Shown: positions 1 through 64,000 of the stretch, piece after piece
Layout: each line of letters begins with the position of its first letter
Position numbering within the stretch: position 1 is the stretch's first letter
Origin: Alphaproteobacteria bacterium
GTDB lineage: Bacteria; Pseudomonadota; Alphaproteobacteria; UBA828
DNA length: 64,000 nucleotides
Assembly: GCA_965220745.1 (NCBI GenBank)
Contig: CBDCQT010000013.1
Span: 832,001 to 896,000 of the forward strand
Reading direction: 5' to 3'
Position numbers and translations under genes: made by a program
Notes under the pieces: generated by a model
What the model saw: the letters and a program-made list of their open reading frames with translations, nothing else
Databases searched by the model: none
Told to the model about the DNA's origin: nothing

Positions 1-511
1 CGACGAGATCAGGGCACGCACACGCGACGCGCTGCTGGAGGCGACCGAGGGCGCCGCGCTCGTGCTCTGTACCTGCTCCACGGTCGGCCCCGGCGCCGAC
101 GATGCCGCGGCGCACGCGGGCGTGCCGATCCTCCGGGTGGACCGGCCCATGGCCGAGGCGGCGGTGGCGGCCGGCCGGCGCATCACGGTTGCGGCGACGC
201 TCGCCACCACCATCGGGCCCACCGCCGATCTGGTCGCCGACGCCGCGCGCCGCGCCGGCAAGGGGGTCGAGATCGACTCCGTCGTCTTCGCCGAGGCCCG
301 CGCCCGGCTGGTGGCGGGCGATGCCGAAGGCCACGAGCGGATCATCGCCGACGGCCTGCACGAGGCCGCCTCTTCGGCCGACGCCATCGTGCTCGCTCAG
401 GCCTCCATGACCCCGGCGCTCGCCCGCTGCGCCGACATCCGGGTGCCGCTCCTGACCAGCCCGCGCTCAGGGCTGGAAGCCGCCATCGCGCGCTACCGCG
501 CGGCGGCATAG
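1..511 (+). CDS. Asp/Glu/hydantoin racemase-like protein (5' truncated by window edge)
   Basis: Frame is open from position 2 (DEIRARTRDALL...VLCTCSTVG). CTCST, RVDRPMA and VLAQASM motifs are typical of this family. Confidence 0.7.
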   Translation, partial: DEIRARTRDALLEATEGAALVLCTCSTVGPGADDAAAHAGVPILRVDRPMAEAAVAAGRRITVAATLATTIGPTADLVADAARRAGKGVEIDSVVFAEARARLVAGDAEGHERIIADGLHEAASSADAIVLAQASMTPALARCADIRVPLLTSPRSGLEAAIARYRAAA

Positions 512-544
512 CGGCGCGGCGGGGCGCGAGAGGGAAGGGGGCTC

Positions 545-1018
545 ATGCCCGCGGCCAGGACACTCTATCTGGCGAACCCTTACGGCTTCTCCGCCCAGCA
601 GAAGGACGGGCCGCTGCAGGCTCTGGTCGCGGCGCTGGAGGTGCTCGGCGCGGAGGTGTGGGAGCCCTTCGCCCGCAACAACCAGATCGACAAGGCCACC
701 GCCGGCTGGGCCTACCGCATCGGCCAGGCCGACCTGCGCGACGTGCGCGATGCCGACGGCATCTTCGCCGTGATCAACGGCTGCCCGCCGGACGAAGGCG
801 TGATGGTGGAGCTCGGCATGGCCATCGCCTGGGAGAAGGCGGTGTTCCTGTTCCGCGACGATTTTCGGCGCTGCACTGACAGCGAGGCCTATCCGCTCAA
901 CCTGATGGTCTTCACCGGCCTGCCCGAGGTCGGCTGGGAGGATTACTGGTACGCCTCGGTGGACGAGATCGCCGACCCCGACAAGGCCCTCGCCCGCTGG
1001 CTTAAAGGCGCCGCTTAG
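545..1018 (+). CDS. Nucleoside 2-deoxyribosyltransferase family protein
   Basis: 157 aa with YLANPYGFS N-terminus, ADLRDVRDAD and the PDEGVMVELGMA catalytic-Glu motif of the NDT/RCL family. Confidence 0.85.
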   Translation: MPAARTLYLANPYGFSAQQKDGPLQALVAALEVLGAEVWEPFARNNQIDKATAGWAYRIGQADLRDVRDADGIFAVINGCPPDEGVMVELGMAIAWEKAVFLFRDDFRRCTDSEAYPLNLMVFTGLPEVGWEDYWYASVDEIADPDKALARWLKGAA

Positions 1019-1039
1019 CCGGCCTGAGCCGGCGCGAGA

Positions 1040-1483
1040 TTACTCGACGCGGGTCCAGGTCTCGGTCTTGCAGACGAACCAGATGCAGCCGCTCATCTTG
1101 ACCGTGTTCGCATCGACGACCTCGAGCTCCGCGTCGTAGGTGTCGCCGTCCCTGGCATTGTAGACCTCGCCGTCTTCCCACTGGCCGCCGCCCTGGTCCT
1201 CCAGGTCAAACAGCACCTGGATGCCCAACATCGGCCGGTCGCGGAGGGATTCGTCGTCGTTCTTGACGTCCCGCCGCGGCTTGCCGTCGTCGCCCAGGGG
1301 ACGCTTGAGCCACACGATCTGGCCGCACAGCTCGTCCTTGTTGCAGGAATAGAGTTTGACGTGCGCATCCTGCCGCTCGTTGAGCCAGATGCCGTAGGGA
1401 TCTGCCGCGAGCGCACCGCCCGAAAAGCCGCCAACGATCAGCGCACCCGCCAGCGCGCCGCATACTAAGCTCCCTGTCCTCAT
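1040..1483 (-). CDS. DUF2147 family secreted protein
   Basis: Signal peptide, then PYGIW, LCGQIVWL, D-x-KN, W-x-x-G-x-VYNARDG-x-TY and GC...CKTETWTR, the DUF2147 pattern. Confidence 0.85.
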   Translation of the reverse strand: MRTGSLVCGALAGALIVGGFSGGALAADPYGIWLNERQDAHVKLYSCNKDELCGQIVWLKRPLGDDGKPRRDVKNDDESLRDRPMLGIQVLFDLEDQGGGQWEDGEVYNARDGDTYDAELEVVDANTVKMSGCIWFVCKTETWTRVE

Positions 1484-2585
1484 GGTCAGCCTCCACCGTC
1501 GCGTGCCGGCCGCTTATCGGTGATTGTCGAATGGCCGGCTTGGGTGACGCTGGCACCCACACGCCCGGACTGTCAAGGCGACCCGAGAGATAACGCGGTC
1601 ATCGTTGCCCCTCGGACGCGGGCGGTTTGGCCCATGTCCGCTTGCCGGCCGCTTCTTGTGGCGCGAGCCAAACTGCAACCTACTTCAATCAGCTGCGGCG
1701 ACATGCCGTTCCAATTGCTTAGGACGCAGTTACTCGCGCTTGATTGAGGCGACGCGCTCCTGACAATCGCCAGGTTGGCCGGTGCAGGATGCGGAGACTC
1801 TCCATGCGCCCGACATCGTCCCCCGTTGCCTCATTACTACCTGCGGGGCAGGGCACGCCGACAAGGGGCGGTTGTGCGGGACGCGCGGAGAGACGCACTG
1901 CCGTTCAGGTGACGACGGCCTTTACCAAAGCGTCGTTCTCCAGCAACCGACCCGGCCTAGGGCGGGACTGCGAGTGTAGCGAATATGGTGAATTCGTAAA
2001 CTTGGCGGACCTTGAGATCGGCGGCCACTCTCTGCACGGCGCTGCTCGCATTCGGCTGAAGTCGGCTCACTAACAGCTGAGATCGTAACCGCAAGTGCGA
2101 CTTGATCATCAGCTCAGAAGATAATGCTTTTATCAATATCCGTTATTTGCTATATCATCTTCAGGCATATGGAGTGTCAGGCAGTGCTGACGGCGGCGAC
2201 ATATATGCGTCCGCGGGGAAATTGTGCTTCGCAAGTCAAAGGGCATTGGCAAGCCGTGGGACGCTCAGCAAGGCAAAGGTCGACCGGTTCACCCACCCCG
2301 GGTCGGTATGTCTCGTTGCAGCGTCGGTGTGCGGCACATATCGACAGAGCAACAGCTCGGTCGTGTGCTTTCACTTTTGGCCCCTCGGCCGTTTCGGCGA
2401 AATTCGGCACTCCAAGCTAGGACATAGAACCTCAACAACTCTCGGAGCACAATATGAACTCTAGGCTTTCATCCCTCCTCCGCAAGACCAAAGTACCTCC
2501 CATTGAGACTCGGCAGCAGCCGTCCGCCAGCGTGTGCCGAGCAATAGATGTGCTCTTGCTTAGAAGAAATAATAGATTTAGGTTG

Positions 2586-3899
2586 ATGCGAGTTTCCTTA
2601 TTTCTATGCATCTTCATCTTTACTCCAATCTCGAGTCACGCGCAACAAGACGTGTTGCTCGTCTCAGGCACTGTTGCTCAAGTAGTAGAGAATTTGAAGG
2701 ATACCATTCACAGCACAATTTCAGCAACAGACGCAGCTTACAGCAATAGCGCGTTTCGCACGCGGCAGCATCTTCAAATACTGCTTGATCAACTTGAAAC
2801 CATTTCGAAGAATGTATCAGAGGCCACGTTTTCTGATTTAACTGATGTGGAGAAAAAGTTCTTTACTGACCTAGCTGTTCAGATCGATTCTCTGAGAACC
2901 CTCGAAAAAGTAACGGCGGATGACGCCGAAAAAATTACGAGGAACATGGCTTCAGCAATCAGCAATCTGCCATTTGCAGATGCTGTACCTATTGTCTTTC
3001 ATTATGATCCACTGTATGTTGTTGGCAAAAGTGAGGATAGTAACTTGGATATTGCTGTTAAGATAACTGGCGCTTTGTTGTCTACCGGAGAACCCTCCCT
3101 AACACTCGATGGTGAGAAGTGCCGAAGAGATGGGAAAATACATACGTCTTTGACATTCGTTTGCATGAACAGGCGGCCCACAGTTGGTGGCTCCGCAGCA
3201 GCGCTAAAGGGAACGCTCAGACTTTACGAAGAGAAAAGCATTTGGGATCATATATTCTTTCGTGACCAGAAGGAGTATACATATGATGTTGTTGTATCGG
3301 TGCTGCCGAGGCAACTAGGAACAGTTTTGACGAATATTACTTTTGAGAAGGAGGTTTTGAGGAAAGAGAAACGCTCACAAGATTTCAGTGAGTGGAATAA
3401 TCACTGTGCTGGCGCTAGAGATTATCTATTCGACTTCAACGCCAGGAATAGTTGGACGATCGACGTTGATTCGATCAATGTCGTTAGGTGCAGCGGAGGA
3501 AGGAAATCCCGCTGTAATGGTCTGCGCCATGTCTCCAAACACTCATTTGCGTATTCGTGCCACCTCGAAAACTACGGAAGATGCGTTGATTTGATTTTTG
3601 GAAAAGCGCTGGATGCCAGAGGTCATTGCGGCGGTAAAGTTGAATGGTACGAAGTAACGACGGAGACTGTTGAGCGGCACGAAGTCCTTACTGAAGAGAA
3701 TGTCTTTTGGGGACAAGATGTGTTAATTCCATTGAAAGAGAGTACTAAGAGCGTGGAAGTGTCATTGAAGAGAGCCGATGGGGAGCAGCGGATTTTCACA
3801 GGAAATGATGAATCGGACTCTTGGGTGAGCGTGATAATCGATTTAGACGGTCGACGGGCGATCATAAGTCCAAAGCATTTGGACATTGCCATGGAATAG
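2586..3899 (+). CDS. Hypothetical secreted protein, Cys-rich C-terminal half, low GC
   Basis: Long ORF (track 2454..3899) in AT-richer DNA. ATG 2586 gives a signal-peptide-like MRVSLFLCIFIFTPISSHA-QQ. The mature part has 8 Cys. Confidence 0.7.
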   Translation: MRVSLFLCIFIFTPISSHAQQDVLLVSGTVAQVVENLKDTIHSTISATDAAYSNSAFRTRQHLQILLDQLETISKNVSEATFSDLTDVEKKFFTDLAVQIDSLRTLEKVTADDAEKITRNMASAISNLPFADAVPIVFHYDPLYVVGKSEDSNLDIAVKITGALLSTGEPSLTLDGEKCRRDGKIHTSLTFVCMNRRPTVGGSAAALKGTLRLYEEKSIWDHIFFRDQKEYTYDVVVSVLPRQLGTVLTNITFEKEVLRKEKRSQDFSEWNNHCAGARDYLFDFNARNSWTIDVDSINVVRCSGGRKSRCNGLRHVSKHSFAYSCHLENYGRCVDLIFGKALDARGHCGGKVEWYEVTTETVERHEVLTEENVFWGQDVLIPLKESTKSVEVSLKRADGEQRIFTGNDESDSWVSVIIDLDGRRAIISPKHLDIAME

Positions 3900-4236
3900 G
3901 GCTGGCACAGATATGGGACCTAAAGTTAGGCACAGGAGAGTGGCAAACCCGCGGCGCGAAGTGGGGAAAGTTGTTTAGTGTGAGGTGATGGCGTTCATCT
4001 GACGCTGAGCTCAGCTAACCATACTTTGTGTTAGCGAGGACTGATAAGGCGGCGACTCGTAGTGCGCCGCGACTTTTGTTGGGGGGGGGCGAGAATGACA
4101 TTCTGCCGTTCGTGCTACAACTTGATGTGGGCGCGGGCGTTGGTGGACGTAGGTGGATAAGCTCCTGGCGAACACTGTCCGTATTGAAGCCATGGTTCTA
4201 AGGTGACGCATTCAGCTCCGTTACAGAAGTAATTAA

Positions 4237-5849
4237 CCCGACCTATTCATGGACTGCCTTGCACTTGAGTTTCGATTGACGGGTCGCGTCGGGGCCTGAC
4301 GCGGTTTGGCGCCGGGATCTGAGGTTGTTCGCTGCTGGGTTGAGGGTTTATGGAGCCTGGGTGATCGGGGCACGCCGCCCCGTCGCTCAGGGGCCTGCTG
4401 CGGCGAGGCGACCTGCGAGCAGGCGGAAGAGAGCGGCGTCGGGACAGGCCGAGGCGAAGTGGATGCGGACGCGGGTGGCCTTCTCGATGACGCGGGCGCC
4501 GATCTTGAGGAGGCGCAGCCTGAGGGTTGCGAACTCTGCGCGGGCGAGGGGCGCGGTGCGGGGGATGGCGTCGCGCAGCGCGAGCATGAGCCAGTAGGCT
4601 GCGGTGTGCAGGACCAGCCTGAGCTGGTTGGCGAGCGGGCTCTGGCAGGAGGTGCGGTCCGAGGCGAGCTGGCCCTTGTGCATCTTGATCAGGTTTTCGG
4701 CCTGGCCGCGGGCGCAGTAGATGTCTTCGTAGAGGTGGCGGGGCTCGCCCTTGAGCGAGGTGACGACATAGCGGGCATCGAAGCCGCGCGTACTCGCCTC
4801 CAGCCGGGCCACGACCCGGCGTTCGCGGTCCCAGGAGCGGGCGGCGTAGGCGAAGGCGGCGAAGCTGCGCATCCTGTCCGCGCCGGCCTCGGCGCGGCGC
4901 ACCCGGACGTCGTCGGCCACCTCGTAGGCGAGAGCGTGGAGCGCGCGATTGCCGGCGAGGCCGAAGATGTAGTCGACCCCGTTCTCCTCGCACCAGGCCA
5001 TGGCTTGCGGGCGGCCATAGTGGCTGTCTCCCCGGAAGACGATCCGGGTGTGCGGCCAGTGGCGGCGGATACGGCCGACCAGATGCTTGATGAGGGTGCG
5101 GACCTCGGGCCCCGACGGCGTCTTGCCCGGACGCAGGAGAACCGCCACCGGCTTGCCGCTCTCCACATGATAGACGTGGACGGGGAGGAAGCAGCGCGTG
5201 TCGTAGTAGGCGTGGAAGAGCGAGAGCTGCTGGTGACCGTGCACCGGATCGCAGGTGTCGTCGATATCGAGGGTGATGGCGGCAGGTGGGGCTGAGAAGG
5301 AGCGGCAGAAGAGATCGACCAGCGCCGCCGTCATGCGCGCCACCTCGATGCGAGAGGGCGCGTTCTCCAGGCGGCTCATGGTGGGCTGGGAACAGAGGTC
5401 ACGGCCGTTCTCCGGCGCCTTCCCTGAGGCCAGCTTGAACAGCGGGTCCGTGCGCAGCGCGTCGCAGTCGTCGGCATCTTCGTAGCCACACGCAATGGCG
5501 AACATGCGGAAGCGCAGCATGGCCGAGAGCGAGTGGACCACCTGCGCCTGCTTGCGCCGGTCGCGGATGCAGCCCGCCAGGGTCTCGGCGAGACCTAAGC
5601 CGCGTTCCGCTTCGCGCAGCAGGACGAGGCCGCCGTCCGACGAGATCAGGCCGCCGTCGAAGGCGGCGCTCACCTTCTTGCGCGCGACGGCTGGCAGATC
5701 GAAGGGGAGAAGGCTATCGTCGGTCATGGCGGGCGTGGCATTTTCGTTACTCGGAGAGGAAGACGCCTCGACAACGAATTCCTATCCGATGGCAACGGCT
5801 TACGCTACGTCCGCCACCCCAAAACCAGACCCGCCACGAATAATCCGGG
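4237..5849 (-). mobile_element. IS1380-family insertion sequence, complete (1613 bp)
   Basis: Imperfect terminal IRs CCCGACCTATTCATGG (4237-4252) and reverse complement of 5834-5849, CCCGGATTATTCGTGG (12/16 match). TTAA direct repeat at 4233-4236 and 5850-5853. Single transposase. Confidence 0.92.
4387..5727 (-). CDS. IS1380-family DDE transposase
   Basis: 446 aa with FDGG-x-ISSDGG, GYEDADD, SQPTMSRLEN, LDIDDT, RGDSHY and YCARGQAENLIK motifs. Confidence 0.95.
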   Translation of the reverse strand: MTDDSLLPFDLPAVARKKVSAAFDGGLISSDGGLVLLREAERGLGLAETLAGCIRDRRKQAQVVHSLSAMLRFRMFAIACGYEDADDCDALRTDPLFKLASGKAPENGRDLCSQPTMSRLENAPSRIEVARMTAALVDLFCRSFSAPPAAITLDIDDTCDPVHGHQQLSLFHAYYDTRCFLPVHVYHVESGKPVAVLLRPGKTPSGPEVRTLIKHLVGRIRRHWPHTRIVFRGDSHYGRPQAMAWCEENGVDYIFGLAGNRALHALAYEVADDVRVRRAEAGADRMRSFAAFAYAARSWDRERRVVARLEASTRGFDARYVVTSLKGEPRHLYEDIYCARGQAENLIKMHKGQLASDRTSCQSPLANQLRLVLHTAAYWLMLALRDAIPRTAPLARAEFATLRLRLLKIGARVIEKATRVRIHFASACPDAALFRLLAGRLAAAGP

Positions 5850-5971
5850 TTAAGTCTGCGACGGCGGGAGCCACGCGTCGTCCTAGGCCTAAAAATCTAA
5901 AAGACGGGCGGGCATGGCGTTTGGCCCGCAAGACGCGGTACCGTGGCCTCGCGATGGTGTCGGAGGGTCCA

Positions 5972-7279
5972 ATGGCGCGGGACGTGCTGACGGCGGATTT
6001 CAAGGCCACGCCTTATTGGTGGGACCTGGCGCCGCGGCCGGATGTCACCGACGAGACGCCGCCCAAGGAGGCCGAGGTGGTGATCGTGGGCGCGGGCAAC
6101 GTGGGGCTTTCCGCCGCGCTCACACTCGCGCGCCGGGGCACGGACGCGGTGGTGCTCGATGCCGAGGCCGCAGGCCATGGCGCCAGCACCCGCAACGCCG
6201 GCTACCTCGGCCGCCAAGTCTGGCACAAATACGGCGACATGGTGCCGAAGCTCGGGCGCGAGCGGGCGGCGGAGGTCTGCCGCGCAGCCATTGCCGCTCA
6301 CGACTACGCGGCCTCCCTGATCGAGCGAGAGCAGATCGCCTGCTTCTACCGCAACACCGGCCGCTTCATCGCGGCGCCCTCCAAGCGCGTGTTCGACGGC
6401 CTCGCGCGCGACCTCGCCATGATGCGGGAGGACGGCGTGCCGGTCGACGCAGAGATGGTCGAGCCCGACGAGGCACCGCCAGCCTACAGAAAAGGACACT
6501 ATCACGGCGGCCAGATCCTGCACGGCAACGGCACGATCCACGCGGGCCTCTACCACGCGGGCCTGCTGGAGCGGGCCGCGCGAGACGGCTCGCGCATCAT
6601 CAGCCACTGCCCGGTGCAGGCCATTGAGCGCTCAGGCAACGGCTTCCGCGTATCCACGCCCCGCGGCACGGTCCGGGCGGGTCACGTGATCGTGGCCACC
6701 AACGGCTACACGCCCAAGGCCGCTCAATGGCTGCGGCGCCGCGTGGTGCCGGTCGACGCCTTCATGATCGCGACCGAGCCCTTGCCCGCGGATCGTGTCG
6801 AGCACATCGCACCCGGCGGCAAGCCGATGGTCGAGCACCGCTACTCCCCTTGCTGGATCAGGCCCAACGAGGACGGCACGCGCATTCTCTTCGGCGGGCT
6901 CAGCGCCGAGCCGCCGGCCGACCTCACGCAGAAGGCGCGCATCCTGCGCGATGCCATGGTGCAAGTCGTCCCCTCACTGGAAGGCGTGAAGATCAGCCAT
7001 TGCTGGACCGGCAAGACCGCCTTCACCTTCGACATGATGCCGCACACCGGCAGCCACGGCGGCGTCGAATACGCCATGGGCTGGTGCGGCTCCGGCGTGC
7101 CCATGGGCACCTACCTTGGCCACAAGACGGCGCTCCGGGTGCTGGGGGACCCCGAGGCTGCGAGCCCTTTCGACGGCCGGCCCTTCCCGACCTGGCCGTT
7201 CTACACCGGCCGCCCCTGGTTCCTGCCGCTCGCGGTGGCGTGGAACAAGCGCAAAGACCGCAAGCTGTTTAGGGGGTAG
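5972..7279 (+). CDS. FAD-dependent oxidoreductase, DAO/PuuB-like family
   Basis: GGAGG at 5962-5966 before ATG 5972. Motifs VIVGAGNVG, GASTRNAG, ATNGY and GWCGSGV. Confidence 0.85.
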   Translation: MARDVLTADFKATPYWWDLAPRPDVTDETPPKEAEVVIVGAGNVGLSAALTLARRGTDAVVLDAEAAGHGASTRNAGYLGRQVWHKYGDMVPKLGRERAAEVCRAAIAAHDYAASLIEREQIACFYRNTGRFIAAPSKRVFDGLARDLAMMREDGVPVDAEMVEPDEAPPAYRKGHYHGGQILHGNGTIHAGLYHAGLLERAARDGSRIISHCPVQAIERSGNGFRVSTPRGTVRAGHVIVATNGYTPKAAQWLRRRVVPVDAFMIATEPLPADRVEHIAPGGKPMVEHRYSPCWIRPNEDGTRILFGGLSAEPPADLTQKARILRDAMVQVVPSLEGVKISHCWTGKTAFTFDMMPHTGSHGGVEYAMGWCGSGVPMGTYLGHKTALRVLGDPEAASPFDGRPFPTWPFYTGRPWFLPLAVAWNKRKDRKLFRG

Positions 7280-7340
7280 ACTCCGGCTCCCACCATCCGC
7301 GCGCGGGCCGCAGCTCCGGGGCCGTTCACACGTATCCGAC

Positions 7341-7970
7341 ATGACCGACGACAGCGCCACGCCTGCGGCGAGAGGGCAGCGCCATCTCCTCCGCCGGCTC
7401 TACGACTGGGCGATCGAGAGCGCCGGCGCGCGCCGCGCCGTCTGGGTGCTGGCGGGCCTCTGCTACCTGCAGAGCCTGTTCCTGCCGGTGCCGCCGGACC
7501 TGCTGCTCATCCCCATGGTGCTGGCGAAGCGCGCCAAGGCGTGGCTCTTCGCCGGCATCGCCACGGTCTCGTCGGTCGGCGGCGGCCTCACCGGCTACCT
7601 GATCGGCTACTTTCTCTATGACTGGCTGGGCGAGCCTCTTCTCGCAATCTCCGGCCACGCCGGCGACCTGGAGACGTTCTACGAGTACCGCGACAAGTGG
7701 GGCGCCTGGTTCGTCGCCGCCGGCGCGCTGACGCCGCTGCCCTACAAGCTGGTGGCCGTAGCCAGCGGCGCCGCCAATCTCAACGTGGGCGCCTTCATCG
7801 CGGCATCGCTCGTCGCCCGCGGCATGCGCTTCTATGTTGAGGCGGCGATACTCTGGTATCTGGGACCCAAGGCCCGGCGGATCCTGGAGCACCGCTACGG
7901 CGCGGCGGCGGCGATCGGGCTCGCCATCCTCACCCTCGGCATCATGGTGCTGATCCCGTTCGTCACCTGA
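7341..7970 (+). CDS. YqaA/DedA family membrane protein
   Basis: RRLYDW, FLPVPPDLLLIPM, ALTPLPYKL and ARGMRFY motifs with hydrophobic helices. Confidence 0.88.
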   Translation: MTDDSATPAARGQRHLLRRLYDWAIESAGARRAVWVLAGLCYLQSLFLPVPPDLLLIPMVLAKRAKAWLFAGIATVSSVGGGLTGYLIGYFLYDWLGEPLLAISGHAGDLETFYEYRDKWGAWFVAAGALTPLPYKLVAVASGAANLNVGAFIAASLVARGMRFYVEAAILWYLGPKARRILEHRYGAAAAIGLAILTLGIMVLIPFVT

Positions 7971-8002
7971 GCGGGGGAGGGACCGCGCAAGCGCCGGCGC
8001 AG

Positions 8003-8959
8003 TCAGTTCTCACCCGGCATCGCCCTGAGCAGTGCCTTGACCACCGCCGCCGCATTGCCGGCCGCGAGACCCAGGAAGACCTCCATCTGGTTCGCACCTT
8101 CGCCGCCGCCGGCGAGGTCCGCGAGGCTGCGGACGGCGATGAAGGGCACGTCGTTGGCGTAGGCCACGTGGGCGACGGGGGCGCTCTCCATGTCCAGCAC
8201 GCGCGCGCCGAAGGTCTCGAAGGCCCAGGTGCGGAAGGCCGCGTTGTCGATGAAGGCGCCGCCCGAAACCCCGGAGCCGCCGACGACGATTCGGGGCGCC
8301 TGGTCCAGGCAGCGGTCCTCGGCCGTGCAGTGGGCGAGCGTCACGTCGCTTGCCGCGCTGCCGGCGCTGGCGAGCAGCGCCTCGTCCACGGGGAACCAGA
8401 AGCGGGTCTCGGGCGCCTCGGCACCGGGGCTGAGCACGGTGACCGAGCGCGGGAACATCATGCCGAAGTTCGCGTAGGGGTACTCGAAGAAGGGCATCGT
8501 CATCCAGCCGTCGTCGACTTCGCGGGCGAAGAGCATCTCCAGGTACTGCCCCCAGCGGTCCGCGATCACGACATCGCCGATGTTCAGTCCGGGGTCCACG
8601 CCGCCGGCGATGCCCGAGAACACGATGCGCTCGATGGCGAAGTGGTCGAGGGCGAGTTGCACCGTCATTGCCGCGTTGACCACGCTGATCCCGCTCAGGA
8701 ACAGCACCACGTCGTGCCCCTCCAGAGTGCCGGTGGTGAAGGCCACGCCATTGACCGACTGCGCCGACGCGCCTTCCAGCTCCGCTTGCAGGATCGCGAG
8801 CTCCGGCGCGAAGGCGGAGACCACCGCAGTGCGCGGGATCTCGTCGCGGATGCCGTGCGCATCCGCCGGCGCGGGCGAGACGGCTGCGAGCAAAATCGCG
8901 ATGGCGAGCCCGGCGAGCAGGGTCCGTACCCTGCGGGGCGCAAACGTGAGAAGAGTCAT
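8003..8959 (-). CDS. MTA/SAH nucleosidase-family (PNP/UDP phosphorylase fold) enzyme with signal peptide
   Basis: SAFAPE, SGISVVNAA, FSGIAGG, LDMESAPVAHVA and RSLADLAG motifs. N-terminal secretion signal ending ...APADA. Confidence 0.85.
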   Translation of the reverse strand: MTLLTFAPRRVRTLLAGLAIAILLAAVSPAPADAHGIRDEIPRTAVVSAFAPELAILQAELEGASAQSVNGVAFTTGTLEGHDVVLFLSGISVVNAAMTVQLALDHFAIERIVFSGIAGGVDPGLNIGDVVIADRWGQYLEMLFAREVDDGWMTMPFFEYPYANFGMMFPRSVTVLSPGAEAPETRFWFPVDEALLASAGSAASDVTLAHCTAEDRCLDQAPRIVVGGSGVSGGAFIDNAAFRTWAFETFGARVLDMESAPVAHVAYANDVPFIAVRSLADLAGGGEGANQMEVFLGLAAGNAAAVVKALLRAMPGEN

Positions 8960-9067
8960 GGTCGCCTGCTCCTCGTTGGGGTGGAGTTCGTCGTGGGCGT
9001 GTTGGGTGCGGCGACCGTGGCGCGAATCGGGGCGCTCCGCAATCCCGTCGTGCAGTCCCGATACGCC

Positions 9068-10618
9068 TCAGTCCTTGCGGATGATCCGCCCCTCGATCTT
9101 CGGCGCGACACTGCCGGCCGCGATGATGTGGTCGATGAGCTGCCCCGCCATGAGCTCGCCGGACGCAGAATCGATCAACACCTCGCCGACCTTGAACACG
9201 CGATAGTCGTCGCCGCCGTTCGCGAGGAAGCTGTTGGTGGCAAGCGTGTAGGCCTTGCCGTCTTCCAGCGGCACCCCGCCCACCGTGACGCTCGTCACCC
9301 GTTCGCCCGGCGGCCGGCGCGCATCGAAGGCGAAGGCGAGGCCCGAGACCTGCGGGAACCGGCCCGAGGGGTTCTCGGCCCGGCTCACGCCATTCTCCAG
9401 CGCCTCCCGCACCTGGGCACCGGTCAGGCGGAGCACCACGGTCTTGTTGCCGAAGGGAAGCTCCGTCAGCACCATCTTGCGAGTAAGCTTGGTGCCGGGC
9501 GGATAGTCCGTGTCGCCGCGAATGCCGCCGCCGTTGGTGAGCGCGATATCGGCGCCGGTCGCCTGCCGCATGGCGTCGGCCAACAGATTGCCGAAGGCGG
9601 TCTCGGCCGATCCGTGCTGGAACCCGCGTGTGCTGAGCTCCACCGCGGTCTCGCCGATCACCACGTCCAGGGTCTCGTCGAGGTTTGCCTGATAGTCGCG
9701 AACCTTGGCGGCGAGTGTGGCATCGCCTTCGGTGTCAGCAGTCGAGCGGAGGCGGAACTCCGGGGTCCAGATCACTTTGGGCGCCCCACCACGCCCCTCG
9801 ACCCGGTCGATCGTGAGCGTCAGCACGCCGACATGGCGGCCTTGGGAACCCGCCTTCATCACCGCCCGGCGGCCGTCATGGTGGGCGAGGAGGAGATGAT
9901 CGTGGCCGCCGAGCACCACGTCGATTCCCTCGACTTGGCGCAGCAGCTCCAGGTCCGCGCCGAGCCCCTGATGAGTCAGCGCGACCACGATGTCGGCGCC
10001 CTCCGCCCTCAACTCTTCGGCCAGCGCGGCGCCCGCTTGCGCCACAGGAGCGAAGGCGACATCGGGGCCGGGACTTGAGATCACGGGTGTTTCCGTCGTG
10101 ACCAGGCCGAGGAAGCCGATGCGGTAGCCGTCCCTCTCCACCATCGTCGTGGCTTCGGCGCCGGGGAAGGCACCGCCCGCGATCGTCACATTGCCCGCGA
10201 GCCAGATGGTTTCGGACTCCGCGAGCCGCTCCTGCAGCACCTCCGGGCCGAAATCGAACTCGTGGTTGCCGAGCACCGCCACGCCGAAGCCGATGGCGTT
10301 GGCGAGGTCGATCATGTGCGCGCCGCCGTCGATCCCGGAGAGGACGGAGGGCGAGATCATGTCGCCGCCGAAGGTGACCAGCGCCAGGCCGCCCTCGGCC
10401 TCGGCCCGCGCGTGCTCTTCCGCCACGACGGCGGCGATCTTCGCAGCCCCGCCTGCGCCGCCGACTCCCGCCATCTGGTCCCAATCGTTAACGTGGACGA
10501 GGGTGAGGCGGAGCGGTGTGGCGAGAGCGGCAGGCGCCATTGCGCCCAGCAAGACGACCAATGCTGCGGCGACTGGTATGGCGCGCGCGAACTCTCTCAG
10601 ACGGCGGCATGTGTGCAT
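9068..10618 (-). CDS. Periplasmic 5'-nucleotidase / UDP-sugar hydrolase
   Basis: HVNDW, GGD, LGNHEFD, LTHQG, GGHDH, NGGGIR, LPFGN and GRFPQVSG motifs. Signal peptide present. Start is 10618 or 10633. Confidence 0.9.
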   Translation of the reverse strand: MHTCRRLREFARAIPVAAALVVLLGAMAPAALATPLRLTLVHVNDWDQMAGVGGAGGAAKIAAVVAEEHARAEAEGGLALVTFGGDMISPSVLSGIDGGAHMIDLANAIGFGVAVLGNHEFDFGPEVLQERLAESETIWLAGNVTIAGGAFPGAEATTMVERDGYRIGFLGLVTTETPVISSPGPDVAFAPVAQAGAALAEELRAEGADIVVALTHQGLGADLELLRQVEGIDVVLGGHDHLLLAHHDGRRAVMKAGSQGRHVGVLTLTIDRVEGRGGAPKVIWTPEFRLRSTADTEGDATLAAKVRDYQANLDETLDVVIGETAVELSTRGFQHGSAETAFGNLLADAMRQATGADIALTNGGGIRGDTDYPPGTKLTRKMVLTELPFGNKTVVLRLTGAQVREALENGVSRAENPSGRFPQVSGLAFAFDARRPPGERVTSVTVGGVPLEDGKAYTLATNSFLANGGDDYRVFKVGEVLIDSASGELMAGQLIDHIIAAGSVAPKIEGRIIRKD

Positions 10619-10718
10619 GGGTCGCTCTCGCATATACCGCTGACGGCGTGAGCCCAGGGTGACGGACCGCCGCGCCGCTGTCACGCTGTCGCCGGTAATC
10701 ATCGCAACAGAGGCCGCA

Positions 10719-11474
10719 ATGCCTCTCTTCCACACCCACATCGTCGTCGACTGGTCGGCGCGGTCGAAGCCGAGTCCCAAGCGGAAGAGCCGGGACTCGA
10801 TCTGGTGGGCCGTTGCTCGTATTGCCCATGGCATCCAGGTGGGGGAGCCGGAATACGTCCGCACCCGCCACGACGCGCTCGACGGGCTCGCCGGTTTGAT
10901 CGCCAGCGAGCTGGACGCTGGCCGGCGGGTGCTGGTGGGCTTCGACTTTCCGTTCGGTTATCCGGCGGGTGTCGCGAAACACTTGGCGGGCGAGGAGTCC
11001 GGCTTGGCCCTTTGGGACTGGCTCGCGGAGCGCATCAAGGACGGTCCCGACAACGCCAACAACCGCTTTGGCGTTGCTGCGTCGATCAACGACACGTGTC
11101 CGGGCCTGGGTCCGTTCTGGGGCCGTCCTGGCACCTGGGATTACCCGACGATTCCGGTGCGGGCATCTGAGCGCACGGAGCAGAAGGCGCACCCGCCGGA
11201 GCGCCGCATCTGCGATGTCCGCGCGAAAGGCGCCAAGACTGTCTGGCAACTGGCCTATTCCGGGTCAGTTGGTTCGCAAATCCTCCTGGGACTGCCAGCG
11301 CTCAAGCGCTTGGTGGAGGACTCGCGCATCCGCGGCCGTGCCGCGATCTGGCCGTTCCAGACCGGCTTGCGGACGCCCGACGCGCCGGCGGTGATCGCCG
11401 AGGTCTATCCCTCGCTTCTCAGGGATGAGGTCCACGCCCTCAGGCGCGATAACGAAATTCCCGACAGCGCCCAA
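10719..11474 (+). pseudogene. 5' part (252 codons) of a conserved hypothetical gene (VVDWSA / GFDFPFGYP / AEVYPSL family), interrupted by the RIT element
   Basis: Reads ...EIPDSAQ up to CCCAA at 11470-11474, then runs into the element's left inverted repeat. Continues in frame at 15186. Confidence 0.85.
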
Positions 11475-11556
11475 TATCGCGACCTCGCAGATATGGCGAG
11501 GACGGGGCGACAGCCCACAGAGCGCCTCCTCTGGCGGCTGGATCGCTCAACATATT
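11470..11556. repeat. Left inverted repeat of the RIT element (87 bp)
   Basis: Reverse complement of 15070-15156. The outer 42 bp (11470-11511 vs 15115-15156) are identical; the inner 45 bp have 7 mismatches. Contains CTCAACATA at 11546-11554. Confidence 0.93.
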
Positions 11557-11601
11557 TCTGGCCTCCTCTCTTGGCTTCGCCAAGAAAAGAGGAGAGCCAT
11601 C

Positions 11602-13158
11602 ATGTCATCAACAACAACGCGCCTGTCCGGGTCTCAGCTCACGCCTGAACCGCATCCCGAGGTATTCGACGAGTATCGCGATCACTTGAGGGGCCTCGGA
11701 TTCACGGAAACGAGCGTCCGGGACCACGGTCGTTTCGTACGGCATTTCCTGATCTGGCTGGACGCAGACGACATTACACTGGATTCGATCGACGGCAATG
11801 TTGTGTCGAGCTTCTTTCGTCACGATTGCGGCTGCGATCTACCCTTCTCCAAGGCAATCCCGTCCGACTCCGGATATTCGGTAGGGCCAGTCACTCGGTT
11901 TGTGCGCTTTCTTGAGGAGACTGGGCGAACCTTCCATCTCGAGGAACTGGACCAAAACCTCGGTCTACTGGATCAGTTTCTACAGCAGTCCCGAGAAAAC
12001 GGATACAGCCACAGGGCACTTAACGTCTTTCGGTCGACAAGCCGCCACTTCATCGTCTGGCTGCACCATTTCCGTATCCCGCTCGGGCAGCTGGACAGTT
12101 CTACTCTGGAGTGCTTTTTCGAACACGACTGCTATTGCGGTCTCCCGGGAATATACACCGGTTGGCGCAAGAAGGAACGTGCCGTCTACCAACCGTCAGG
12201 CCTCACTCGGTTTATCGAGTTCTTGATTGACCGCGGCGAGGTCTCGGACGTCTTTCCATCGCCCACGGTAGCCGACGACGGCCTTGACGAGTTCCGTTCC
12301 TGGCTCCGGCAAAACCGCAACATTGGTGAGAAGACCATACGGCACTACACCGGAACAATAACCTCTCTCCGCCCAGACCTTGCAGAGAATCCCGATCAGT
12401 TTGACGTAACACAGATCCGGAACGCTCTAATGGACAAGCTCGAGAGCGCCTCTATCCGCCAAGCGAAACGAGTAACGTCCACGCTGCGCATGTACCTGCG
12501 GTTTATGGCCTCCACAGGTCGCTGCTCCGCGAGACTGGTGGGTGCTGTTCCGACCGTCGCAGAATGGAGTCAAACCACACTGCCTCGTTACTTGGCGCCT
12601 GAGATAATTGAACGGGCGATAGATTCTTGCGACCGAGCAACAGCGAAGGGGGTGCGCAACCGAGCAATAGTGCTCTTGCTCGCCAGGCTGGGCCTGCGTG
12701 CTGGAGAAGTTTCTCGCTTACGGTTGTGCGATATCGACTGGGAGAACGCACAGCTCCGGATCTGTGGAAAATCGGACAAGGAAACGGCCATTCCACTTCC
12801 GCAGGAGGTTGGAGATGCGTTGCTTGACTATATCACCAATGCCCGACCTCGCGCAGATGAGGAAAGGGTCTTTCTGTCGGTGCTGGCACCGCACCGGCCG
12901 TTCAAGGAATCAAGCGGGATCACCTACGTCGCGCGCGTTGCGCTCGAACGCGCCGGTGTCGATCGCGCCAAGTTCCGGGGCGCACATGTCTTTCGACACA
13001 GCGCGGCTACCAATCTGCTGCGATCCGGCGCATCTCTCCGCTTCGTCGGCTCCTTGCTTCGGCACGAGTCCCTGAAGACCACCGCGCTATACGCAAAAGT
13101 CGATGCGCAGATGCTTCAAGAACTCGCGCAACCATGGATCGGGGGGAATACGAAATGA
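11602..13158 (+). CDS. Tyrosine recombinase (RitA-like, N-terminally extended)
   Basis: AGGAG RBS upstream. Catalytic R-H-R-H-Y set in LGLRAGE, HVFRHS, LLRHES and TALYAK. Confidence 0.92.
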   Translation: MSSTTTRLSGSQLTPEPHPEVFDEYRDHLRGLGFTETSVRDHGRFVRHFLIWLDADDITLDSIDGNVVSSFFRHDCGCDLPFSKAIPSDSGYSVGPVTRFVRFLEETGRTFHLEELDQNLGLLDQFLQQSRENGYSHRALNVFRSTSRHFIVWLHHFRIPLGQLDSSTLECFFEHDCYCGLPGIYTGWRKKERAVYQPSGLTRFIEFLIDRGEVSDVFPSPTVADDGLDEFRSWLRQNRNIGEKTIRHYTGTITSLRPDLAENPDQFDVTQIRNALMDKLESASIRQAKRVTSTLRMYLRFMASTGRCSARLVGAVPTVAEWSQTTLPRYLAPEIIERAIDSCDRATAKGVRNRAIVLLLARLGLRAGEVSRLRLCDIDWENAQLRICGKSDKETAIPLPQEVGDALLDYITNARPRADEERVFLSVLAPHRPFKESSGITYVARVALERAGVDRAKFRGAHVFRHSAATNLLRSGASLRFVGSLLRHESLKTTALYAKVDAQMLQELAQPWIGGNTK

Positions 13159-14072
13159 CCCTCAAGACGCATGTGGAACGCTACATCGAACTCAAACGGC
13201 GCCTTGGCTACAAGTACGACGAAGCGGAAAAGCTGCTGCTCGACTACGCGAACTTTGCAGCGAAACGGAACGAGGACCTCATGCGGGTCGGAACAATGGT
13301 CGATTGGGCGGCCAAAGCGAGTTCACGCAACAGGTCGTGCACCAAGTTGGACGTCGTTCGCATTTTTGCGACGTTCCTACACGGAGAAGACCAACGTCAT
13401 GAGGTTCCGCCGCGCGATGTCTTCGGAAGGAAGACAAAGACAAGACCCCGACCGCATCTGCTGAGTGAAGGTGAGATTCGGCTCGTGATGGACGCCGCGT
13501 TGACACTGCGGCCGTTGGGATCGATCACGCCGCACACTTGGCACTACATGATCGGGCTGATCGCCGTGACGGGTCTACGGGCGTCGGAGGCCCTAAACCT
13601 GCGACTTGCCGATGTTGCTGCGGACAGCCTAACCGTGCAGCAGACAAAGTTCGGGAAGAGCCGGAAGGTTCCGCTGCATGAGGAGACTCGTGCAGCGCTC
13701 GACAACTATCTCGACATGAGAAAACGACTAGGAGGAGTGTACGATCATCTCTTCGTACGGGCGGACGGCAAGCCGCCGACGTATGCCGTCGCGCGCTATG
13801 TGTTCCTCAAACTTCTTCGTCAAACCGGTCTTCGCGCTGGTGGCAACGTGCCGGGCCCGAGCTTGCACAGCTTGCGCCATTCCTTCGCCGTGAGATCGCT
13901 CGAAAACATACCTGATGGCGCCGATCATAGCAGGCACATGCTTGCCCTTTCGGTCTCCCTTGGTCATGCCCAGGTGACCCACACCTACTGGTACATGGAG
14001 GCAACTCCGACCCTGCTCAATCAGATCGCGGAAAAAACAGAAAGTGGATACATAGGGAGGATGAAAAAATGA
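13155..14072 (+). CDS. Tyrosine recombinase (RitB-like)
   Basis: ATGA overlap with the upstream gene. Motifs RRLGYK, TGLRASE, TKFGKSR, HSLRHSFA and LGHAQVTHTYWY. Confidence 0.93.
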   Translation: MTLKTHVERYIELKRRLGYKYDEAEKLLLDYANFAAKRNEDLMRVGTMVDWAAKASSRNRSCTKLDVVRIFATFLHGEDQRHEVPPRDVFGRKTKTRPRPHLLSEGEIRLVMDAALTLRPLGSITPHTWHYMIGLIAVTGLRASEALNLRLADVAADSLTVQQTKFGKSRKVPLHEETRAALDNYLDMRKRLGGVYDHLFVRADGKPPTYAVARYVFLKLLRQTGLRAGGNVPGPSLHSLRHSFAVRSLENIPDGADHSRHMLALSVSLGHAQVTHTYWYMEATPTLLNQIAEKTESGYIGRMKK

Positions 14073-15070
14073 CAGCGCTGGCGACACATCTGAGTGAGTT
14101 CTTGCACCAGCACTTACCGAGAGACAGGCGGGCAAGCAAACATACAGCATCAAGCTATACCGCCACCTTCCGGCTACTAAACAGGTACATTAAGGACCAA
14201 CTCGACGAGGAAGCCTGCTTAGTAGAAATCGAGCAACTTAGCCCACAAACTATCCTGGAGTTCCTTGACTTCCTCGAGCAAGAACGGGGAAGTGGAGTAC
14301 GCACGCGCAATGCAAGGCTCGTCGCTATCAAGTCATTCTTCCGCTACCTGGAATACAAGGCTCCAGCCTGTCTGGAGCAATGCCGGCAGGTTCGTGCAAT
14401 CCCCGAAAAGCGCGCTGACGAGAAGCTGATAGATTGGTTGACCGGTGAAGAAATGGAGGTGCTTCTCGCGGTGCCGGACGTCAATACAATCTCTGGGCTT
14501 CGCGATCGAGCGATGTTGCTACTTGCGTATACGGCTGGCCTGCGCGTCTCTGAGCTCGTGTCGCTAAGGCTCGATGATCTCGATCAGCCTGATCTTGACA
14601 TCGTGCATGTGATGGGAAAGGGACGTCGTGAGCGGATTCTTCCACTCTGGAAGATTACCAAAGAAGCCTTGGCCAGCTGGCTCGACGTCCGAGAGACCGG
14701 TAAAACCGATCACGTTTTTATCAATGCTCGTGGTCGCCCGATAACCCGCCACGGCTTCGCTCATCGCCTGGCGGTACATACCAAGACTGCTCAGCAGCGG
14801 ATGCCGTCGATAGGGAGAAAGAATGTAACTCCGCACTCGCTTCGGCACAGTTGCGCGGTCCTCATACTCGAGGAGACGGACAATATCGGCTTTGTGTCGC
14901 TCTGGCTGGGTCATGCCAGCGCACAGAGCACAGCTATCTATCTGCGAGTGAATCCCAAGAAGGCGTTCGATGGGGTGGCAGGAGACTTGCCGTCAGAGAT
15001 CAGGAAGGGCTCGTTCAAGGGCGCTCGCGATCAACTGGAGCAGATTCTCAAGCACGTACCCTGTCCCTGA
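14069..15070 (+). CDS. Tyrosine recombinase (RitC-like)
   Basis: ATGA overlap. Motifs TRNARLVAIKSFFRY, GLRVSE, GKGRRER, TPHSLRHS and WLGHAS...AIY. Confidence 0.93.
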   Translation: MTALATHLSEFLHQHLPRDRRASKHTASSYTATFRLLNRYIKDQLDEEACLVEIEQLSPQTILEFLDFLEQERGSGVRTRNARLVAIKSFFRYLEYKAPACLEQCRQVRAIPEKRADEKLIDWLTGEEMEVLLAVPDVNTISGLRDRAMLLLAYTAGLRVSELVSLRLDDLDQPDLDIVHVMGKGRRERILPLWKITKEALASWLDVRETGKTDHVFINARGRPITRHGFAHRLAVHTKTAQQRMPSIGRKNVTPHSLRHSCAVLILEETDNIGFVSLWLGHASAQSTAIYLRVNPKKAFDGVAGDLPSEIRKGSFKGARDQLEQILKHVPCP

Positions 15071-15156
15071 ATATGTTGAGCGATTCAGCCTCCGGAGCAG
15101 GCGCTCCGGGGGCCGTCGCCCCGTCCTCGCCATATCTGCGAGGTCGCGATATTGGG
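15070..15156. repeat. Right inverted repeat of the RIT element (87 bp)
   Basis: Pairs with 11470-11556. Contains TATGTTGAG at 15072-15080. Confidence 0.93.
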
Positions 15157-15185
15157 AGCTATGTTGAGCTCAACATAGCTCCCAA
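15152..15185. repeat. Perfect 34-bp palindrome at the right boundary of the RIT element
   Basis: TTGGGAGCTATGTTGAG|CTCAACATAGCTCCCAA, with no spacer; centre between 15168 and 15169. Confidence 0.95.
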
Positions 15186-15362
15186 GTGCGGGTGAACGCG
15201 AAGGCCTTCGCCCGGCTCGATGCCGCCGGCGGGCTCGCGCCCCTCTTCGCCGGCGCTCCCGGCCTCTCTACCGACGAACGCCGCCTCATCCAGACCGAAG
15301 AAGCCTGGATACTCGGCCTCGGCCACGAGGACGCTTTGAAGGGGGCCGTTGACCCGCCATAG
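15186..15362 (+). pseudogene. 3' part (58 codons + stop) of the RIT-interrupted gene
   Basis: Reads VRVNAKAFARLDAAGGLAPLFAGAPGLSTDERRLIQTEEAWILGLGHEDALKGAVDPP*. In frame with 10719-11474 once 11475-15185 is removed. Host-like codon usage resumes here. Confidence 0.85.
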
Positions 15363-15387
15363 AGGGCGGAACCGACCGAGCCGCGCC

Positions 15388-16563
15388 CTAACTCCACAGC
15401 CGGCTGCTGGCGAGGTCCGCACCGGCGCGCAGCGCGCGGAACTTCGCCCAGCAAATGTCCTCCGTCATCATCGCGTTGTCAGTGAAGACGGCGAAGCCGC
15501 AGTCCACGCCGGCGATCACGCGTTCGCGCTCTCCCACCGCGTTTACCGCACGCTGGATGCGCTCGGCCACCACCTCCGGATGCTCCAGGTGCTTGGTCAT
15601 GTTGTCGATCACGCCGGGGATCAGCACCATCGAGTCGGGCGGCGGGTTCTTGCGCACCGTCTCGTACTCGTGCTGATGGCCGGGGTTGGCGAAGGGGATG
15701 TTGAGCGCGCCCACCTTGGCCTCGTAGAGGCGGGGCAGGAGGGGCGCGAGCGGCGTGTCGTCGGCATGCGGCCCGTCCCAGGTGCCCCAGCACACGTGCA
15801 GGCGCACACGCTCGCGCGGCACATCGGCGAGCGCCACGTTGAGCGCCTCGATGTGGTCCTCGACGCTGGCGAGGAAGGCCGCATCCGACGCGTCGCGGAA
15901 GTAGAGATAGCGTTCCATGGCGAGGTCCGGCGCGTCGATCTGCAGCAGGTGACCACGCGAGACGATGAACTCGTATTCCGTCTTCAGCTCCCGCGCGAGC
16001 GCGAAGAGGTAGTCGCGGTCCGACGCATAGTGGGCGTTGTGCATGATGGTCAGAACGCAGCCGGGCGACGCCGCGGTCACGAAGGTCTCGGCGAAGTCCG
16101 CCTCCTGCCCAGCGAGAGCATCGTCGAAGGCATCGCACTCCGCGCGCACGCCGGCGCAGTCGGGATCGTAGCTCAGCTCCGCGATCGCTTGCGGCGCGTT
16201 GACGATGCGCGTGCGTTCCTCCGGGTTGGTGCGGAAGGCCTCGCGGTAGGCCTCCGCGTAGAGGGGGAACTTCTCGAAGTCGAGCAGGTCGTTGCGGCTG
16301 GAGCTCCCGCCGAAGCCGCTCATGCGCTGGGCCGGATAGGTCGAATAGCCGGCGCGGGCCTGCTCGCCGTCCCCGCCGATGTCGATGCCGCTCTCAAGCT
16401 GGCGCGCGACGACGTGCCGGGTGCGCGTGCGGATCGCGGCGTCGAGCACCGCAGGATCGACCGGCTTGCCGTGGTCCTGCCTGATCAGCAGGGCGCTAAG
16501 CTCCGGGTTACGCGCCAGGCTGCCGGCGTGGGTGGTGAGGATCCTAGAGTCGCTGCAACGCAT
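15388..16563 (-). CDS. Cobalamin-independent methionine synthase II family (single-domain MetE-like) protein
   Basis: ILTTHAGSL, GDGEQ, LQIDAPDL, LHVCWG (Zn ligands), PGVID, EHPEVVA and GVDCGF motifs. Confidence 0.88.
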   Translation of the reverse strand: MRCSDSRILTTHAGSLARNPELSALLIRQDHGKPVDPAVLDAAIRTRTRHVVARQLESGIDIGGDGEQARAGYSTYPAQRMSGFGGSSSRNDLLDFEKFPLYAEAYREAFRTNPEERTRIVNAPQAIAELSYDPDCAGVRAECDAFDDALAGQEADFAETFVTAASPGCVLTIMHNAHYASDRDYLFALARELKTEYEFIVSRGHLLQIDAPDLAMERYLYFRDASDAAFLASVEDHIEALNVALADVPRERVRLHVCWGTWDGPHADDTPLAPLLPRLYEAKVGALNIPFANPGHQHEYETVRKNPPPDSMVLIPGVIDNMTKHLEHPEVVAERIQRAVNAVGERERVIAGVDCGFAVFTDNAMMTEDICWAKFRALRAGADLASSRLWS

Positions 16564-16919
16564 GGCACCGGCCCTCCCCGAGGCTCTTGCGCTCTGCCCC
16601 CAATGGTAATCGACCAGTTGCCCCGTCTCCACCACGCCCCGAGTCGCATACGTGGCATGGAAGGTCGGGCCGGTTTTCCCTCTAGAATCAAGACTATTAG
16701 GTGATGAAATTCCCGTGAAATCTTATAGTGTTCCCAAGAGATTACGCTGTAACATGGTTGATATGCCATGATGGCATGCGCTCTTGTTGAAAAGAGAGCA
16801 TTGGTCTTTCCACTTCATATCAATTTAGCATTGGTCGGGCCATTTTCTAAGATGTAATATACATACTAATTTATTTTATACAGTTATTACAACGTGTTAT
16901 ATCGTTATATATGTCAATA

Positions 16920-16933
16920 TTGATATAGTTCAA
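16920..16933. promoter_or_regulatory. Candidate FNR/FixK-type box in AT-rich intergenic DNA
   Basis: TTGATATAGTTCAA, one mismatch to TTGAT-N4-ATCAA. A chance match is possible in AT-rich sequence. Confidence 0.35.
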
Positions 16934-17089
16934 GATCAGCAAAATATATTGATTCGGTGTGCGTTTCTTGCCATTTTGTGCCTGCTTTCGCTCTATCCAG
17001 TGATCCCAGTCTCCGTCGACTTTGACACTGCGATGCTGACGCGCGGTCTCGATTCTCGAGAACGGCACCGGTTGTGAGGTGAGAAGCCC

Positions 17090-17185
17090 ATGAGTGAGTT
17101 CGGAGTACCCGTCTCGTTTAGGCGGAGCAAATGGCTGATTGCAACGGCAATTATCCGCTTCTGCCGTGAGGAGCCGCCTCGATGA
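17090..17185 (+). CDS. Putative 31-aa micro-ORF (MSEFGVPVSFRRSKWLIATAIIRFCREEPPR)
   Basis: GAGGTGA upstream. Its stop overlaps the next ATG (ATGA 17182-17185). Below the ORF-track cutoff. Confidence 0.3.
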   Translation: MSEFGVPVSFRRSKWLIATAIIRFCREEPPR

Positions 17186-17271
17186 TATGGACGTATTCCG
17201 TATTCGCGGCTTGGCTCACGGGCGTGTGCCTCATTCTCGCGGCGCTCCTTCTCTCGACGGCGGGAGCATAG
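17182..17271 (+). CDS. Putative 29-aa single-pass membrane peptide (MIWTYSVFAAWLTGVCLILAALLLSTAGA)
   Basis: GAGGAG at 17168-17173. Fully uncharged, hydrophobic product. Confidence 0.5.
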   Translation: MIWTYSVFAAWLTGVCLILAALLLSTAGA

Positions 17272-17297
17272 GCCGCGTGATGCCCTCGACCCGTACT

Positions 17298-17403
17298 TCT
17301 CACCACGGTCATGGTCTGCGCCCCTCCCTGGCGTTCGACCCGCTGCCCGCCTGTCCCTCCCTGCAGGCCGGGCAGCGCCGCGCAGACCATGACCGTGGTG
17401 AGA
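17298..17403 (+). ncRNA. Candidate structured RNA: 24-bp perfect stem enclosing a second hairpin and two CCCUCCCUG motifs
   Basis: 17298-17321 is the exact reverse complement of 17380-17403. Inner stems 17341-17349/17369-17377 and 17350-17353/17364-17367. CCCTCCCTG at 17322-17330 and 17355-17363, both unpaired. Strand is inferred. Confidence 0.5.
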
Positions 17404-17487
17404 CATTCCCGCCAAGAACGACAGTGCAGATGTCCACCCAGTTGGTTCGGGCGAGACAACGTAAGCCGATGGAGGACGGCTGGGCGC

Positions 17488-20400
17488 CTACCCTTGCCCG
17501 AACCGGTTGACGCTACGCGGCGGCACCGCGCCGCCGGCTAATGCGGCGCGGTGCTCCGCGGTGCCGGACTCGTCGACGGCGAGCGTGCCCTCTTCCGCTC
17601 GCCCGGTGAGCCTCACGCCATACACTGCCTCTGCATGGTCTACGGTCACATAGCCCTCGACCACGTCCTCCAGCACGCGCCCGGGCTCGCGGGTGAGCGG
17701 GTCGCCGTAGCCGCTGCCGCCGTTATCCACCGAGCGCACGAACTCGCCCGGCGCCAGCGCCAGCATCACCCCATTCGGCACCGAGTCCTCGGAACCGTCG
17801 GCGTGCAAGTGGCCGTGGTAGGCGTGGTTGGCGTCGCTGCCACCGCGCACGCCTCTGGGCGGGTTGATCGTACCGCCGCCCATGATGCTCACGGTCATCT
17901 GGTCGCGGCGCGGGCCGAAGATCACCTCGGTCGCAGGCCCGCCCCGTCTGCGCCCCGCGCCGCCCGAATCGGGGAGGAGGCGCTGCGAGCGAATCAGCAT
18001 GGGGAAGCGCTGCTCGTCGAACTCGATGCTGTCCCGATGCAGCAATCCGCAGCCCCCCGGCGTCAGCAGGTAGATCATGCCGTCGTGCTCGGGCAGCGCC
18101 GGTCCGCCGCCGCCCATCAGATAGACCTGGTTGATGTACTCGGCCCCGCCGCGCCGCCAGTCCCTGCCCGAGACCACGCCCATGCCGGCCGAAAAGCAGA
18201 GATTGCCCTGGGCGAGCCCGTGGCCGTCCCCGAGCTGGGTGAAGGCCGATTGCACGAGGTTCACCACCACGTCCGCCATGTTGGTGGTCGCCAGCGAGCA
18301 GCTGTGCGGGAAGCGCGGGATGCCCACGACGCAGCCTTCCCGCAGCTTCACCTCCAGGCGGCGGAAGCTGCCGGCGTTGGGCGGGATATCGGACTCCAGG
18401 TTCTCGAACACGCCCTGGATGCAGTTGGCGGTCGCGCAGGCCTCGGTGAGGTTGAGGCCGGCGTCGATGCAATCCGGGTTGTCGCGGAGGTCGACGGTGA
18501 TGCGGCCTTCATCGGGGTCGATCCCGACCTTGACCGTGATCTCCAGGCTCTCGGGCAGGAAGGGCTGCACCGGGTCGTGCATTCCCTTGTTGACCAGCGT
18601 GCCCCTGGGCAGCCTGCGGATAGCGTGGTCGGCGCGGCGCTCCGCATAGTCGAACCAGGCCTCGATGAAGCGCCGCATCTGATCCACGCCGTGCTTCGCG
18701 GCAAACGCCTTGAGCCGCCGCTCGCCAATGCGCGCCGCGCCGAGCTGCGAGAGATAGTCGCCGTACCACTGGTCCGGCACCCGGATGCGCCGGCGGCACA
18801 TGCGCACGATGTCTTCGTTGTCCCGGAAATCCCGCTGCACCCGCACGCAGGGGAAGATCAGCGCGCCTTCCTCGTACACGTCGCGGGCGCGCGGCGTGTA
18901 GGTGGTGGGGATGCTGTCGCCGCAGTCGGCCTGGTGCCCCTTTACGGTGACGTTGAACAGGTGCTCGCCGTCGCAGAAGACCGGCACGATGATCGACCAG
19001 TCGGCGGCGTGACTGTTGCCGTCGTAGGGATCGTTATGGAGGTAGGCGTCACCTTCGCGGAAGTCCGGATGCACCCGGCACATGGTCCTGGTCTGCAGAT
19101 GGGCACCGTAGATGTGAGCCGGGATGCCCTCGGCGGCGGCCAGCAGCTCGTTGTCGGCGGTGACGATGGCGCAGGAGAAGTCGCGTGACTGGCCGATCAC
19201 GGCCGAGCGCGCGGTACGCATCACCACGCCGGTCATCTCGCGCAGGATCGCGTCGATCCGATTCGCCATGATCGCAACCTGCACCGGGTCGAGCTCTTCT
19301 GCGCCCTCCGCCGGTGCCCGCGCCGTCTCTTCCGCCGGTTCCAGAATGTAGTTGCCGCCGGGCGAGACCCGCGCCCGCGTCCGGGGGTAGACCACCACCG
19401 TGGTGGTCGGCTCCTCGATGATGGCGGGGCCGGCGATCGCATCGCCCGCAGCAAGCGTCGCGCCTTCGTAGACCGGCGTCTCCAGGAATCCCGCCTCACC
19501 GAAGAAGGCTCGCGTCGTGCGGCGTGGTACAGGCGGCCCGCCGCGCACGGTGTACTCGGCAGCCACCGCAGGCTGGGGCCGGTCGAGAAAGGCCGTGAGC
19601 CGGCCCTTCCAGTTCAAGCATTCGAGCAGCCCATTCTCTTCCTTCACGCCGTAGAGCCGGTCGTGCACCTCGTGGAAGTGCCCGATGAGCGCGTTGACAG
19701 CGCCGCGGCCCGCGAAGCGCGGGGCCGGCATCGCGATTTCGGTTTCCCATTGCTGGTTGAGGTAGCGCGCGTCGACGAAGTGGTCCTTGCGGAAGCGCGC
19801 GATTCCCCGCGCCCGCAAGCCGTCGGCGAACGCCTCCATGCGCGCGTCGATGTCGCCGAGGGTGTCGTTGACGGCGGCTTCGTCCCAGTGGTCGGTGCGG
19901 ACGTAGTGGCTCGCGCTGAACTCGGCGACGATGTCGGAATACTGCGCACCGCAGGCACTGAGCGCGCCCGCCGTCTTGGGCAGCAGCACCTGTTCGCAGC
20001 CGAGCGCTGCGGCGATCGGCAGGATGTTCAGGCCGGCGGCCCCGCCGCCCGCCACGAGCACGCTCTCGCGCGGATTGACCCCCTCGTTGACCGTGATCTC
20101 TTCGATCGCCTTGATCATGGTCTCGCTGGCGAGGGTGAGGATTGCCGCCGACGTCTCCTCGACCGTCATGTCGAGCTGCTCAGCCAGCGCTTCGACGGCG
20201 CGCCGGGCGGCGGCCACGTCGAGCTTCATGCGCCCGCCGAGGAAGGCGTCCGGGTCGATGTAGCCGAGCACCACCGCGGCGTCGGTCACGGTCGCCGCAT
20301 CGCCGCCCCGGCCGTAGCAGGCGGGGCCGGGGTCGGCGCCGGCGCTCTCGGGCCCCACGCGCATGAGCCCGCCGGGGTCGATCCAGGCGATGGAGCCACC

Positions 20401-21411
20401 GCCCGCACCCACACTCCGCACGTCGACCGAGGAGAGCCCGAGGTTGTGGCCGGAGAAGAGGCCGCCCAGCCACGTCTCGCGGGTGTACTTGACTGCGCCG
20501 TCGCGCACCATGCTCACGTCGAATGTGGTGCCGCCGGCATCCACCACCAGCACGTCGCGCCCGAGCCCCTCGGCTTCCGCATAGGCGATGCCGGCGAGCG
20601 GCGCCATCGCCGGGCCCGACTTGACCATGAAGATCGGCCGGTCGGCGACGTCCTCCACGTGCATCAGGCCGCCGGAGACCGTGCTGACCAGGAGCTCGCC
20701 GGCGAACCCGGCGGCGCCGAGGTCGTCGCTGAGCGCGCGCAGATGGCGCTGCATCAGCGGCTTCAGCGATGCGTCGATGGCGGCCGAGGAGGCGCGCGGG
20801 TACTCGCGCAGGATCGGATTAAGCTGGTGCGAGAGCGTGTAGGGGACGCCCGGCATCGTCTCCTCGATCAAGGCGCCCAGCCGCTCCTCGTGCGTGGGGT
20901 TCTTGATCGACCAGAGCAGGCAGACCGCGACCGCCTCGACGCCCTGCCGGGCGAGCCGGGTCAGCACCGCGTGCGCCGCGTCCTCGTCGAGCGCCCGTTC
21001 CACCTCGCCTTCGGCCGTCACCCGCTCGGGGATATCGGCGGTGAGCCGGCGCGGCACGTAGGGCTTGAGCGGATCGATGTGGAGCTCGAAAGGGTGCAGC
21101 TTGCCGCCCTGGCGATAGACCAGAATGTCGGGAAAGCCCTCGGTCACCAGTATGGCGGTCTTTGCCGTACTGCCGGTGACGATGGCGTTGGTGGCCCAGG
21201 TCGTGCCGTAGATCAGCACGTCCGCCTCCCCGATCAAGGCTTCGACCGGGATGCCCATGGCCCGTGCCGCATCGGCGAGGCCCGCCTTGACCCCATCCGC
21301 GCTACGAGAGGGCGTAGACGGCGCCTTGCCGACGGTGAGCGTGCCGCCGGGTGCTGCGACGACGACATCGGTGAAGGTGCCGCCGGTATCGACGGCGATT
21401 CGATAGGGCAT
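17488..21411 (-). CDS. Fused hydantoinase A/B (5-oxoprolinase family) protein, ~1307 aa
   Basis: A half: VDTGGTFTD, YGTTWATNA, SGPAMA, DAGGTTFD, GAGGGS, SAGADPGPACY. B half: DPVQVAI, RDFSCAI, HNDPYDGNSH, GHQADCG, GSGYGDP. Confidence 0.9.
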   Translation of the reverse strand: MPYRIAVDTGGTFTDVVVAAPGGTLTVGKAPSTPSRSADGVKAGLADAARAMGIPVEALIGEADVLIYGTTWATNAIVTGSTAKTAILVTEGFPDILVYRQGGKLHPFELHIDPLKPYVPRRLTADIPERVTAEGEVERALDEDAAHAVLTRLARQGVEAVAVCLLWSIKNPTHEERLGALIEETMPGVPYTLSHQLNPILREYPRASSAAIDASLKPLMQRHLRALSDDLGAAGFAGELLVSTVSGGLMHVEDVADRPIFMVKSGPAMAPLAGIAYAEAEGLGRDVLVVDAGGTTFDVSMVRDGAVKYTRETWLGGLFSGHNLGLSSVDVRSVGAGGGSIAWIDPGGLMRVGPESAGADPGPACYGRGGDAATVTDAAVVLGYIDPDAFLGGRMKLDVAAARRAVEALAEQLDMTVEETSAAILTLASETMIKAIEEITVNEGVNPRESVLVAGGGAAGLNILPIAAALGCEQVLLPKTAGALSACGAQYSDIVAEFSASHYVRTDHWDEAAVNDTLGDIDARMEAFADGLRARGIARFRKDHFVDARYLNQQWETEIAMPAPRFAGRGAVNALIGHFHEVHDRLYGVKEENGLLECLNWKGRLTAFLDRPQPAVAAEYTVRGGPPVPRRTTRAFFGEAGFLETPVYEGATLAAGDAIAGPAIIEEPTTTVVVYPRTRARVSPGGNYILEPAEETARAPAEGAEELDPVQVAIMANRIDAILREMTGVVMRTARSAVIGQSRDFSCAIVTADNELLAAAEGIPAHIYGAHLQTRTMCRVHPDFREGDAYLHNDPYDGNSHAADWSIIVPVFCDGEHLFNVTVKGHQADCGDSIPTTYTPRARDVYEEGALIFPCVRVQRDFRDNEDIVRMCRRRIRVPDQWYGDYLSQLGAARIGERRLKAFAAKHGVDQMRRFIEAWFDYAERRADHAIRRLPRGTLVNKGMHDPVQPFLPESLEITVKVGIDPDEGRITVDLRDNPDCIDAGLNLTEACATANCIQGVFENLESDIPPNAGSFRRLEVKLREGCVVGIPRFPHSCSLATTNMADVVVNLVQSAFTQLGDGHGLAQGNLCFSAGMGVVSGRDWRRGGAEYINQVYLMGGGGPALPEHDGMIYLLTPGGCGLLHRDSIEFDEQRFPMLIRSQRLLPDSGGAGRRRGGPATEVIFGPRRDQMTVSIMGGGTINPPRGVRGGSDANHAYHGHLHADGSEDSVPNGVMLALAPGEFVRSVDNGGSGYGDPLTREPGRVLEDVVEGYVTVDHAEAVYGVRLTGRAEEGTLAVDESGTAEHRAALAGGAVPPRSVNRFGQG

Positions 21412-21591
21412 GGCGGGGCTCCGCGGCGCGAACGAAGCGCGCATTCTACAGGCTCCGCCGTCACGCTGCCCGCGCGAGCGAGGCACACGATCAAAATTGG
21501 AGCGAGCGCCCGGCGCCTGAGGGAAATGAATACTGTGGACGCTCTTAGGGCCCCGCGATAGTGTCGCGCCGCCAGCGGGGGAGGGCCCTTG

Positions 21592-22314
21592 ATGCGACCA
21601 TCCGGCCGCAGACAGGACGAAATGCGCGAGGTCAAGCTCGAGCCGGGCGTGAACAAGCACGCCGAGGGCTCCTGCCTGGTGCGCTTCGGCGACACGCACG
21701 TGCTGTGTACGGCGAGCGTGGAGGATCGCGTGCCGCCCTTCCTCCGAAACAAGGGGCGAGGCTGGGTCACCGGGGAATACGGCATGCTGCCGCGCTCCAC
21801 CGGCTCCCGCTCGGCGCGCGAGGCGGCGCGCGGGCGCCAGGGCGGGCGCACCCAGGAGATCCAGCGCTTGATCGGGCGCTCACTCCGCGCCGTGACCGAT
21901 ATGGAAGCACTGGGGGAGCGTCAGATCACCCTCGACTGCGACGTGATTCAAGCCGACGGTGGCACGCGCACCGCCGCCATCACCGGCGCCTACGTCGCGC
22001 TCCATACGGCGCTTGAAGGCCTTGTGGCGGGCGGTGCGATCGAGCGGCTGCCGCTCTCGGACCAGGTTGCCGCGGTGAGCTGCGGGATCGTCGGCGGGGA
22101 GGCGGTGCTAGACCTCGACTATGCCGAGGACAGCACGGCGGAGGCGGATGCGAACTTCGTGTTCACCGCCGGCGGCGGGATCGTAGAGGTGCAGGGCACG
22201 GCAGAGGGCGATCCCTTCAGCGAGGCGCAGCTGATCGCCATGCTGGGGCTCGCCCGCTCAGGAGCCGAGCGCCTGTTTGCCCTGCAGCGGGACGCCCTCG
22301 CCGGGGCGGGTTAG
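21592..22314 (+). CDS. rph: Ribonuclease PH
   Basis: [52 protein letters not shown] and LDLDYAED motifs. Confidence 0.97.
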
Positions 22315-22319
22315 ACGGC

Positions 22320-22934
22320 GTGGCCCGTCGTCTCACGGCGGCGCGTCTGATCGTCGCGAGCCATAACGCGGGCAAAGTCCGCGAGATTGCGGCGCTACTG
22401 GACCCCCTCGGCATCGAGGCGATGGGCGCCGCGGCGCTGGGTCTCGCGGAGCCGGAGGAGACCGGCGATACATTCATCGCCAACGCGGTGCTCAAGGCAC
22501 ATGCGGCGGCCGAGGCGAGCGGCGAGCCCGCGCTCGCCGACGATTCCGGTCTCGTAGTGCCCGCCCTCGACGGCGCCCCCGGCATCTATTCCGCCCGCTG
22601 GGCGGGGCCGGGGAAGGATTTTCGCGTGGCGATGGACCGTATCGAGACGGAGCTTGCGGCGCGGGGGGTCGAGACCGTCGGCACGGCGGCCTACTTCGTC
22701 TGCGCGCTTTCGCTGGGCTGGCCCGACGGTCATTTCGAGACCGTCGAGGGCCGCGTCGATGGGACACTCACCTTTCCGCCGCGCGGTCCGCATGGCTTCG
22801 GCTACGACCCCATCTTCGTCCCCGACGGCCACGGGCGCAGCTTCGGCGAGATGCCGCCGGAGGAGAAGCAGCCGCTGACCCATCGGGCGCGGGCCTTCGA
22901 GCAACTGGCGGCCTTCCTGCCGCCCCGGCCGTGA
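22320..22934 (+). CDS. rdgB: Non-canonical purine NTP pyrophosphatase (RdgB/HAM1)
   Basis: [29 protein letters not shown] and THRARA motifs; conserved rph-rdgB-hemW order. Confidence 0.95.
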
Positions 22935-24118
22935 GCGGCGAACCCGAACCCACCTCCACCGGCGCGCCCCCGGCGTTGGCCCTCTATGTCCACTGGCCAT
23001 TCTGCCTCTCCAAGTGCCCCTATTGCGACTTCAACAGCCACGTCAGGGAGAACGTGGATCAGGCCAGGTGGCGGGACGCGCTACTCCGCGAGCTCGACCA
23101 TTTTTCGGCGCTGCTGCCGCGGGCGACGATCACCAGCATTTTCTTCGGTGGAGGCACGCCCTCGCTGATGCCGCCGGAGACTGCTGCGGCCGTCATCGAG
23201 CGGGCGGGGACGCGGTGGGGGCTTGCGGCGGATGCGGAGATCACCCTCGAAGCCAATCCGACCTCGACCGAGGCGGCGCGGCTCGAAGACTTCCGCACGG
23301 CCGGCATCAACCGGGTCTCGCTCGGCGTCCAGGCGCTCGACGACGACGCTCTCGAATTCCTTGGTCGCGGACACGACGCGGCGGAGGCGCGGCAAGCGGT
23401 GGCGCTGGCGCAACGCATCATGCCGCGCAGCTCCTTCGACCTGATCTACGCGAGGCCGGGCCAGGCGGTCGAGGCTTGGCGCAAAGAGCTGAGCGAGGCG
23501 ATGTCGTTCGCCGACAACCACCTCTCGCTCTACCAGCTCACCATCGAGAAAGGCACGCCCTTCTGGCGACAGGAGCGCGACGGTGCGTTCGCGGTGCCCG
23601 ACGACGATACCGGCCGCGCTCTGTACGACTTGACCCAAGAGATCATGGAGGCCGCCGGCTTCGCGGCCTACGAGGTCTCGAACCATGCGCGCGGCGGCAA
23701 TGCCTGCCGCCACAACCTCGCCTACTGGCGCTACGACGACTACGTGGGCATCGGGCCCGGCGCCCACGGTCGCATCCGGCCGGAGCGCAAGGGGCGGCTC
23801 GCGACGCGTCAGCATGCTCGCCCTGAATCCTGGCTTGCCGCCGTCGAGCGCGCGGGCCACGGCACCGCCGAGACGCGCTCCCTCGACCCCGATGAACAGG
23901 CGCGCGAGATGTTGATGATGGGACTCAGGCTTGCAGAAGGGGTATCGGATGCGCGCCTGAAGGAGCGCGCCGGCTGCGACCCCGACCGGGTAATCGACCG
24001 CGGTGGCCTCACACGCCTCGTCGAGGCCGGCTATCTGGAGCGACGGGACGGGCGGCTCCGCGCCACCGCCGCCGGCCGGCCGCTGCTCAACAGCCTGCTG
24101 GTCGAGTTGCTTGTGTAG
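22931..24118 (+). CDS. hemW: Radical SAM heme chaperone HemW
   Basis: [39 protein letters not shown] and CRHNLAYW motifs. Confidence 0.93.
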
Positions 24119-24146
24119 TAGCCGGCGATCGCTCCGGGTCCGCGTG

Positions 24147-24836
24147 CTACGACGGGCTCTGCGGGCCTCCCGCCCGCATGGGGTCCGCTGCGGCGCGGGC
24201 GGCCTCGCGCAGGCGCCGCAATAGCCCGAAGCCGGGTGGGCGGAAGCGGGCGAACTGCCCCCGCGCCGTTTGGATGCGCATGACGTCGGCAATGCGGCGG
24301 TCGAGGAAGCCCCAGGTCGCTTGCGTATCCTCGGAGCCGTCGTTCAGCCAGTAGAGCAGGGTGGAGAGGTAGACGCCGGCGAGCAGGGCGCGCTTGGTGT
24401 AGAAGCCGAAATCCGTCGATTTGTCGCCGACTGCGAACCAGACCGTGTCCACGGTGCGGTAAAGGGACGAGAGCGCGTGCGGGCCATTGGCGGGCTGGGC
24501 CAGGATCGGCAACGCCGCGCGGATCGCCTCGCGGTGTGCCATGTTCTGCTCGAGCCTGAGACGCACGGCATGGACGATGCGCTCCCGCAGCCGCATCTCC
24601 GCCAAATCGGACTCTTTCAGTGCCTCTTCCATGCGCCGGTCGGCGTAGGCCGCGTGATAGGTGACGAGCGCTACGGCCCCGCCGGGAAAGGCCTGGTGCG
24701 CCTCCTCGGTCTCGATACCGAGCTCCGCTGCTGCCGCAGCCAGCGCCTTCTCGGACCAGCCGTCGAAGGGCACGTGGGGGAGCGCTGCAGTCAGCAGCCG
24801 GTCGCGGGTCTCGTCCCCAGGCAGCGCCCGCCACAT
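24147..24836 (-). CDS. COQ9 family protein
   Basis: HVPFDGWS, FPGG, GDKSTDFGFYTKR and TWGFLDRRI motifs. Confidence 0.9.
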   Translation of the reverse strand: MWRALPGDETRDRLLTAALPHVPFDGWSEKALAAAAAELGIETEEAHQAFPGGAVALVTYHAAYADRRMEEALKESDLAEMRLRERIVHAVRLRLEQNMAHREAIRAALPILAQPANGPHALSSLYRTVDTVWFAVGDKSTDFGFYTKRALLAGVYLSTLLYWLNDGSEDTQATWGFLDRRIADVMRIQTARGQFARFRPPGFGLLRRLREAARAAADPMRAGGPQSPS

Positions 24837-24839
24837 GGC

Positions 24840-25403
24840 TCAGGCCTCCACGGCCGCCGGGCGGCCGAGCTCGCTCGTGAAGCTGAGGGTCGAGAGGTCG
24901 GTCATCCGCATCGGATAAAGGATACCGTCCAGGTGGTCGCACTCATGCTGCACCACGCGCGCGTGGAAGCCCCGCGCCTCGCATTCGTGCTTTCGGCCTT
25001 CGGTGTCCGTCCAGCGATAGAGAATGTGGTCGTGGCGCGGCACGATGCCGGCGAGGCCGGGGAGGGAGAGACACGCTTCCAGGTCCTCCACCATGCGCTC
25101 GCCGATCGGCTCGATTGCGGGGTTGATGAGAACCGTAGGCGACTCCAGCTCCGACGAAGGCGCGGGCTCGCCGTCCGCGCTCTCTTCCCCCGCCGTCTCG
25201 CGGCCGGGCGGCACGCGGAAGAGCACGAGTCGCAGCGGCATGTGCACCTGGGGCGCCGCGAGGCCGGCTCCGTCCGCGTCCTCCAACGTCTCCATCATGT
25301 CCTCGATCAGTCGCGCGATCGCCGGTGCGGTCTGGTCGGCCACCGGCAACGCGGCGCGGCTCAGCACGGGATGGCCCATCCGCGCGATCTTGAGTATCGC
25401 CAT
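24840..25403 (-). CDS. def: Peptide deformylase
   Basis: MAILKIARMGHPVL, GAGLAAPQV, EACLSLP and QHECDHLDG motifs. Confidence 0.95.
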   Translation of the reverse strand: MAILKIARMGHPVLSRAALPVADQTAPAIARLIEDMMETLEDADGAGLAAPQVHMPLRLVLFRVPPGRETAGEESADGEPAPSSELESPTVLINPAIEPIGERMVEDLEACLSLPGLAGIVPRHDHILYRWTDTEGRKHECEARGFHARVVQHECDHLDGILYPMRMTDLSTLSFTSELGRPAAVEA

Positions 25404-25588
25404 GCTCTCTATATGGCCTGCGCCGGGCCCGCCGTAAACTGCTTGGTGCCCGAGTGTCGAAGGAGGGCGCGAAGCACGTTGGGCAGTCGGTGTCGAAATC
25501 GTGATTCGAACCAGCGGGGAGAGGTACTGGCGGCCGGGCATCATTTTGGTTATGCTGCGCCGCCGTCGCCCATAAGCTTCCAGAGGCC

Positions 25589-26125
25589 ATGAACCGACGC
25601 ATCGCCGCGACGCTGGCGCTCCTGTTTTCCGCCGTTCTGTGTGTTTCACTGCTCGCCGGCCCCCAGGGGGCGGACGCGCAGGTGAAGCCTGAGCCCTTGG
25701 CCGAGAACGCAAATTGGAAGGCGCACAGCTACGTCCGGAACGGCAATAAAGTCTGCTACATGCATGCCAAACCGGCGAAGTCCAAGGGCAATTACAAGCG
25801 GCGCGGCGCGCCCAACGTCATGGTGACCCGCCGCCAGGCGGCGAGGACGACCGAGGAAGTCAGCGTAACCTCGGGCTATCCCTATCCGGAGGGAAAGGTC
25901 GTGAAGGTGACCATCGACGGCCGCCAATTCAGCTTCGATCTCACCCACGGAGAGCACGCCTGGGTGAGTGACGAAGAGGCGGACGCCACGGTCGTCAAGG
26001 CTATGATACGCGGCCGCGAGATGAAGGTGCGCGGGGTGTCGCTCAAGAACACCTTTTCCGAAGACAGCTACTCCCTGATCGGCTTTACCAAGATCCACGA
26101 CGCCATCGTCAGGGCGTGCCCGTAG
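25589..26125 (+). CDS. Invasion-associated locus B (IalB)-like periplasmic protein
   Basis: Signal peptide, W...KVCY, SGYPY and DSYSLIGFT...C motifs; sits upstream of rlmN as is common in Alphaproteobacteria. Confidence 0.8.
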
Positions 26126-27312
26126 CGGACAGTTCCGCCGCGGGCTCCGGGCCCGTTATGGACGACCACTCAACGAACGAACCGAGCGCTTCGGCGAACG
26201 AGCGCGAGAGCCTGATCGGCCTCACGCGCGACGAATTGGCTGAACGACTGCAGGCCGTGGGCGTGCCGGAAGGCCGCTTGCGCATGCGGGCCAAGCAGCT
26301 CTGGCACTGGGTATACCACCGGGGCGCCGTCGAGTTCGGCGCGATGACCACGATCAGCGGCGCGCTGCGCGCTGTGCTCGCCGAGCGCTATAGCCTGGCG
26401 CGCCCTGAGGTGGCGACGGAGCAACGCGCGTCGGACGGCACGCGGAAGTGGCTGCTGCGCTTCGCCGACGGCCGCGAAGTGGAGACCGTCTACATCCCGG
26501 AGGAGGATCGCGGCGCGCTCTGCATCTCCTCCCAGGTGGGATGCACGCTGTCGTGTACCTTCTGCCACACCGGCACCCAGCGCATGGTGCGTAATCTGGA
26601 AGCCGGCGAGATCGTCGCGCAGTTCCTCACGGCCCGCGATGCCTACGGCGAATGGCCATCGCCGCGCGGCCCGCGCCTGCTGTCCAACATCGTGATGATG
26701 GGCATGGGCGAGCCCCTGTTCAATTACAACAACGTCGCCAAGGCGCTGCGCATCGTCATGGACCCCGAGGGGATCGCGCTCTCGCGCCGGCGAATCACGC
26801 TCTCCACCGCCGGCGTGGTGCCGATGATCGAGCGCTGCGGCGCCGAGCTCGGCGTCGGCCTCGCGGTCTCGCTTCATGCCGTTCGCGACGACTTGCGCGA
26901 CGAGCTGGTCCCGATCAACCGCAAGTATCCGATTGCGGTGCTGCTCGACGCCTGCCGCCGCTACCCCGGCGCCAGCAACGCGCGGCGCATCACCTTCGAG
27001 TACGTGATGCTGAAGGGCGTGAACGATTCCGAGGCCGAAGCCCGCGACCTGGTGCGCCTGATCGCCGGCATTCCCGCCAAGCTGAACCTGATCCCCTTCA
27101 ATCCCTGGCCGGGCGCGCCCTACGAGTGCTCGTCGCCGGAGGCCATCGAGAGGTTCGCCGGGATCGTCAACCGGGCGGGCTACGCCGCTCCGGTACGCGC
27201 ACCGCGCGGCCGCGACATTCAGGCAGCCTGCGGCCAGCTCAAGTCGGCGAGCGTGCCGCGCCCGCGGCGGCGGGGAGCCGACTCCGGAATAGTGAGCGCG
27301 CCGGCGGCTTGA
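26116..27312 (+). CDS. rlmN: Dual-specificity RNA methyltransferase RlmN
   Basis: [54 protein letters not shown] and AACGQL motifs. Start is 26116 (GTG) or 26158 (ATG). Confidence 0.96.
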
Positions 27313-27333
27313 TCCCGGTGTCCGCGGTGATCC

Positions 27334-29433
27334 TCATGCGACCCGGTCCAAGTCGGCGAAGCTCCTGCCTTCCGCGGCAAGCCGGCCGAGCAGCGGCGCC
27401 GGCTCCCAGTAGTCCTGGCTCTGGTTGAAGCCCGTGATGGTGGCGTGAATGGCGTCGAGGCCAACGTGGTCGGCCCAGTGCATTACGCCGCCCCGCCAGC
27501 GGGGGAAGCCGTAGCCGTTGATCCACACGATGTCGATGTCGCTGCTGCGGAGCGCGATGCCGTCATCGAGCACGCGCGCGCCTTCGTTCACCAGGTGGTA
27601 GAGGCAGCGCTCCACGATCTCGTCTGCGCCAATGGTGCGGCGCGCGATGCCGCTCTCCGCCGCGACTTCGGCGATCAGCGCATCCACCTCGGGGTCCGGT
27701 ATCGGCGTGCGGCTGCCGGGCTCATAGCGGTAGTAGCCGGCGCCGGTCTTCTGGCCGAATCGGCCGCGCTCGCACAACCGGTCGGCCACCGCCGAGTAGC
27801 GCTTGGAGGGATCGCGCAGGTGCGCGTCCGCCTTGCGCTTGCGCCAGCTCACGTCGAGGCCGGCGAGGTCGGCGACGGCGCAGGGTCCCATCGCCATGCC
27901 GAAGCCGGTGAGCGCGGCGTCGATTTCGGTCGGGCTCGCGCCTTCCTCCAGCAGGAAGCGCACCTGTCGGGTGTAGCCTTCCAGCATGCGGTTGCCGATG
28001 AAGCCGTGGCAGACGCCGGCCACGACCGCAATTTTGCCGAGCCGCTGGCTGAGCGCGAGCACCGTTGCCAGCGTCTCAGGCGAGGCCGAATCGGTGCGCA
28101 CCACCTCCAGGAGCCGCATCACCTGCGCTGGGCTGAAGAAGTGCATGCCGAGCACATTGCCCTTGCGGCGGGGCACGATGTCCGCCAGGTGGTTGACGTC
28201 GAGATAGGAGGTGTTGGAGGCGATGATCGCGCCCTCGTCGCACGCCGAATCGAGGGCGCGGAACACGTCCTCCTTCAGCGGCATCTCCTCGAACACTGCC
28301 TCGATGACGAGGTCGGCGCCCGCGACGCCGTCCATGGTCTCGATCGGCTTGATCAGTTTGATACGGGCCTCGGCGTCCGCTTCGCCTAGCCGCCCGCGCG
28401 AGACTCGACGCTCGTAATCGCTGCGGATCGCGGCCAGCGCGCGTTCGAGGGCCTCGGAGTCGGAATCCATCAGGCGCACCGGGATCCCGGCGTTGGCGAA
28501 GCAAGTGGCGATGCCTCTGCCCATGGTGCCGGCCCCGATGATGGCGGCTTGCTCGACCGCGCGGGCCGGCGTGTCCTTGCCGATACCCGGCACCTTGCGC
28601 ACGGCACGCTCGGCGAAGAACACGTGGCGCAGCGCCGCCGATTCCGGCGAGGCCATGCATTCCTCGAAGGTCTCCCGCTCCTTGCGGACCCCCTCGTCGA
28701 AGGGGAGCGTCAGCGCCGCCTCGACGCACTCCAGGCATGCGATCGGGGCCCGCTGGCCGCGTGCCCGCCGTTCAAGGCGCTTGCGCGTGGCCGCGAAGAC
28801 ATCCGGGTCCTTCAACACCGGCTCTCGCTCGCGGGCGAGCGAATGCGGCGGCCCGGCGGCGATGCGCTCCGCCGCGAAGGCGAGCGCGCCTTCCAGCAGG
28901 TCTCCGTCGATCACTCGGTCGATGATCCCGTACTCGGCGGCTTCCGTCGCGGCGACGTGTGTGCCGTCGACGATCATGGCGAGCGCCTTCTCCACGCCTG
29001 AGAGCCGGGGCAGGCGCTGGGTGCCGCCCGCGCCGGGCGGGAAGCCGAGCAAGACTTCCGGTTGGCCGACCTCGGTCTTCCGGCTGGCCACCCGGTAGTG
29101 GCAGGAAAGCGCCAACTCGAGCCCGCCGCCCAGACAATAACCGTTGAGAGCGACGACCACCGGTTTGGCAGAGCGCTCGATCGCCGGGATCAGGTCGCGC
29201 AGAGTGGGTTCCCCCTCGGGCCACGGCTTGCCGAACGAGCGAATGTCGGCGCCAGCGAGCCCGCCCTTGCCCGCGCAGCGCAGCACCACCGCCTCGACCG
29301 CGCTGTCGGCCTGCGCTTCCGCCAGTCGCTCCAGGATCGCGCCCGGTATGCCGGGGCTCATCGCGTTCACCGGCGGGTTGTCGATGGTGATGATGCCGAC
29401 CGCGCCCTCGCGCTCCAAGCTCGCGCCGCTCAT
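27334..29433 (-). CDS. Bifunctional enoyl-CoA hydratase / 3-hydroxyacyl-CoA dehydrogenase
   Basis: DNPPVNA, GGGLELA, PGAGGTQRLPR, IGAGTMG, IEAVFE, ASNTS, GMHFFSPA and GFIGNRM motifs. Confidence 0.93.
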   Translation of the reverse strand: MSGASLEREGAVGIITIDNPPVNAMSPGIPGAILERLAEAQADSAVEAVVLRCAGKGGLAGADIRSFGKPWPEGEPTLRDLIPAIERSAKPVVVALNGYCLGGGLELALSCHYRVASRKTEVGQPEVLLGFPPGAGGTQRLPRLSGVEKALAMIVDGTHVAATEAAEYGIIDRVIDGDLLEGALAFAAERIAAGPPHSLAREREPVLKDPDVFAATRKRLERRARGQRAPIACLECVEAALTLPFDEGVRKERETFEECMASPESAALRHVFFAERAVRKVPGIGKDTPARAVEQAAIIGAGTMGRGIATCFANAGIPVRLMDSDSEALERALAAIRSDYERRVSRGRLGEADAEARIKLIKPIETMDGVAGADLVIEAVFEEMPLKEDVFRALDSACDEGAIIASNTSYLDVNHLADIVPRRKGNVLGMHFFSPAQVMRLLEVVRTDSASPETLATVLALSQRLGKIAVVAGVCHGFIGNRMLEGYTRQVRFLLEEGASPTEIDAALTGFGMAMGPCAVADLAGLDVSWRKRKADAHLRDPSKRYSAVADRLCERGRFGQKTGAGYYRYEPGSRTPIPDPEVDALIAEVAAESGIARRTIGADEIVERCLYHLVNEGARVLDDGIALRSSDIDIVWINGYGFPRWRGGVMHWADHVGLDAIHATITGFNQSQDYWEPAPLLGRLAAEGRSFADLDRVA

Positions 29434-29454
29434 TCTTCGCGTTCCTTTGTCCTT

Positions 29455-29519
29455 AGTGGAGAAGCTGTCGATAAGCTGTGGATAACGTTGTGAATTTCCT
29501 GTGGATAACCGTTGGAAAA
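29455..29519 (-). promoter_or_regulatory. Tandem DnaA-box array
   Basis: Perfect TGTGGATAA (TTATCCACA on the minus strand) at 29477-29485 and 29500-29508. TGTCGATAA at 29466-29474. Weaker boxes at 29455, 29489 and 29511. All in the same orientation with 11-12 bp period. Confidence 0.75.
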
Positions 29520-29532
29520 CCTGTGAGCGGCG

Positions 29533-30702
29533 TCAGGCCGTGCACACCTCGTCGAGCAGGCGGCGCATGAAGGCCTCGCAGGCGCGGACCTCGCTCAGCT
29601 CGATGTACTCGTTGGGCTGGTGCGCCTGGCGGATGCTGCCGGGCCCGCAGATCACGGTCGGAATCCCGGCTTCCTGGAACTGCCCAGCCTCCGTGCCGTA
29701 GGCCACCACCTCGGTGTGATTGGTGCGCGCCAGCGCCATCACGATCGCCTCCGCCGGCGAGCCGTCCTCCGGCACCAGGCCCGGCACGACGGCGCGGGCC
29801 TTCGTGGAGATTCCGGTCGCGGGATCGACCGCACGCATGCGCGGCAGCACGGTCTCCTCGGCGAAACGCTCGAAGCGGTTGCGTATCTCGTCAGGGTCCG
29901 CCCCCGGTACCAGCCGGTATTCCCAGGTGAACTTGCAGTCGAGCGGCACGATATTCTGGGCCGTTCCGCCCTGGATCGTGCCGACATGGACCGTCGTGTA
30001 CGGCGGGTCGAAGCCGCTCTCGGGCTCGGCACGTGCGGCCATCTCGTCGGCAATTTCGGTCAGGAAGTGGACCAACGTCGCGGCGTACTGCACCGCGTTC
30101 ACGCCGAGATGGGTGGCGCTGGAATGGACCTCCAGCCCGCGCACGCGGGTTTCGAAGCTGTAGACACCCTTGTGGGCGTTCACCACCGCCATGTTCGTGG
30201 GCTCGCCCACAATCACGATATGCGGCTTGACGCCCAGCTCGCGGCCAAGCCGGTCGATCATCAGCGGCGCGCCTAAGCAGCCGACCTCCTCGTCGAAGGA
30301 GAGCGCGAAATGAATGGGAGTCTTGAGCGGACGGGCGAGGAACTCCGGCACGAGGGCGAGCGCAATCGCGCTGAAGCTCTTCATGTCCGACGTGCCGCGG
30401 CCGTAGAGCCGGCCGTCTTTCTCTACGACACTGAACGGGTCCGTATCCCAGGGCTGGCCGTCCACCGGTACCACGTCGGTGTGGCCCGAGAGTGCTATTC
30501 CCGGCACATCGCTGGGGCCGACCGTGGCGTAAAGATTCGCCTTGTTTCCCGTTTCGTCGTGAATAAGTGTAGAATCAATGCCGTGTGAGGCGAGATAGTC
30601 GCGCACGAAGTGGATCAACGCGAGGTTCGACTCGCGACTAGTCGTGTCGAAAGACACGAGTCGCTCGATCATTTCGATGGGATCGTAATGAGTGCCGGAC
30701 AT
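29533..30702 (-). CDS. argE: Acetylornithine deacetylase (M20 family)
   Basis: LVSFDTTS, LSGHTDVVP, GRGTSDMK, FDEEVGCLG, VGEPT, HKG, YGTEAG and AHQPNE motifs. Confidence 0.9.
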   Translation of the reverse strand: MSGTHYDPIEMIERLVSFDTTSRESNLALIHFVRDYLASHGIDSTLIHDETGNKANLYATVGPSDVPGIALSGHTDVVPVDGQPWDTDPFSVVEKDGRLYGRGTSDMKSFSAIALALVPEFLARPLKTPIHFALSFDEEVGCLGAPLMIDRLGRELGVKPHIVIVGEPTNMAVVNAHKGVYSFETRVRGLEVHSSATHLGVNAVQYAATLVHFLTEIADEMAARAEPESGFDPPYTTVHVGTIQGGTAQNIVPLDCKFTWEYRLVPGADPDEIRNRFERFAEETVLPRMRAVDPATGISTKARAVVPGLVPEDGSPAEAIVMALARTNHTEVVAYGTEAGQFQEAGIPTVICGPGSIRQAHQPNEYIELSEVRACEAFMRRLLDEVCTA

Positions 30703-30808
30703 TCGCGTCACCATCCGTGTGGCGGGCGGGGATTGTCGCCGCGGCATGGCGGCGGCACAAGGCCGCCCACCACAGGTTGCCGAGTAGGGGAGTAAGGGGA
30801 GGCCGCAG

Positions 30809-32065
30809 TTGGCCAAACGCCGTCGATTTCGCACGCTGAAGGTCGTGCTGCCGCTGCTCACGCTGGTGTGCGCGGTGTTGGCGGTCGGCTACCTGCAGGC
30901 GACGCGGCCCGAGATCGAGCGCACCGGCCCGGCGGAGCGCGCGCGGCCAATTGCCGCCGCGACCGTCCGCATCGCCGACGTGCAGCCCTCAATCGGCGCC
31001 TACGGCGAGGTGGTGGCGCACCGCGACGTGGAGCTGCGGGCGCTGGTGGCGGGGCCGGTGGTGGCCGTGGGCCGGAACTTCATGAACGGCGGCACGGTGC
31101 GGGCCGGCGAGCTGCTGGTGGAGATCGACCCCTTCGAGTATCGCGCAGCGGTCACGGAGGCGGAGGCGGCACTGGCCGAGGCGCGAGCGCAGCTTTCGGA
31201 GACCGGGGCGGAGCTGGGAGCGGAAGAGGCGGGACTCACGGCAGATCGCACCCAACTGGCGTTGGCGGAGCGCGAGCTGGAACGGCGGGAGGCACTGCTC
31301 GCCAAAGGCACCGCCGCACAGAAGACGGTCGACGATGCCCTGGTGCGCCGGAGCGAGCGGGTGCGGGCACTGGCGGCGACGGAGCGCCGGATTGCGGGCT
31401 TGCGCGCGCGGATCGCGCGGCAGGAGGCGGTGATTGCGCGCAGCACCGTAGCGCTGGAACGGGCCGAACGCGATCTTGCGAACACGTGGCTGGTCGCACC
31501 CTTCGATGGGTATCTGACGTCAATTTCCGCCGCGCTCGGCAAGCGGCTCGGCGTGAACGATCGCGTGGTCCGCTTGTTGGATCAGGCCCAGCTGGACATC
31601 CAAATTCATCTGAGCGACGCGGACTACGGGCGGCTCGTCTCCTCTGCGGCGGGTCTTCGCGGGCGCCCGGTGGAGGTGACGTGGCGTGCGGGGGACCGCA
31701 ACTTCCCCTTCCGCGCGGTGATCCAGCGGGCCGACGGCGAGGTCGACGCGGCGAGCGGCGGGGTTCGTGTGTATGCGCGGATCGAGCATGACGCGGCGGC
31801 GCTGCCGCTCCGCCCCGGCGCCTTCGTGGAGGTTCGCATACCGGACCGCGTGTACCGGGGGGCCACGCAGTTGCCGGAGACGGCGCTGGTCGGCGGCGAT
31901 ACGGTCTACGCGGTCGTGGACGGCCGGCTCGAGCCCCGGCCGGTGGCGCTGCTCGCGCGCGTCGGCAACGACGTCGTGGTATCCGGCGGAATCACCGAGG
32001 GTGAGAGTGTCGCGACGACGCGCTTCCCCGAGATCGGACCCGGCGTCAAAGTCGAGGTGCGATGA
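30809..32065 (+). CDS. RND efflux periplasmic adaptor (membrane fusion protein)
   Basis: N-terminal membrane anchor, lipoyl-like GELLVEIDP and APFDG halves around a coiled coil, LRPGAFVEV; overlaps the RND permease gene. Confidence 0.9.
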   Translation: MAKRRRFRTLKVVLPLLTLVCAVLAVGYLQATRPEIERTGPAERARPIAAATVRIADVQPSIGAYGEVVAHRDVELRALVAGPVVAVGRNFMNGGTVRAGELLVEIDPFEYRAAVTEAEAALAEARAQLSETGAELGAEEAGLTADRTQLALAERELERREALLAKGTAAQKTVDDALVRRSERVRALAATERRIAGLRARIARQEAVIARSTVALERAERDLANTWLVAPFDGYLTSISAALGKRLGVNDRVVRLLDQAQLDIQIHLSDADYGRLVSSAAGLRGRPVEVTWRAGDRNFPFRAVIQRADGEVDAASGGVRVYARIEHDAAALPLRPGAFVEVRIPDRVYRGATQLPETALVGGDTVYAVVDGRLEPRPVALLARVGNDVVVSGGITEGESVATTRFPEIGPGVKVEVR

Positions 32066-35000
32066 GCCAGACCGGTCGCGGTCTGATCGCGCTGTTCACG
32101 CGCCACCGTACGGCCGCCAATCTGGTGATGGTGCTGATGATCCTGTTCGGCGTGCTCGGGCTCGCGCGCATGAACACTCAGTTCTTCCCTACCTTCGCCG
32201 TCGAATGGGTCTCGGTCAGCGTGACCTGGCCCGGCGCCAGCGCCGAGGACGTGGATACCAACATCGTCGCCGCCATCGAGCCGGAGGTCCGCTTCCTCGA
32301 CGGGGTCAAGCGCGTCTTCGCGCAGTCCGTGGAAGGCATCGGCTCGGTCGTCGTAGAGTTCGAGCCGGGGACGAACCTCGATACGGCGCTGGCCAATGTC
32401 GAGAACGCCGTGGATCGGGTCGAGACGCTGCCGGAGGACTCCGAGAGGCCGGTCGTCAACCGCCTCTACTTCTACGAGAACATAGGCAATATCGTCGTTT
32501 CCGGCCCGTTCTCCGAAGCGGCGCTGCGTGCCCACGCCAAGGATATCCGGGAGCGTCTGCTTGCCGCTGGCGTCGACAAGGTCGACCTGTTCGGCAGCCG
32601 GCGCGAGGAGATCTGGGTCGAGGTCGGGGAGGGGCGCCTGCGTCAGCTCGACCTCACGCTCGGCGATATCGCGTCGCGGATCGGTACGAGTTCGGCTGAC
32701 CAGCCTTCCGGCATCGTTCCTGCCGGCACCAACAAGCAGATCCGAAGCCTGGGCCTTGCCAGATCGGCCGATGAGATCGGCCAGGTCGAGATCATCGCGC
32801 GCGAGGACGGGGCCAAGGTCCACCTCCGCGATATCGCGACCATCAGCGAACGCTTCAACGAGCGGGATGCTGTCGCGTACAGGGCGGGCTACCCCGCCAT
32901 CGAGCTCCAGGTGCGGCGGGCGAGCACGTCCGATGCGCTGGAGCAGGCGGGCATCCTCGATGACTTTCTGGGGGAGATGCGGCCGACGCTGCCCCCGACT
33001 CTGGTCGTCGAGCACTACGACAATGCGGCCGAGCTCATCGACGACCGCATCAACATGCTGCTCCGCAACGGCGCGAGCGGGCTGGCTCTGGTGGTGCTGG
33101 TGCTGTTCATCTTCCTGAGCACGCGGGTCGCCTTCTGGGTCACGGTCGGCATTCCCGTCTCGCTGCTCGCCACCCTCGGCGTGATGATGCTGACCGGCCA
33201 GACGATCAACATGGTGAGCCTGTTCGCGCTCATCATGGCCATCGGCATCATCGTGGACGACGCCATCGTGGTCGGCGAGCATGCCGTGACCCAGCGCGCG
33301 GCGGGCGCCGGCCCGGCCGACGCGGCGGAACTCGGCGCGCGACGAATGCTGGCGCCGGTGATGGCGGCAACGCTGACAAGCGTCGCCGCCTTCCTGCCGC
33401 TCTTCATGGTGTCGGGCCAGATCGGTGAGATCATCGGGGCCATTCCCCTGGTGATCGTGGCCGTGCTCGTCGCGAGCCTGATCGAGTGCTTCCTGGTGTT
33501 GCCGGGCCATCTGCGGATCGGTCTGAAGACCGATCCAAGGGGGGAAAACAGGTTTGCCCGATGGTTCAACCCGCGCTTCGAGGCGTTCCGCGACGGTCTG
33601 TTCGCCCGCGTCGTGCGGGCCTGCGTCGCCTGGCGCTACCTCACCGTCGCCGTCGCGATCGGCCTGCTGCTGCTGTTCATAGGGCTGATCGGGGGCGGGC
33701 GTATCTCATTCGTTTTCTTCCCCTCGCCCGAAGCGGACTCTGTGGTCGCCAACGTCACCTTCGTCGAGGGCACCAAGCGGGAGACCACGGCCGCCATGGT
33801 GGACGAGCTCGGGCGGGCGCTGGACGAAGCCGAGCGCGCGCTGACAGAGGGCGCCGGCGGCCTCGTGGTCATGAGCCTCGGCCAGGTCGGCAAGCCGGCG
33901 TCCCGTCCCAACACGTTCTTCCTCGGCACCGGCGACCACGTGGGCGCCATGCGGGTCGAGCTGCAGCCATCGGATCGGCGCACCATCCGCACGCAGGCGC
34001 TGATCGAGGAATGGCGCAAGCGGGTGCGCCCGCTGCCGGGGCTGGAGACCATGACGATCCTCGAGCGTGCAGCCGGGCCACCCGGCCGCGAGATCGACAT
34101 TCGGATCGCAGGCGACGACGTGCAGGCGCTCAAGGCGGCGGCAGGCGAGGTGAGCGTGCTGCTCGGCCGTTTCCCCGGTGTGAGCGACATCGAGGACAAC
34201 ACCCCCTACGGCAAGCAGGAGGCGATCCTTACCGTCAATGCGCGCGGCCGCGCCCTCGGCTTCACCACGGAGAGCGCCGCGCGCCAGGTGCGCGCCGCCT
34301 TCGAGGGCGTGATCGCGAGGCGCTTCGCGCGAGGTGACGAAGAGGTCGCGATCCGTGTCCGCCTGCCGCACGAAGCCCTCACCGAAGGCGATCTCCGGCG
34401 CTTCTATCTGCGGAGCCCTGCGGGCGTCGAAGTGCCGCTCGCCGAAGTGGTCGACTTCGACGAGGCAACTGGGTTCGCGAGCATCCGCCGCGAGGACGGC
34501 CAGCGCATGATCGCCGTCACGGCGGAGATCGACGAATCGACAACCAACACCGACGAGGTCTTGGACGCGCTCCAGGTCGAGGGACTGCCGGAGCTCTCGC
34601 AGAAGTACGGCGTCGGCGTCCTGCTGCGCGGCAAGGCCGAGGAACAGGCGACGACCATGGGCGACATGATGACCGGCGCCGTGGTCGCCTTGGTTGCGAT
34701 TTATCTCATTCTAGCCTGGGTGTTCTCCAGCTACTCGCGGCCGATCTTCGTCATGGCCGTGATTCCCTTCGGTGCAGTTGGCGCCGTCTTCGGCCATTTC
34801 GTTCTGGGCTACGACCTCACTGTTCTGAGCATGATGGCGCTGCTCGGGCTGAGCGGCATCGTGGTCAACGATTCGATCATCCTCGTGCGCGCGATCCAGG
34901 AGCGTCTCAACACCGGCGAACCGCTGATGGAGGCCCTGGTCGGCGGCGCGCGGGATCGTCTGCGTGCCGTCATTCTGACCTCCGTGACCACGATCTTCGG

Positions 35001-35235
35001 CCTCACGCCCTTGCTCTTCGAGACCAGCCTTCAGGCGCAGTTCCTGAAGCCCATGGCGGTCACCATCGTCTTCGGCCTGCTCGGCGTGACCCTGATCGTG
35101 CTGATCCTGGTGCCGTGCCTGCTCGCCATTCAGGGCGACATCGCCGCTCTCTTCGGCCGCCCGCCGGCCGGGGATGAGGAGGCCGTCGAGGACGATCCGT
35201 CGCCGGCTCTCAGGCTTCGCGAAAGCGACGGTTGA
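32062..35235 (+). CDS. RND efflux permease (AcrB/AcrD/AcrF family)
   Basis: 1057 aa with WPGASAEDV, GIIVDDAIVVGE, GIVVNDSI and RLRAVILTSVTT motifs. Confidence 0.93.
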   Translation: MSQTGRGLIALFTRHRTAANLVMVLMILFGVLGLARMNTQFFPTFAVEWVSVSVTWPGASAEDVDTNIVAAIEPEVRFLDGVKRVFAQSVEGIGSVVVEFEPGTNLDTALANVENAVDRVETLPEDSERPVVNRLYFYENIGNIVVSGPFSEAALRAHAKDIRERLLAAGVDKVDLFGSRREEIWVEVGEGRLRQLDLTLGDIASRIGTSSADQPSGIVPAGTNKQIRSLGLARSADEIGQVEIIAREDGAKVHLRDIATISERFNERDAVAYRAGYPAIELQVRRASTSDALEQAGILDDFLGEMRPTLPPTLVVEHYDNAAELIDDRINMLLRNGASGLALVVLVLFIFLSTRVAFWVTVGIPVSLLATLGVMMLTGQTINMVSLFALIMAIGIIVDDAIVVGEHAVTQRAAGAGPADAAELGARRMLAPVMAATLTSVAAFLPLFMVSGQIGEIIGAIPLVIVAVLVASLIECFLVLPGHLRIGLKTDPRGENRFARWFNPRFEAFRDGLFARVVRACVAWRYLTVAVAIGLLLLFIGLIGGGRISFVFFPSPEADSVVANVTFVEGTKRETTAAMVDELGRALDEAERALTEGAGGLVVMSLGQVGKPASRPNTFFLGTGDHVGAMRVELQPSDRRTIRTQALIEEWRKRVRPLPGLETMTILERAAGPPGREIDIRIAGDDVQALKAAAGEVSVLLGRFPGVSDIEDNTPYGKQEAILTVNARGRALGFTTESAARQVRAAFEGVIARRFARGDEEVAIRVRLPHEALTEGDLRRFYLRSPAGVEVPLAEVVDFDEATGFASIRREDGQRMIAVTAEIDESTTNTDEVLDALQVEGLPELSQKYGVGVLLRGKAEEQATTMGDMMTGAVVALVAIYLILAWVFSSYSRPIFVMAVIPFGAVGAVFGHFVLGYDLTVLSMMALLGLSGIVVNDSIILVRAIQERLNTGEPLMEALVGGARDRLRAVILTSVTTIFGLTPLLFETSLQAQFLKPMAVTIVFGLLGVTLIVLILVPCLLAIQGDIAALFGRPPAGDEEAVEDDPSPALRLRESDG

Positions 35236-35326
35236 TCGCAGCGCACGCGGCCACTACACAGCGCCCTAGCCGCAGCCCGGCTCCCTAATAGGTCGGGCGA
35301 GGCGAAGAGAGCGAGGAGGAGTGGGC

Positions 35327-36544
35327 GTGAACGGCATTCTCAAAGGCCTGCGCGTTGTCGAAGGCTCGGCCTTCGTCGCCGCTCCGCTCGGCGGCATGAC
35401 GCTCGCCCAGATGGGCGCGGACGTGATCCGCTTCGACCCGCTCACGGGCGGCCTGGACTACCGGCGCTGGCCGGTTACGCCCGAGAACGAGAGCATCTAC
35501 TGGGCCGGCATGAACAAGGGCAAGCGCTCCTTCGCGGTCAACCTGCGCGAGGCGGAGGGGCGCGAGCTGGTGGCGGCCCTCATCACCGCGCCGGGGCCGG
35601 AGGCGGGCATCTTTCTGACCAATCTGCAGGTCGGAGACTGGCTCTCTTACGAGACGCTGAGCGCCCGGCGCGAAGACCTCATCATGCTCCGCATCATCGG
35701 CAACCCGGACGGCACGGTCGCGGTCGACTACACCGTGAACGCCCGCATGGGCTGGCCGTTCGTGACCGGACCGGCGGACCTGGACGAGCCGGTCAACAAC
35801 GTGCTGCCGGGTTGGGACCTGACCTGCGGGCTTACCGCCACCATCGGCCTGCTCGCGGCCGAGCGACACCGCAGCCGCACCGGCGAGGGGCAGGAGGTGC
35901 GGCTCAGCCTCGCCGATGTCGCCTATCACATCACCGGCTCGCTCGGTTACATCGGCGATGTCGAGATCAACGGCGCCGAGCGGCCGCGCATCGGCAACGA
36001 CATGTACGGCACCTTCGGCGGCGATTTTGCCACCCTCGACGGCCGCCGGGTCATGCTGGTGGTGGTGACGCCGCGCCACGTCAAGGCGCTGGGGCAGGCA
36101 GCCGGGCTCACGGAGACCTTCGCCGCCATCGAGGCGGAGCACGGTGTCAATCTTGCCGACGAGGCCGACCGCTGGGAGGTGCGAGAGCAGCTTCGCGCCG
36201 CGCTCGAGCCGTGGTTCGCCTCACTGAGCCTGGAGGAGGTGGGCGCCCGGCTCACCGAGGTCGGCGTGCTCTGGGGGCCGTTTCGCACCCATACCCAGAT
36301 GGTGGAGGAAGACCCCTTCTGCTCGACCGCCAATCCGCTGTTTCAGCGGATCGATCAGCCGGGGATCGGGCCTGTGCTGACGCCGGGCTCGCCGCTGGAC
36401 TTCGCCGCGTCTCCCCGAGGTGAGGTCGCGCCGGGGCCGCAGCTCGGCCAGCACACCGACGAGATTCTGGCGGGGGTGCTGGGCCTCAGCGACGGTGCCA
36501 TCGGCGCACTACACGATCGCGGTATCGTCGGCGCGCCTAGCTGA
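35327..36544 (+). CDS. Family III CoA-transferase, mesaconyl-CoA C1-C4 CoA transferase (2-methylfumaryl-CoA isomerase)-like
   Basis: VEGSAFVAAPLGGMTLAQMGADVIRFDP, GGLDYRRWP, WAGMNKGKRS, VDYTVN and PVNNVLPGWD match the Mct subfamily as I recall it. Confidence 0.8.
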   Translation: MNGILKGLRVVEGSAFVAAPLGGMTLAQMGADVIRFDPLTGGLDYRRWPVTPENESIYWAGMNKGKRSFAVNLREAEGRELVAALITAPGPEAGIFLTNLQVGDWLSYETLSARREDLIMLRIIGNPDGTVAVDYTVNARMGWPFVTGPADLDEPVNNVLPGWDLTCGLTATIGLLAAERHRSRTGEGQEVRLSLADVAYHITGSLGYIGDVEINGAERPRIGNDMYGTFGGDFATLDGRRVMLVVVTPRHVKALGQAAGLTETFAAIEAEHGVNLADEADRWEVREQLRAALEPWFASLSLEEVGARLTEVGVLWGPFRTHTQMVEEDPFCSTANPLFQRIDQPGIGPVLTPGSPLDFAASPRGEVAPGPQLGQHTDEILAGVLGLSDGAIGALHDRGIVGAPS

Positions 36545-36552
36545 CGCAGGGC

Positions 36553-37095
36553 TCAGGCGCCCTCGACCAGAACTGCCTCTCCCTCCAGCCGGCTGGCGTC
36601 CGCCGACTCGCGCCAGGCCTCCGCCGCAGCGCGGTCGTCGAATTCGAGCACCGTCATGCGCCCGTCGGGCCAGGTACCTTCCTTGACCGTTGGCGCTCGG
36701 CCGCTCGACAGCACCCGACCGCCATGGGTGGCGACGCTACGGGTATCGATGTCGGACTCGCCGCTCGCTCCACGGAGGATCAGGTAGTGGCCGCCACCCT
36801 GTGCAGCGTCACCGCCTTCGAGATGGACCATGTGGCCGGTCGATGCGCGCTGTCGAATCGCGCGCGCCTCGACGTAGGCGGGCGAATCGTACCAGGCCGC
36901 GGCGCGAGCCGGACTGTCGAACTCCAGCAGCACCAGCCGCCCCGGTTGCCAGCCGCCGGCGATCACCTCGTGCCCACCACCCCTGACCAAGAAGCGCCCC
37001 TCGAACGCCGCGATCGAGCCCGGCGTCAGCGCCCGGTAGTCGGCATAGGTCTCCGGATCGGTCACGGTCACATCGGCGATCACATAGCCTGGCAT
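36553..37095 (-). CDS. DUF1330 family protein with two tandem domains
   Basis: MPGYVIADVTVTDPETY...GRFLVRGG...LEFDS...WYDSPAY, followed by a second degenerate copy (HGGRVLSSG...VLEFDD...VLVEG). Confidence 0.85.
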   Translation of the reverse strand: MPGYVIADVTVTDPETYADYRALTPGSIAAFEGRFLVRGGGHEVIAGGWQPGRLVLLEFDSPARAAAWYDSPAYVEARAIRQRASTGHMVHLEGGDAAQGGGHYLILRGASGESDIDTRSVATHGGRVLSSGRAPTVKEGTWPDGRMTVLEFDDRAAAEAWRESADASRLEGEAVLVEGA

Positions 37096-37106
37096 GTCGG
37101 GCGTCC

Positions 37107-39359
37107 TCAGAAAGGCTCGGGGTCTGCGAAGCGGCGGAGCACGTTGGTCGTGAGCTTCGCGATGTTGTTGTCGTACCCGTTCCACGGCAGGCTCGCGGGA
37201 TAGCAGATCGAGCCGACCGAGAAGACTGCGCCGCCGTTGGGCGTCTCGTAGAACACCATGTCGGCCTTGACCTTCTCGTGCTCGGTGCCGCCCAGGCCGG
37301 CATGGTTCACCAGCACCTCCTCGTTCACCACGAGGTAGAGGTCGGTGTGGTCCTCCGAGCGCGCGAGGACCAGCGCGTGCGGGGGCGTGCCGAGGCGGGG
37401 ATCGGTGGCGTCGAGCTCGTTGCCGGCCGCGCCCTCGCCGTGATAGCCGAAGTCGCCGAGCAGCTCGTCCTCGCCGATCCCCTCGAAGATGAACTGCGCG
37501 CGGGGGTCGAAGCTCCCCGGCATGCGCCGGTAGTAGGAGGACTTGTCGAAGCCCTCGGCGACGAAGCCGACGCCGGCCAGCCGCTGGGGCGCGAAGTCCC
37601 CCTGATGGCGCCAGATGCCGCCGTATTCGCCTGTGAAGCTGTGGTAGTACTCGCCGGGATCCCCCTCCCAGGTGCGGATCGCAGCCTCGCAGCGGCGCAC
37701 CTCGATCACGCCCGGCAGCTCCTTGTGCATGGCGACGCGCCAGTAGAAGCCGTTGCCGCCGAGATACATCAGCCGGCCGCCCTGCTGGGTGAAGCCGTGG
37801 ACGGCGTCCCGCATGGCCTTGGAGTAGTACTCCGGGTGGCCGCCGGTGATCAGCACGTTGTAGGGCTTGAGCAGGTCGATGCCCTCGCGGTCGACGTCCT
37901 CGTCGGTGATGACGTCGTGCTCCATGCCGAAGTGGGTGAGCCAGTCCACCACGTACATGTCGAGGATGAACTCGCGCGCGTTGGTGGAGTCCTCGCCGGC
38001 GCAGGCCCAGGGCGTCTCCGCCTTGGGCCGCATGTTGAGGATCGGGCGCAGCCGAGACGAATAGCAGACGCCGCTGCCGTCCGAATGGGTGTCGTAGAGC
38101 GAGGAGCCGTATTCGCGATGCTCGTTGAGGAAGAGCTGCTGCGCGTTGAGCGTGGGCAGCTGGCCGGTGAGCAACTCGCCGAGCGGGCCGTCGAAGGCCA
38201 GGTGCTCGTTGGCATAGGCCATGTACTCGACCGTCGGCAGCAGGAAGGCGATGCGCGCCGCTCGCCCCGGCGCCGGCAACACCACGAAGGGCACGTATTC
38301 CTCGGCTCCCTTGGCCCGGAGCCGCGCGGCGTAGACTCCGCTCGCCATGCGCGCCGGCACGGTCCATTCGAAGTCCACCTCCCAGCCGGCGTCGTAGAGA
38401 TCGTCGTCGTGGAAGTGGATGGCGCCGTACTCATGCCGAGCGTGGCGCCAGCACATCTCCTCGCCCGAGAAATTCCACCCGGTCATGCCGCGCGCGGGCA
38501 GGTTGACGATCTCGCCGTGGCAATGGTTGGAGGAGCGGTCGGAAATCCTGATCGACGTGATGTCGCGCGAGAAATCCCAGGCGCAGAGGATGTCGGGCGC
38601 GAGCCCGGCCGGGACCGCCTCGTTCTTCATGCGCTCGATCTCCAGCCGATCCAAGGCGCGGCCGACTAGCCGGGGTGAATCGATCTTGCCGTTGTAGAGG
38701 CCGTCCACCAGCGCGCGGCCCTTCTGGCGCCGCTTGAAGATGCCGGCCATGACGATGGGCGCGCCGTTGCCGGGGGATGCTGCACCGGCCTTGCGCGTCT
38801 TCGTGCCGCCGTCGTCGACGCGGGCGTAGGGCAGGAGCGGCTCCTGATACACCGTGACCCGGCCGGACTCGGCATCGTAGCTGGCGGCGGCGAGGTACCA
38901 GTGGCGCTCCAGCAGCGGCTTGCCGACCGAGACCTTTTCCACCGTGCCGTCCGCCATGCCGAGCTGGAGCGCGACGGAGCCCGCATCGTCGATAACGAGG
39001 GCGAAGCCGGTCTTGCCACGCGGGTCCCACTTGGTGACGAGGCCTTGCTCGCCCTTGCCGGGCGTGGTCGGCCAGATCATGGCCTGAACGGTGAAGCTGC
39101 CGAGCGTCTCCAACAGCAGCCGGCTCTCCACCAGGGCGTAGGAGCCCGCGTGGATGACCTGCCGGCGCCCCTTGTGGCGCTTGCTCACCGGGGTGCGGAT
39201 CGGCTTCTCCTTGAAGCCGGGCCCGGCGGGCGTGTCGTCCGCGCAGATCAGGCGCACGATGTCCGCTTGGTAGGTGGGATGCTCGCAGTTCACATGGAAC
39301 TTGATGGTCTCGCCCGGCCGGACGCTGATCCGGTCGGGATAGCCGGTGATCGTCAGCAT
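37107..39359 (-). CDS. N,N-dimethylformamidase large (beta) subunit family protein
   Basis: GYPDRISVRPGE start, LamG-like region, YGAIHFHDDDL, YMAYANEH, SLYDTHSDGSG, SRLRPI, GHPEYY, YLGGNGFYW and GAVFSVGS motifs. Confidence 0.88.
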   Translation of the reverse strand: MLTITGYPDRISVRPGETIKFHVNCEHPTYQADIVRLICADDTPAGPGFKEKPIRTPVSKRHKGRRQVIHAGSYALVESRLLLETLGSFTVQAMIWPTTPGKGEQGLVTKWDPRGKTGFALVIDDAGSVALQLGMADGTVEKVSVGKPLLERHWYLAAASYDAESGRVTVYQEPLLPYARVDDGGTKTRKAGAASPGNGAPIVMAGIFKRRQKGRALVDGLYNGKIDSPRLVGRALDRLEIERMKNEAVPAGLAPDILCAWDFSRDITSIRISDRSSNHCHGEIVNLPARGMTGWNFSGEEMCWRHARHEYGAIHFHDDDLYDAGWEVDFEWTVPARMASGVYAARLRAKGAEEYVPFVVLPAPGRAARIAFLLPTVEYMAYANEHLAFDGPLGELLTGQLPTLNAQQLFLNEHREYGSSLYDTHSDGSGVCYSSRLRPILNMRPKAETPWACAGEDSTNAREFILDMYVVDWLTHFGMEHDVITDEDVDREGIDLLKPYNVLITGGHPEYYSKAMRDAVHGFTQQGGRLMYLGGNGFYWRVAMHKELPGVIEVRRCEAAIRTWEGDPGEYYHSFTGEYGGIWRHQGDFAPQRLAGVGFVAEGFDKSSYYRRMPGSFDPRAQFIFEGIGEDELLGDFGYHGEGAAGNELDATDPRLGTPPHALVLARSEDHTDLYLVVNEEVLVNHAGLGGTEHEKVKADMVFYETPNGGAVFSVGSICYPASLPWNGYDNNIAKLTTNVLRRFADPEPF

Positions 39360-39536
39360 GCCGCGCCTCCGCGCTGCGCCATCCTCATGCCGCGAGCATA
39401 GTCAGCAGCCCGGCGGCGAACAACTCGACCCGACGCGTTCACGCTGCGGTCCCGGTGCAACCTCGAGCGGGATGTGCAATATGGGCGCGCGGTCGGGGAG
39501 GGCCCTGCCGCCCCGACCGGAGTGAGGGAGCGAACG

Positions 39537-40160
39537 ATGGCGACACTGATTATTCATGGCATACCGCTGAGCACCTATGTCCGCACCTGCCGCATGGCGT
39601 GCAGGGAGAAGGGGGTGCCCTACGAGCTCGATCCCGTCATGCCCCAGTCGCCGGAGCAGCTGGCGATGCAGCCCTGGGGCTCGGTGCCGGCCATGACCCA
39701 CGGCGATGTGCGCATGTACGAATCGGTCGCGATCTGCAACTACATCGACAACGCGTTCGACGGGCCGCCCCTGCAGCCCGCCGACCCGCTCGCCAACGCA
39801 CGCTGCTGGCAGTGGACGTCGGTCTTCATCCAGTATCTCTACCGGCCGGCGATCGACATCGTGCTGCAGCGCCTGATCGTGCCCGCGCAGGGCGGCGAGC
39901 CCGACGAGGCATTGGTCGAGAGCAGCGTGCCCAAGTCCGACAAGGCGCTCGTCGCGCTCGACGGAGCACTGGAAGGCAATGCCTGCTTCGCCGGCGACGA
40001 AGCATCCGTCGCCGACTACATGGTGCTGCCCGTGCTGCACTATCTGAAGATGACGCCGGAGGGAGAAGGCCTGCTTGCGCCCCGCGCCAACATCGCCCGC
40101 TGGCACGCCGCCATCGACGAGCGCGAGAGCGCGGTCGCAACGGTGCCCGAGTTCGGTTGA
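39537..40160 (+). CDS. Glutathione S-transferase family protein
   Basis: STYVR, EKGVPYEL, QPWGSVPAM, YESVAICNYID and FAGDEASVAD motifs. Confidence 0.9.
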   Translation: MATLIIHGIPLSTYVRTCRMACREKGVPYELDPVMPQSPEQLAMQPWGSVPAMTHGDVRMYESVAICNYIDNAFDGPPLQPADPLANARCWQWTSVFIQYLYRPAIDIVLQRLIVPAQGGEPDEALVESSVPKSDKALVALDGALEGNACFAGDEASVADYMVLPVLHYLKMTPEGEGLLAPRANIARWHAAIDERESAVATVPEFG

Positions 40161-40176
40161 TAGAGCGGCGCTTCGA

Positions 40177-40866
40177 TCAGCCTGAGAAGGCGTAGCCCGC
40201 CGAGCGCACGGTCCGGATCACGTCGTCCTCGCCGTCGCGGTTAAGCGCCTGGCGCAGACGGCGAACGTGCACGTCCACGGTGCGTTGCTCAATGTGCACC
40301 GCGCGCCCCCACACCGCCTCGAGCAGATGGTCGCGGGAGAGCACCCGGCCGGGATGCTCCATGAAGTGACGCAGCAGGCGGTATTCGGTCGGCCCCAGGT
40401 GAATCGAGCGTCCGTTGCGGCTGACGCGGTGGCTGGCAAGGTCCATCGCGATGTCGCCGCTGGCGAGTGATTGGGCCGCGCTCGTCGGCGCAGCCCGGCG
40501 CAGCACCGCGCCAATGCGTGCAATGAGTTCCGAAATTGCGAACGGCTTGACCACGTAGTCGTCGGCACCGCAGTCGAGGCCGCGGACGCGGTCGCTTTCC
40601 TCGCCGCGTGCGGTGAGCAGGATGACCGGCAGGCTGTGAGTCTCCGGATCGCGCCGGATCTTGCGACAAATCTCGATTCCGGAGACGCCGGGCAGCATCC
40701 AGTCGAGCAGTACCAGATCGGGCTTTATCGAAGCGATCGTGCCTATCGCGTCGCCGCCGTTCTCGATCGAAGCGACGCGGAACCGGTGATTCTCAAGATT
40801 GTAACGGAGCAGGGTCGTCAGCGAGGTTTCGTCTTCGATCACGAGGATGAGCGGGCTATCCGTCAT
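40177..40866 (-). CDS. phoB: Phosphate regulon response regulator PhoB
   Basis: LLRYNLE, LLDWMLP, LTARGEESDRVRGL, GPTEYRLL, RTVDVHVRRLR and RTVRSAGY motifs; next to pstS. Confidence 0.9.
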   Translation of the reverse strand: MTDSPLILVIEDETSLTTLLRYNLENHRFRVASIENGGDAIGTIASIKPDLVLLDWMLPGVSGIEICRKIRRDPETHSLPVILLTARGEESDRVRGLDCGADDYVVKPFAISELIARIGAVLRRAAPTSAAQSLASGDIAMDLASHRVSRNGRSIHLGPTEYRLLRHFMEHPGRVLSRDHLLEAVWGRAVHIEQRTVDVHVRRLRQALNRDGEDDVIRTVRSAGYAFSG

Positions 40867-40922
40867 CGCGCATGCTCCTGTCGCTCTCCCTGCGGTTGGC
40901 TATTGTCTTGCGGCGCTGTTTG

Positions 40923-40958
40923 AAAACGGCGCCCGCTCCCGGTGAGGAACGGGCGCCG
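40923..40958 (-). terminator. Intrinsic terminator after pstS
   Basis: Minus strand reads CGGCGCCCGTTCCTCACCGGGAGCGGGCGCCG followed by TTTT. Confidence 0.6.
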
Positions 40959-40994
40959 CCGTAGCATGATTTCAGGGTCTTGTGGTGAGCCCTG

Positions 40995-42041
40995 TTACAT
41001 GGAGAGCTGAGCAAAGGTGGTGGCCTGGGTGCGCATCGCCTCGCGATCCGCATCGGGGAGCGGGATCAGCCCCTTGTCCGCGAGGTAGCCGTAGGGACCC
41101 CAGGCGTCCTCGTCAGTAAACGTCGCGACGTACTCGTCGATTCCGGGGATCACGCCCACATGCGCCTTCTTCACGTAGAAGTACATGGAGCGGGAGACCG
41201 GATAGTCGCCGTCGGCGATGGTGTCGAAGTCGGGCTCGACGCCGTCGATGATGCTGCCGCGAACCTTGTCGCGGTTCTGGTCGAGGAAGCTGTAGCCGAA
41301 GATCCCGAGCGCCGAGGGATTGGCTTCGAGCTTCTGAACGATGAGGTTGTCGTTCTCGCCCGCCTCGACGAAGGCGCCATCCTCACGAATTGAGTGGCAG
41401 ATGACCTTGTAGGCGCTCTTGTCCTCTTTCTTGAGCGCTTTGATGTCGGGGAAGGTCTTGCAGCCGCCTTCCATGGCGAGCTCGACGAACGCGTCCCGCG
41501 TGCCGGAGGTCGGCGGCGGGCCGAGCACCTCGATCTTCGCGGCCGGCAGGGAGGCGTCGATGTCGCTCCAGGTCAGGTTGGGATTGGGCACCATCCCACC
41601 GTCGGAGGGAACGTCCTTGGCCAGAGCAAGGAAGAGCTGCTGCAGGGTGATCGAGAACCGCTCCGCCGACTTCGAGTTGGCGAGCACGATGCCGTCGTAG
41701 CCGATCTTGACCTCGGTGATGTCGGTCACGCCGTTCGAGGCGCAGCGCTCGACCTCCGAGGTCTTGATCCGGCGCGAGGCGTTGGTGATGTCGGGGTGAG
41801 CGACGCCGACGCCGGCGCAGAAGAGCTTGAGCCCGCCGCCCGAGCCGGTGCTCTCGACCACCGGGGTCTTGTTCCCCGTGGTCTTGCCGAACTCTTCGGC
41901 GACGGCGGTGGCGAAGGGGAATACGGTCGAAGAGCCTACGATCCTGATCTGGTCGCGGGCCTCCGCGGCGTTGGTCAGCGCCACTGACGCGGTCAGCGCA
42001 AGAGCTGCCGCCGCGGCGATGGCGAGGGGTGTCTTGGTCAC
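40995..42041 (-). CDS. pstS: Phosphate ABC transporter substrate-binding protein (alphaproteobacterial PstS type)
   Basis: Signal peptide, then RDQIRIVGSSTVFPF, ESTGSGGG, NASR, GYDG, GPPPTSGTRDAF, GENDNLIVQK and YPVSR motifs. Confidence 0.92.
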   Translation of the reverse strand: MTKTPLAIAAAAALALTASVALTNAAEARDQIRIVGSSTVFPFATAVAEEFGKTTGNKTPVVESTGSGGGLKLFCAGVGVAHPDITNASRRIKTSEVERCASNGVTDITEVKIGYDGIVLANSKSAERFSITLQQLFLALAKDVPSDGGMVPNPNLTWSDIDASLPAAKIEVLGPPPTSGTRDAFVELAMEGGCKTFPDIKALKKEDKSAYKVICHSIREDGAFVEAGENDNLIVQKLEANPSALGIFGYSFLDQNRDKVRGSIIDGVEPDFDTIADGDYPVSRSMYFYVKKAHVGVIPGIDEYVATFTDEDAWGPYGYLADKGLIPLPDADREAMRTQATTFAQLSM

Positions 42042-42133
42042 GGCGCTTCCTCCGGGTTCGCTCTCATCCCGACGGTCGTGACCGCGCGCCGGCGCGGCCG
42101 CCCGGGATGGCAGGCAAACGCTAACGCCGGGCG

Positions 42134-42173
42134 AAGATGGAAATAATACGGATATGTGACGGTTCGTTGACTC
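42134..42173 (-). promoter_or_regulatory. Candidate Pho box upstream of pstS
   Basis: Minus strand reads GAGTCAAcgaa CCGTCACatat CCGTATTattt CCATCTT: heptamers with 11-bp period resembling CTGTCAT, followed by a possible -10 TAGCGT (42118-42123). Confidence 0.6.
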
Positions 42174-42194
42174 TATGCCCCGCGCCGGGACGCC

Positions 42195-42476
42195 CTACTT
42201 CACCTCGACTTCGACGAAGACCACGTCGTCGGTGTCGCTCGGGTTGATGACGTCGTGCTCGACCCCTTCATCCCGGTAATAGGGCGAGCCGTGGACGATT
42301 TGGACTGTGCGCTCGCCGTCGGGCTCCACGAGGTGGAGGTGTCCGGTCGTTACCGGCACCACCACGTAGTCGTATTCGTGCCGGTGCCAACCCGTCGCCT
42401 CGCCGGGCTTGAATCGCCACTCGGTGACGCGCACGCGGTCGTTGTCGATTAGCACGGTCGGCGTTGCCGCGCCCAT
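42195..42476 (-). CDS. Small cupin domain protein
   Basis: DNDRVRVTEWRF, TGWHRHEYDYVVVP and GVEHDVIN motifs. Confidence 0.88.
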   Translation of the reverse strand: MGAATPTVLIDNDRVRVTEWRFKPGEATGWHRHEYDYVVVPVTTGHLHLVEPDGERTVQIVHGSPYYRDEGVEHDVINPSDTDDVVFVEVEVK

Positions 42477-42570
42477 AGCCACCTCCACTGCAAGGAATAA
42501 CCGCGGCGAAGCGTTGCAGGTTGGCGGGCCCTGCGCAAGCCCGCGGGCGGAACGCGCTGTCTCGCGACGA

Positions 42571-43077
42571 TCACTCCCTGTGCCAGGAGCAATCCGTGGT
42601 CGTGACGACCTGATCGTTGGCCAGGTAGCTGGTCTCGTAGGCACAGCTTCCTGCCATCCCGGCATAGACACCGGTGCCGCCTGCCAGCTCCAACTGACCC
42701 TGCCCGCCGCCGCCGGCGTCCACGTCGCCCGCGCGCCTCTCGGCTGTGAGATAGAGCGTGTCGCCGGAGGGGTTGGTGGACGTGCACGCGGTCTGAAGAT
42801 CGAGCCCGGCGGCCGAGCGTTTGCCGAAGATCACGCACGTCGACAGGCTGTGCCCGCCTTCGACGAACGGCTCGCCGCTGCTTGCGAGGGTGGTGATGGT
42901 GCCCTCCAGCTTGCCGCCGAAATACGCGCCGTCAGCGTGCTCTATGGATGTGAAATCGCGAACATAGGTTGCGATGGCGCTGAAGCTGCCGCTCTCCTGC
43001 GCGAACGCGCTCGGGGCCGCGCATAGAACGCCTATCGTGGCCGCTGCCGCCACGGCAAGTCCTCTGCTGGCTCTCAT
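42571..43077 (-). CDS. Hypothetical secreted beta-rich protein
   Basis: Signal peptide ending SAFA, GGTGVYAG motif, 4 Cys in the mature part, GGAGGG RBS. Confidence 0.7.
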   Translation of the reverse strand: MRASRGLAVAAAATIGVLCAAPSAFAQESGSFSAIATYVRDFTSIEHADGAYFGGKLEGTITTLASSGEPFVEGGHSLSTCVIFGKRSAAGLDLQTACTSTNPSGDTLYLTAERRAGDVDAGGGGQGQLELAGGTGVYAGMAGSCAYETSYLANDQVVTTTDCSWHRE

Positions 43078-43177
43078 GTTGCCCTCCCAGTCTGGCAATT
43101 GCCCTGCCTCGGGATGGTAGGGGGAACAAATCGGCGACGGCAACAGGCGCGCTGGCTTCTCGCGTTGCAGCGCAGCT

Positions 43178-44281
43178 TCAGGCGTCGTCCTGTTCGGTCT
43201 GCACCAGCGATGCCGGGTCCACTGCGACGCTCTTGACCAGCGCGTACACCTCCGAGCCGGGGGCGAGGCCCAGGGTGTCGGCCGAGCGGGCGGTGATCCG
43301 CGCCGTTAGCCGGGCGCCAATGTCGACTGCCACATCGACAGAGGCGCCGCGGCGCGGTCCGATCTCGACGACCCGGCCGCGAAAGACGTTGAGGACGCTG
43401 GTCTCACGCGGCTCGGCCGTCGCGAGCGACACGTCCCGCGCCCGCACGCGGACCCTGAGCCGCCGTCCCGGCGCAAGCCTGAGGCGCGGCACGCGCAGGG
43501 TGCCGCCAGGCACCGCGAGCTCGGTGAGCCCGTAGGCCGCATCGTGGCGCTGCACTGTCGCCTCCAGCACCGCGCCGGCCGCCTCGATGCCGGCGAGGGG
43601 ATCGAGATCGAGCCTGGCCATGACTTCCGCGGCAGGGCCCGCCGCCGCGACTCTGCCGCCGGCCATGACCACGATCGTGCCCGCGAGCCGCGCCACCTCG
43701 TCCACGGCGTGGCTGACGAAGACGATGGGCACGCCGATCTCGTCCCGCAGCCGCTCGATGTAGTCGATGACTTGCGCCTTGCGGGGTACGTCGAGCGCGG
43801 CCAGCGGCTCGTCCATCAGGAGGAGCTCCGGCTGGGCCATGAGCGCGCGCCCGAGCGCAACCCGCTGACGCTCGCCGCCCGAGAGGGTGCCGGGCCGGCG
43901 CTGCAGCAGTGCCTCCAGGCCGAGCAGCGTCACGATTCTCTCGAGTGTCGCATAACGCCCGTCGCGCGGCGCGAAGCGGTACCCGTAGAGCAGGTTGCGG
44001 CGCACGCTGAGGTGGGGGAAGAGGCGGCCGTCCTGAAACACGTAGCCGATCCGGCGGCGCTCCGGCTTGAGGTTTATCCCGGCCTCCGCATCAAAGAGCA
44101 CGCGGTCTCCGAGCGCGATCCGCCCCGCCTCGGGCCGCACGAGGCCCGCGATGGCATCGGCCAGCGTGGTCTTGCCGGCGCCCGAGGCGCCGAACAGTGC
44201 GACCACGCCGTCGGCCTCGGCGCCGAAGGACGCATCGAGCGTGAACTCGCCCCGCGTGAGTCGCGCCTGGACCGCCAGCAT
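43178..44281 (-). CDS. modC: Molybdate ABC transporter ATP-binding protein
   Basis: FGASGAGKTT, GYVFQDGRLFPH, LSGGERQRV and MDEPLAALD motifs; C-terminal TOBE (SVLNVF, YALVKSV). Confidence 0.95.
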   Translation of the reverse strand: MLAVQARLTRGEFTLDASFGAEADGVVALFGASGAGKTTLADAIAGLVRPEAGRIALGDRVLFDAEAGINLKPERRRIGYVFQDGRLFPHLSVRRNLLYGYRFAPRDGRYATLERIVTLLGLEALLQRRPGTLSGGERQRVALGRALMAQPELLLMDEPLAALDVPRKAQVIDYIERLRDEIGVPIVFVSHAVDEVARLAGTIVVMAGGRVAAAGPAAEVMARLDLDPLAGIEAAGAVLEATVQRHDAAYGLTELAVPGGTLRVPRLRLAPGRRLRVRVRARDVSLATAEPRETSVLNVFRGRVVEIGPRRGASVDVAVDIGARLTARITARSADTLGLAPGSEVYALVKSVAVDPASLVQTEQDDA

Positions 44282-44970
44282 CACCCCTCCAACCGGCGCT
44301 TGACGATGCGCGCCAAGAATTCGGAGCCGATCAGCGCGGCGAAGGCGATGACGATGGCGATCACCATCAGGCGGAAGGCGCCGTCAAGGCCGCCCGGCAC
44401 TTGCGTGTAGGTGTAAAGCGCAAGGGGCAGAGTCCGGGTCTCTCCGGGAATGTTGGAGACGAAGGTGATGGTCGCGCCGAACTCGCCGAGGCAGCGGGCG
44501 AAGGCGAGGATGACGCCGGTGAGCACGCCGGGCGCGATGAGCGGCAGGCTGATGGTCACGAAGACCCAGATGGGCGGGGCGCCGAGCGTTCGTGCGGCGG
44601 TCTCCAGCCGGCGATCCATGCCCTCGATGGAGAGGCGGATCGCGCGCACCATGAGCGGGAAGGAGACCACGGCCGAGGCCACTGCCGCGCCCTGCCAGGT
44701 GAAGGCGAGGGTGATGCCGAACCAGTCGTCGAGCCAGGCGCCGAGCGGACCCTGCCTGCCGAGCAGCAGCAGCAGCACGAAGCCCACCACCACCGGCGGC
44801 AGCACCAGTGGCAGGTGGACCAGTCCGTTGAGGATCTCCCGGCCGGGGAAGCGATAGCGCGCCAGCAGCCAGGCGACGGCGATGCCGAGCGGCAGGCTGA
44901 TCAGAACCGCCCAGCCCGCCACCCGCAGGCTGAGCTTGATCGCCTCGACCTCAAGCGGAGTCAGCGCCAC
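44281..44970 (-). CDS. modB: Molybdate ABC transporter permease
   Basis: HLPLVLPPVVVG, FPLMVRAIR and FARCLGEFGATITFVSNIPGETRT motifs. Confidence 0.95.
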   Translation of the reverse strand: MALTPLEVEAIKLSLRVAGWAVLISLPLGIAVAWLLARYRFPGREILNGLVHLPLVLPPVVVGFVLLLLLGRQGPLGAWLDDWFGITLAFTWQGAAVASAVVSFPLMVRAIRLSIEGMDRRLETAARTLGAPPIWVFVTISLPLIAPGVLTGVILAFARCLGEFGATITFVSNIPGETRTLPLALYTYTQVPGGLDGAFRLMVIAIVIAFAALIGSEFLARIVKRRLEG

Positions 44971-44974
44971 TGTC

Positions 44975-45778
44975 TCACTCGACGAGGAAGCCGGCGCGGG
45001 CGAAGGCCGCCCGGCCCGCGGGCCCGGTGAGGAATTCGAAGAAGCGCACCGCGAGCGGCTCGGTGCGGCCCGCGACGAGTGCCACCGGGTATACGATGGG
45101 CTCATGCAGCGTCGCCGGGATCGAACCCACCACATGCACTCCTTCGACGAGGGCGGCATCGGTGGCGTAGACGATGCCGAGCGGCGCCTCGCCCCTGGCC
45201 ACCAGCGCGAGCGCAGCCCGCACGTCGGCTGCCGGCGCGAGGTGGCCCTGCACGTCGTGCCAAAGGCCGAGCGCTTCCAGCGCTTGGCGCGCGTATATGC
45301 CGGCCGGCACATGGTCGGGGTTGCCGATGGCGAGCCGCCCGCCGTTCAGCAACGCAAGAAGATCGAACGCCGCGGACGATTTGAAGGGCGTCATGTCGCT
45401 GAGACCGGTGACGAACACCAGCCGATTGCCGGCGAGCACCTGCCGGCTGCCGGGCTCGATCAGGCCCTGCGCCTCTACATGGTCCATCCAGGCCGCATTG
45501 GCGGCGAGGAAGATATCGGCGGGCGCGCCGCTCTCGATCTGGCGCGCGAGCGCCGAGGTGCCGGCGTAGGAGGCCACGACACTATTGTCGGGACCCGCCT
45601 CGAACTGCCCGATGACCTCGTCGATCACGTGTGCGGTACTGGCGGCCGCGAGCACGACCATCCGCTCGGCTGCTGCCGGCCCTGCCCAGCAACAGGCGGA
45701 GAGCGCGGCGAGCACTAGCCATGCCGCCCGGAGCGTCGCCGACCGGCGCGGCCGCCGGTCGCCTCTTCCATGCCACAC
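44975..45778 (-). CDS. modA: Molybdate ABC transporter substrate-binding protein
   Basis: AAAS, LARQIESGAPADIF, GNRLV, PDHVPAGIYA, DVRAAL, GIVYATDA and PIVYP motifs; start uncertain. Confidence 0.93.
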   Translation of the reverse strand: MWHGRGDRRPRRSATLRAAWLVLAALSACCWAGPAAAERMVVLAAASTAHVIDEVIGQFEAGPDNSVVASYAGTSALARQIESGAPADIFLAANAAWMDHVEAQGLIEPGSRQVLAGNRLVFVTGLSDMTPFKSSAAFDLLALLNGGRLAIGNPDHVPAGIYARQALEALGLWHDVQGHLAPAADVRAALALVARGEAPLGIVYATDAALVEGVHVVGSIPATLHEPIVYPVALVAGRTEPLAVRFFEFLTGPAGRAAFARAGFLVE

Positions 45779-46101
45779 GTCGCGCGTCGCGGCCCCCGCG
45801 GGGCTCGCGCCTCTTCCTCAACTTGCGTGCATGAGGCTGGTTCCGACTGGAGCGAGCGCTCCCGCACCTCCACGGCGCCTCGGCCGTCGCCGACAGGGAC
45901 CGACCGTTCCGTCGTTCGGGCGGTCACTCAGCCTGCTAAGGCCGCATCGGCGCGGCGACTGTAGCGTTCGGCCTGGACCCGCGCAACGCCGGCACGTCGC
46001 TCGCTTGTCAACCGATCGCAGAATTCAGACACTCCATCAACCCGGCGCCGGAACATGCGATTGGGCCGCGACACAACGCCAGGCCGAAAGCTACGCGAAA
46101 G

Positions 46102-46416
46102 ATGGAGAGGATCTTGCTTTGCCGTGTCGACGAGGTCTACGCGGGCGAGATTCTGCGGGTCGAGACCGACGGCTTGCCGCCGGTCGCGGTTTACAACCTG
46201 GAAGGCGCCTTCTACGCCACCGACGACACGTGTTCCCATAGCCAAGCCTGGCTCTCGCAAGGCTTCATAGACGGCGACATCATCGAATGCCCGCTCCACG
46301 GCGGCTGCTTCGAGATCAAGACCGGCCAGCCGGTGGAGCCGCCCTGCACCGAGCCCATTCGGAGCTATGACCTCGTCGTCGAGGACGGCGCGATCTACGC
46401 GCTCGTCGAACCCTGA
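46102..46416 (+). CDS. Rieske-type [2Fe-2S] ferredoxin
   Basis: DDTCSH...IECPLHGG (CxH/CxxH), 104 aa, acidic. Confidence 0.92.
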   Translation: MERILLCRVDEVYAGEILRVETDGLPPVAVYNLEGAFYATDDTCSHSQAWLSQGFIDGDIIECPLHGGCFEIKTGQPVEPPCTEPIRSYDLVVEDGAIYALVEP

Positions 46417-46431
46417 GCCGGAGGCGATGCC

Positions 46432-47247
46432 ATGCCGATGCTGGAATGTTCCGAGGGGGATATCCACTACGAGGTCTGCGACATCGTGCCCCCGTGGCAG
46501 GAGCCGCGCGAGACTATCCTCTTTCTCCACGGGCTCGCCGTCGATTCCGACATATGGATCACGTGGCTGCCGATCCTGGCTGACCGCTATCGAATCATTC
46601 GAGTGGACCTGCGCGGCTTCGGCCGGTCCTTCGTCCCGGCGGAGGGCGCCGATTGGTCCATCGACGCGATGGCCGACGATGTTCTCGACGTGCTCGTTGC
46701 GCTTGGGACGGAGCGGGTGCACTTCGTCGGCGAATCGACAGGCGGCACCGTCGGCCTCCATCTCGCCGCGCATCATCCGGGACGCCTTCAAACGCTGACC
46801 ATGGTTTCGGCGGCTCACCGGGGCGGTACGATCGGGCGGGCGCAGGCGCTCCGGGACGATGTCCACGGGCTGGGGATGGACGCGTGGTCGGCCAAACTCA
46901 TGCCGCTCCGCTTCCCCGCAGGTTGCCTGAGCTCCGCGATGGAGCGCTGGTTCCACGACACGCAACGTGCCTCGGCGCCACAGGCCTGCGTCGACCTCGT
47001 GGACATGCTGGTGCGGGTGGACCTCACGGAGGCGCTTGGCGACATCCGCGTTCCCACCCTCCTTATCGCGCCCGACGACAGTCCCTTCGTCTCGCTCGAG
47101 ACCCAGGTCGAGCGGCTGCGTGCCATGCCCGATTGCGAGATGCACGTGGTGGCCGGCGCCCGTCACGGCGTCGCCTATTCGCACGGGCCGGAGTGCGCCA
47201 GCGCCCTCAGAGACTTTTTGGAACGCCGCAGCCCTTCGCCTGAATAG
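46432..47247 (+). CDS. Alpha/beta hydrolase
   Basis: LFLHG, DLRGFGRS, GESTGG nucleophile elbow and GARHG motifs. Confidence 0.9.
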   Translation: MPMLECSEGDIHYEVCDIVPPWQEPRETILFLHGLAVDSDIWITWLPILADRYRIIRVDLRGFGRSFVPAEGADWSIDAMADDVLDVLVALGTERVHFVGESTGGTVGLHLAAHHPGRLQTLTMVSAAHRGGTIGRAQALRDDVHGLGMDAWSAKLMPLRFPAGCLSSAMERWFHDTQRASAPQACVDLVDMLVRVDLTEALGDIRVPTLLIAPDDSPFVSLETQVERLRAMPDCEMHVVAGARHGVAYSHGPECASALRDFLERRSPSPE

Positions 47248-47279
47248 ACCGTGGTGCGACGACGGGCGTTCGCCTCTCC

Positions 47280-47792
47280 TTAACTCTGGGCAGGCAACCG
47301 TTCACCAAACGACTTCCAGATCGGCTCGATGCCGTTCTCCCGCAGGAACTCCTCGGCCATCGCGACGATTTCCGCCTCCCGGAACGCATAGAATGCGTCG
47401 ACGGCGTCCTCGTCTCTGACGTCCCGTTTCCACTTGCCGATCGAGCCCCTGTAGGCGTCCTCCGCCTGTTGTCTCCGCTCCTTGTCGCGGGTCCAATCCG
47501 AGACCAGGAATCGCCTGAGAATCCGATGGTGATCGTCGTGATCGAGGCCGGGAATCTCCAGATAACGCTCCGGCTCGGCGTCGACTGCTTCGCGCTCCTG
47601 GCGATTCTCCTCGGCGGGTATGCCGACCTCCATTTCGGCGTCGTCGTCCGTCTCGTAGAGCCAGACGATGCCGCCCGTCTGCCGGTCGAGGTAGACCACT
47701 TGCGGATATGTATCGTGGAAATCCACGTCGCGGCCGAAGGCCATCGTAAAGAGACCCTTGTCTATGCCCCCGCCACCGTCTCCGTCAGCCAT
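47280..47792 (-). CDS. UPF0158-like hypothetical protein
   Basis: YLDRQTG, ERYLEIP and EFLRENGIEP pattern; acidic, 170 aa. Confidence 0.65.
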   Translation of the reverse strand: MADGDGGGGIDKGLFTMAFGRDVDFHDTYPQVVYLDRQTGGIVWLYETDDDAEMEVGIPAEENRQEREAVDAEPERYLEIPGLDHDDHHRILRRFLVSDWTRDKERRQQAEDAYRGSIGKWKRDVRDEDAVDAFYAFREAEIVAMAEEFLRENGIEPIWKSFGERLPAQS

Positions 47793-47894
47793 GTGCGCGA
47801 CGCCCCTCTCCGATACCGGTTAGCGCGGCGATGCGCGTAGCCAGCCGCGCGGACTTGCCTATATCATGCTCGTCACAAAAGGGGGGATAGACAC

Positions 47895-50015
47895 ATGGCA
47901 GAGACCACCGTCTTCAGCGCTTGTCCTCACGATTGCCCAGACACATGCGCCATGCTCACTACCGTCGAGGACGGCAGGGTGACCCAGGTGCGCGGCAATC
48001 CCGACCACCCGTTCACTCAGGGCGGTCTCTGTGTCAAGGTCAACGACTACCAGAATCGGGTCTATAGCAAGGATCGCGTGCTGCATCCGCTGCGCCGCAC
48101 GGGAGCGAAGGGCGCCGGCGAATTCGAACAAATTTCCTGGGACGACGCGCTTGAGGAAATTTCGCGCCGTTGGAACGACATCATCGACAAGGACGGGCCG
48201 AGCACCATCGTGCCCTACAGCTATCTCGGCACCGAGGGCATCCTAAACGGCCTCAATTCCGGCGATGCCTTCTTCAACAAGCTCGGCGCTGCCGTCTCGG
48301 AACGGACCTTCTGCGACTCTGCCGCGATCACGGCCTTCTTCATGTCCTGCGGGCCGACCGCCGCGGTCGATCCCGAGAGTTTCGTCTACTCGAAGTACAT
48401 CGTCCTTTGGGCAATCAACACCATCAGCAACAACCTGCACCACTGGCCCTTCATTGCCGAGGCACAGCGCCGCGGAGCCAAGGTGGTGGTGATCGATCCG
48501 GTCGCGACCCGCACGGCAAAGCAGGCCGACTGGCACCTGCCGATCAAGCCCGGCACCGACGCCGCTCTGGCGCTCGGCATGATCAACGTGATCATCGCCG
48601 AGAACCTGGTCGATCACGACTACGTCGAGAAGTACACCGTCGGCTACGACGAGCTGGCCGAGCGTGCGGCGAACTTCCCGCCGGATAGGGTCGCTGAGAT
48701 CACCGGGATTGCGGCCGACGACATCCGCACGCTGGCGCGGGAGTTCGCGACCACGCAGCCCTCGGTAATCCGCATGGGCGTGGCGATCGAACGCAACGCA
48801 TCCGGCGGCAACGCCGTGCGGGCGATGTCCTGCATCCCAGCACTGGTCGGCTCCTGGCGGCATTGCGGCGGCGGCATCCTGCACATGCCGATCTGGGCCT
48901 TCCCGATGAAGTGGGACGATCTCAGCCGCCCCGACTGGATCCGCGAAGGCACACCGGTGATCAACCAGTGGCGGCTCGGCCCGGCGCTCGCGGGCGAGCT
49001 CGACCACAAGGTCAATTCGCTCTTCGTCTACAACTCGAATCCGGTTGTGGTGGCGCCGGAGCAGGACAAGATGCTGCAGGGTCTCGCGCGCGAGGATCTG
49101 TTCACCGTCGTGAGCGAGCACTTCCTCACCGATACTGCGCTCTACGCCGACATCGTGCTGCCCGCCACCACGCAGCTGGAGCAGTTCGATCTCATGTTCT
49201 CGTGGGGGCACCTCTATCTGACCCTCAACGAGCCGGCGATCGCGCCGCTCGGCGAGGCGGTGTCCAACACCGAGCTGTTCCGGCGCCTGGCCCGCGCCAT
49301 GGGCTTCAACGACCCCTTCTGGGATCGGTCGGACGAGCAAATGGCGCTCGATGCCCTGGACTGGGACAACCCGGTGCTGGAGGGGATCGACCTCGATGGC
49401 TTGCGCCAGACCGGCTATGCCCGGCTCAAGGTCGGCTCGCCGGAGGAGTTCGTACCGCACCGCGAGGGCAACTTCCCGACGCCCTCCGGCAAGATGGAAT
49501 TCAAGTCGTCCGTTGCCGAGGCCGCCGGCAACATGGTGCTGCCGCTGTTTCGCCAGGGCTATGCCGCCGATCAGTCGGGCGAGCCGCTGGACCCGTTGCC
49601 AAACTTCATTCCGCAGAACGAGTCAGCGCGCACCAACCCCGAGCTCGCCGCGCGTTATCCGCTCAACATGCTCTCACCGAAGGCCCACGCCTTCCTCAAC
49701 TCGTGCTACGCCAATATGGATACCCAGCTTCATCACGCCGGCGAGCAGATGGTGATGATCAATCCGAGCGACGCGGGTGCCCGCGGCATCGCTGATGGAA
49801 ACGCGGTGCAGGTCTTCAACGACCGAGGCGCATTCCATGCGGTGGCGCACGTTAGCGAGGACGCAAGCCCCGGTGTCGTGGTCGCACCGCTCGGCTATTG
49901 GGCGAAGAGCAGCCCCAACGGCCGCACGGTGAATGCCATCAACCCGCCGGCCTTCGCAGACTACGGCAACGCGCCGACCTTCTCCGACACGCTGGTGGAG
50001 GTGAGCGCGGTTTAG
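47895..50015 (+). CDS. Molybdopterin (bis-MGD) oxidoreductase, DMSO-reductase superfamily, substrate unknown
   Basis: CPHDCPDTC...GLCVK Fe-S motif, ISWDDAL, VVIDP, PGTDAALA, YNSNP, TDTALYADIVLPA and FLNS motifs; no Tat signal. Confidence 0.9.
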   Translation: MAETTVFSACPHDCPDTCAMLTTVEDGRVTQVRGNPDHPFTQGGLCVKVNDYQNRVYSKDRVLHPLRRTGAKGAGEFEQISWDDALEEISRRWNDIIDKDGPSTIVPYSYLGTEGILNGLNSGDAFFNKLGAAVSERTFCDSAAITAFFMSCGPTAAVDPESFVYSKYIVLWAINTISNNLHHWPFIAEAQRRGAKVVVIDPVATRTAKQADWHLPIKPGTDAALALGMINVIIAENLVDHDYVEKYTVGYDELAERAANFPPDRVAEITGIAADDIRTLAREFATTQPSVIRMGVAIERNASGGNAVRAMSCIPALVGSWRHCGGGILHMPIWAFPMKWDDLSRPDWIREGTPVINQWRLGPALAGELDHKVNSLFVYNSNPVVVAPEQDKMLQGLAREDLFTVVSEHFLTDTALYADIVLPATTQLEQFDLMFSWGHLYLTLNEPAIAPLGEAVSNTELFRRLARAMGFNDPFWDRSDEQMALDALDWDNPVLEGIDLDGLRQTGYARLKVGSPEEFVPHREGNFPTPSGKMEFKSSVAEAAGNMVLPLFRQGYAADQSGEPLDPLPNFIPQNESARTNPELAARYPLNMLSPKAHAFLNSCYANMDTQLHHAGEQMVMINPSDAGARGIADGNAVQVFNDRGAFHAVAHVSEDASPGVVVAPLGYWAKSSPNGRTVNAINPPAFADYGNAPTFSDTLVEVSAV

Positions 50016-50099
50016 ATCCTCGGCCTGCGCCAGATCGTTCGCCTCCACCGGGCCGGGCCGAGCACGGCAGGGACGCATGCGCGCGGGAAGGGTCGGAAC

Positions 50100-50972
50100 A
50101 TGCTCGCGAAGCACGAAGTCGATGCGTTCTGGCGCGATGGCTTTATCGTTGCCGAGAACGCGGTCGACCGCCGCCAGCTCACGCGCCTGCGGGGCGTCCT
50201 GGCCGGATGGGTCGACGAAAGCCGCGGCCGCGACGCGCCATTCGGCGAGCCGACCACCGACGGGCGGCCGCGCTTCGACCTGGCGCCCGAGCACAACGCG
50301 AAGCAGCCCGCACTCCGACGGGTCAATAACCCTAGTGAGATCGACGACGCCTACATGGAGGCGATGCGCGATTCGGCGATGACCGACATGGTCGCCGCCC
50401 TCATCGGCCCCGACGTCAAACACCATCACTGCAAGATCAACCTCAAGCTGCCCGGCTCCAACACCGAGGTGCGCTACCACCAGGACTTCGCCTACACGCC
50501 GCACACGAACGATGATGTCGTGACCGCTCTGCTCATGCTCGACGACATGACGCCCGAGAACGGCTGTCTCATGGCGGTGCCCGGCAGCCACCGCGGACCG
50601 GTGTACTCGCTCTTCGACGGCGAGCGCTTCACCGGTTTCGTCGCGCCCGCCGTGGAGCGCTCGTTACGCGAGCACGAGGTGCCCGTTCTCGGCAGCGCCG
50701 GCAGCGTCTGCCTGATGCACACCCGGCTCGCGCACGGCTCTGAGCCCAACCGCTCGTCAGCGCCGCGCGGTCTCTACATCTGTGTCTACAGCGCTGCGGA
50801 CGCGTTCCCCATCGCCCGCAACCCCATGCCGAACCGCAACGAGGGCATGATGGTGCGCGGCCGGCCTACGCGCCGTGCCCGCCTCGCCGAAGCGACCATC
50901 GAGCTGCCCGAGCAGCCGATGCGCGCGTCGTTCTTCGCCGTGCAGGAGGAGGCCGGCGACTCCGCGTCCTGA
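50100..50972 (+). CDS. Phytanoyl-CoA dioxygenase (PhyH) family Fe/2OG enzyme
   Basis: KINLK, YHQDF (HxD), ENGCL-x-x-VPGSH and HTRLAHGS-x-x-NRS...R motifs. Confidence 0.9.
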   Translation: MLAKHEVDAFWRDGFIVAENAVDRRQLTRLRGVLAGWVDESRGRDAPFGEPTTDGRPRFDLAPEHNAKQPALRRVNNPSEIDDAYMEAMRDSAMTDMVAALIGPDVKHHHCKINLKLPGSNTEVRYHQDFAYTPHTNDDVVTALLMLDDMTPENGCLMAVPGSHRGPVYSLFDGERFTGFVAPAVERSLREHEVPVLGSAGSVCLMHTRLAHGSEPNRSSAPRGLYICVYSAADAFPIARNPMPNRNEGMMVRGRPTRRARLAEATIELPEQPMRASFFAVQEEAGDSAS

Positions 50973-50991
50973 TCGCCGCCGCCGATTCGCC

Positions 50992-51387
50992 TTACGGCCG
51001 CCGTGCCAGCAGGTCGATCTCGACGCGGGCATCGAGGGCGAGCCCGGTGACGCCCACGCACGTGCGCGCCGGGCGCCGCTCGGGATCGAAATAGGTCTCG
51101 TAGACCGCGTTCATCGCCGCGTAGTCCTCCTTGAAGTGCGTGAGATAGACCCGCGCGACGAGGACGTGCTCGAGCCCGAGGCCGAAGGAGCCGAGCACGA
51201 TCTTCAGATTGGCCATGACGTTGTGGGTCTGGCCTTCGATGCCGTCGGGGAGCGGCGCGGCCTCGTCGTCGGGGTCGTTGGGCATCTGGCCGGTGACGAA
51301 CACCCATTCGTCGGCTTCGACCGCGTGGCTGAAGGGCGCGACGGGCGTGGGTGCGCCGGCCGCCATGTGGAAGATCGGTGCTGTCAT
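50992..51387 (-). CDS. RidA/YjgF family protein
   Basis: PFSHAV, FVTGQMP, MNAVY, PARTCVGV and VEID motifs. Confidence 0.92.
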   Translation of the reverse strand: MTAPIFHMAAGAPTPVAPFSHAVEADEWVFVTGQMPNDPDDEAAPLPDGIEGQTHNVMANLKIVLGSFGLGLEHVLVARVYLTHFKEDYAAMNAVYETYFDPERRPARTCVGVTGLALDARVEIDLLARRP

Positions 51388-51414
51388 GGGATTCCTCTCG
51401 TCGTGCGGGCGCGG

Positions 51415-51909
51415 TCAGGCCTCGACGGTGTGGAGCATGACCCGGAGCGCTCGCGCGAGCTCCTCCTTCTCCGCGGTGGAGAGGTCGCGGGTGATCTCGC
51501 CTTCGAGCGCGTTGAATCGGGGAAAAATCTCGCGCACGGTGGCGATCCCCGTCTCGGTCGCCTCCACCAGCACCCGCCGGCCGTCGGCGGCATGGGGGCG
51601 GCGGGCGGCGAAGCCCAGCCCTTCCAGGGTCTTCACCACGCCGGTGAGGGTGCTCTTGGAGATCCCCGATTCCTCGGCGAGGACGTTGGACTCCTTCGGC
51701 CCCCAGACCCACAGCACCCAGAGCACCGTGAAGCCCGAGAATGAGAGGCGGTACTCGGCGAGCAGGTTGCGCTCCATGTAATTGCGCACCGCGTTAGCCA
51801 CACGAAAGACGTTGGAGACGGCCGCGAAGGCGTCGACATCAATGCCCAGCCCCTCGACCCGCGCGCGGGCCTCGCGCTCCTCGCGCGTGAGCGCAACCTC
51901 CCTGCTCAT
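51415..51909 (-). CDS. MarR family transcriptional regulator
   Basis: LSFSGFTVLWVL, SKSTLTGVVKTLE and DGRRVLV motifs; ATG overlaps the upstream stop. Confidence 0.9.
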   Translation of the reverse strand: MSREVALTREEREARARVEGLGIDVDAFAAVSNVFRVANAVRNYMERNLLAEYRLSFSGFTVLWVLWVWGPKESNVLAEESGISKSTLTGVVKTLEGLGFAARRPHAADGRRVLVEATETGIATVREIFPRFNALEGEITRDLSTAEKEELARALRVMLHTVEA

Positions 51910-52727
51910 GCGTCGGTGCCCCCGATCTCGGGGAGGTTTCTCCGCTCCAGCGTCGTGCCGCCTCGCCAGGACATGGCGACCTCGCGCCAGTAGCCCGCGA
52001 TCAGCTCGCGGGGCTGCAGCCGGGTGAGCTCCTCCACCGGGGAGTCGCCGATCCAGAGCTCGAAGCTGCCGCGGAAGCAGCGGCCGATCTCGCCCTCGTA
52101 GGCGGACATGGTCACCAGCTCGTCCAGGCTGTCGCTGCCGTCGCCCTCGATCGCGGGCATCCAGCGGTTGTGCACCATCGGCAGCGCGTTGACGAAGCCG
52201 GCATGGTCGCTCTCGGCCTCGATCTCGAAGGTCGCGTGCAGCAGGCGGCGGTCGTTGGCGGCGAGGCTCGCGCCGAAGCGCCCGCCGGGCTCCAGGCCCG
52301 GCCCGGCCCGGCCCACCGTGACCGGGCGGGTGAGATAGATCGAGCCGAGCTTCTTGGGGTAGCCCTGGTGATGGCCGCGCACCATGGCGTAGTCGGTATC
52401 GACCCAGATGTAGGCGCAGCGCGAGTAGTGCCGGCCCCGGTACTTGCAGCGGATGACGACGAACATCTCCCGGTACTGCGCACGGACGGGGTCGAGCAGC
52501 TCCTCGAAGGTGTCGGAGCAGCTCTGCCACTCGGCCCAGATGAGCGCCACGGCGCCGGGGTCTTCGTCTGCCGGCGCGAGACCGGGCGGGATCAGCGCCG
52601 CCACCGCGTCGGGGTCGGTGCGGTATTCCAGCGTGAGCATTTGACCGGAGTAGTGCCACGGCACGGGCGGCAGCAGGGAGGCGCGGCCGCTGCCGGAGCG
52701 CGGGAACATGAAGCCTTTGAGGGACAA
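51906..52727 (-). CDS. Acetoacetate decarboxylase (Adc/MppR-like) family protein
   Basis: PWHYSG, QYRE, YIWVD and RGHHQGYPKKLG Schiff-base Lys motif; TTG start with GGGAG RBS. Confidence 0.85.
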   Translation of the reverse strand: MSLKGFMFPRSGSGRASLLPPVPWHYSGQMLTLEYRTDPDAVAALIPPGLAPADEDPGAVALIWAEWQSCSDTFEELLDPVRAQYREMFVVIRCKYRGRHYSRCAYIWVDTDYAMVRGHHQGYPKKLGSIYLTRPVTVGRAGPGLEPGGRFGASLAANDRRLLHATFEIEAESDHAGFVNALPMVHNRWMPAIEGDGSDSLDELVTMSAYEGEIGRCFRGSFELWIGDSPVEELTRLQPRELIAGYWREVAMSWRGGTTLERRNLPEIGGTDA

Positions 52728-52782
52728 GACGAATCACTCCCGGAATCGCGACGATTCCTTGTCTTTCGCAATCGTCGATCCT

Positions 52783-52802
52783 ATCGTCAGGGACCGAACG
52801 AT
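52783..52802. promoter_or_regulatory. Candidate palindromic operator 1
   Basis: ATCGTCAGGGACCGAACGAT in the Adc/FAH divergent gap; similar to 57796-57815. Confidence 0.55.
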
Positions 52803-52821
52803 TTCAAGCCGAGGGCCAGCC

Positions 52822-53670
52822 ATGACGGAGTTCCGGCGCATCCTGCTCGACGGTTACCCCGCCGTCGTGACCAGAGACGGCGAGCGCCTGCACGCGAAGG
52901 ACGGACGCTCGGTCGCGGTGGAGGATGCGATCCACCTGCCGCCGACGGAGCCGCGCAAGATCATCTGCGTTCACCTCAACTACCAGAGCCGGGTGGACGA
53001 GTTCATGGCGACGCTGCCGGCGACGCCGACTTACTTCCACAAGCCGGTGAGCGCGCTCTGCGGGCACGGCGCGCAAGTGGTACGGCCCGAGCGCTGCCAG
53101 TGGCTGAACTACGAGGGCGAGATCGCCATCGTCATCGGCTGGCACTGCCGCAACGTCGCGCGCGACGAGGCCGCTGACTACATCGCGGGCTACACCATCG
53201 CCAACGACTACGGACTGCACGACTTCCGCGACACCGACGCGGGCTCCATGCTGCGGGTGAAGGGCTCGGACACGCTCTGCCCGGTCGGCCCCGCACTGGT
53301 GAGCGACTGGGACTTTCGCGGCAAGTCCGTCCGCACCTACGTCAATGGCGCCCTCGCCCAGGACGGAAACACGGACGAGATGGCGTGGGACATGCACTAT
53401 CTCGTGGCCGACATCGCCCGCAACATCACGCTTGAGCCCGGCGACTTGCTGCTCTCCGGCACGCCCGCCAACAGCCGGCCGGTTGAGCCGGGCGACGTCG
53501 TGCGTGTGGAGGTGGACGGGCTGGGCGCACTGGAGAACGAGATCGTACAGGGCCCGGCGCCGATCCGCGACGATGTCGGCGCCCAGCCCACGAGCTCGGA
53601 GGAGGTGATGTCCACCGCGCTCGGCGGCGACTGGGAGCTCCGCGGCATTCGGGCCCCGCGCAAGTCGTAG
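52822..53670 (+). CDS. Fumarylacetoacetate hydrolase family protein (HpaG-like)
   Basis: KIICVHLNY, YFHKP, NYEGEIA, GYTIANDY, KGSDTLCPVGP and GDLLLSGTPA motifs. Confidence 0.9.
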   Translation: MTEFRRILLDGYPAVVTRDGERLHAKDGRSVAVEDAIHLPPTEPRKIICVHLNYQSRVDEFMATLPATPTYFHKPVSALCGHGAQVVRPERCQWLNYEGEIAIVIGWHCRNVARDEAADYIAGYTIANDYGLHDFRDTDAGSMLRVKGSDTLCPVGPALVSDWDFRGKSVRTYVNGALAQDGNTDEMAWDMHYLVADIARNITLEPGDLLLSGTPANSRPVEPGDVVRVEVDGLGALENEIVQGPAPIRDDVGAQPTSSEEVMSTALGGDWELRGIRAPRKS

Positions 53671-53677
53671 CGCGGCG

Positions 53678-55141
53678 TCAGGCGGTGGAGCTCTCCAGGA
53701 TCTGCAGGGTCTTCAGGTCGCTGTGGAAGTCGAGGGCGTAGTCGCCGCCTTCCCTGCCGATGCCGCTGATGCCGCAGCCGCCGAAGGGCGCGCTCAGGTC
53801 GCGGACGAGGAAGCAGTTGACCCAGACCGTGCCCGCGCGCACCCGCCGCCCGATGCGCTCAGCCCTCGCCGCATCGCCGGTGTAGACGACCCCGGCGAGC
53901 CCGTAGCGCGTGCCGTTGGCAAGCGCCACTGCCTCGCCTTCGTCCGCGAAGGTTTGCAGGGTCAGCACCGGGCCGAACACCTCGTGCTGCACGATCTCGG
54001 CCTCGTTGCTGCGGGGCTCGATCAGGGTCGGCTCGTACCAGAGCCCGCCCTCCCGGGTGACGTGCCCGCCTCTCAGCACTCGGTCTCCCGCCGCCCGCGC
54101 CCGCTCGACGAAACCGTGGACCCGCGCGAGGTGCTCGGGATGAATCAGCGGAGAGAGCGTGGTGCCGGGCTCGCGGCTGTCGCCCGCCACATGCTGCTCG
54201 GTGTAGGCGAGCATCCGTTCAAGGAACTCCTCGCGGACCGCGTCCTCCACCAGGAGGCGGGTGCCTGCCAGGCAGACCTGCCCCGAGTCGTCGTACTGGC
54301 CGGCGGCCTTGCGGGCGGCGGCATCGAGGTCGGAGTCGGCGAACACGATGAAGGGGCTCTTGCCGCCAAGCTCCGCCGTGAAGGGCACGATGTTGCGGGC
54401 GGCGGCGGCCCCAATCTGCCGGGCGGCCTCGGGCGAGCCGGTGAACGAGATGCGGCGCACCCGCGGGTCCGCGACCAAGGCTGCGCCGACCTCCTCGCCG
54501 AGCCCCTGGACCACGTTGAAGACGCCGGGCGGGAAGCCGGCCTCGTCCACCAGATCGGCGAGCAGGGAGGCCGTGATCGGCGACCACTCGGCAGGCTTGA
54601 GGATCACAGTATTGCCGGCGGCGAGCGCCGGCGCGCACTTCCAGGTCGCGAGCATGAAGGGCGCGTTCCAGGGCGTGATGATCACCGCGGGGCCGGCGGG
54701 CATGCGCAGCACACGGTTGGCGGTGCCGTTGGAGTTCCAGGCCCGCGGCTCGTAGTCGCAGGCGAGGTCGGCGTAGGCACGAAAGTTCCGCGCCCCTCGG
54801 GGGATCACCCGCAGCTCCAGACTCTCCTGGAGCATCGCCATGTCGAGGCATTCGAGCCGGGCCAGGGTGGCGACGTTCGCGTCGATGAGCTCGGCGAGGC
54901 GGTGCATGTACGCCGCCCGCTCGGCCGGGCCCTTCGCCGACCAGCTGGGGAAGGCGTCCGCCGCCGCGCCCACCGCCTGCGCGGCGGTCGCGGCATAGCC
55001 CGCTGCGAAGTCTCCGAGCTTCCGAGACCAGTCCAGCGGCGAGCGGTCCTCGAAGCGACGCGCCGAGGGCACCCGGCGCCCTGCGATGTAGTGATCGGGT
55101 GAGACGGAGACACCGTCGACGTCGATCCGGGGCGCAGTCAT
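53678..55141 (-). CDS. Aldehyde dehydrogenase, hydroxymuconate-semialdehyde dehydrogenase (HpaE)-like
   Basis: ITPWNAPFMLATWK, KPAEWSP, FTGS, ELGGKS, GQVCLAGTR, EVFGPV and VRDLSAPFGG motifs. Confidence 0.88.
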   Translation of the reverse strand: MTAPRIDVDGVSVSPDHYIAGRRVPSARRFEDRSPLDWSRKLGDFAAGYAATAAQAVGAAADAFPSWSAKGPAERAAYMHRLAELIDANVATLARLECLDMAMLQESLELRVIPRGARNFRAYADLACDYEPRAWNSNGTANRVLRMPAGPAVIITPWNAPFMLATWKCAPALAAGNTVILKPAEWSPITASLLADLVDEAGFPPGVFNVVQGLGEEVGAALVADPRVRRISFTGSPEAARQIGAAAARNIVPFTAELGGKSPFIVFADSDLDAAARKAAGQYDDSGQVCLAGTRLLVEDAVREEFLERMLAYTEQHVAGDSREPGTTLSPLIHPEHLARVHGFVERARAAGDRVLRGGHVTREGGLWYEPTLIEPRSNEAEIVQHEVFGPVLTLQTFADEGEAVALANGTRYGLAGVVYTGDAARAERIGRRVRAGTVWVNCFLVRDLSAPFGGCGISGIGREGGDYALDFHSDLKTLQILESSTA

Positions 55142-55181
55142 CGGCTCCTCCGCTCTATGCCGTGCGGGTCGAGGCGCGGTG

Positions 55182-56468
55182 CTAGAGGAAGTTGAGGTAG
55201 CGCGACATCTCCCAGTCCGTCGTGCTGCCGAGGTAGTCGTCCCACTCCTTGCGCTTGATCCCGATGTGGTTCGCCACCAGCAGCGCGCCGATCGCGGCGA
55301 CCAGCGCGTCGTCCTGCTCCAGCGCGTCGAGCGCCGCGCCCAGGTTCCCGGGCACGGCGACGTCTGTATCGACGCTCTCCAGCCCGTCGCCGGTCTCCGC
55401 CGGCGGCAGTGGATAGCCGTTCTCCACCCCGAGCCGGGCCGCCCGCAGCATGGTCGCCGCGGCGACATAGGGATTGGCGGCACCGTCAGCCACGCGATGC
55501 TCGATGCGCGTCGCCGGTCCGCGTTCGCCGGGCACCCGCACCGCGACGCCGCGGTGGTCGTATCCCCAGTTCGCCCAGTAGCCGGCGAGACTCGCCGGGC
55601 GGAGCCGGCGGTAGGAGTTGACGGTGGGCGCGATCAGCCCGGCCATGGAGCGGTGATGGTGCATGAGCCCCGCGATGCACTGCCGGGAGAGGTCGGAGAG
55701 GCCGTCCGCCTGCGCGGGGTCGGCGCAGGCGTTGTGCCCGTCCTTGTCGGCGAAGCTGAGGTTGAGGTGGACCCCGCTGCCGCCGCGATCCGAGAGCGGC
55801 TTCGGCATGAAGCTGAGCAGATAACCCCGTTTCGCCGCGACCTCGCGGGCCATCAGCCGGAAGAGGAAGATGTCGTCGATGGCCCCGAGCGCGTCCCGAT
55901 AGCGCAGCGTGAACTCGAACTGCGGCCAGTCGAACTCGGAGTTGATCGCCTCCAGCGGGAAGCCGCAGGCCTCCGCCTGCGACCAGATGCCGTCGACCAG
56001 CCCGGCGGGGTCGACCGCAGCGCCGGTGCCGTAGACGTAGGCGCCGGGGGTGTCGTAGGGCACCCAGTTGCCGGTGGAATCGCGCTCGAAGACGAAGGCC
56101 TCGAGCTCGATGCCGAGGAAGGGCGCGAGCCCCGCCTCCTGCCACGCCGCAATCGCGCGGGCGAGCGCGCCCCGTGCGCAGAGCCCGAGCGGCTGCCTGT
56201 CCTTCTCCAGGTTCGCCACCACCACGCCGGTGCCGGGCTCCCAGCCGGGCCGGACTCCGTCGAGGTCGAACACCGCCTCCATGTCCGGCAGGCCTTCGGG
56301 CACACCCGATCCGGGGGCGGGGATCAAGGCACGCTCGTAGTCCACGGCGTAGACCCCGACGCACTGACGGAGCGTGCCGGACTCGGCCATTGCGCGTGGG
56401 ACGTACTTGCCGCGCGCGAGGTTCAGATGGTCGCAGAACAGGACCCGAATGCGTTCGTAGTCGCTCAT
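55182..56468 (-). CDS. Glutamine synthetase family (gamma-glutamyl ligase-like) protein
   Basis: GIELE, SEFDWPQFE, FMPKP, GSGVHLN, PTVNSYRRL, WGYDHR, RIEHR and ANPY motifs; divergent N-terminus. Confidence 0.88.
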   Translation of the reverse strand: MSDYERIRVLFCDHLNLARGKYVPRAMAESGTLRQCVGVYAVDYERALIPAPGSGVPEGLPDMEAVFDLDGVRPGWEPGTGVVVANLEKDRQPLGLCARGALARAIAAWQEAGLAPFLGIELEAFVFERDSTGNWVPYDTPGAYVYGTGAAVDPAGLVDGIWSQAEACGFPLEAINSEFDWPQFEFTLRYRDALGAIDDIFLFRLMAREVAAKRGYLLSFMPKPLSDRGGSGVHLNLSFADKDGHNACADPAQADGLSDLSRQCIAGLMHHHRSMAGLIAPTVNSYRRLRPASLAGYWANWGYDHRGVAVRVPGERGPATRIEHRVADGAANPYVAAATMLRAARLGVENGYPLPPAETGDGLESVDTDVAVPGNLGAALDALEQDDALVAAIGALLVANHIGIKRKEWDDYLGSTTDWEMSRYLNFL

Positions 56469-56498
56469 GCCAAGCGCCCTATCACTCGGCCGCGCCGG

Positions 56499-57758
56499 TC
56501 AGCAGGTCACCGACACCGGCAGGTACTTGATGCCATTGATGAAGTTGGATCGGAGCCGGAGCGCCTGACCGGCCGGCCGGAGCGTGCGCACCCGGCGCGT
56601 CAGCTCCTCCAGCACGATGCGCAGCTCGAGCCGCGCCAGCCAGAGGCCGAGGCAGAGGTGCGGCCCGCCCCGCCCGAAGGCCATTTGCGGGTTGGGGTCG
56701 CGCGCGAAATCGGCGTTGTAGGGATCGTCGAAGACCCGCTCGTCGAAGTTGCCGGAGATGAACCACAGGATCACCTTGTCGCCCGCCGCGATGGTGCGCC
56801 CGTGCATGTCGAAGTCTTCCACAGCGGTGCGGCGGAAGTGCATGGTGGGCGACGAGATGCGCAGCAGCTCCTCCACCGCCGTGGCCCAGAGCGCCTCGTC
56901 GGCGCCCTGAAGCTGCTCGAAGAGCCGGGGCTCACGGGCGAGGAGGTCGACAGAGGAGGCAACCGCATAGCGCGTGGTGTCGTTGCCCGCCACCACCAGC
57001 AACGTGAAGAAATTCTTGAACTCGTGGTCGGTGAGCGGCTCGCCGTCCCGGTCGGGCTCAAGCAGAAGGCTGATCACGTCACCGCGCGGCTTCCCGCGTC
57101 GGAGCGCGGCCTGGCGCTCCGCGTACTCGAAGACCTCCGCACCGGCCGGCGAGCGGAAGGGCATGAGGCGGAAGGCGTCCGTGTCGGTTTGGTCGACCAC
57201 GTGGTCGGTGAAGTCCGGGTCGCTGTTCGCCATCATCTCGTCGCCCTTGTCGGCGAGCCAGGCACCGTCCTCCTCCGACACCCCAAGCACGCCCGCCAGC
57301 ATCAGCATGGGCAGGGGCTTCGCGATCGCATCGACGCAATCGAACTCGTCCTGCTTCAGAGCCTCGTCGAGCACGCGGGAGACGATGGCACGCACCCGGT
57401 CCCGGTAGGTCTCGATGAAGCGGCGCGAGAAAGTGCGGTTGACCAGGCGGCGCAGGCGGGTGTGCTCGGGCGGGTCCTGCTCCATCATGGTCAGGCGCGC
57501 GATCCGCTCCTCTTCCGTCATCTCTTCGAGGCGAATCCCCTGCCGGGTCGTGAACTGCCGGAAGTTCTTGCTGATCTCCGCGATGTCCTCGTGGCGGGTG
57601 ATGGCCCAGAAACCGGAGGCATCGCGCTCGTCGAACCACGCAATCGGGTCGTCGCGCCGCAGCGCCTCGAAGGTCCTGTGAGGCACGCAATCGACGAAGG
57701 AGTCGTGGGAGGAGAGGTCGGCGATCCCCTCCGGCTCGGGAGAAAGAAGCGCGGACAT
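56499..57758 (-). CDS. Cytochrome P450
   Basis: DPPEHTRLR, AGNDTT (I-helix), EELLR (ExxR) and FGRGGPHLCLG (heme Cys). Confidence 0.95.
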   Translation of the reverse strand: MSALLSPEPEGIADLSSHDSFVDCVPHRTFEALRRDDPIAWFDERDASGFWAITRHEDIAEISKNFRQFTTRQGIRLEEMTEEERIARLTMMEQDPPEHTRLRRLVNRTFSRRFIETYRDRVRAIVSRVLDEALKQDEFDCVDAIAKPLPMLMLAGVLGVSEEDGAWLADKGDEMMANSDPDFTDHVVDQTDTDAFRLMPFRSPAGAEVFEYAERQAALRRGKPRGDVISLLLEPDRDGEPLTDHEFKNFFTLLVVAGNDTTRYAVASSVDLLAREPRLFEQLQGADEALWATAVEELLRISSPTMHFRRTAVEDFDMHGRTIAAGDKVILWFISGNFDERVFDDPYNADFARDPNPQMAFGRGGPHLCLGLWLARLELRIVLEELTRRVRTLRPAGQALRLRSNFINGIKYLPVSVTC

Positions 57759-57795
57759 GGCGGTCTCGTTTGGTTGCGAACCGGTTGACGGCATG

Positions 57796-57815
57796 ATAGT
57801 TCGGATACGAACGAT
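57796..57815. promoter_or_regulatory. Candidate palindromic operator 2
   Basis: ATAGTTCGGATACGAACGAT (GTTCG-N4-CGAAC) in the P450/dioxygenase divergent gap, just downstream of TTGACG (57785-57790). Confidence 0.6.
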
Positions 57816-57901
57816 CTGTCCACCGAAGTCGTTCGCTGTGCGTGCCAGCCGGAGCCGGCGGGCCGGTTCCGGGGCGCAGGCGAGGCGACAAAGGAGGAGA
57901 C

Positions 57902-58786
57902 GTGGGAGACATCGCAGGCGCCGGCTTCCTGTCGCATGTGCCTACGATCATGCTGCCGAAGGCGGTCCGGCTTGCGCTGAACGAGGGGCGCGAGCTGAGC
58001 CTCGTGCCCGGTCTCGAGCGGCTGCGCAGCGAGGTCCTCGACGACCTCCGGCCCGACACCTTCGTGGTGTTCGACACCCACTGGTTCACCACCGTGGAGT
58101 TCATCGTGAGCGCCCACGAGCGCCGCCGGGGCCGCTACACCTCGGGCGAGCTCCCGCGCGGCATTCACGGCCTGCCCTACGACCTTGCCGGGAGCCCGGC
58201 ACTGGCCGCGGGCATCGCAGCGGCTGTACGCGAGCACGCCGGCATACCCTGCATCGCCAACGACGATGCGCACCTGCCGATCCACTACCCCACCGTCAAC
58301 CTCGCCCACTACCTGAACCGGAGCGAGCGCTGGGTCTCCGTCAGCATCTGCCAGACCGCGCGGGACGAGGATTTTCTCGCGGTGGGGGCGGCGCTGGGGC
58401 GGGCAATCGCCGAATCGGACGAGCGCGTGGTGCTGCTCGCGAGCGGAGGCATGAGCCACCGCTTCTGGCCGCTCTCGGAGATCGATCGGCACGAGGCCTC
58501 GGACCCGGTCCACATCCGCACGCCCGAGGCGCGCGCCGCCGACCTCGAACGCCTGGCCTGGTGGGCAGAGGGCGATCACGCGGCGGTCATCGACTCCATG
58601 GACGCGTTCCGCCCCCACAAGCCGGAAGGTCTGTTCGGCCACTACCTGATGATGGTCGCCGCTCTGGGTGGACGCGACTGCACAGCAGCCGGGACGCCGT
58701 TCAGCGACTACGAGAACGCGGCGGGCACCGGGCAGGTGCACGTCTGGTTCCCGCGCCCGCCGCAGGGCTGGAGCGTCGAGGGCTAG
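57902..58786 (+). CDS. LigB-family extradiol ring-cleavage dioxygenase (HpaD-like)
   Basis: AAGGAGG RBS with GTG start; SHVPTIM, FDTHW, YTSGELP, ASGGMSHRFWP and YENAAGTGQVHVWF motifs. Confidence 0.88.
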   Translation: MGDIAGAGFLSHVPTIMLPKAVRLALNEGRELSLVPGLERLRSEVLDDLRPDTFVVFDTHWFTTVEFIVSAHERRRGRYTSGELPRGIHGLPYDLAGSPALAAGIAAAVREHAGIPCIANDDAHLPIHYPTVNLAHYLNRSERWVSVSICQTARDEDFLAVGAALGRAIAESDERVVLLASGGMSHRFWPLSEIDRHEASDPVHIRTPEARAADLERLAWWAEGDHAAVIDSMDAFRPHKPEGLFGHYLMMVAALGGRDCTAAGTPFSDYENAAGTGQVHVWFPRPPQGWSVEG

Positions 58787-58794
58787 GCCCGGCG

Positions 58795-59259
58795 TCAGGC
58801 TTGGGGAAAGCCGGTGGGGCGGGAGCCGTGGGCGTCCGTGCCGCCTGCGGAGCCGGGATTGCTGTAGTAGATGGTCATCTCGTGGATGAGGCCGTCCCGG
58901 CAGCGGAAGAAGTTGCAGTTGCGAAGGCGTTGCACGCCTACGCTGCGATAAGCTGAGTCGGGCTTCGGCGTCAGCGTGACGAGAAACATCGCGGCGCAGC
59001 GCTCGTTGGCCACGTCCACGTAGTGGACGAACTCGGTGAACCGGGGCTCGTAGTTCGCGAGCAGATGCTCGAAGAAGCGCGGCAGCGGGGTCTCGCCGAC
59101 GGTGGGCCTGGCCTTGAAGAGGCGCGGCGCGGCATCGCCGTGATAGATCGTGACCGAAGCGTCGTCGGTGAAGCAGGCAACCACCGCCGGGATGTCGGCT
59201 TGTGCGACGCTGCCGAAGTAGCGCCGCTCCACCAAGTCCACGTAATCGTCTCTCGTCAT
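58795..59259 (-). CDS. SnoaL/NTF2-like fold protein
   Basis: YFGSV...FTDDA, NCNFF and DGLI..MTIYY pattern; 154 aa. Confidence 0.75.
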   Translation of the reverse strand: MTRDDYVDLVERRYFGSVAQADIPAVVACFTDDASVTIYHGDAAPRLFKARPTVGETPLPRFFEHLLANYEPRFTEFVHYVDVANERCAAMFLVTLTPKPDSAYRSVGVQRLRNCNFFRCRDGLIHEMTIYYSNPGSAGGTDAHGSRPTGFPQA

Positions 59260-59284
59260 CGCGCGCCGCTTCCGCCAGCCGGTG

Positions 59285-59614
59285 CTACAGCAGGATTTCG
59301 ACGAAGCCGAGGGCGACCAGCACGGCGGTGAGCAGGATGGCGCCGACGATGGCGGTGACGCGCACCACGCGGCGCACCGGGTTCTGGGTGTTGGCGAAAG
59401 GGATGAGATTGAAGAGGAGCCCGCCGGCCACCACCATGATGCAGCCGGCCGAGAAGAGCGGCCGGTACACGGGCTGGAATATGAAGACCAAAGCGAGCAG
59501 GCAGAGCGCGATGATCGCGATCACGATCAGCCGCGCCGTGCGGCGGGACATGTTACGCCGTGCCGGCTTCTCCTGCGCCGGCGCCTCCTGGGGTTCTGCC
59601 TGTGCCTCGCTCAT
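59285..59614 (-). CDS. Small membrane protein (about 3 TM helices)
   Basis: Three hydrophobic segments; ATG overlaps the ABC ATPase stop. Confidence 0.75.
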   Translation of the reverse strand: MSEAQAEPQEAPAQEKPARRNMSRRTARLIVIAIIALCLLALVFIFQPVYRPLFSAGCIMVVAGGLLFNLIPFANTQNPVRRVVRVTAIVGAILLTAVLVALGFVEILL

Positions 59615-60711
59615 GACGCGATCCTCACGCCGTCATGGTCGAACAGATGGACCTGCCCCGGCGTCGGCGCCACGTGCATGGTCTCACCGACCGCGGCCGG
59701 GTGCCCCCGGCTGGTCACCACGCGCAGGTCGTCCTCGCCGATGCGGAGGTGGATCAGGGTCTCCGCCCCCATCGGTTCGATCAGGTCGATCTGGCCCGAG
59801 ATCGTGGTCGGTCCGGCCTCGGATGCGGGTGCCAGTCCGCGCGGGCGCACGCCGACGGTGACCGGAGCATTGCGCCGCTCAACGGTGCCCCGCAGGGAGA
59901 TCTCCGCATGCAGCGGCAGGGCCACCTCTTGCCCCAGCATGTTCACGGTCGCCGTGTCCTCGTCCGCGTCGATGACGTTGGCCTCGACCAAGTTCATCTG
60001 CGGCGTGCCGATGAAGCCCGCGACGAAGACGTTGGCGGGCTTGGCGAAGATGTCGTGCGGGCTCGCCACCTGCTCGATGATGCCGTCGCGCATCACCGCG
60101 ATCCGGTCGGCGATGGTGAGCGCCTCGATCTGATCGTGGGTCACGATCACGGTCGCCTTGTGCAGGCCGTTGAGGAGCTGCTTGATCTGCCCGCGCATCT
60201 CCTGGCGGACGGCAATGTCGAGCCGGCTCAGGGGCTCGTCAAAGAGGAAGCACTGCGGGTCGCGAATGACGGCCCGGCCGACCGCGACGCGCTGCTTCTC
60301 GCCCTCGGCAAGCCGGCCAGGGACCCGGCCGAGCGCATGGGAAAGGTCGAGAAGGCCGGCGATCTCCCTCACCCGACGCTCGATCTCTTCCTTGGTGATG
60401 CGCTCCGCATGAAGGGGGAAGGCCAGGTTCTCCGACACCGTCAGGCTCGGATAGAGCGCGTAGAACTGGAACACCATGGCGATGTCCCGATCGCGCGGCG
60501 CGAGCTCGTTGACCCGCGCACCCGCGATGAAGATGTCGCCCGCCGTCGCGTCCTCGAGCCCCGCGATCATGCGGAGCGTCGTGGTCTTGCCGCAGCCGGA
60601 GGGCCCGAGCAGGCACACAACCTCGCCGGCTTCGACGTCGAGATCGATGTCGTCGACCGCGGCGAGCGAGCCGAAATGCTTGCTCAGGTTGCGCAGCTCG
60701 ATGTCTGCCAT
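59611..60711 (-). CDS. Carbohydrate (CUT1) ABC transporter ATP-binding protein
   Basis: GPSGCGKTT, AMVFQFYALYP, FDEPLS, VTHDQIEA and FVAGFIGTPQMN motifs; the signature is the variant LAEGEKQR. Confidence 0.92.
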   Translation of the reverse strand: MADIELRNLSKHFGSLAAVDDIDLDVEAGEVVCLLGPSGCGKTTTLRMIAGLEDATAGDIFIAGARVNELAPRDRDIAMVFQFYALYPSLTVSENLAFPLHAERITKEEIERRVREIAGLLDLSHALGRVPGRLAEGEKQRVAVGRAVIRDPQCFLFDEPLSRLDIAVRQEMRGQIKQLLNGLHKATVIVTHDQIEALTIADRIAVMRDGIIEQVASPHDIFAKPANVFVAGFIGTPQMNLVEANVIDADEDTATVNMLGQEVALPLHAEISLRGTVERRNAPVTVGVRPRGLAPASEAGPTTISGQIDLIEPMGAETLIHLRIGEDDLRVVTSRGHPAAVGETMHVAPTPGQVHLFDHDGVRIAS

Positions 60712-60718
60712 GGCAGCG

Positions 60719-61588
60719 CTACCGCCTGATGGTGCCGAAGGTGACGCCGCGCAGGAGCTGGTTCTGCAGCAGGAACGTCACGAACACCACCGGGATCAGG
60801 AACAGCGTCTCGATCGCCGCCAGCAGCCCCCAGCGCACGCCGATGTCGCCGCCGATGGTCTGCGCCATGGCGACCGGCACCGTGCGTGTGTCGCGCCCGG
60901 TGAGCAGCAGGGCGAAGAGGAACTCGTTCCAGGTTAGGATCAGCCCGAACACGGCGGTCGCTGCGATGCCCGCCTTCACTTGCGGCAGGCAGATGCGGAA
61001 GAAGATCTTCATCTCCGAGCTGCCGTCCATGCGCGCGGCATCTTCCACCTCGCGCGGTATCTCGTCGAAGAAGCTCTTCATCATCCAGATGGTGAAGGGC
61101 AGGTTGAACGCGGCGTAGAGCAGGATGATCCCGATGTAGCTGCCGCTGAGCCCGCTCAGGCGGAACATGATGAAGATCGGGATGATGACGATGATCGGCG
61201 GCAGCATCCGGGTCGTTAGGATGATGAAGAGGTAGGTCTCGTTGCCCCGGAGCGGCCAGCGCGAGAAGCCGTAGGCCGCGATCGTGCCGATGATCAGCGC
61301 GACCCCGACCGAGGCGCCGGCGATGAAGATGGAGTTGAAGAAGAAGAGGTCGAAGTGGGTGTCCACCGCCGCGCCGCCGCGCTCGTAGGCGCGGGCGAAG
61401 ACGCTGACGAAGTTGTCCAGCGTGGGCGTGAAGATGAACTTGGGCGGGGTGGAGAGCGCGTCGGTGTGGCTCTTGAACGCGGTCAGGATGATCCACAGCA
61501 CCGGGAAGAAGTAGATGAAGCTGATGACCGTCGAGAACGCGGTCCGCCCCCAGCCTGCCTTGCCGATCTCACGCCGTCTGCGGGCCAT
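60719..61588 (-). CDS. CUT1 ABC transporter permease
   Basis: EDAARMDG loop, LTWNEFLFA, about six TM segments. Confidence 0.92.
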   Translation of the reverse strand: MARRRREIGKAGWGRTAFSTVISFIYFFPVLWIILTAFKSHTDALSTPPKFIFTPTLDNFVSVFARAYERGGAAVDTHFDLFFFNSIFIAGASVGVALIIGTIAAYGFSRWPLRGNETYLFIILTTRMLPPIIVIIPIFIMFRLSGLSGSYIGIILLYAAFNLPFTIWMMKSFFDEIPREVEDAARMDGSSEMKIFFRICLPQVKAGIAATAVFGLILTWNEFLFALLLTGRDTRTVPVAMAQTIGGDIGVRWGLLAAIETLFLIPVVFVTFLLQNQLLRGVTFGTIRR

Positions 61589-61591
61589 GAC

Positions 61592-62512
61592 CTATTGGTC
61601 CTCCACGTCCCGTCGTCTGACGAAGAAGAGATAGAGGTTGGTCAGCACGATCACCACGAAGAGCAGAATATAGCCGAGCGCCGCCGACTGGCTGGTCTTG
61701 AAGTACTGGAAGGCCACCCGGTAGACGTAGACGGCGATGGTCTCGGTGGAGGTGCCCGGCCCGCCCTCGGTGATCAGGAACACGATGTCGAACAGCTTGA
61801 ACGCCTCGATGGTGCGGAACAGGATCGCCAGCAGCAGCAGGCCCCGGATGTAAGGGAAGGTGATCGTCCAGAACCGCCGCCACCAAGACGCGCGGTCGAT
61901 CTCGGCGGCCTCGTAGAGGTGCTTGGGCACGCTGACGAGGCCGGCCAGCACCAGTAGCATCACGAAGGGCGACCACATCCAGACATCGGCGAAGATGATG
62001 CCGGCGAGCGCGCCCACCTCGGAGCCGAGAAGGATGAAGGGCTCGCCCGTGATCGCCTTGATCCCCTGGCTCAGGAGGCCGAAGGTCGGCTCGTAGTAGT
62101 AGCGGAAGAAGGCGCCGACCGCGACGAAGCTCAGCATCATCGGCGTCAGCACCAGCATCAGCAGCACGCGGCGGCCGGGGAAGGTCTTCTCGAAGAGGAG
62201 CGCCAGCAGGAAGCCCACCACGAGCTGAAGCAGCACGTCGACCGTGACCACGATGGCCGTGGTCTGGAAGCGCTCCCAGACCACCGGGTCGGTCAGCACC
62301 TTCTGGTAATTCTTAAACCAAACGAATTCCGGTTCTTTGATGCGATTCGCACGATACCGATAGAAGCTCAGACCGAAGGACCAGAGCAGCGGAAAGATGT
62401 TCATGATGAACAGCACGGCGAGCGCCGGCGAGACCAGGAGCGGCCCGCGGTTGCGCTCGAAGAAGCGCTCCAGCAGCGTGCCGTGCTCGGCGTGATACGT
62501 GGTGACGGCCAT
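61592..62512 (-). CDS. CUT1 ABC transporter permease
   Basis: DVWMWSPF, LYEAAEIDRA and EGGPGTSTET motifs. Confidence 0.92.
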   Translation of the reverse strand: MAVTTYHAEHGTLLERFFERNRGPLLVSPALAVLFIMNIFPLLWSFGLSFYRYRANRIKEPEFVWFKNYQKVLTDPVVWERFQTTAIVVTVDVLLQLVVGFLLALLFEKTFPGRRVLLMLVLTPMMLSFVAVGAFFRYYYEPTFGLLSQGIKAITGEPFILLGSEVGALAGIIFADVWMWSPFVMLLVLAGLVSVPKHLYEAAEIDRASWWRRFWTITFPYIRGLLLLAILFRTIEAFKLFDIVFLITEGGPGTSTETIAVYVYRVAFQYFKTSQSAALGYILLFVVIVLTNLYLFFVRRRDVEDQ

Positions 62513-62561
62513 GCGTCAGGGGCCGGTCAATCTCAATGTTCCGGGCAATCGGTGGGAAGGA

Positions 62562-62594
62562 AAGGGGGCGGCCCCTTATGCGGAGCCGCCCCCG
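62562..62594 (-). terminator. Hairpin/terminator between SBP and permease genes
   Basis: GGGGGCGGC...GCCGCCCCC stem; on the minus strand it is followed by TTTCCTT. Confidence 0.5.
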
Positions 62595-62609
62595 TTACCG
62601 CCTCGATCG

Positions 62610-64000
62610 CTAGTCCTCGATGCGCCCCGCTTCGCGCAGGAGCTCATCCTGGAAGACGGCGATGTTGTCCAGCGCCTCCTTGGCGGAGATCTGACCGGTA
62701 ATCGCCTTGTCGAACTCTTCCTGCTGCTGCACCAGCAGCTCGAAGAACTCGGGGATGTGCCAGACGTCCCTCTGCCAGTCGAGGCTCGGGCCGAAGGCAT
62801 GGTTCCACGGCCGGTACTCCATGTACTCGGGCGTGGTGTAGACGCTCTGGAGCCCGCTCTGGCCGCCACGCGAGGCGAACTCGTGCTGCACCGGAGTCGA
62901 CAGCCACCACTTGCAGAAGTCGAGCGCCTCCTTGATCACCGCGTCGCTGTTCCAGGTGGTCAGCACGAAGGGCTGCCCACCGATGTTGGACCAGCGCACG
63001 ATCTCGTCGCCCACCAGCAGACCCGGCATCCGCGCGAAGTTGACCTTGTCGTGGACCTTCGAGAGTTCCGGCGCAATCGCGGACTCGCCGAAGCCGATCC
63101 ACTGGATGATCCAGGCCACCTTGCCTTCGCGGAACAGCTCGTCGACCTTGAAGATGTCCATGGTGCCGGTCTGGACCACCGGCGGCATGAACTCGGTCAG
63201 CGAGAGATAGTGCTCGAACGCCTCGACGGCGACGTCGGAGTTCACGACGCCGATGGCCTGGCCCTCGGGCTCCTGGGTCTCGTCCCAGATGCTGCCGCCA
63301 TGCTGCCAGATGAAGCCGTTGATCTGCATGCTGGAGAAGTCGTAGCCCTTACCGGCCTGGTAGGCGATCCCGTAGAAATCGTCGTTCAGGGTCTCGCCGC
63401 CCAGCGACTCGCCGGAGCTGCGACGGAAGAACTCGCCGAAGTCACGCACCTGGCCCCAATGGACTTCGTTCTGCTCCTCGGGCGAGCACGGCAGGTCGTA
63501 GCCGTACTTCTCCTTGAACGCGGCCATCTCGCCTTCATGGCAGAACAGGTCCTGCCGGTAATAAACCACCAGCACGTCCGGCATCTGCGGGAAGCCGTAG
63601 TAATTCTCTGTGCGATGCGGATAGGTGGAATAGGACGCGACCAGGTTGGGATGAAGATCCTCGAACACCGCCTGCAGACCGGGGTCGGCATCGATGAACT
63701 CGTTGATCTTCATGTAGTAGCCGCCCTCGATGTTGGCGCCCAGCCACTGGCTGTCGCTGACCGCCATCTGGTACTTCTCCTCGCCCGAGGTCAGCGAGGC
63801 CGCGAGCCGCGTGTAGTAGTCGGGCCACGGGATGAAGTCGATCACGAGCTTCACGTTGTTGCCGCTTGGCGCGTTGTAGCTCGCGTTCGCCATGTCTTGC
63901 ATGATGCGCGTCGGCGGCCAGTCGGGCGCCGCCATGTTGATGGTGATGTCCTCGGACTTTGCGGGACCACCCCACATGGCGGAGCCGACCAGCGCCACCG
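62610..64000 (-). CDS. CUT1 ABC transporter substrate-binding protein (5' end outside window)
   Basis: End of a signal peptide, YYGFPQMPD, YYRQDLF, GGQPF and AKEALD motifs; upstream of two permeases and an ATPase. Confidence 0.88.
   Translation of the reverse strand, partial: VALVGSAMWGGPAKSEDITINMAAPDWPPTRIMQDMANASYNAPSGNNVKLVIDFIPWPDYYTRLAASLTSGEEKYQMAVSDSQWLGANIEGGYYMKINEFIDADPGLQAVFEDLHPNLVASYSTYPHRTENYYGFPQMPDVLVVYYRQDLFCHEGEMAAFKEKYGYDLPCSPEEQNEVHWGQVRDFGEFFRRSSGESLGGETLNDDFYGIAYQAGKGYDFSSMQINGFIWQHGGSIWDETQEPEGQAIGVVNSDVAVEAFEHYLSLTEFMPPVVQTGTMDIFKVDELFREGKVAWIIQWIGFGESAIAPELSKVHDKVNFARMPGLLVGDEIVRWSNIGGQPFVLTTWNSDAVIKEALDFCKWWLSTPVQHEFASRGGQSGLQSVYTTPEYMEYRPWNHAFGPSLDWQRDVWHIPEFFELLVQQQEEFDKAITGQISAKEALDNIAVFQDELLREAGRIED

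Follow-up and report, generated by a model that had tools for sequence, protein, structure and literature searches.

A one-sided palindrome in a recombinase-in-trio element as a putative spare recombination site

In this study, we analyzed a mobile element inserted in a gene of an alphaproteobacterial contig, within a window of 64 kb (the whole stretch of DNA that was analyzed, 64,000 nucleotides). The locus raises the question of why an element with closely matching ends carries a perfect palindrome at one end only, and what that palindrome is for. The comparison of its copies and relatives shows the palindrome as what would be a spare, intact recombination site.

Genes and inverted repeats of the element

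The element comprises three overlapping tyrosine recombinase genes, ritA, ritB and ritC, enclosed by inverted repeats (IRs) of 87-91 bp, and no fourth gene was present between the IRs (Table 1). The three genes are adjacent and co-oriented, and all ORFs matched PF00589 (E = 2.5e-28, 1e-18, and 9.3e-32, respectively). ATGA overlaps join ritA to ritB (13155-13158) and ritB to ritC (14069-14072), and ritB could alternatively start at an ATG further upstream (13134), from which the frame is also open. R..HxxR..H..Y is the established catalytic motif of tyrosine recombinases, and it was read by eye in the translations of RitA, RitB, and RitC. All three proteins were Xer-like, their best scores being against Xer models and below the cutoffs of those models. 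The Xer-like body of RitA begins only at residue ~230, the lengths of the trio fit the RitA/RitB/RitC order, and RitB matched the RitB positions of annotated trios.

A repeat search placed the inverted arms at 11466-11556 and 15070-15160, with 91 nt each and 91% complementarity; the figure of 87 bp is the portion inside the CCCAA/TTGGG termini of these arms, and the outermost 42 nt are identical between the left (IRL) and right (IRR) repeats. The preliminary description of three coupled recombinase genes between 87-bp IRs with 42 identical outer bases was thus confirmed by the repeat search and PF00589. IRL also holds a motif copy, TATGGCGAG, at about 11492-11500 and an inner 9-mer at 11546-11554. 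The 9-mer TATGTTGAG, which had been counted four times, does occur four times in the element (11546, 15072, 15160, and 15169), and a fifth copy lies at 7833 in the window; 0.07 occurrences are expected by chance, and a count of 5 was reached in 0/100 shuffles. The genome contains three copies of the element that are 100% identical, designated A (the window copy), B, and C.

Table 1. Coordinates of the element, its putative recombination sites and the interrupted gene in the window.
Feature	Position	Strand	Remarks
Interrupted host gene, 5' part	10719..11469	+	Resembles unknown-domain part of MobB fusion protein (NF011066, below cutoff)
Hybrid crossover hexamer (putative), left junction	11468..11473	.	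CGCCCA, reverse complement of TGGGCG; outer two bases target-type
IRL (left inverted repeat)	11470..11556	.	Terminal 10-bp element ATATCGCGAC at 11474-11483
ritA	11602..13158	+	518 aa; ~230-aa extra N-terminal region, then Xer-like body; R..HxxR..H..Y
ritB	13155..14072	+	305-312 aa; ATG at 13155 in ATGA with ritA stop; R..HxxR..H..Y
ritC	14069..15070	+	333 aa; ATGA overlap with ritB; R..HxxR..H..Y
IRR (right inverted repeat)	15070..15156	.	Inner 9-mer at 15072-15080
Intact core site (putative)	15143..15168	.	L GTCGCGATAT 15143-15152; O TGGGAG 15153-15158; R CTATGTTGAG 15159-15168
34-bp perfect palindrome	15152..15185	.	17+17 nt, spacer-less; two abutting R plus inner bases of both hexamers
Hybrid site (putative), right	15169..15184	.	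Mirrored R CTCAACATAG 15169-15178 and hexamer CTCCCA 15179-15184, joined to target
Interrupted host gene, 3' part	15186..15362	+	In frame with 5' part after removal of the 3,711-bp insert

The element is an ordinary member of the RIT (recombinase-in-trio) family, which has been little studied. This family is reportedly described in Van Houdt et al. 2009/2012 and Ricker et al. 2013. In common with other RIT elements, it has three adjacent recombinase genes with ATGA overlaps, a long RitA, flanking IRs, several identical genome copies, and insertion into genes of genomic islands and conjugative elements; overlaps of the ATGA type serve as a RIT criterion in passages of PMC3414803 and PMC2864759. 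Its RitB was 31-49% identical to those of RIT-bearing plasmids including pHG1, pNGR234a, EbN1 plasmid 2, and D. shibae pDSHI03. No feature distinguishes the element from other members; its IRs, at 87-91 bp, exceed the 28-34 bp quoted in passages of PMC3414803 and PMC10214605. Since IRs of 82-109 bp were also found in five other RIT lineages, the gap probably reflects under-reporting rather than a real difference.

Two other assignments were ruled out. A Tn554-like transposon would consist of TnpA/TnpB and the non-recombinase TnpC and would lack terminal IRs, whereas here each of the three genes encodes a recombinase and the ends are long IRs. Members of GInt / SE share the feature of several tyrosine-recombinase-like genes acting together, and circularization by attL x attR was demonstrated for them (PMC10214605, in part); they differ in having four conserved genes, including the non-recombinase GinC/Tfp and GinD/Srap, cargo of tens of kb, and neither long IRs nor a palindrome, whereas three genes lie between the IRs here.

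Empty sites, core layout and exchange at the ends

Empty sites separated what belongs to the element from what belongs to the target. For copy A, 11/11 orthologous loci in genomes of the same genus were uninterrupted and free of the palindrome; exactly 5 bp (CCCAG, CCCAA, or CGCAA) separate the flanks in all 11, so the element measures 3,711 bp. Copies B and C interrupt a conserved ATPase gene of conjugative elements at TGGGAG, and the target of the window copy reads TTGGGCG. Among the matches listed, 24/24 homologues of the ATPase gene were uninterrupted and without the palindrome, each with a single TGGGAG or TGGGAA; empty sites thus contain one putative core only. Because three identical copies carry the palindrome and the empty sites do not, it is shown, judging from these loci, to belong to the element. 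Conserved motifs in genes of conjugative elements, namely the ATPase, ArdC, strawberry notch, and radC genes, are also the targets of RIT elements. Two readings of the junctions were rejected as well: a 5-bp target-site duplication, as the repeat is invariant in sequence and identical to the IR terminus, and a very long overlap region across the whole palindrome, as only 4-6 bp are common with the empty sites.

Direct reading and the repeat search bore out that the spacer-less palindrome of the window copy stands at the right end only and that CCCAA occurs at both junctions (11470-11474 and 15181-15185). The ends of 13 elements, drawn from 8 lineages, can be described by the layout L(10)-O(6)-R(10)|R', and their junctions lie inside the hexamer O or at its edge. 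R and the reverse complement of L are both similar to T[T/A]ATnnnGAG, and the two cores are identical, with identical surroundings over 54 bp. This 10-6-10 anatomy, mirrored back to back, looks like two putative core sites of the Xer/dif type. For the crossover region, a 6-bp hexamer (TGGGAG here) flanked by two 10-bp elements would be a better description than the 5-bp CCCAA, and the palindrome may more simply be read as two abutting putative recombinase-binding elements. As a side observation, the target half-site adjoining the palindrome has a recurrent YCNGGG-like pattern, a candidate only.

The dif site has an 11-6-11 layout. With XerC/XerD at dif, the element shares Xer-like proteins and a proposed core of two inverted ~10-bp elements around a 6-bp center. 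The differences are that two putative cores stand back to back without a spacer, that the element encodes three paralogous enzymes rather than two, and that the RIT partner site appears as a degenerate pseudo-core in many different genes. Smyshlyaev et al. likewise place RitA/B/C among Xer-like simple recombinases (PMC8138268, in part).

The palindrome changes sides between copies: A and B carry it at the ritC end, beyond IRR, and C carries it at the ritA end, before IRL. A second lineage (G205, RitB 50% identical) has two 100%-identical copies with a 32-bp palindrome on the left in L073 and on the right in L074, and the evidence for side-switching comes from these two lineages. The body was found in both orientations at one target position. 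The palindrome is next to the 5' part of the ATPase gene (...PR[T/S]|WE...) in copies B and C, the G035 copy, L070, and L071, and the orientation of the body varies; contig ends of two further runs (X2 and X19) display the same junction between the palindrome and the ATPase gene. Locus L069 has the target of copy B, yet the 3' part of the gene adjoins IRR instead of IRL.

The hexamers vary with the targets. In L071, inserted in a TGGGAA target, all three hexamers read TGGGAA, a symmetric change in the palindrome; in its sister L070 the intact core keeps TGGGAG and TGGGAA is found only at the distal junction. The distal hexamer of copy A is of the target type, TGGGCG. In these comparisons of aligned copies, the hexamer is shown to vary with the target, as an exchange region would. 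In L073, L074, L085, and L089, the hexamer of the element and the target have little or no common sequence, suggesting either that mismatched overlaps are tolerated or that the crossover placement is wrong there. The 5-bp match with the target invoked in the preliminary description is thus not a general requirement, as L074 and L089 illustrate. Tn916/CTnDOT tolerate heteroduplex overlaps. The junctions of some RIT lineages, without overlap homology or target duplication, parallel those of the Tn916/CTnDOT and Tn554 types, which have in common with RIT elements tyrosine recombinases and movement by a circle (for RIT, a probable one). The differences are that these types have neither long terminal IRs nor a mirrored double core, and that Tn554 inserts at one preferred site and takes along 6 bp of flanking donor sequence. 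Tn554 likewise encodes three products (PMC10214605, in part).

Among 29 RIT loci, 17 had a one-sided extension at the IR terminus and none had extensions at both ends; two more had the palindrome after ritC, the ritA side being lost. Five loci came from a search for relatives by RitB, from which L072, cut by a contig end, was left out. Loci L075 and L079 carry no palindrome at either end, presumably through secondary rearrangement; in L075, each flank is of the IR-side type, and one is an inverted paralogue of the other. No flanking IR was detected around the intact trios of L084 and L086 (blastn, word 8, E <= 0.01), and the trios of L082, L083, L087, L088, L090, and L091 are truncated, IS-disrupted, or nested. 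In L080 and L081, the arms of the palindrome lie 8-10 non-palindromic bases apart or have asymmetric inner ends.

A circle with two mirrored cores and its alternatives

We propose, with a probability of roughly 70%, that the element moves as a 3,711-bp circle with two mirrored cores, either of which recombines with a pseudo-core of the target, so that the unused core stays at one end and the orientation of the body is free. In the free form, the L ends would be joined via O, R, mirrored R, mirrored O, and mirrored L, giving two 10-6-10 cores without a spacer. One core would recombine conservatively inside its hexamer with the pseudo-core; the used core would be split into two hybrid sites, one at each junction, and the unused core would be left intact at one end along with the R|R' palindrome. 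Because the cores and their 54-bp surroundings are identical, either core should be usable, and the body could land in either orientation with the side of the palindrome fixed relative to the target. Recombination between the two hybrid sites would excise the circle and restore the gene, and the body would be flipped in place if the intact core recombined with the distal hybrid site. We infer the circle, the cleavage positions, the core used in each copy, and the pairing of proteins with elements. The symmetric junction with two equivalent cores and both orientations, already suggested in the preliminary description, is supported in part, by an element-borne palindrome, side-switching in two lineages, and both body orientations at one target; its 5-bp CCCAA crossover would be better described as a hexamer.

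A less likely course of events keeps this site anatomy and differs in timing alone: a single core only ever integrates, and the arrangement with the palindrome next to ritA comes from a later inversion of the body in place, either through homologous recombination of the 87-bp IRs or through a site-specific exchange that pairs the intact core with the distal hybrid site. The 42 identical outer IR bases could support such an inversion, and L075 indicates that RIT copies do join rearrangements. Against it, the identical cores and 54-bp surroundings leave nothing in the DNA for the enzymes to prefer, and no chimeric IRs occur among the three 100%-identical copies. Inversion would leave the same sequence as alternative core use, and the two routes, either-core use at integration and single-core use with later inversion, cannot be told apart by their sequence products.

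No circle or excision product was seen in assembled contigs of four runs: these contained the joints 11266>15181, 11432>15297, 12257>15204, and 15220>15294, and none at the predicted positions 15185>11475 or 11474>15186; each joint is one contig with 24-40 bases on its shorter side, and nothing is concluded from them. Contigs built from 31-letter words cannot reveal the circle, because a unique span of the junction would exceed 34 bases; all junction 31-mers are also present in integrated copies.

A linear or hairpin-ended intermediate, with the palindrome as a hairpin scar or substrate in the manner of telomere resolvases and not a second core, appears improbable. Passages of PMC5737581 report a RIT mobilome enrichment in which exonuclease-protected RIT DNA was found, the circle junction was not detectable, and hairpin molecules were suggested; a palindromic junction of ~200 bp would presumably itself defeat paired-end mapping. 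The 34-mer folds well as a single strand (-17.8 kcal/mol, z = -6.9), as any perfect palindrome must. However, the switch from element to target lies 10-16 bp off the axis of the palindrome and not at the axis, the palindrome sequence is constant whatever the flanks, and the separated or asymmetric arms of L080 and L081 agree better with two binding elements than with the scar of a hairpin. The cruciform or hairpin intermediate that had been raised earlier finds no support, and two abutting binding elements are simpler. Finally, a pre-existing target hotspot or an assembly artefact, for which nothing more than one-sidedness in a single copy would speak, is refuted by the 11/11 and 24/24 (among the matches listed) empty sites without the palindrome and by its identity at three unrelated flanks, an assembly fold-back being excluded by the same ends in the three genome copies, three other public assemblies, and contigs of independent runs (records covering 15129-15184).

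The two-core model fits several remarks in the literature. In the passages seen of PMC3414803, a RIT IR with an "overlapping palindromic sequence," a "palindromic sequence flanking ... ritC," and "sequence variation at the ends" are mentioned, the latter two unexplained there, and the circle junction missed in PMC5737581 (in part) also agrees with the model. The model had no match in the RIT literature searched, which spans passages of PMC2864759, PMC3414803, PMC5737581, PMC8138268, and PMC10214605, among others, and not Ricker et al. 2013. More tentatively, the circle junction might be a pair of mirrored dif-like cores at which the three recombinases split the work (IR-terminal L, palindrome R, and degenerate target half-sites); exchange of the hexamer in each cycle might let the cores drift toward a favorite target, and targets in genes of conjugative elements might be how RITs travel between hosts. 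Such a division of labor, if true, would resolve the long-standing puzzle of a need for three enzymes in four strand cleavages.

Spread and significance of RIT elements

RIT elements are widespread: RitB homologues (E <= 1e-30) were found in 359 of 72,556 plasmid records; of the 401 genomes sampled from the class, 10 contained such homologues, this genome among them. According to passages of PMC10214605, no laboratory has ever reproduced the movement of RIT elements, and their target specificity is among the points listed as untested. The present model replaces vague remarks on a palindrome and varying ends with a defined site and makes clear predictions, namely a double-core circle junction, a roughly equal ratio of orientations, and exchange of the hexamer with the target, and it suggests a reason why short-read mobilome mapping missed the circle. 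The 52-bp mirrored, self-contained putative recombination sites may interest builders of recombinase tools. For the family itself, the comparison indicates that conserved motifs, in genes borne by conjugative elements, are what the different RIT lineages target.

The window element and its copies in the source genome

The element in the window (copy A, 11470-15185) contains three co-oriented genes that overlap at ATGA and lie between inverted repeats, the left (IRL) and right (IRR) of which are identical over their outer 42 nt. RitA, RitB and RitC all matched the phage-integrase catalytic domain PF00589, their top-scoring models were XerC/XerD, with scores that fell short of the curated cutoffs, and R..HxxR..H..Y was found by eye in each translation. 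Five copies of the 9-mer TATGTTGAG stood in the window, where 0.07 would be expected by chance; four of them lie inside the element, and the fifth exact copy, 3.6 kb upstream at 7833-7841, may be due to chance. The preliminary description of the element was accurate, as trio genes, inverted repeats, palindrome, outer 42 nt and repeated 9-mer were all re-found. The element is an ordinary recombinase-in-trio (RIT) element and matches the family features examined.

The source genome carries three copies with 100% identity, namely copy A in the window (G000:C13:832001-896000), copy B on contig C5, and copy C, located upstream of A at a distance of about 73 kb; homologous recombination between A and C could invert the segment between them. 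Copy A splits a gene that is similar to the unknown-domain portion of a MobB fusion protein. The flanks were spaced exactly 5 bp apart in all 11 orthologous empty loci of same-genus genomes (CCCAG nine times, CCCAA and CGCAA once each), and in-silico deletion of 3,711 bp from the copy A locus restored a single open frame. Copies B and C split two paralogues of one ATPase gene at identical codons (...PR[T/S]|WE|F...). This gene matches phrog_1297, yields as many as six matches in a single genome of the genus and adjoins a type IV coupling-protein gene in one homologous locus. All 24 ATPase homologues compared were uninterrupted at this point, each with a single TGGGAG or TGGGAA. Because uninterrupted homologous loci hold only one core, the 24 palindrome-side bases between both core repeats are neither target nor artefact.

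Features of the window element and of the RIT loci compared
Feature	Location	Description
ritA	11602-13158	co-oriented with ritB and ritC; PF00589
ritB	13155 or 13134 to 14072	co-oriented with ritA and ritC; PF00589
ritC	14069-15070	co-oriented with ritA and ritB; PF00589
Inverted-repeat arms	11466-11556 / 15070-15160	91 nt, 91% complementarity (repeat search)
Spacer-less perfect palindrome	15152-15185	repeat search
L	15143-15152	GTCGCGATAT
O (hexamer)	15153-15158	TGGGAG
R	15159-15168	CTATGTTGAG
Copy C	G000:C13:766700-770416	opposite orientation to A, same contig
IS insertions in G035 copy	L068 (OZ243972.1) ~730-3340; L025 = G035:C1 1532688-1534188	
L075	G407:C2:598100-607100	no palindrome at either end
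L076/L077		palindrome or near-palindrome at IR terminus, right
L078		palindrome or near-palindrome at IR terminus, left
L079	G179:C2:71200-80100	no palindrome
L080		left; arms 10 bases apart
L081, fourth, distant RIT of source genome	G000:C12 ~217670-221160 (locus 2671-6160)	right
L085	Sphingopyxis pSfKp5.2	left
L089	Acidiphilium pACRY03 (NC_009469.1)	right
L092	pNGR234a (NC_000914.2)	one-sided palindrome, weaker
L093	Phaeobacter pP92_f (NZ_CP010616.1)	left, one mismatch

Anatomy of the proposed core site

When elements were aligned from the inverted repeat toward the palindrome axis, a single layout fitted 13 elements of eight lineages: a 10-bp IR-terminal element (L), a 6-bp hexamer (O) and a 10-bp palindrome element (R) abutting a mirrored R. 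Both R and the reverse complement of L resemble T[T/A]ATnnnGAG, of which more copies lie inside the inverted repeats. The core site of simple tyrosine recombinases classically comprises two inverted binding elements around a 6-bp centre, and the RIT layout is similar, with a putative inverted element pair and a 6-bp centre. On this reading, the spacer-less palindrome would be two touching R elements. Rit proteins have been grouped with Xer-like simple recombinases (PMC8138268).

In copies B and C, element sequence gives way to target sequence within TGGGAG at each of the two junctions; in copy A it does so within TTGGG. The hexamers of copy A are TGGGAG beside the palindrome and TGGGCG at the far junction, and those of L070, a copy in OY729512.2, are TGGGAG and TGGGAA, respectively. 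In L071 of the same record, which has a TGGGAA target, all three hexamers are TGGGAA and the palindrome is changed symmetrically, from which we infer that bases passed between the element and its targets in repeated cycles. Taken from the junction sequences, the hexamer appears to be the site of element/target exchange in the window lineage. Element and target hexamers have little in common in L073 and L085 and nothing in L074 and L089. The junctions of L089 are blunt, without duplication, and once its flanks are directly joined an ArdC-like gene again reads ...HELGHATGH.... In these four loci, mismatched overlaps may be tolerated, as they are by Tn916-type integrases; alternatively, the exchange point lies elsewhere in those lineages.

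Side of the palindrome and the proposed exchange

The extra bases lie beyond IRR in copies A and B and before IRL in copy C, whose IRR is directly joined to the target. Relative to the target, B and C are alike in having the 5' part of the ATPase gene beside the palindrome, while their element bodies point opposite ways. This palindrome-to-target polarity was also found in the same-genus G035 copy (= OZ243972.1, 99% identical), was repeated in L070 and L071 (both 94% identical), and the same type of junction stood at contig ends of two independent sequencing runs, X2 and X19 (loose ends at 15153). In L069, with 98.6% identity to the window element and the same target as copy B, the 3' part of the target gene adjoins IRR, not IRL, and the other end lies beyond the contig edge. 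The G035 copy is interrupted by two IS insertions, namely an IS91-family element (Y2_Tnp and Zn_Tnp_IS91 domains) in its intact core, between CCCA and CAATATCG, and a ~1.5-kb insertion with terminal inverted repeats at the ritC 3' end; this copy is probably immobile.

An integrated copy is predicted to carry three sites. First, a hybrid site beside the palindrome would consist of a target half, hexamer and R; second, an intact core just inside it would consist of the mirrored R, hexamer and L; third, a far-end hybrid site would consist of L, hexamer and a target half. Recombination between the two hybrids would release a 3,711-bp circle with two mirrored cores and restore the gene, after which either core of the circle could be used on another pseudo-core. 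In the assembled contigs, which are unable to resolve such a junction, neither a circle nor an excision product was observed. Furthermore, the intact core could recombine with the far hybrid site and flip the body in place, because the two are mutually inverted. Use of either core at integration and later inversion of the body would both give the observed arrangement and are not separable, since their products are identical. The earlier proposal of a circle with two equivalent cores agrees with a palindrome that is element-borne, at either end and with the body in both directions; however, the crossover region is better described as a hexamer, and the target match is absent in some lineages. 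The accompanying idea of a hairpin or cruciform found no support beyond the trivial folding of any palindrome.

Other RIT lineages, targets and significance

Relatives of RitB were sought in 401 genomes of the class, of which 10 were positive, including the source genome (nine loci compared), and a tblastn search with RitB on a plasmid collection gave 359 records (12 loci compared). Among 29 RIT loci, 17 had a one-sided extension, two (L075 and L079) had none at either end, two (L087 and L088) had a palindrome after ritC with the ritA side destroyed, and eight were not assessable; a palindrome at both ends was seen in 0 of the 29. The RIT of G205 (RitB 50% identical) exists in two 100%-identical copies, each with a 32-bp perfect palindrome, left in L073 and right in L074. 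L076 and L077 were counted as one insertion because their flanks are common to both. In L081 (RitB 32% identical; 105-bp inverted repeats at 86%), the right-end extension is TTATGTGGGC followed by CATGACATAA, between GGGCTC and GAGCCC, with GAGCCC again at the IRL terminus; with this locus, the one genome holds two lineages that share the architecture. Each flank of L075 is of the IR-side type, and the two are inverted paralogues with 85-96% identity over ~0.3-1.1 kb, which fits a secondary rearrangement between two oppositely oriented RIT copies. L079 belongs to the lineage of L078 and has 104-bp inverted repeats with termini one hexamer shorter; a secondary rearrangement may likewise account for its missing palindrome. 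On EbN1 plasmid 2 (L090, NC_006824.1), pHG1 (L091, NZ_CP039289.1) and pNGR234a, fragments of other recombinase genes flank the trios, and these RITs are nested in or beside other RITs, an arrangement reportedly described by Van Houdt et al.

Two RIT lineages, L089 (HEL|GHATGH) and L093 (...HEAT|...WTGH), split ArdC-like genes within or beside the HExxH metallopeptidase motif, and L085 splits a strawberry-notch helicase gene. Insertions of rit genes in radC are on record for two species (Janssen et al., PMC2864759). Across RIT lineages, insertion seems to be directed to conserved motifs in conjugative-element genes (ATPase, ArdC-like, strawberry-notch and radC). A YCNGGG-like pattern was frequent in the 10 target bases beside the hybrid hexamer in several lineages and target genes, for example TGTCCTGGGA, GCTCCGGGAG, TTCTCGGGAT, CTCTCGGGGC and GACCTGGGAC beside the palindrome; this could reflect either a conserved half-site of the target or simply a GC-rich background.

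In previous studies, RIT end features did not fit the usual core and arm sites (PMC3414803); RITs were enriched in the mobilome with no circle junction, and hairpin molecules were proposed (Nielsen et al., PMC5737581); and work from 2023 on strand-biased circularizing integrative elements stated that RIT transposition had not been reproduced in the laboratory and listed target specificity as not tested (PMC10214605). In the passages compared from these three papers and from PMC2864759, the double-core model is not stated. The main proposal of the preliminary description withstood the comparison of homologues that it called for, and refining it gives a site model that would apply across lineages. 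For specialists in mobile DNA, this site model makes the mechanism of RIT elements directly testable.
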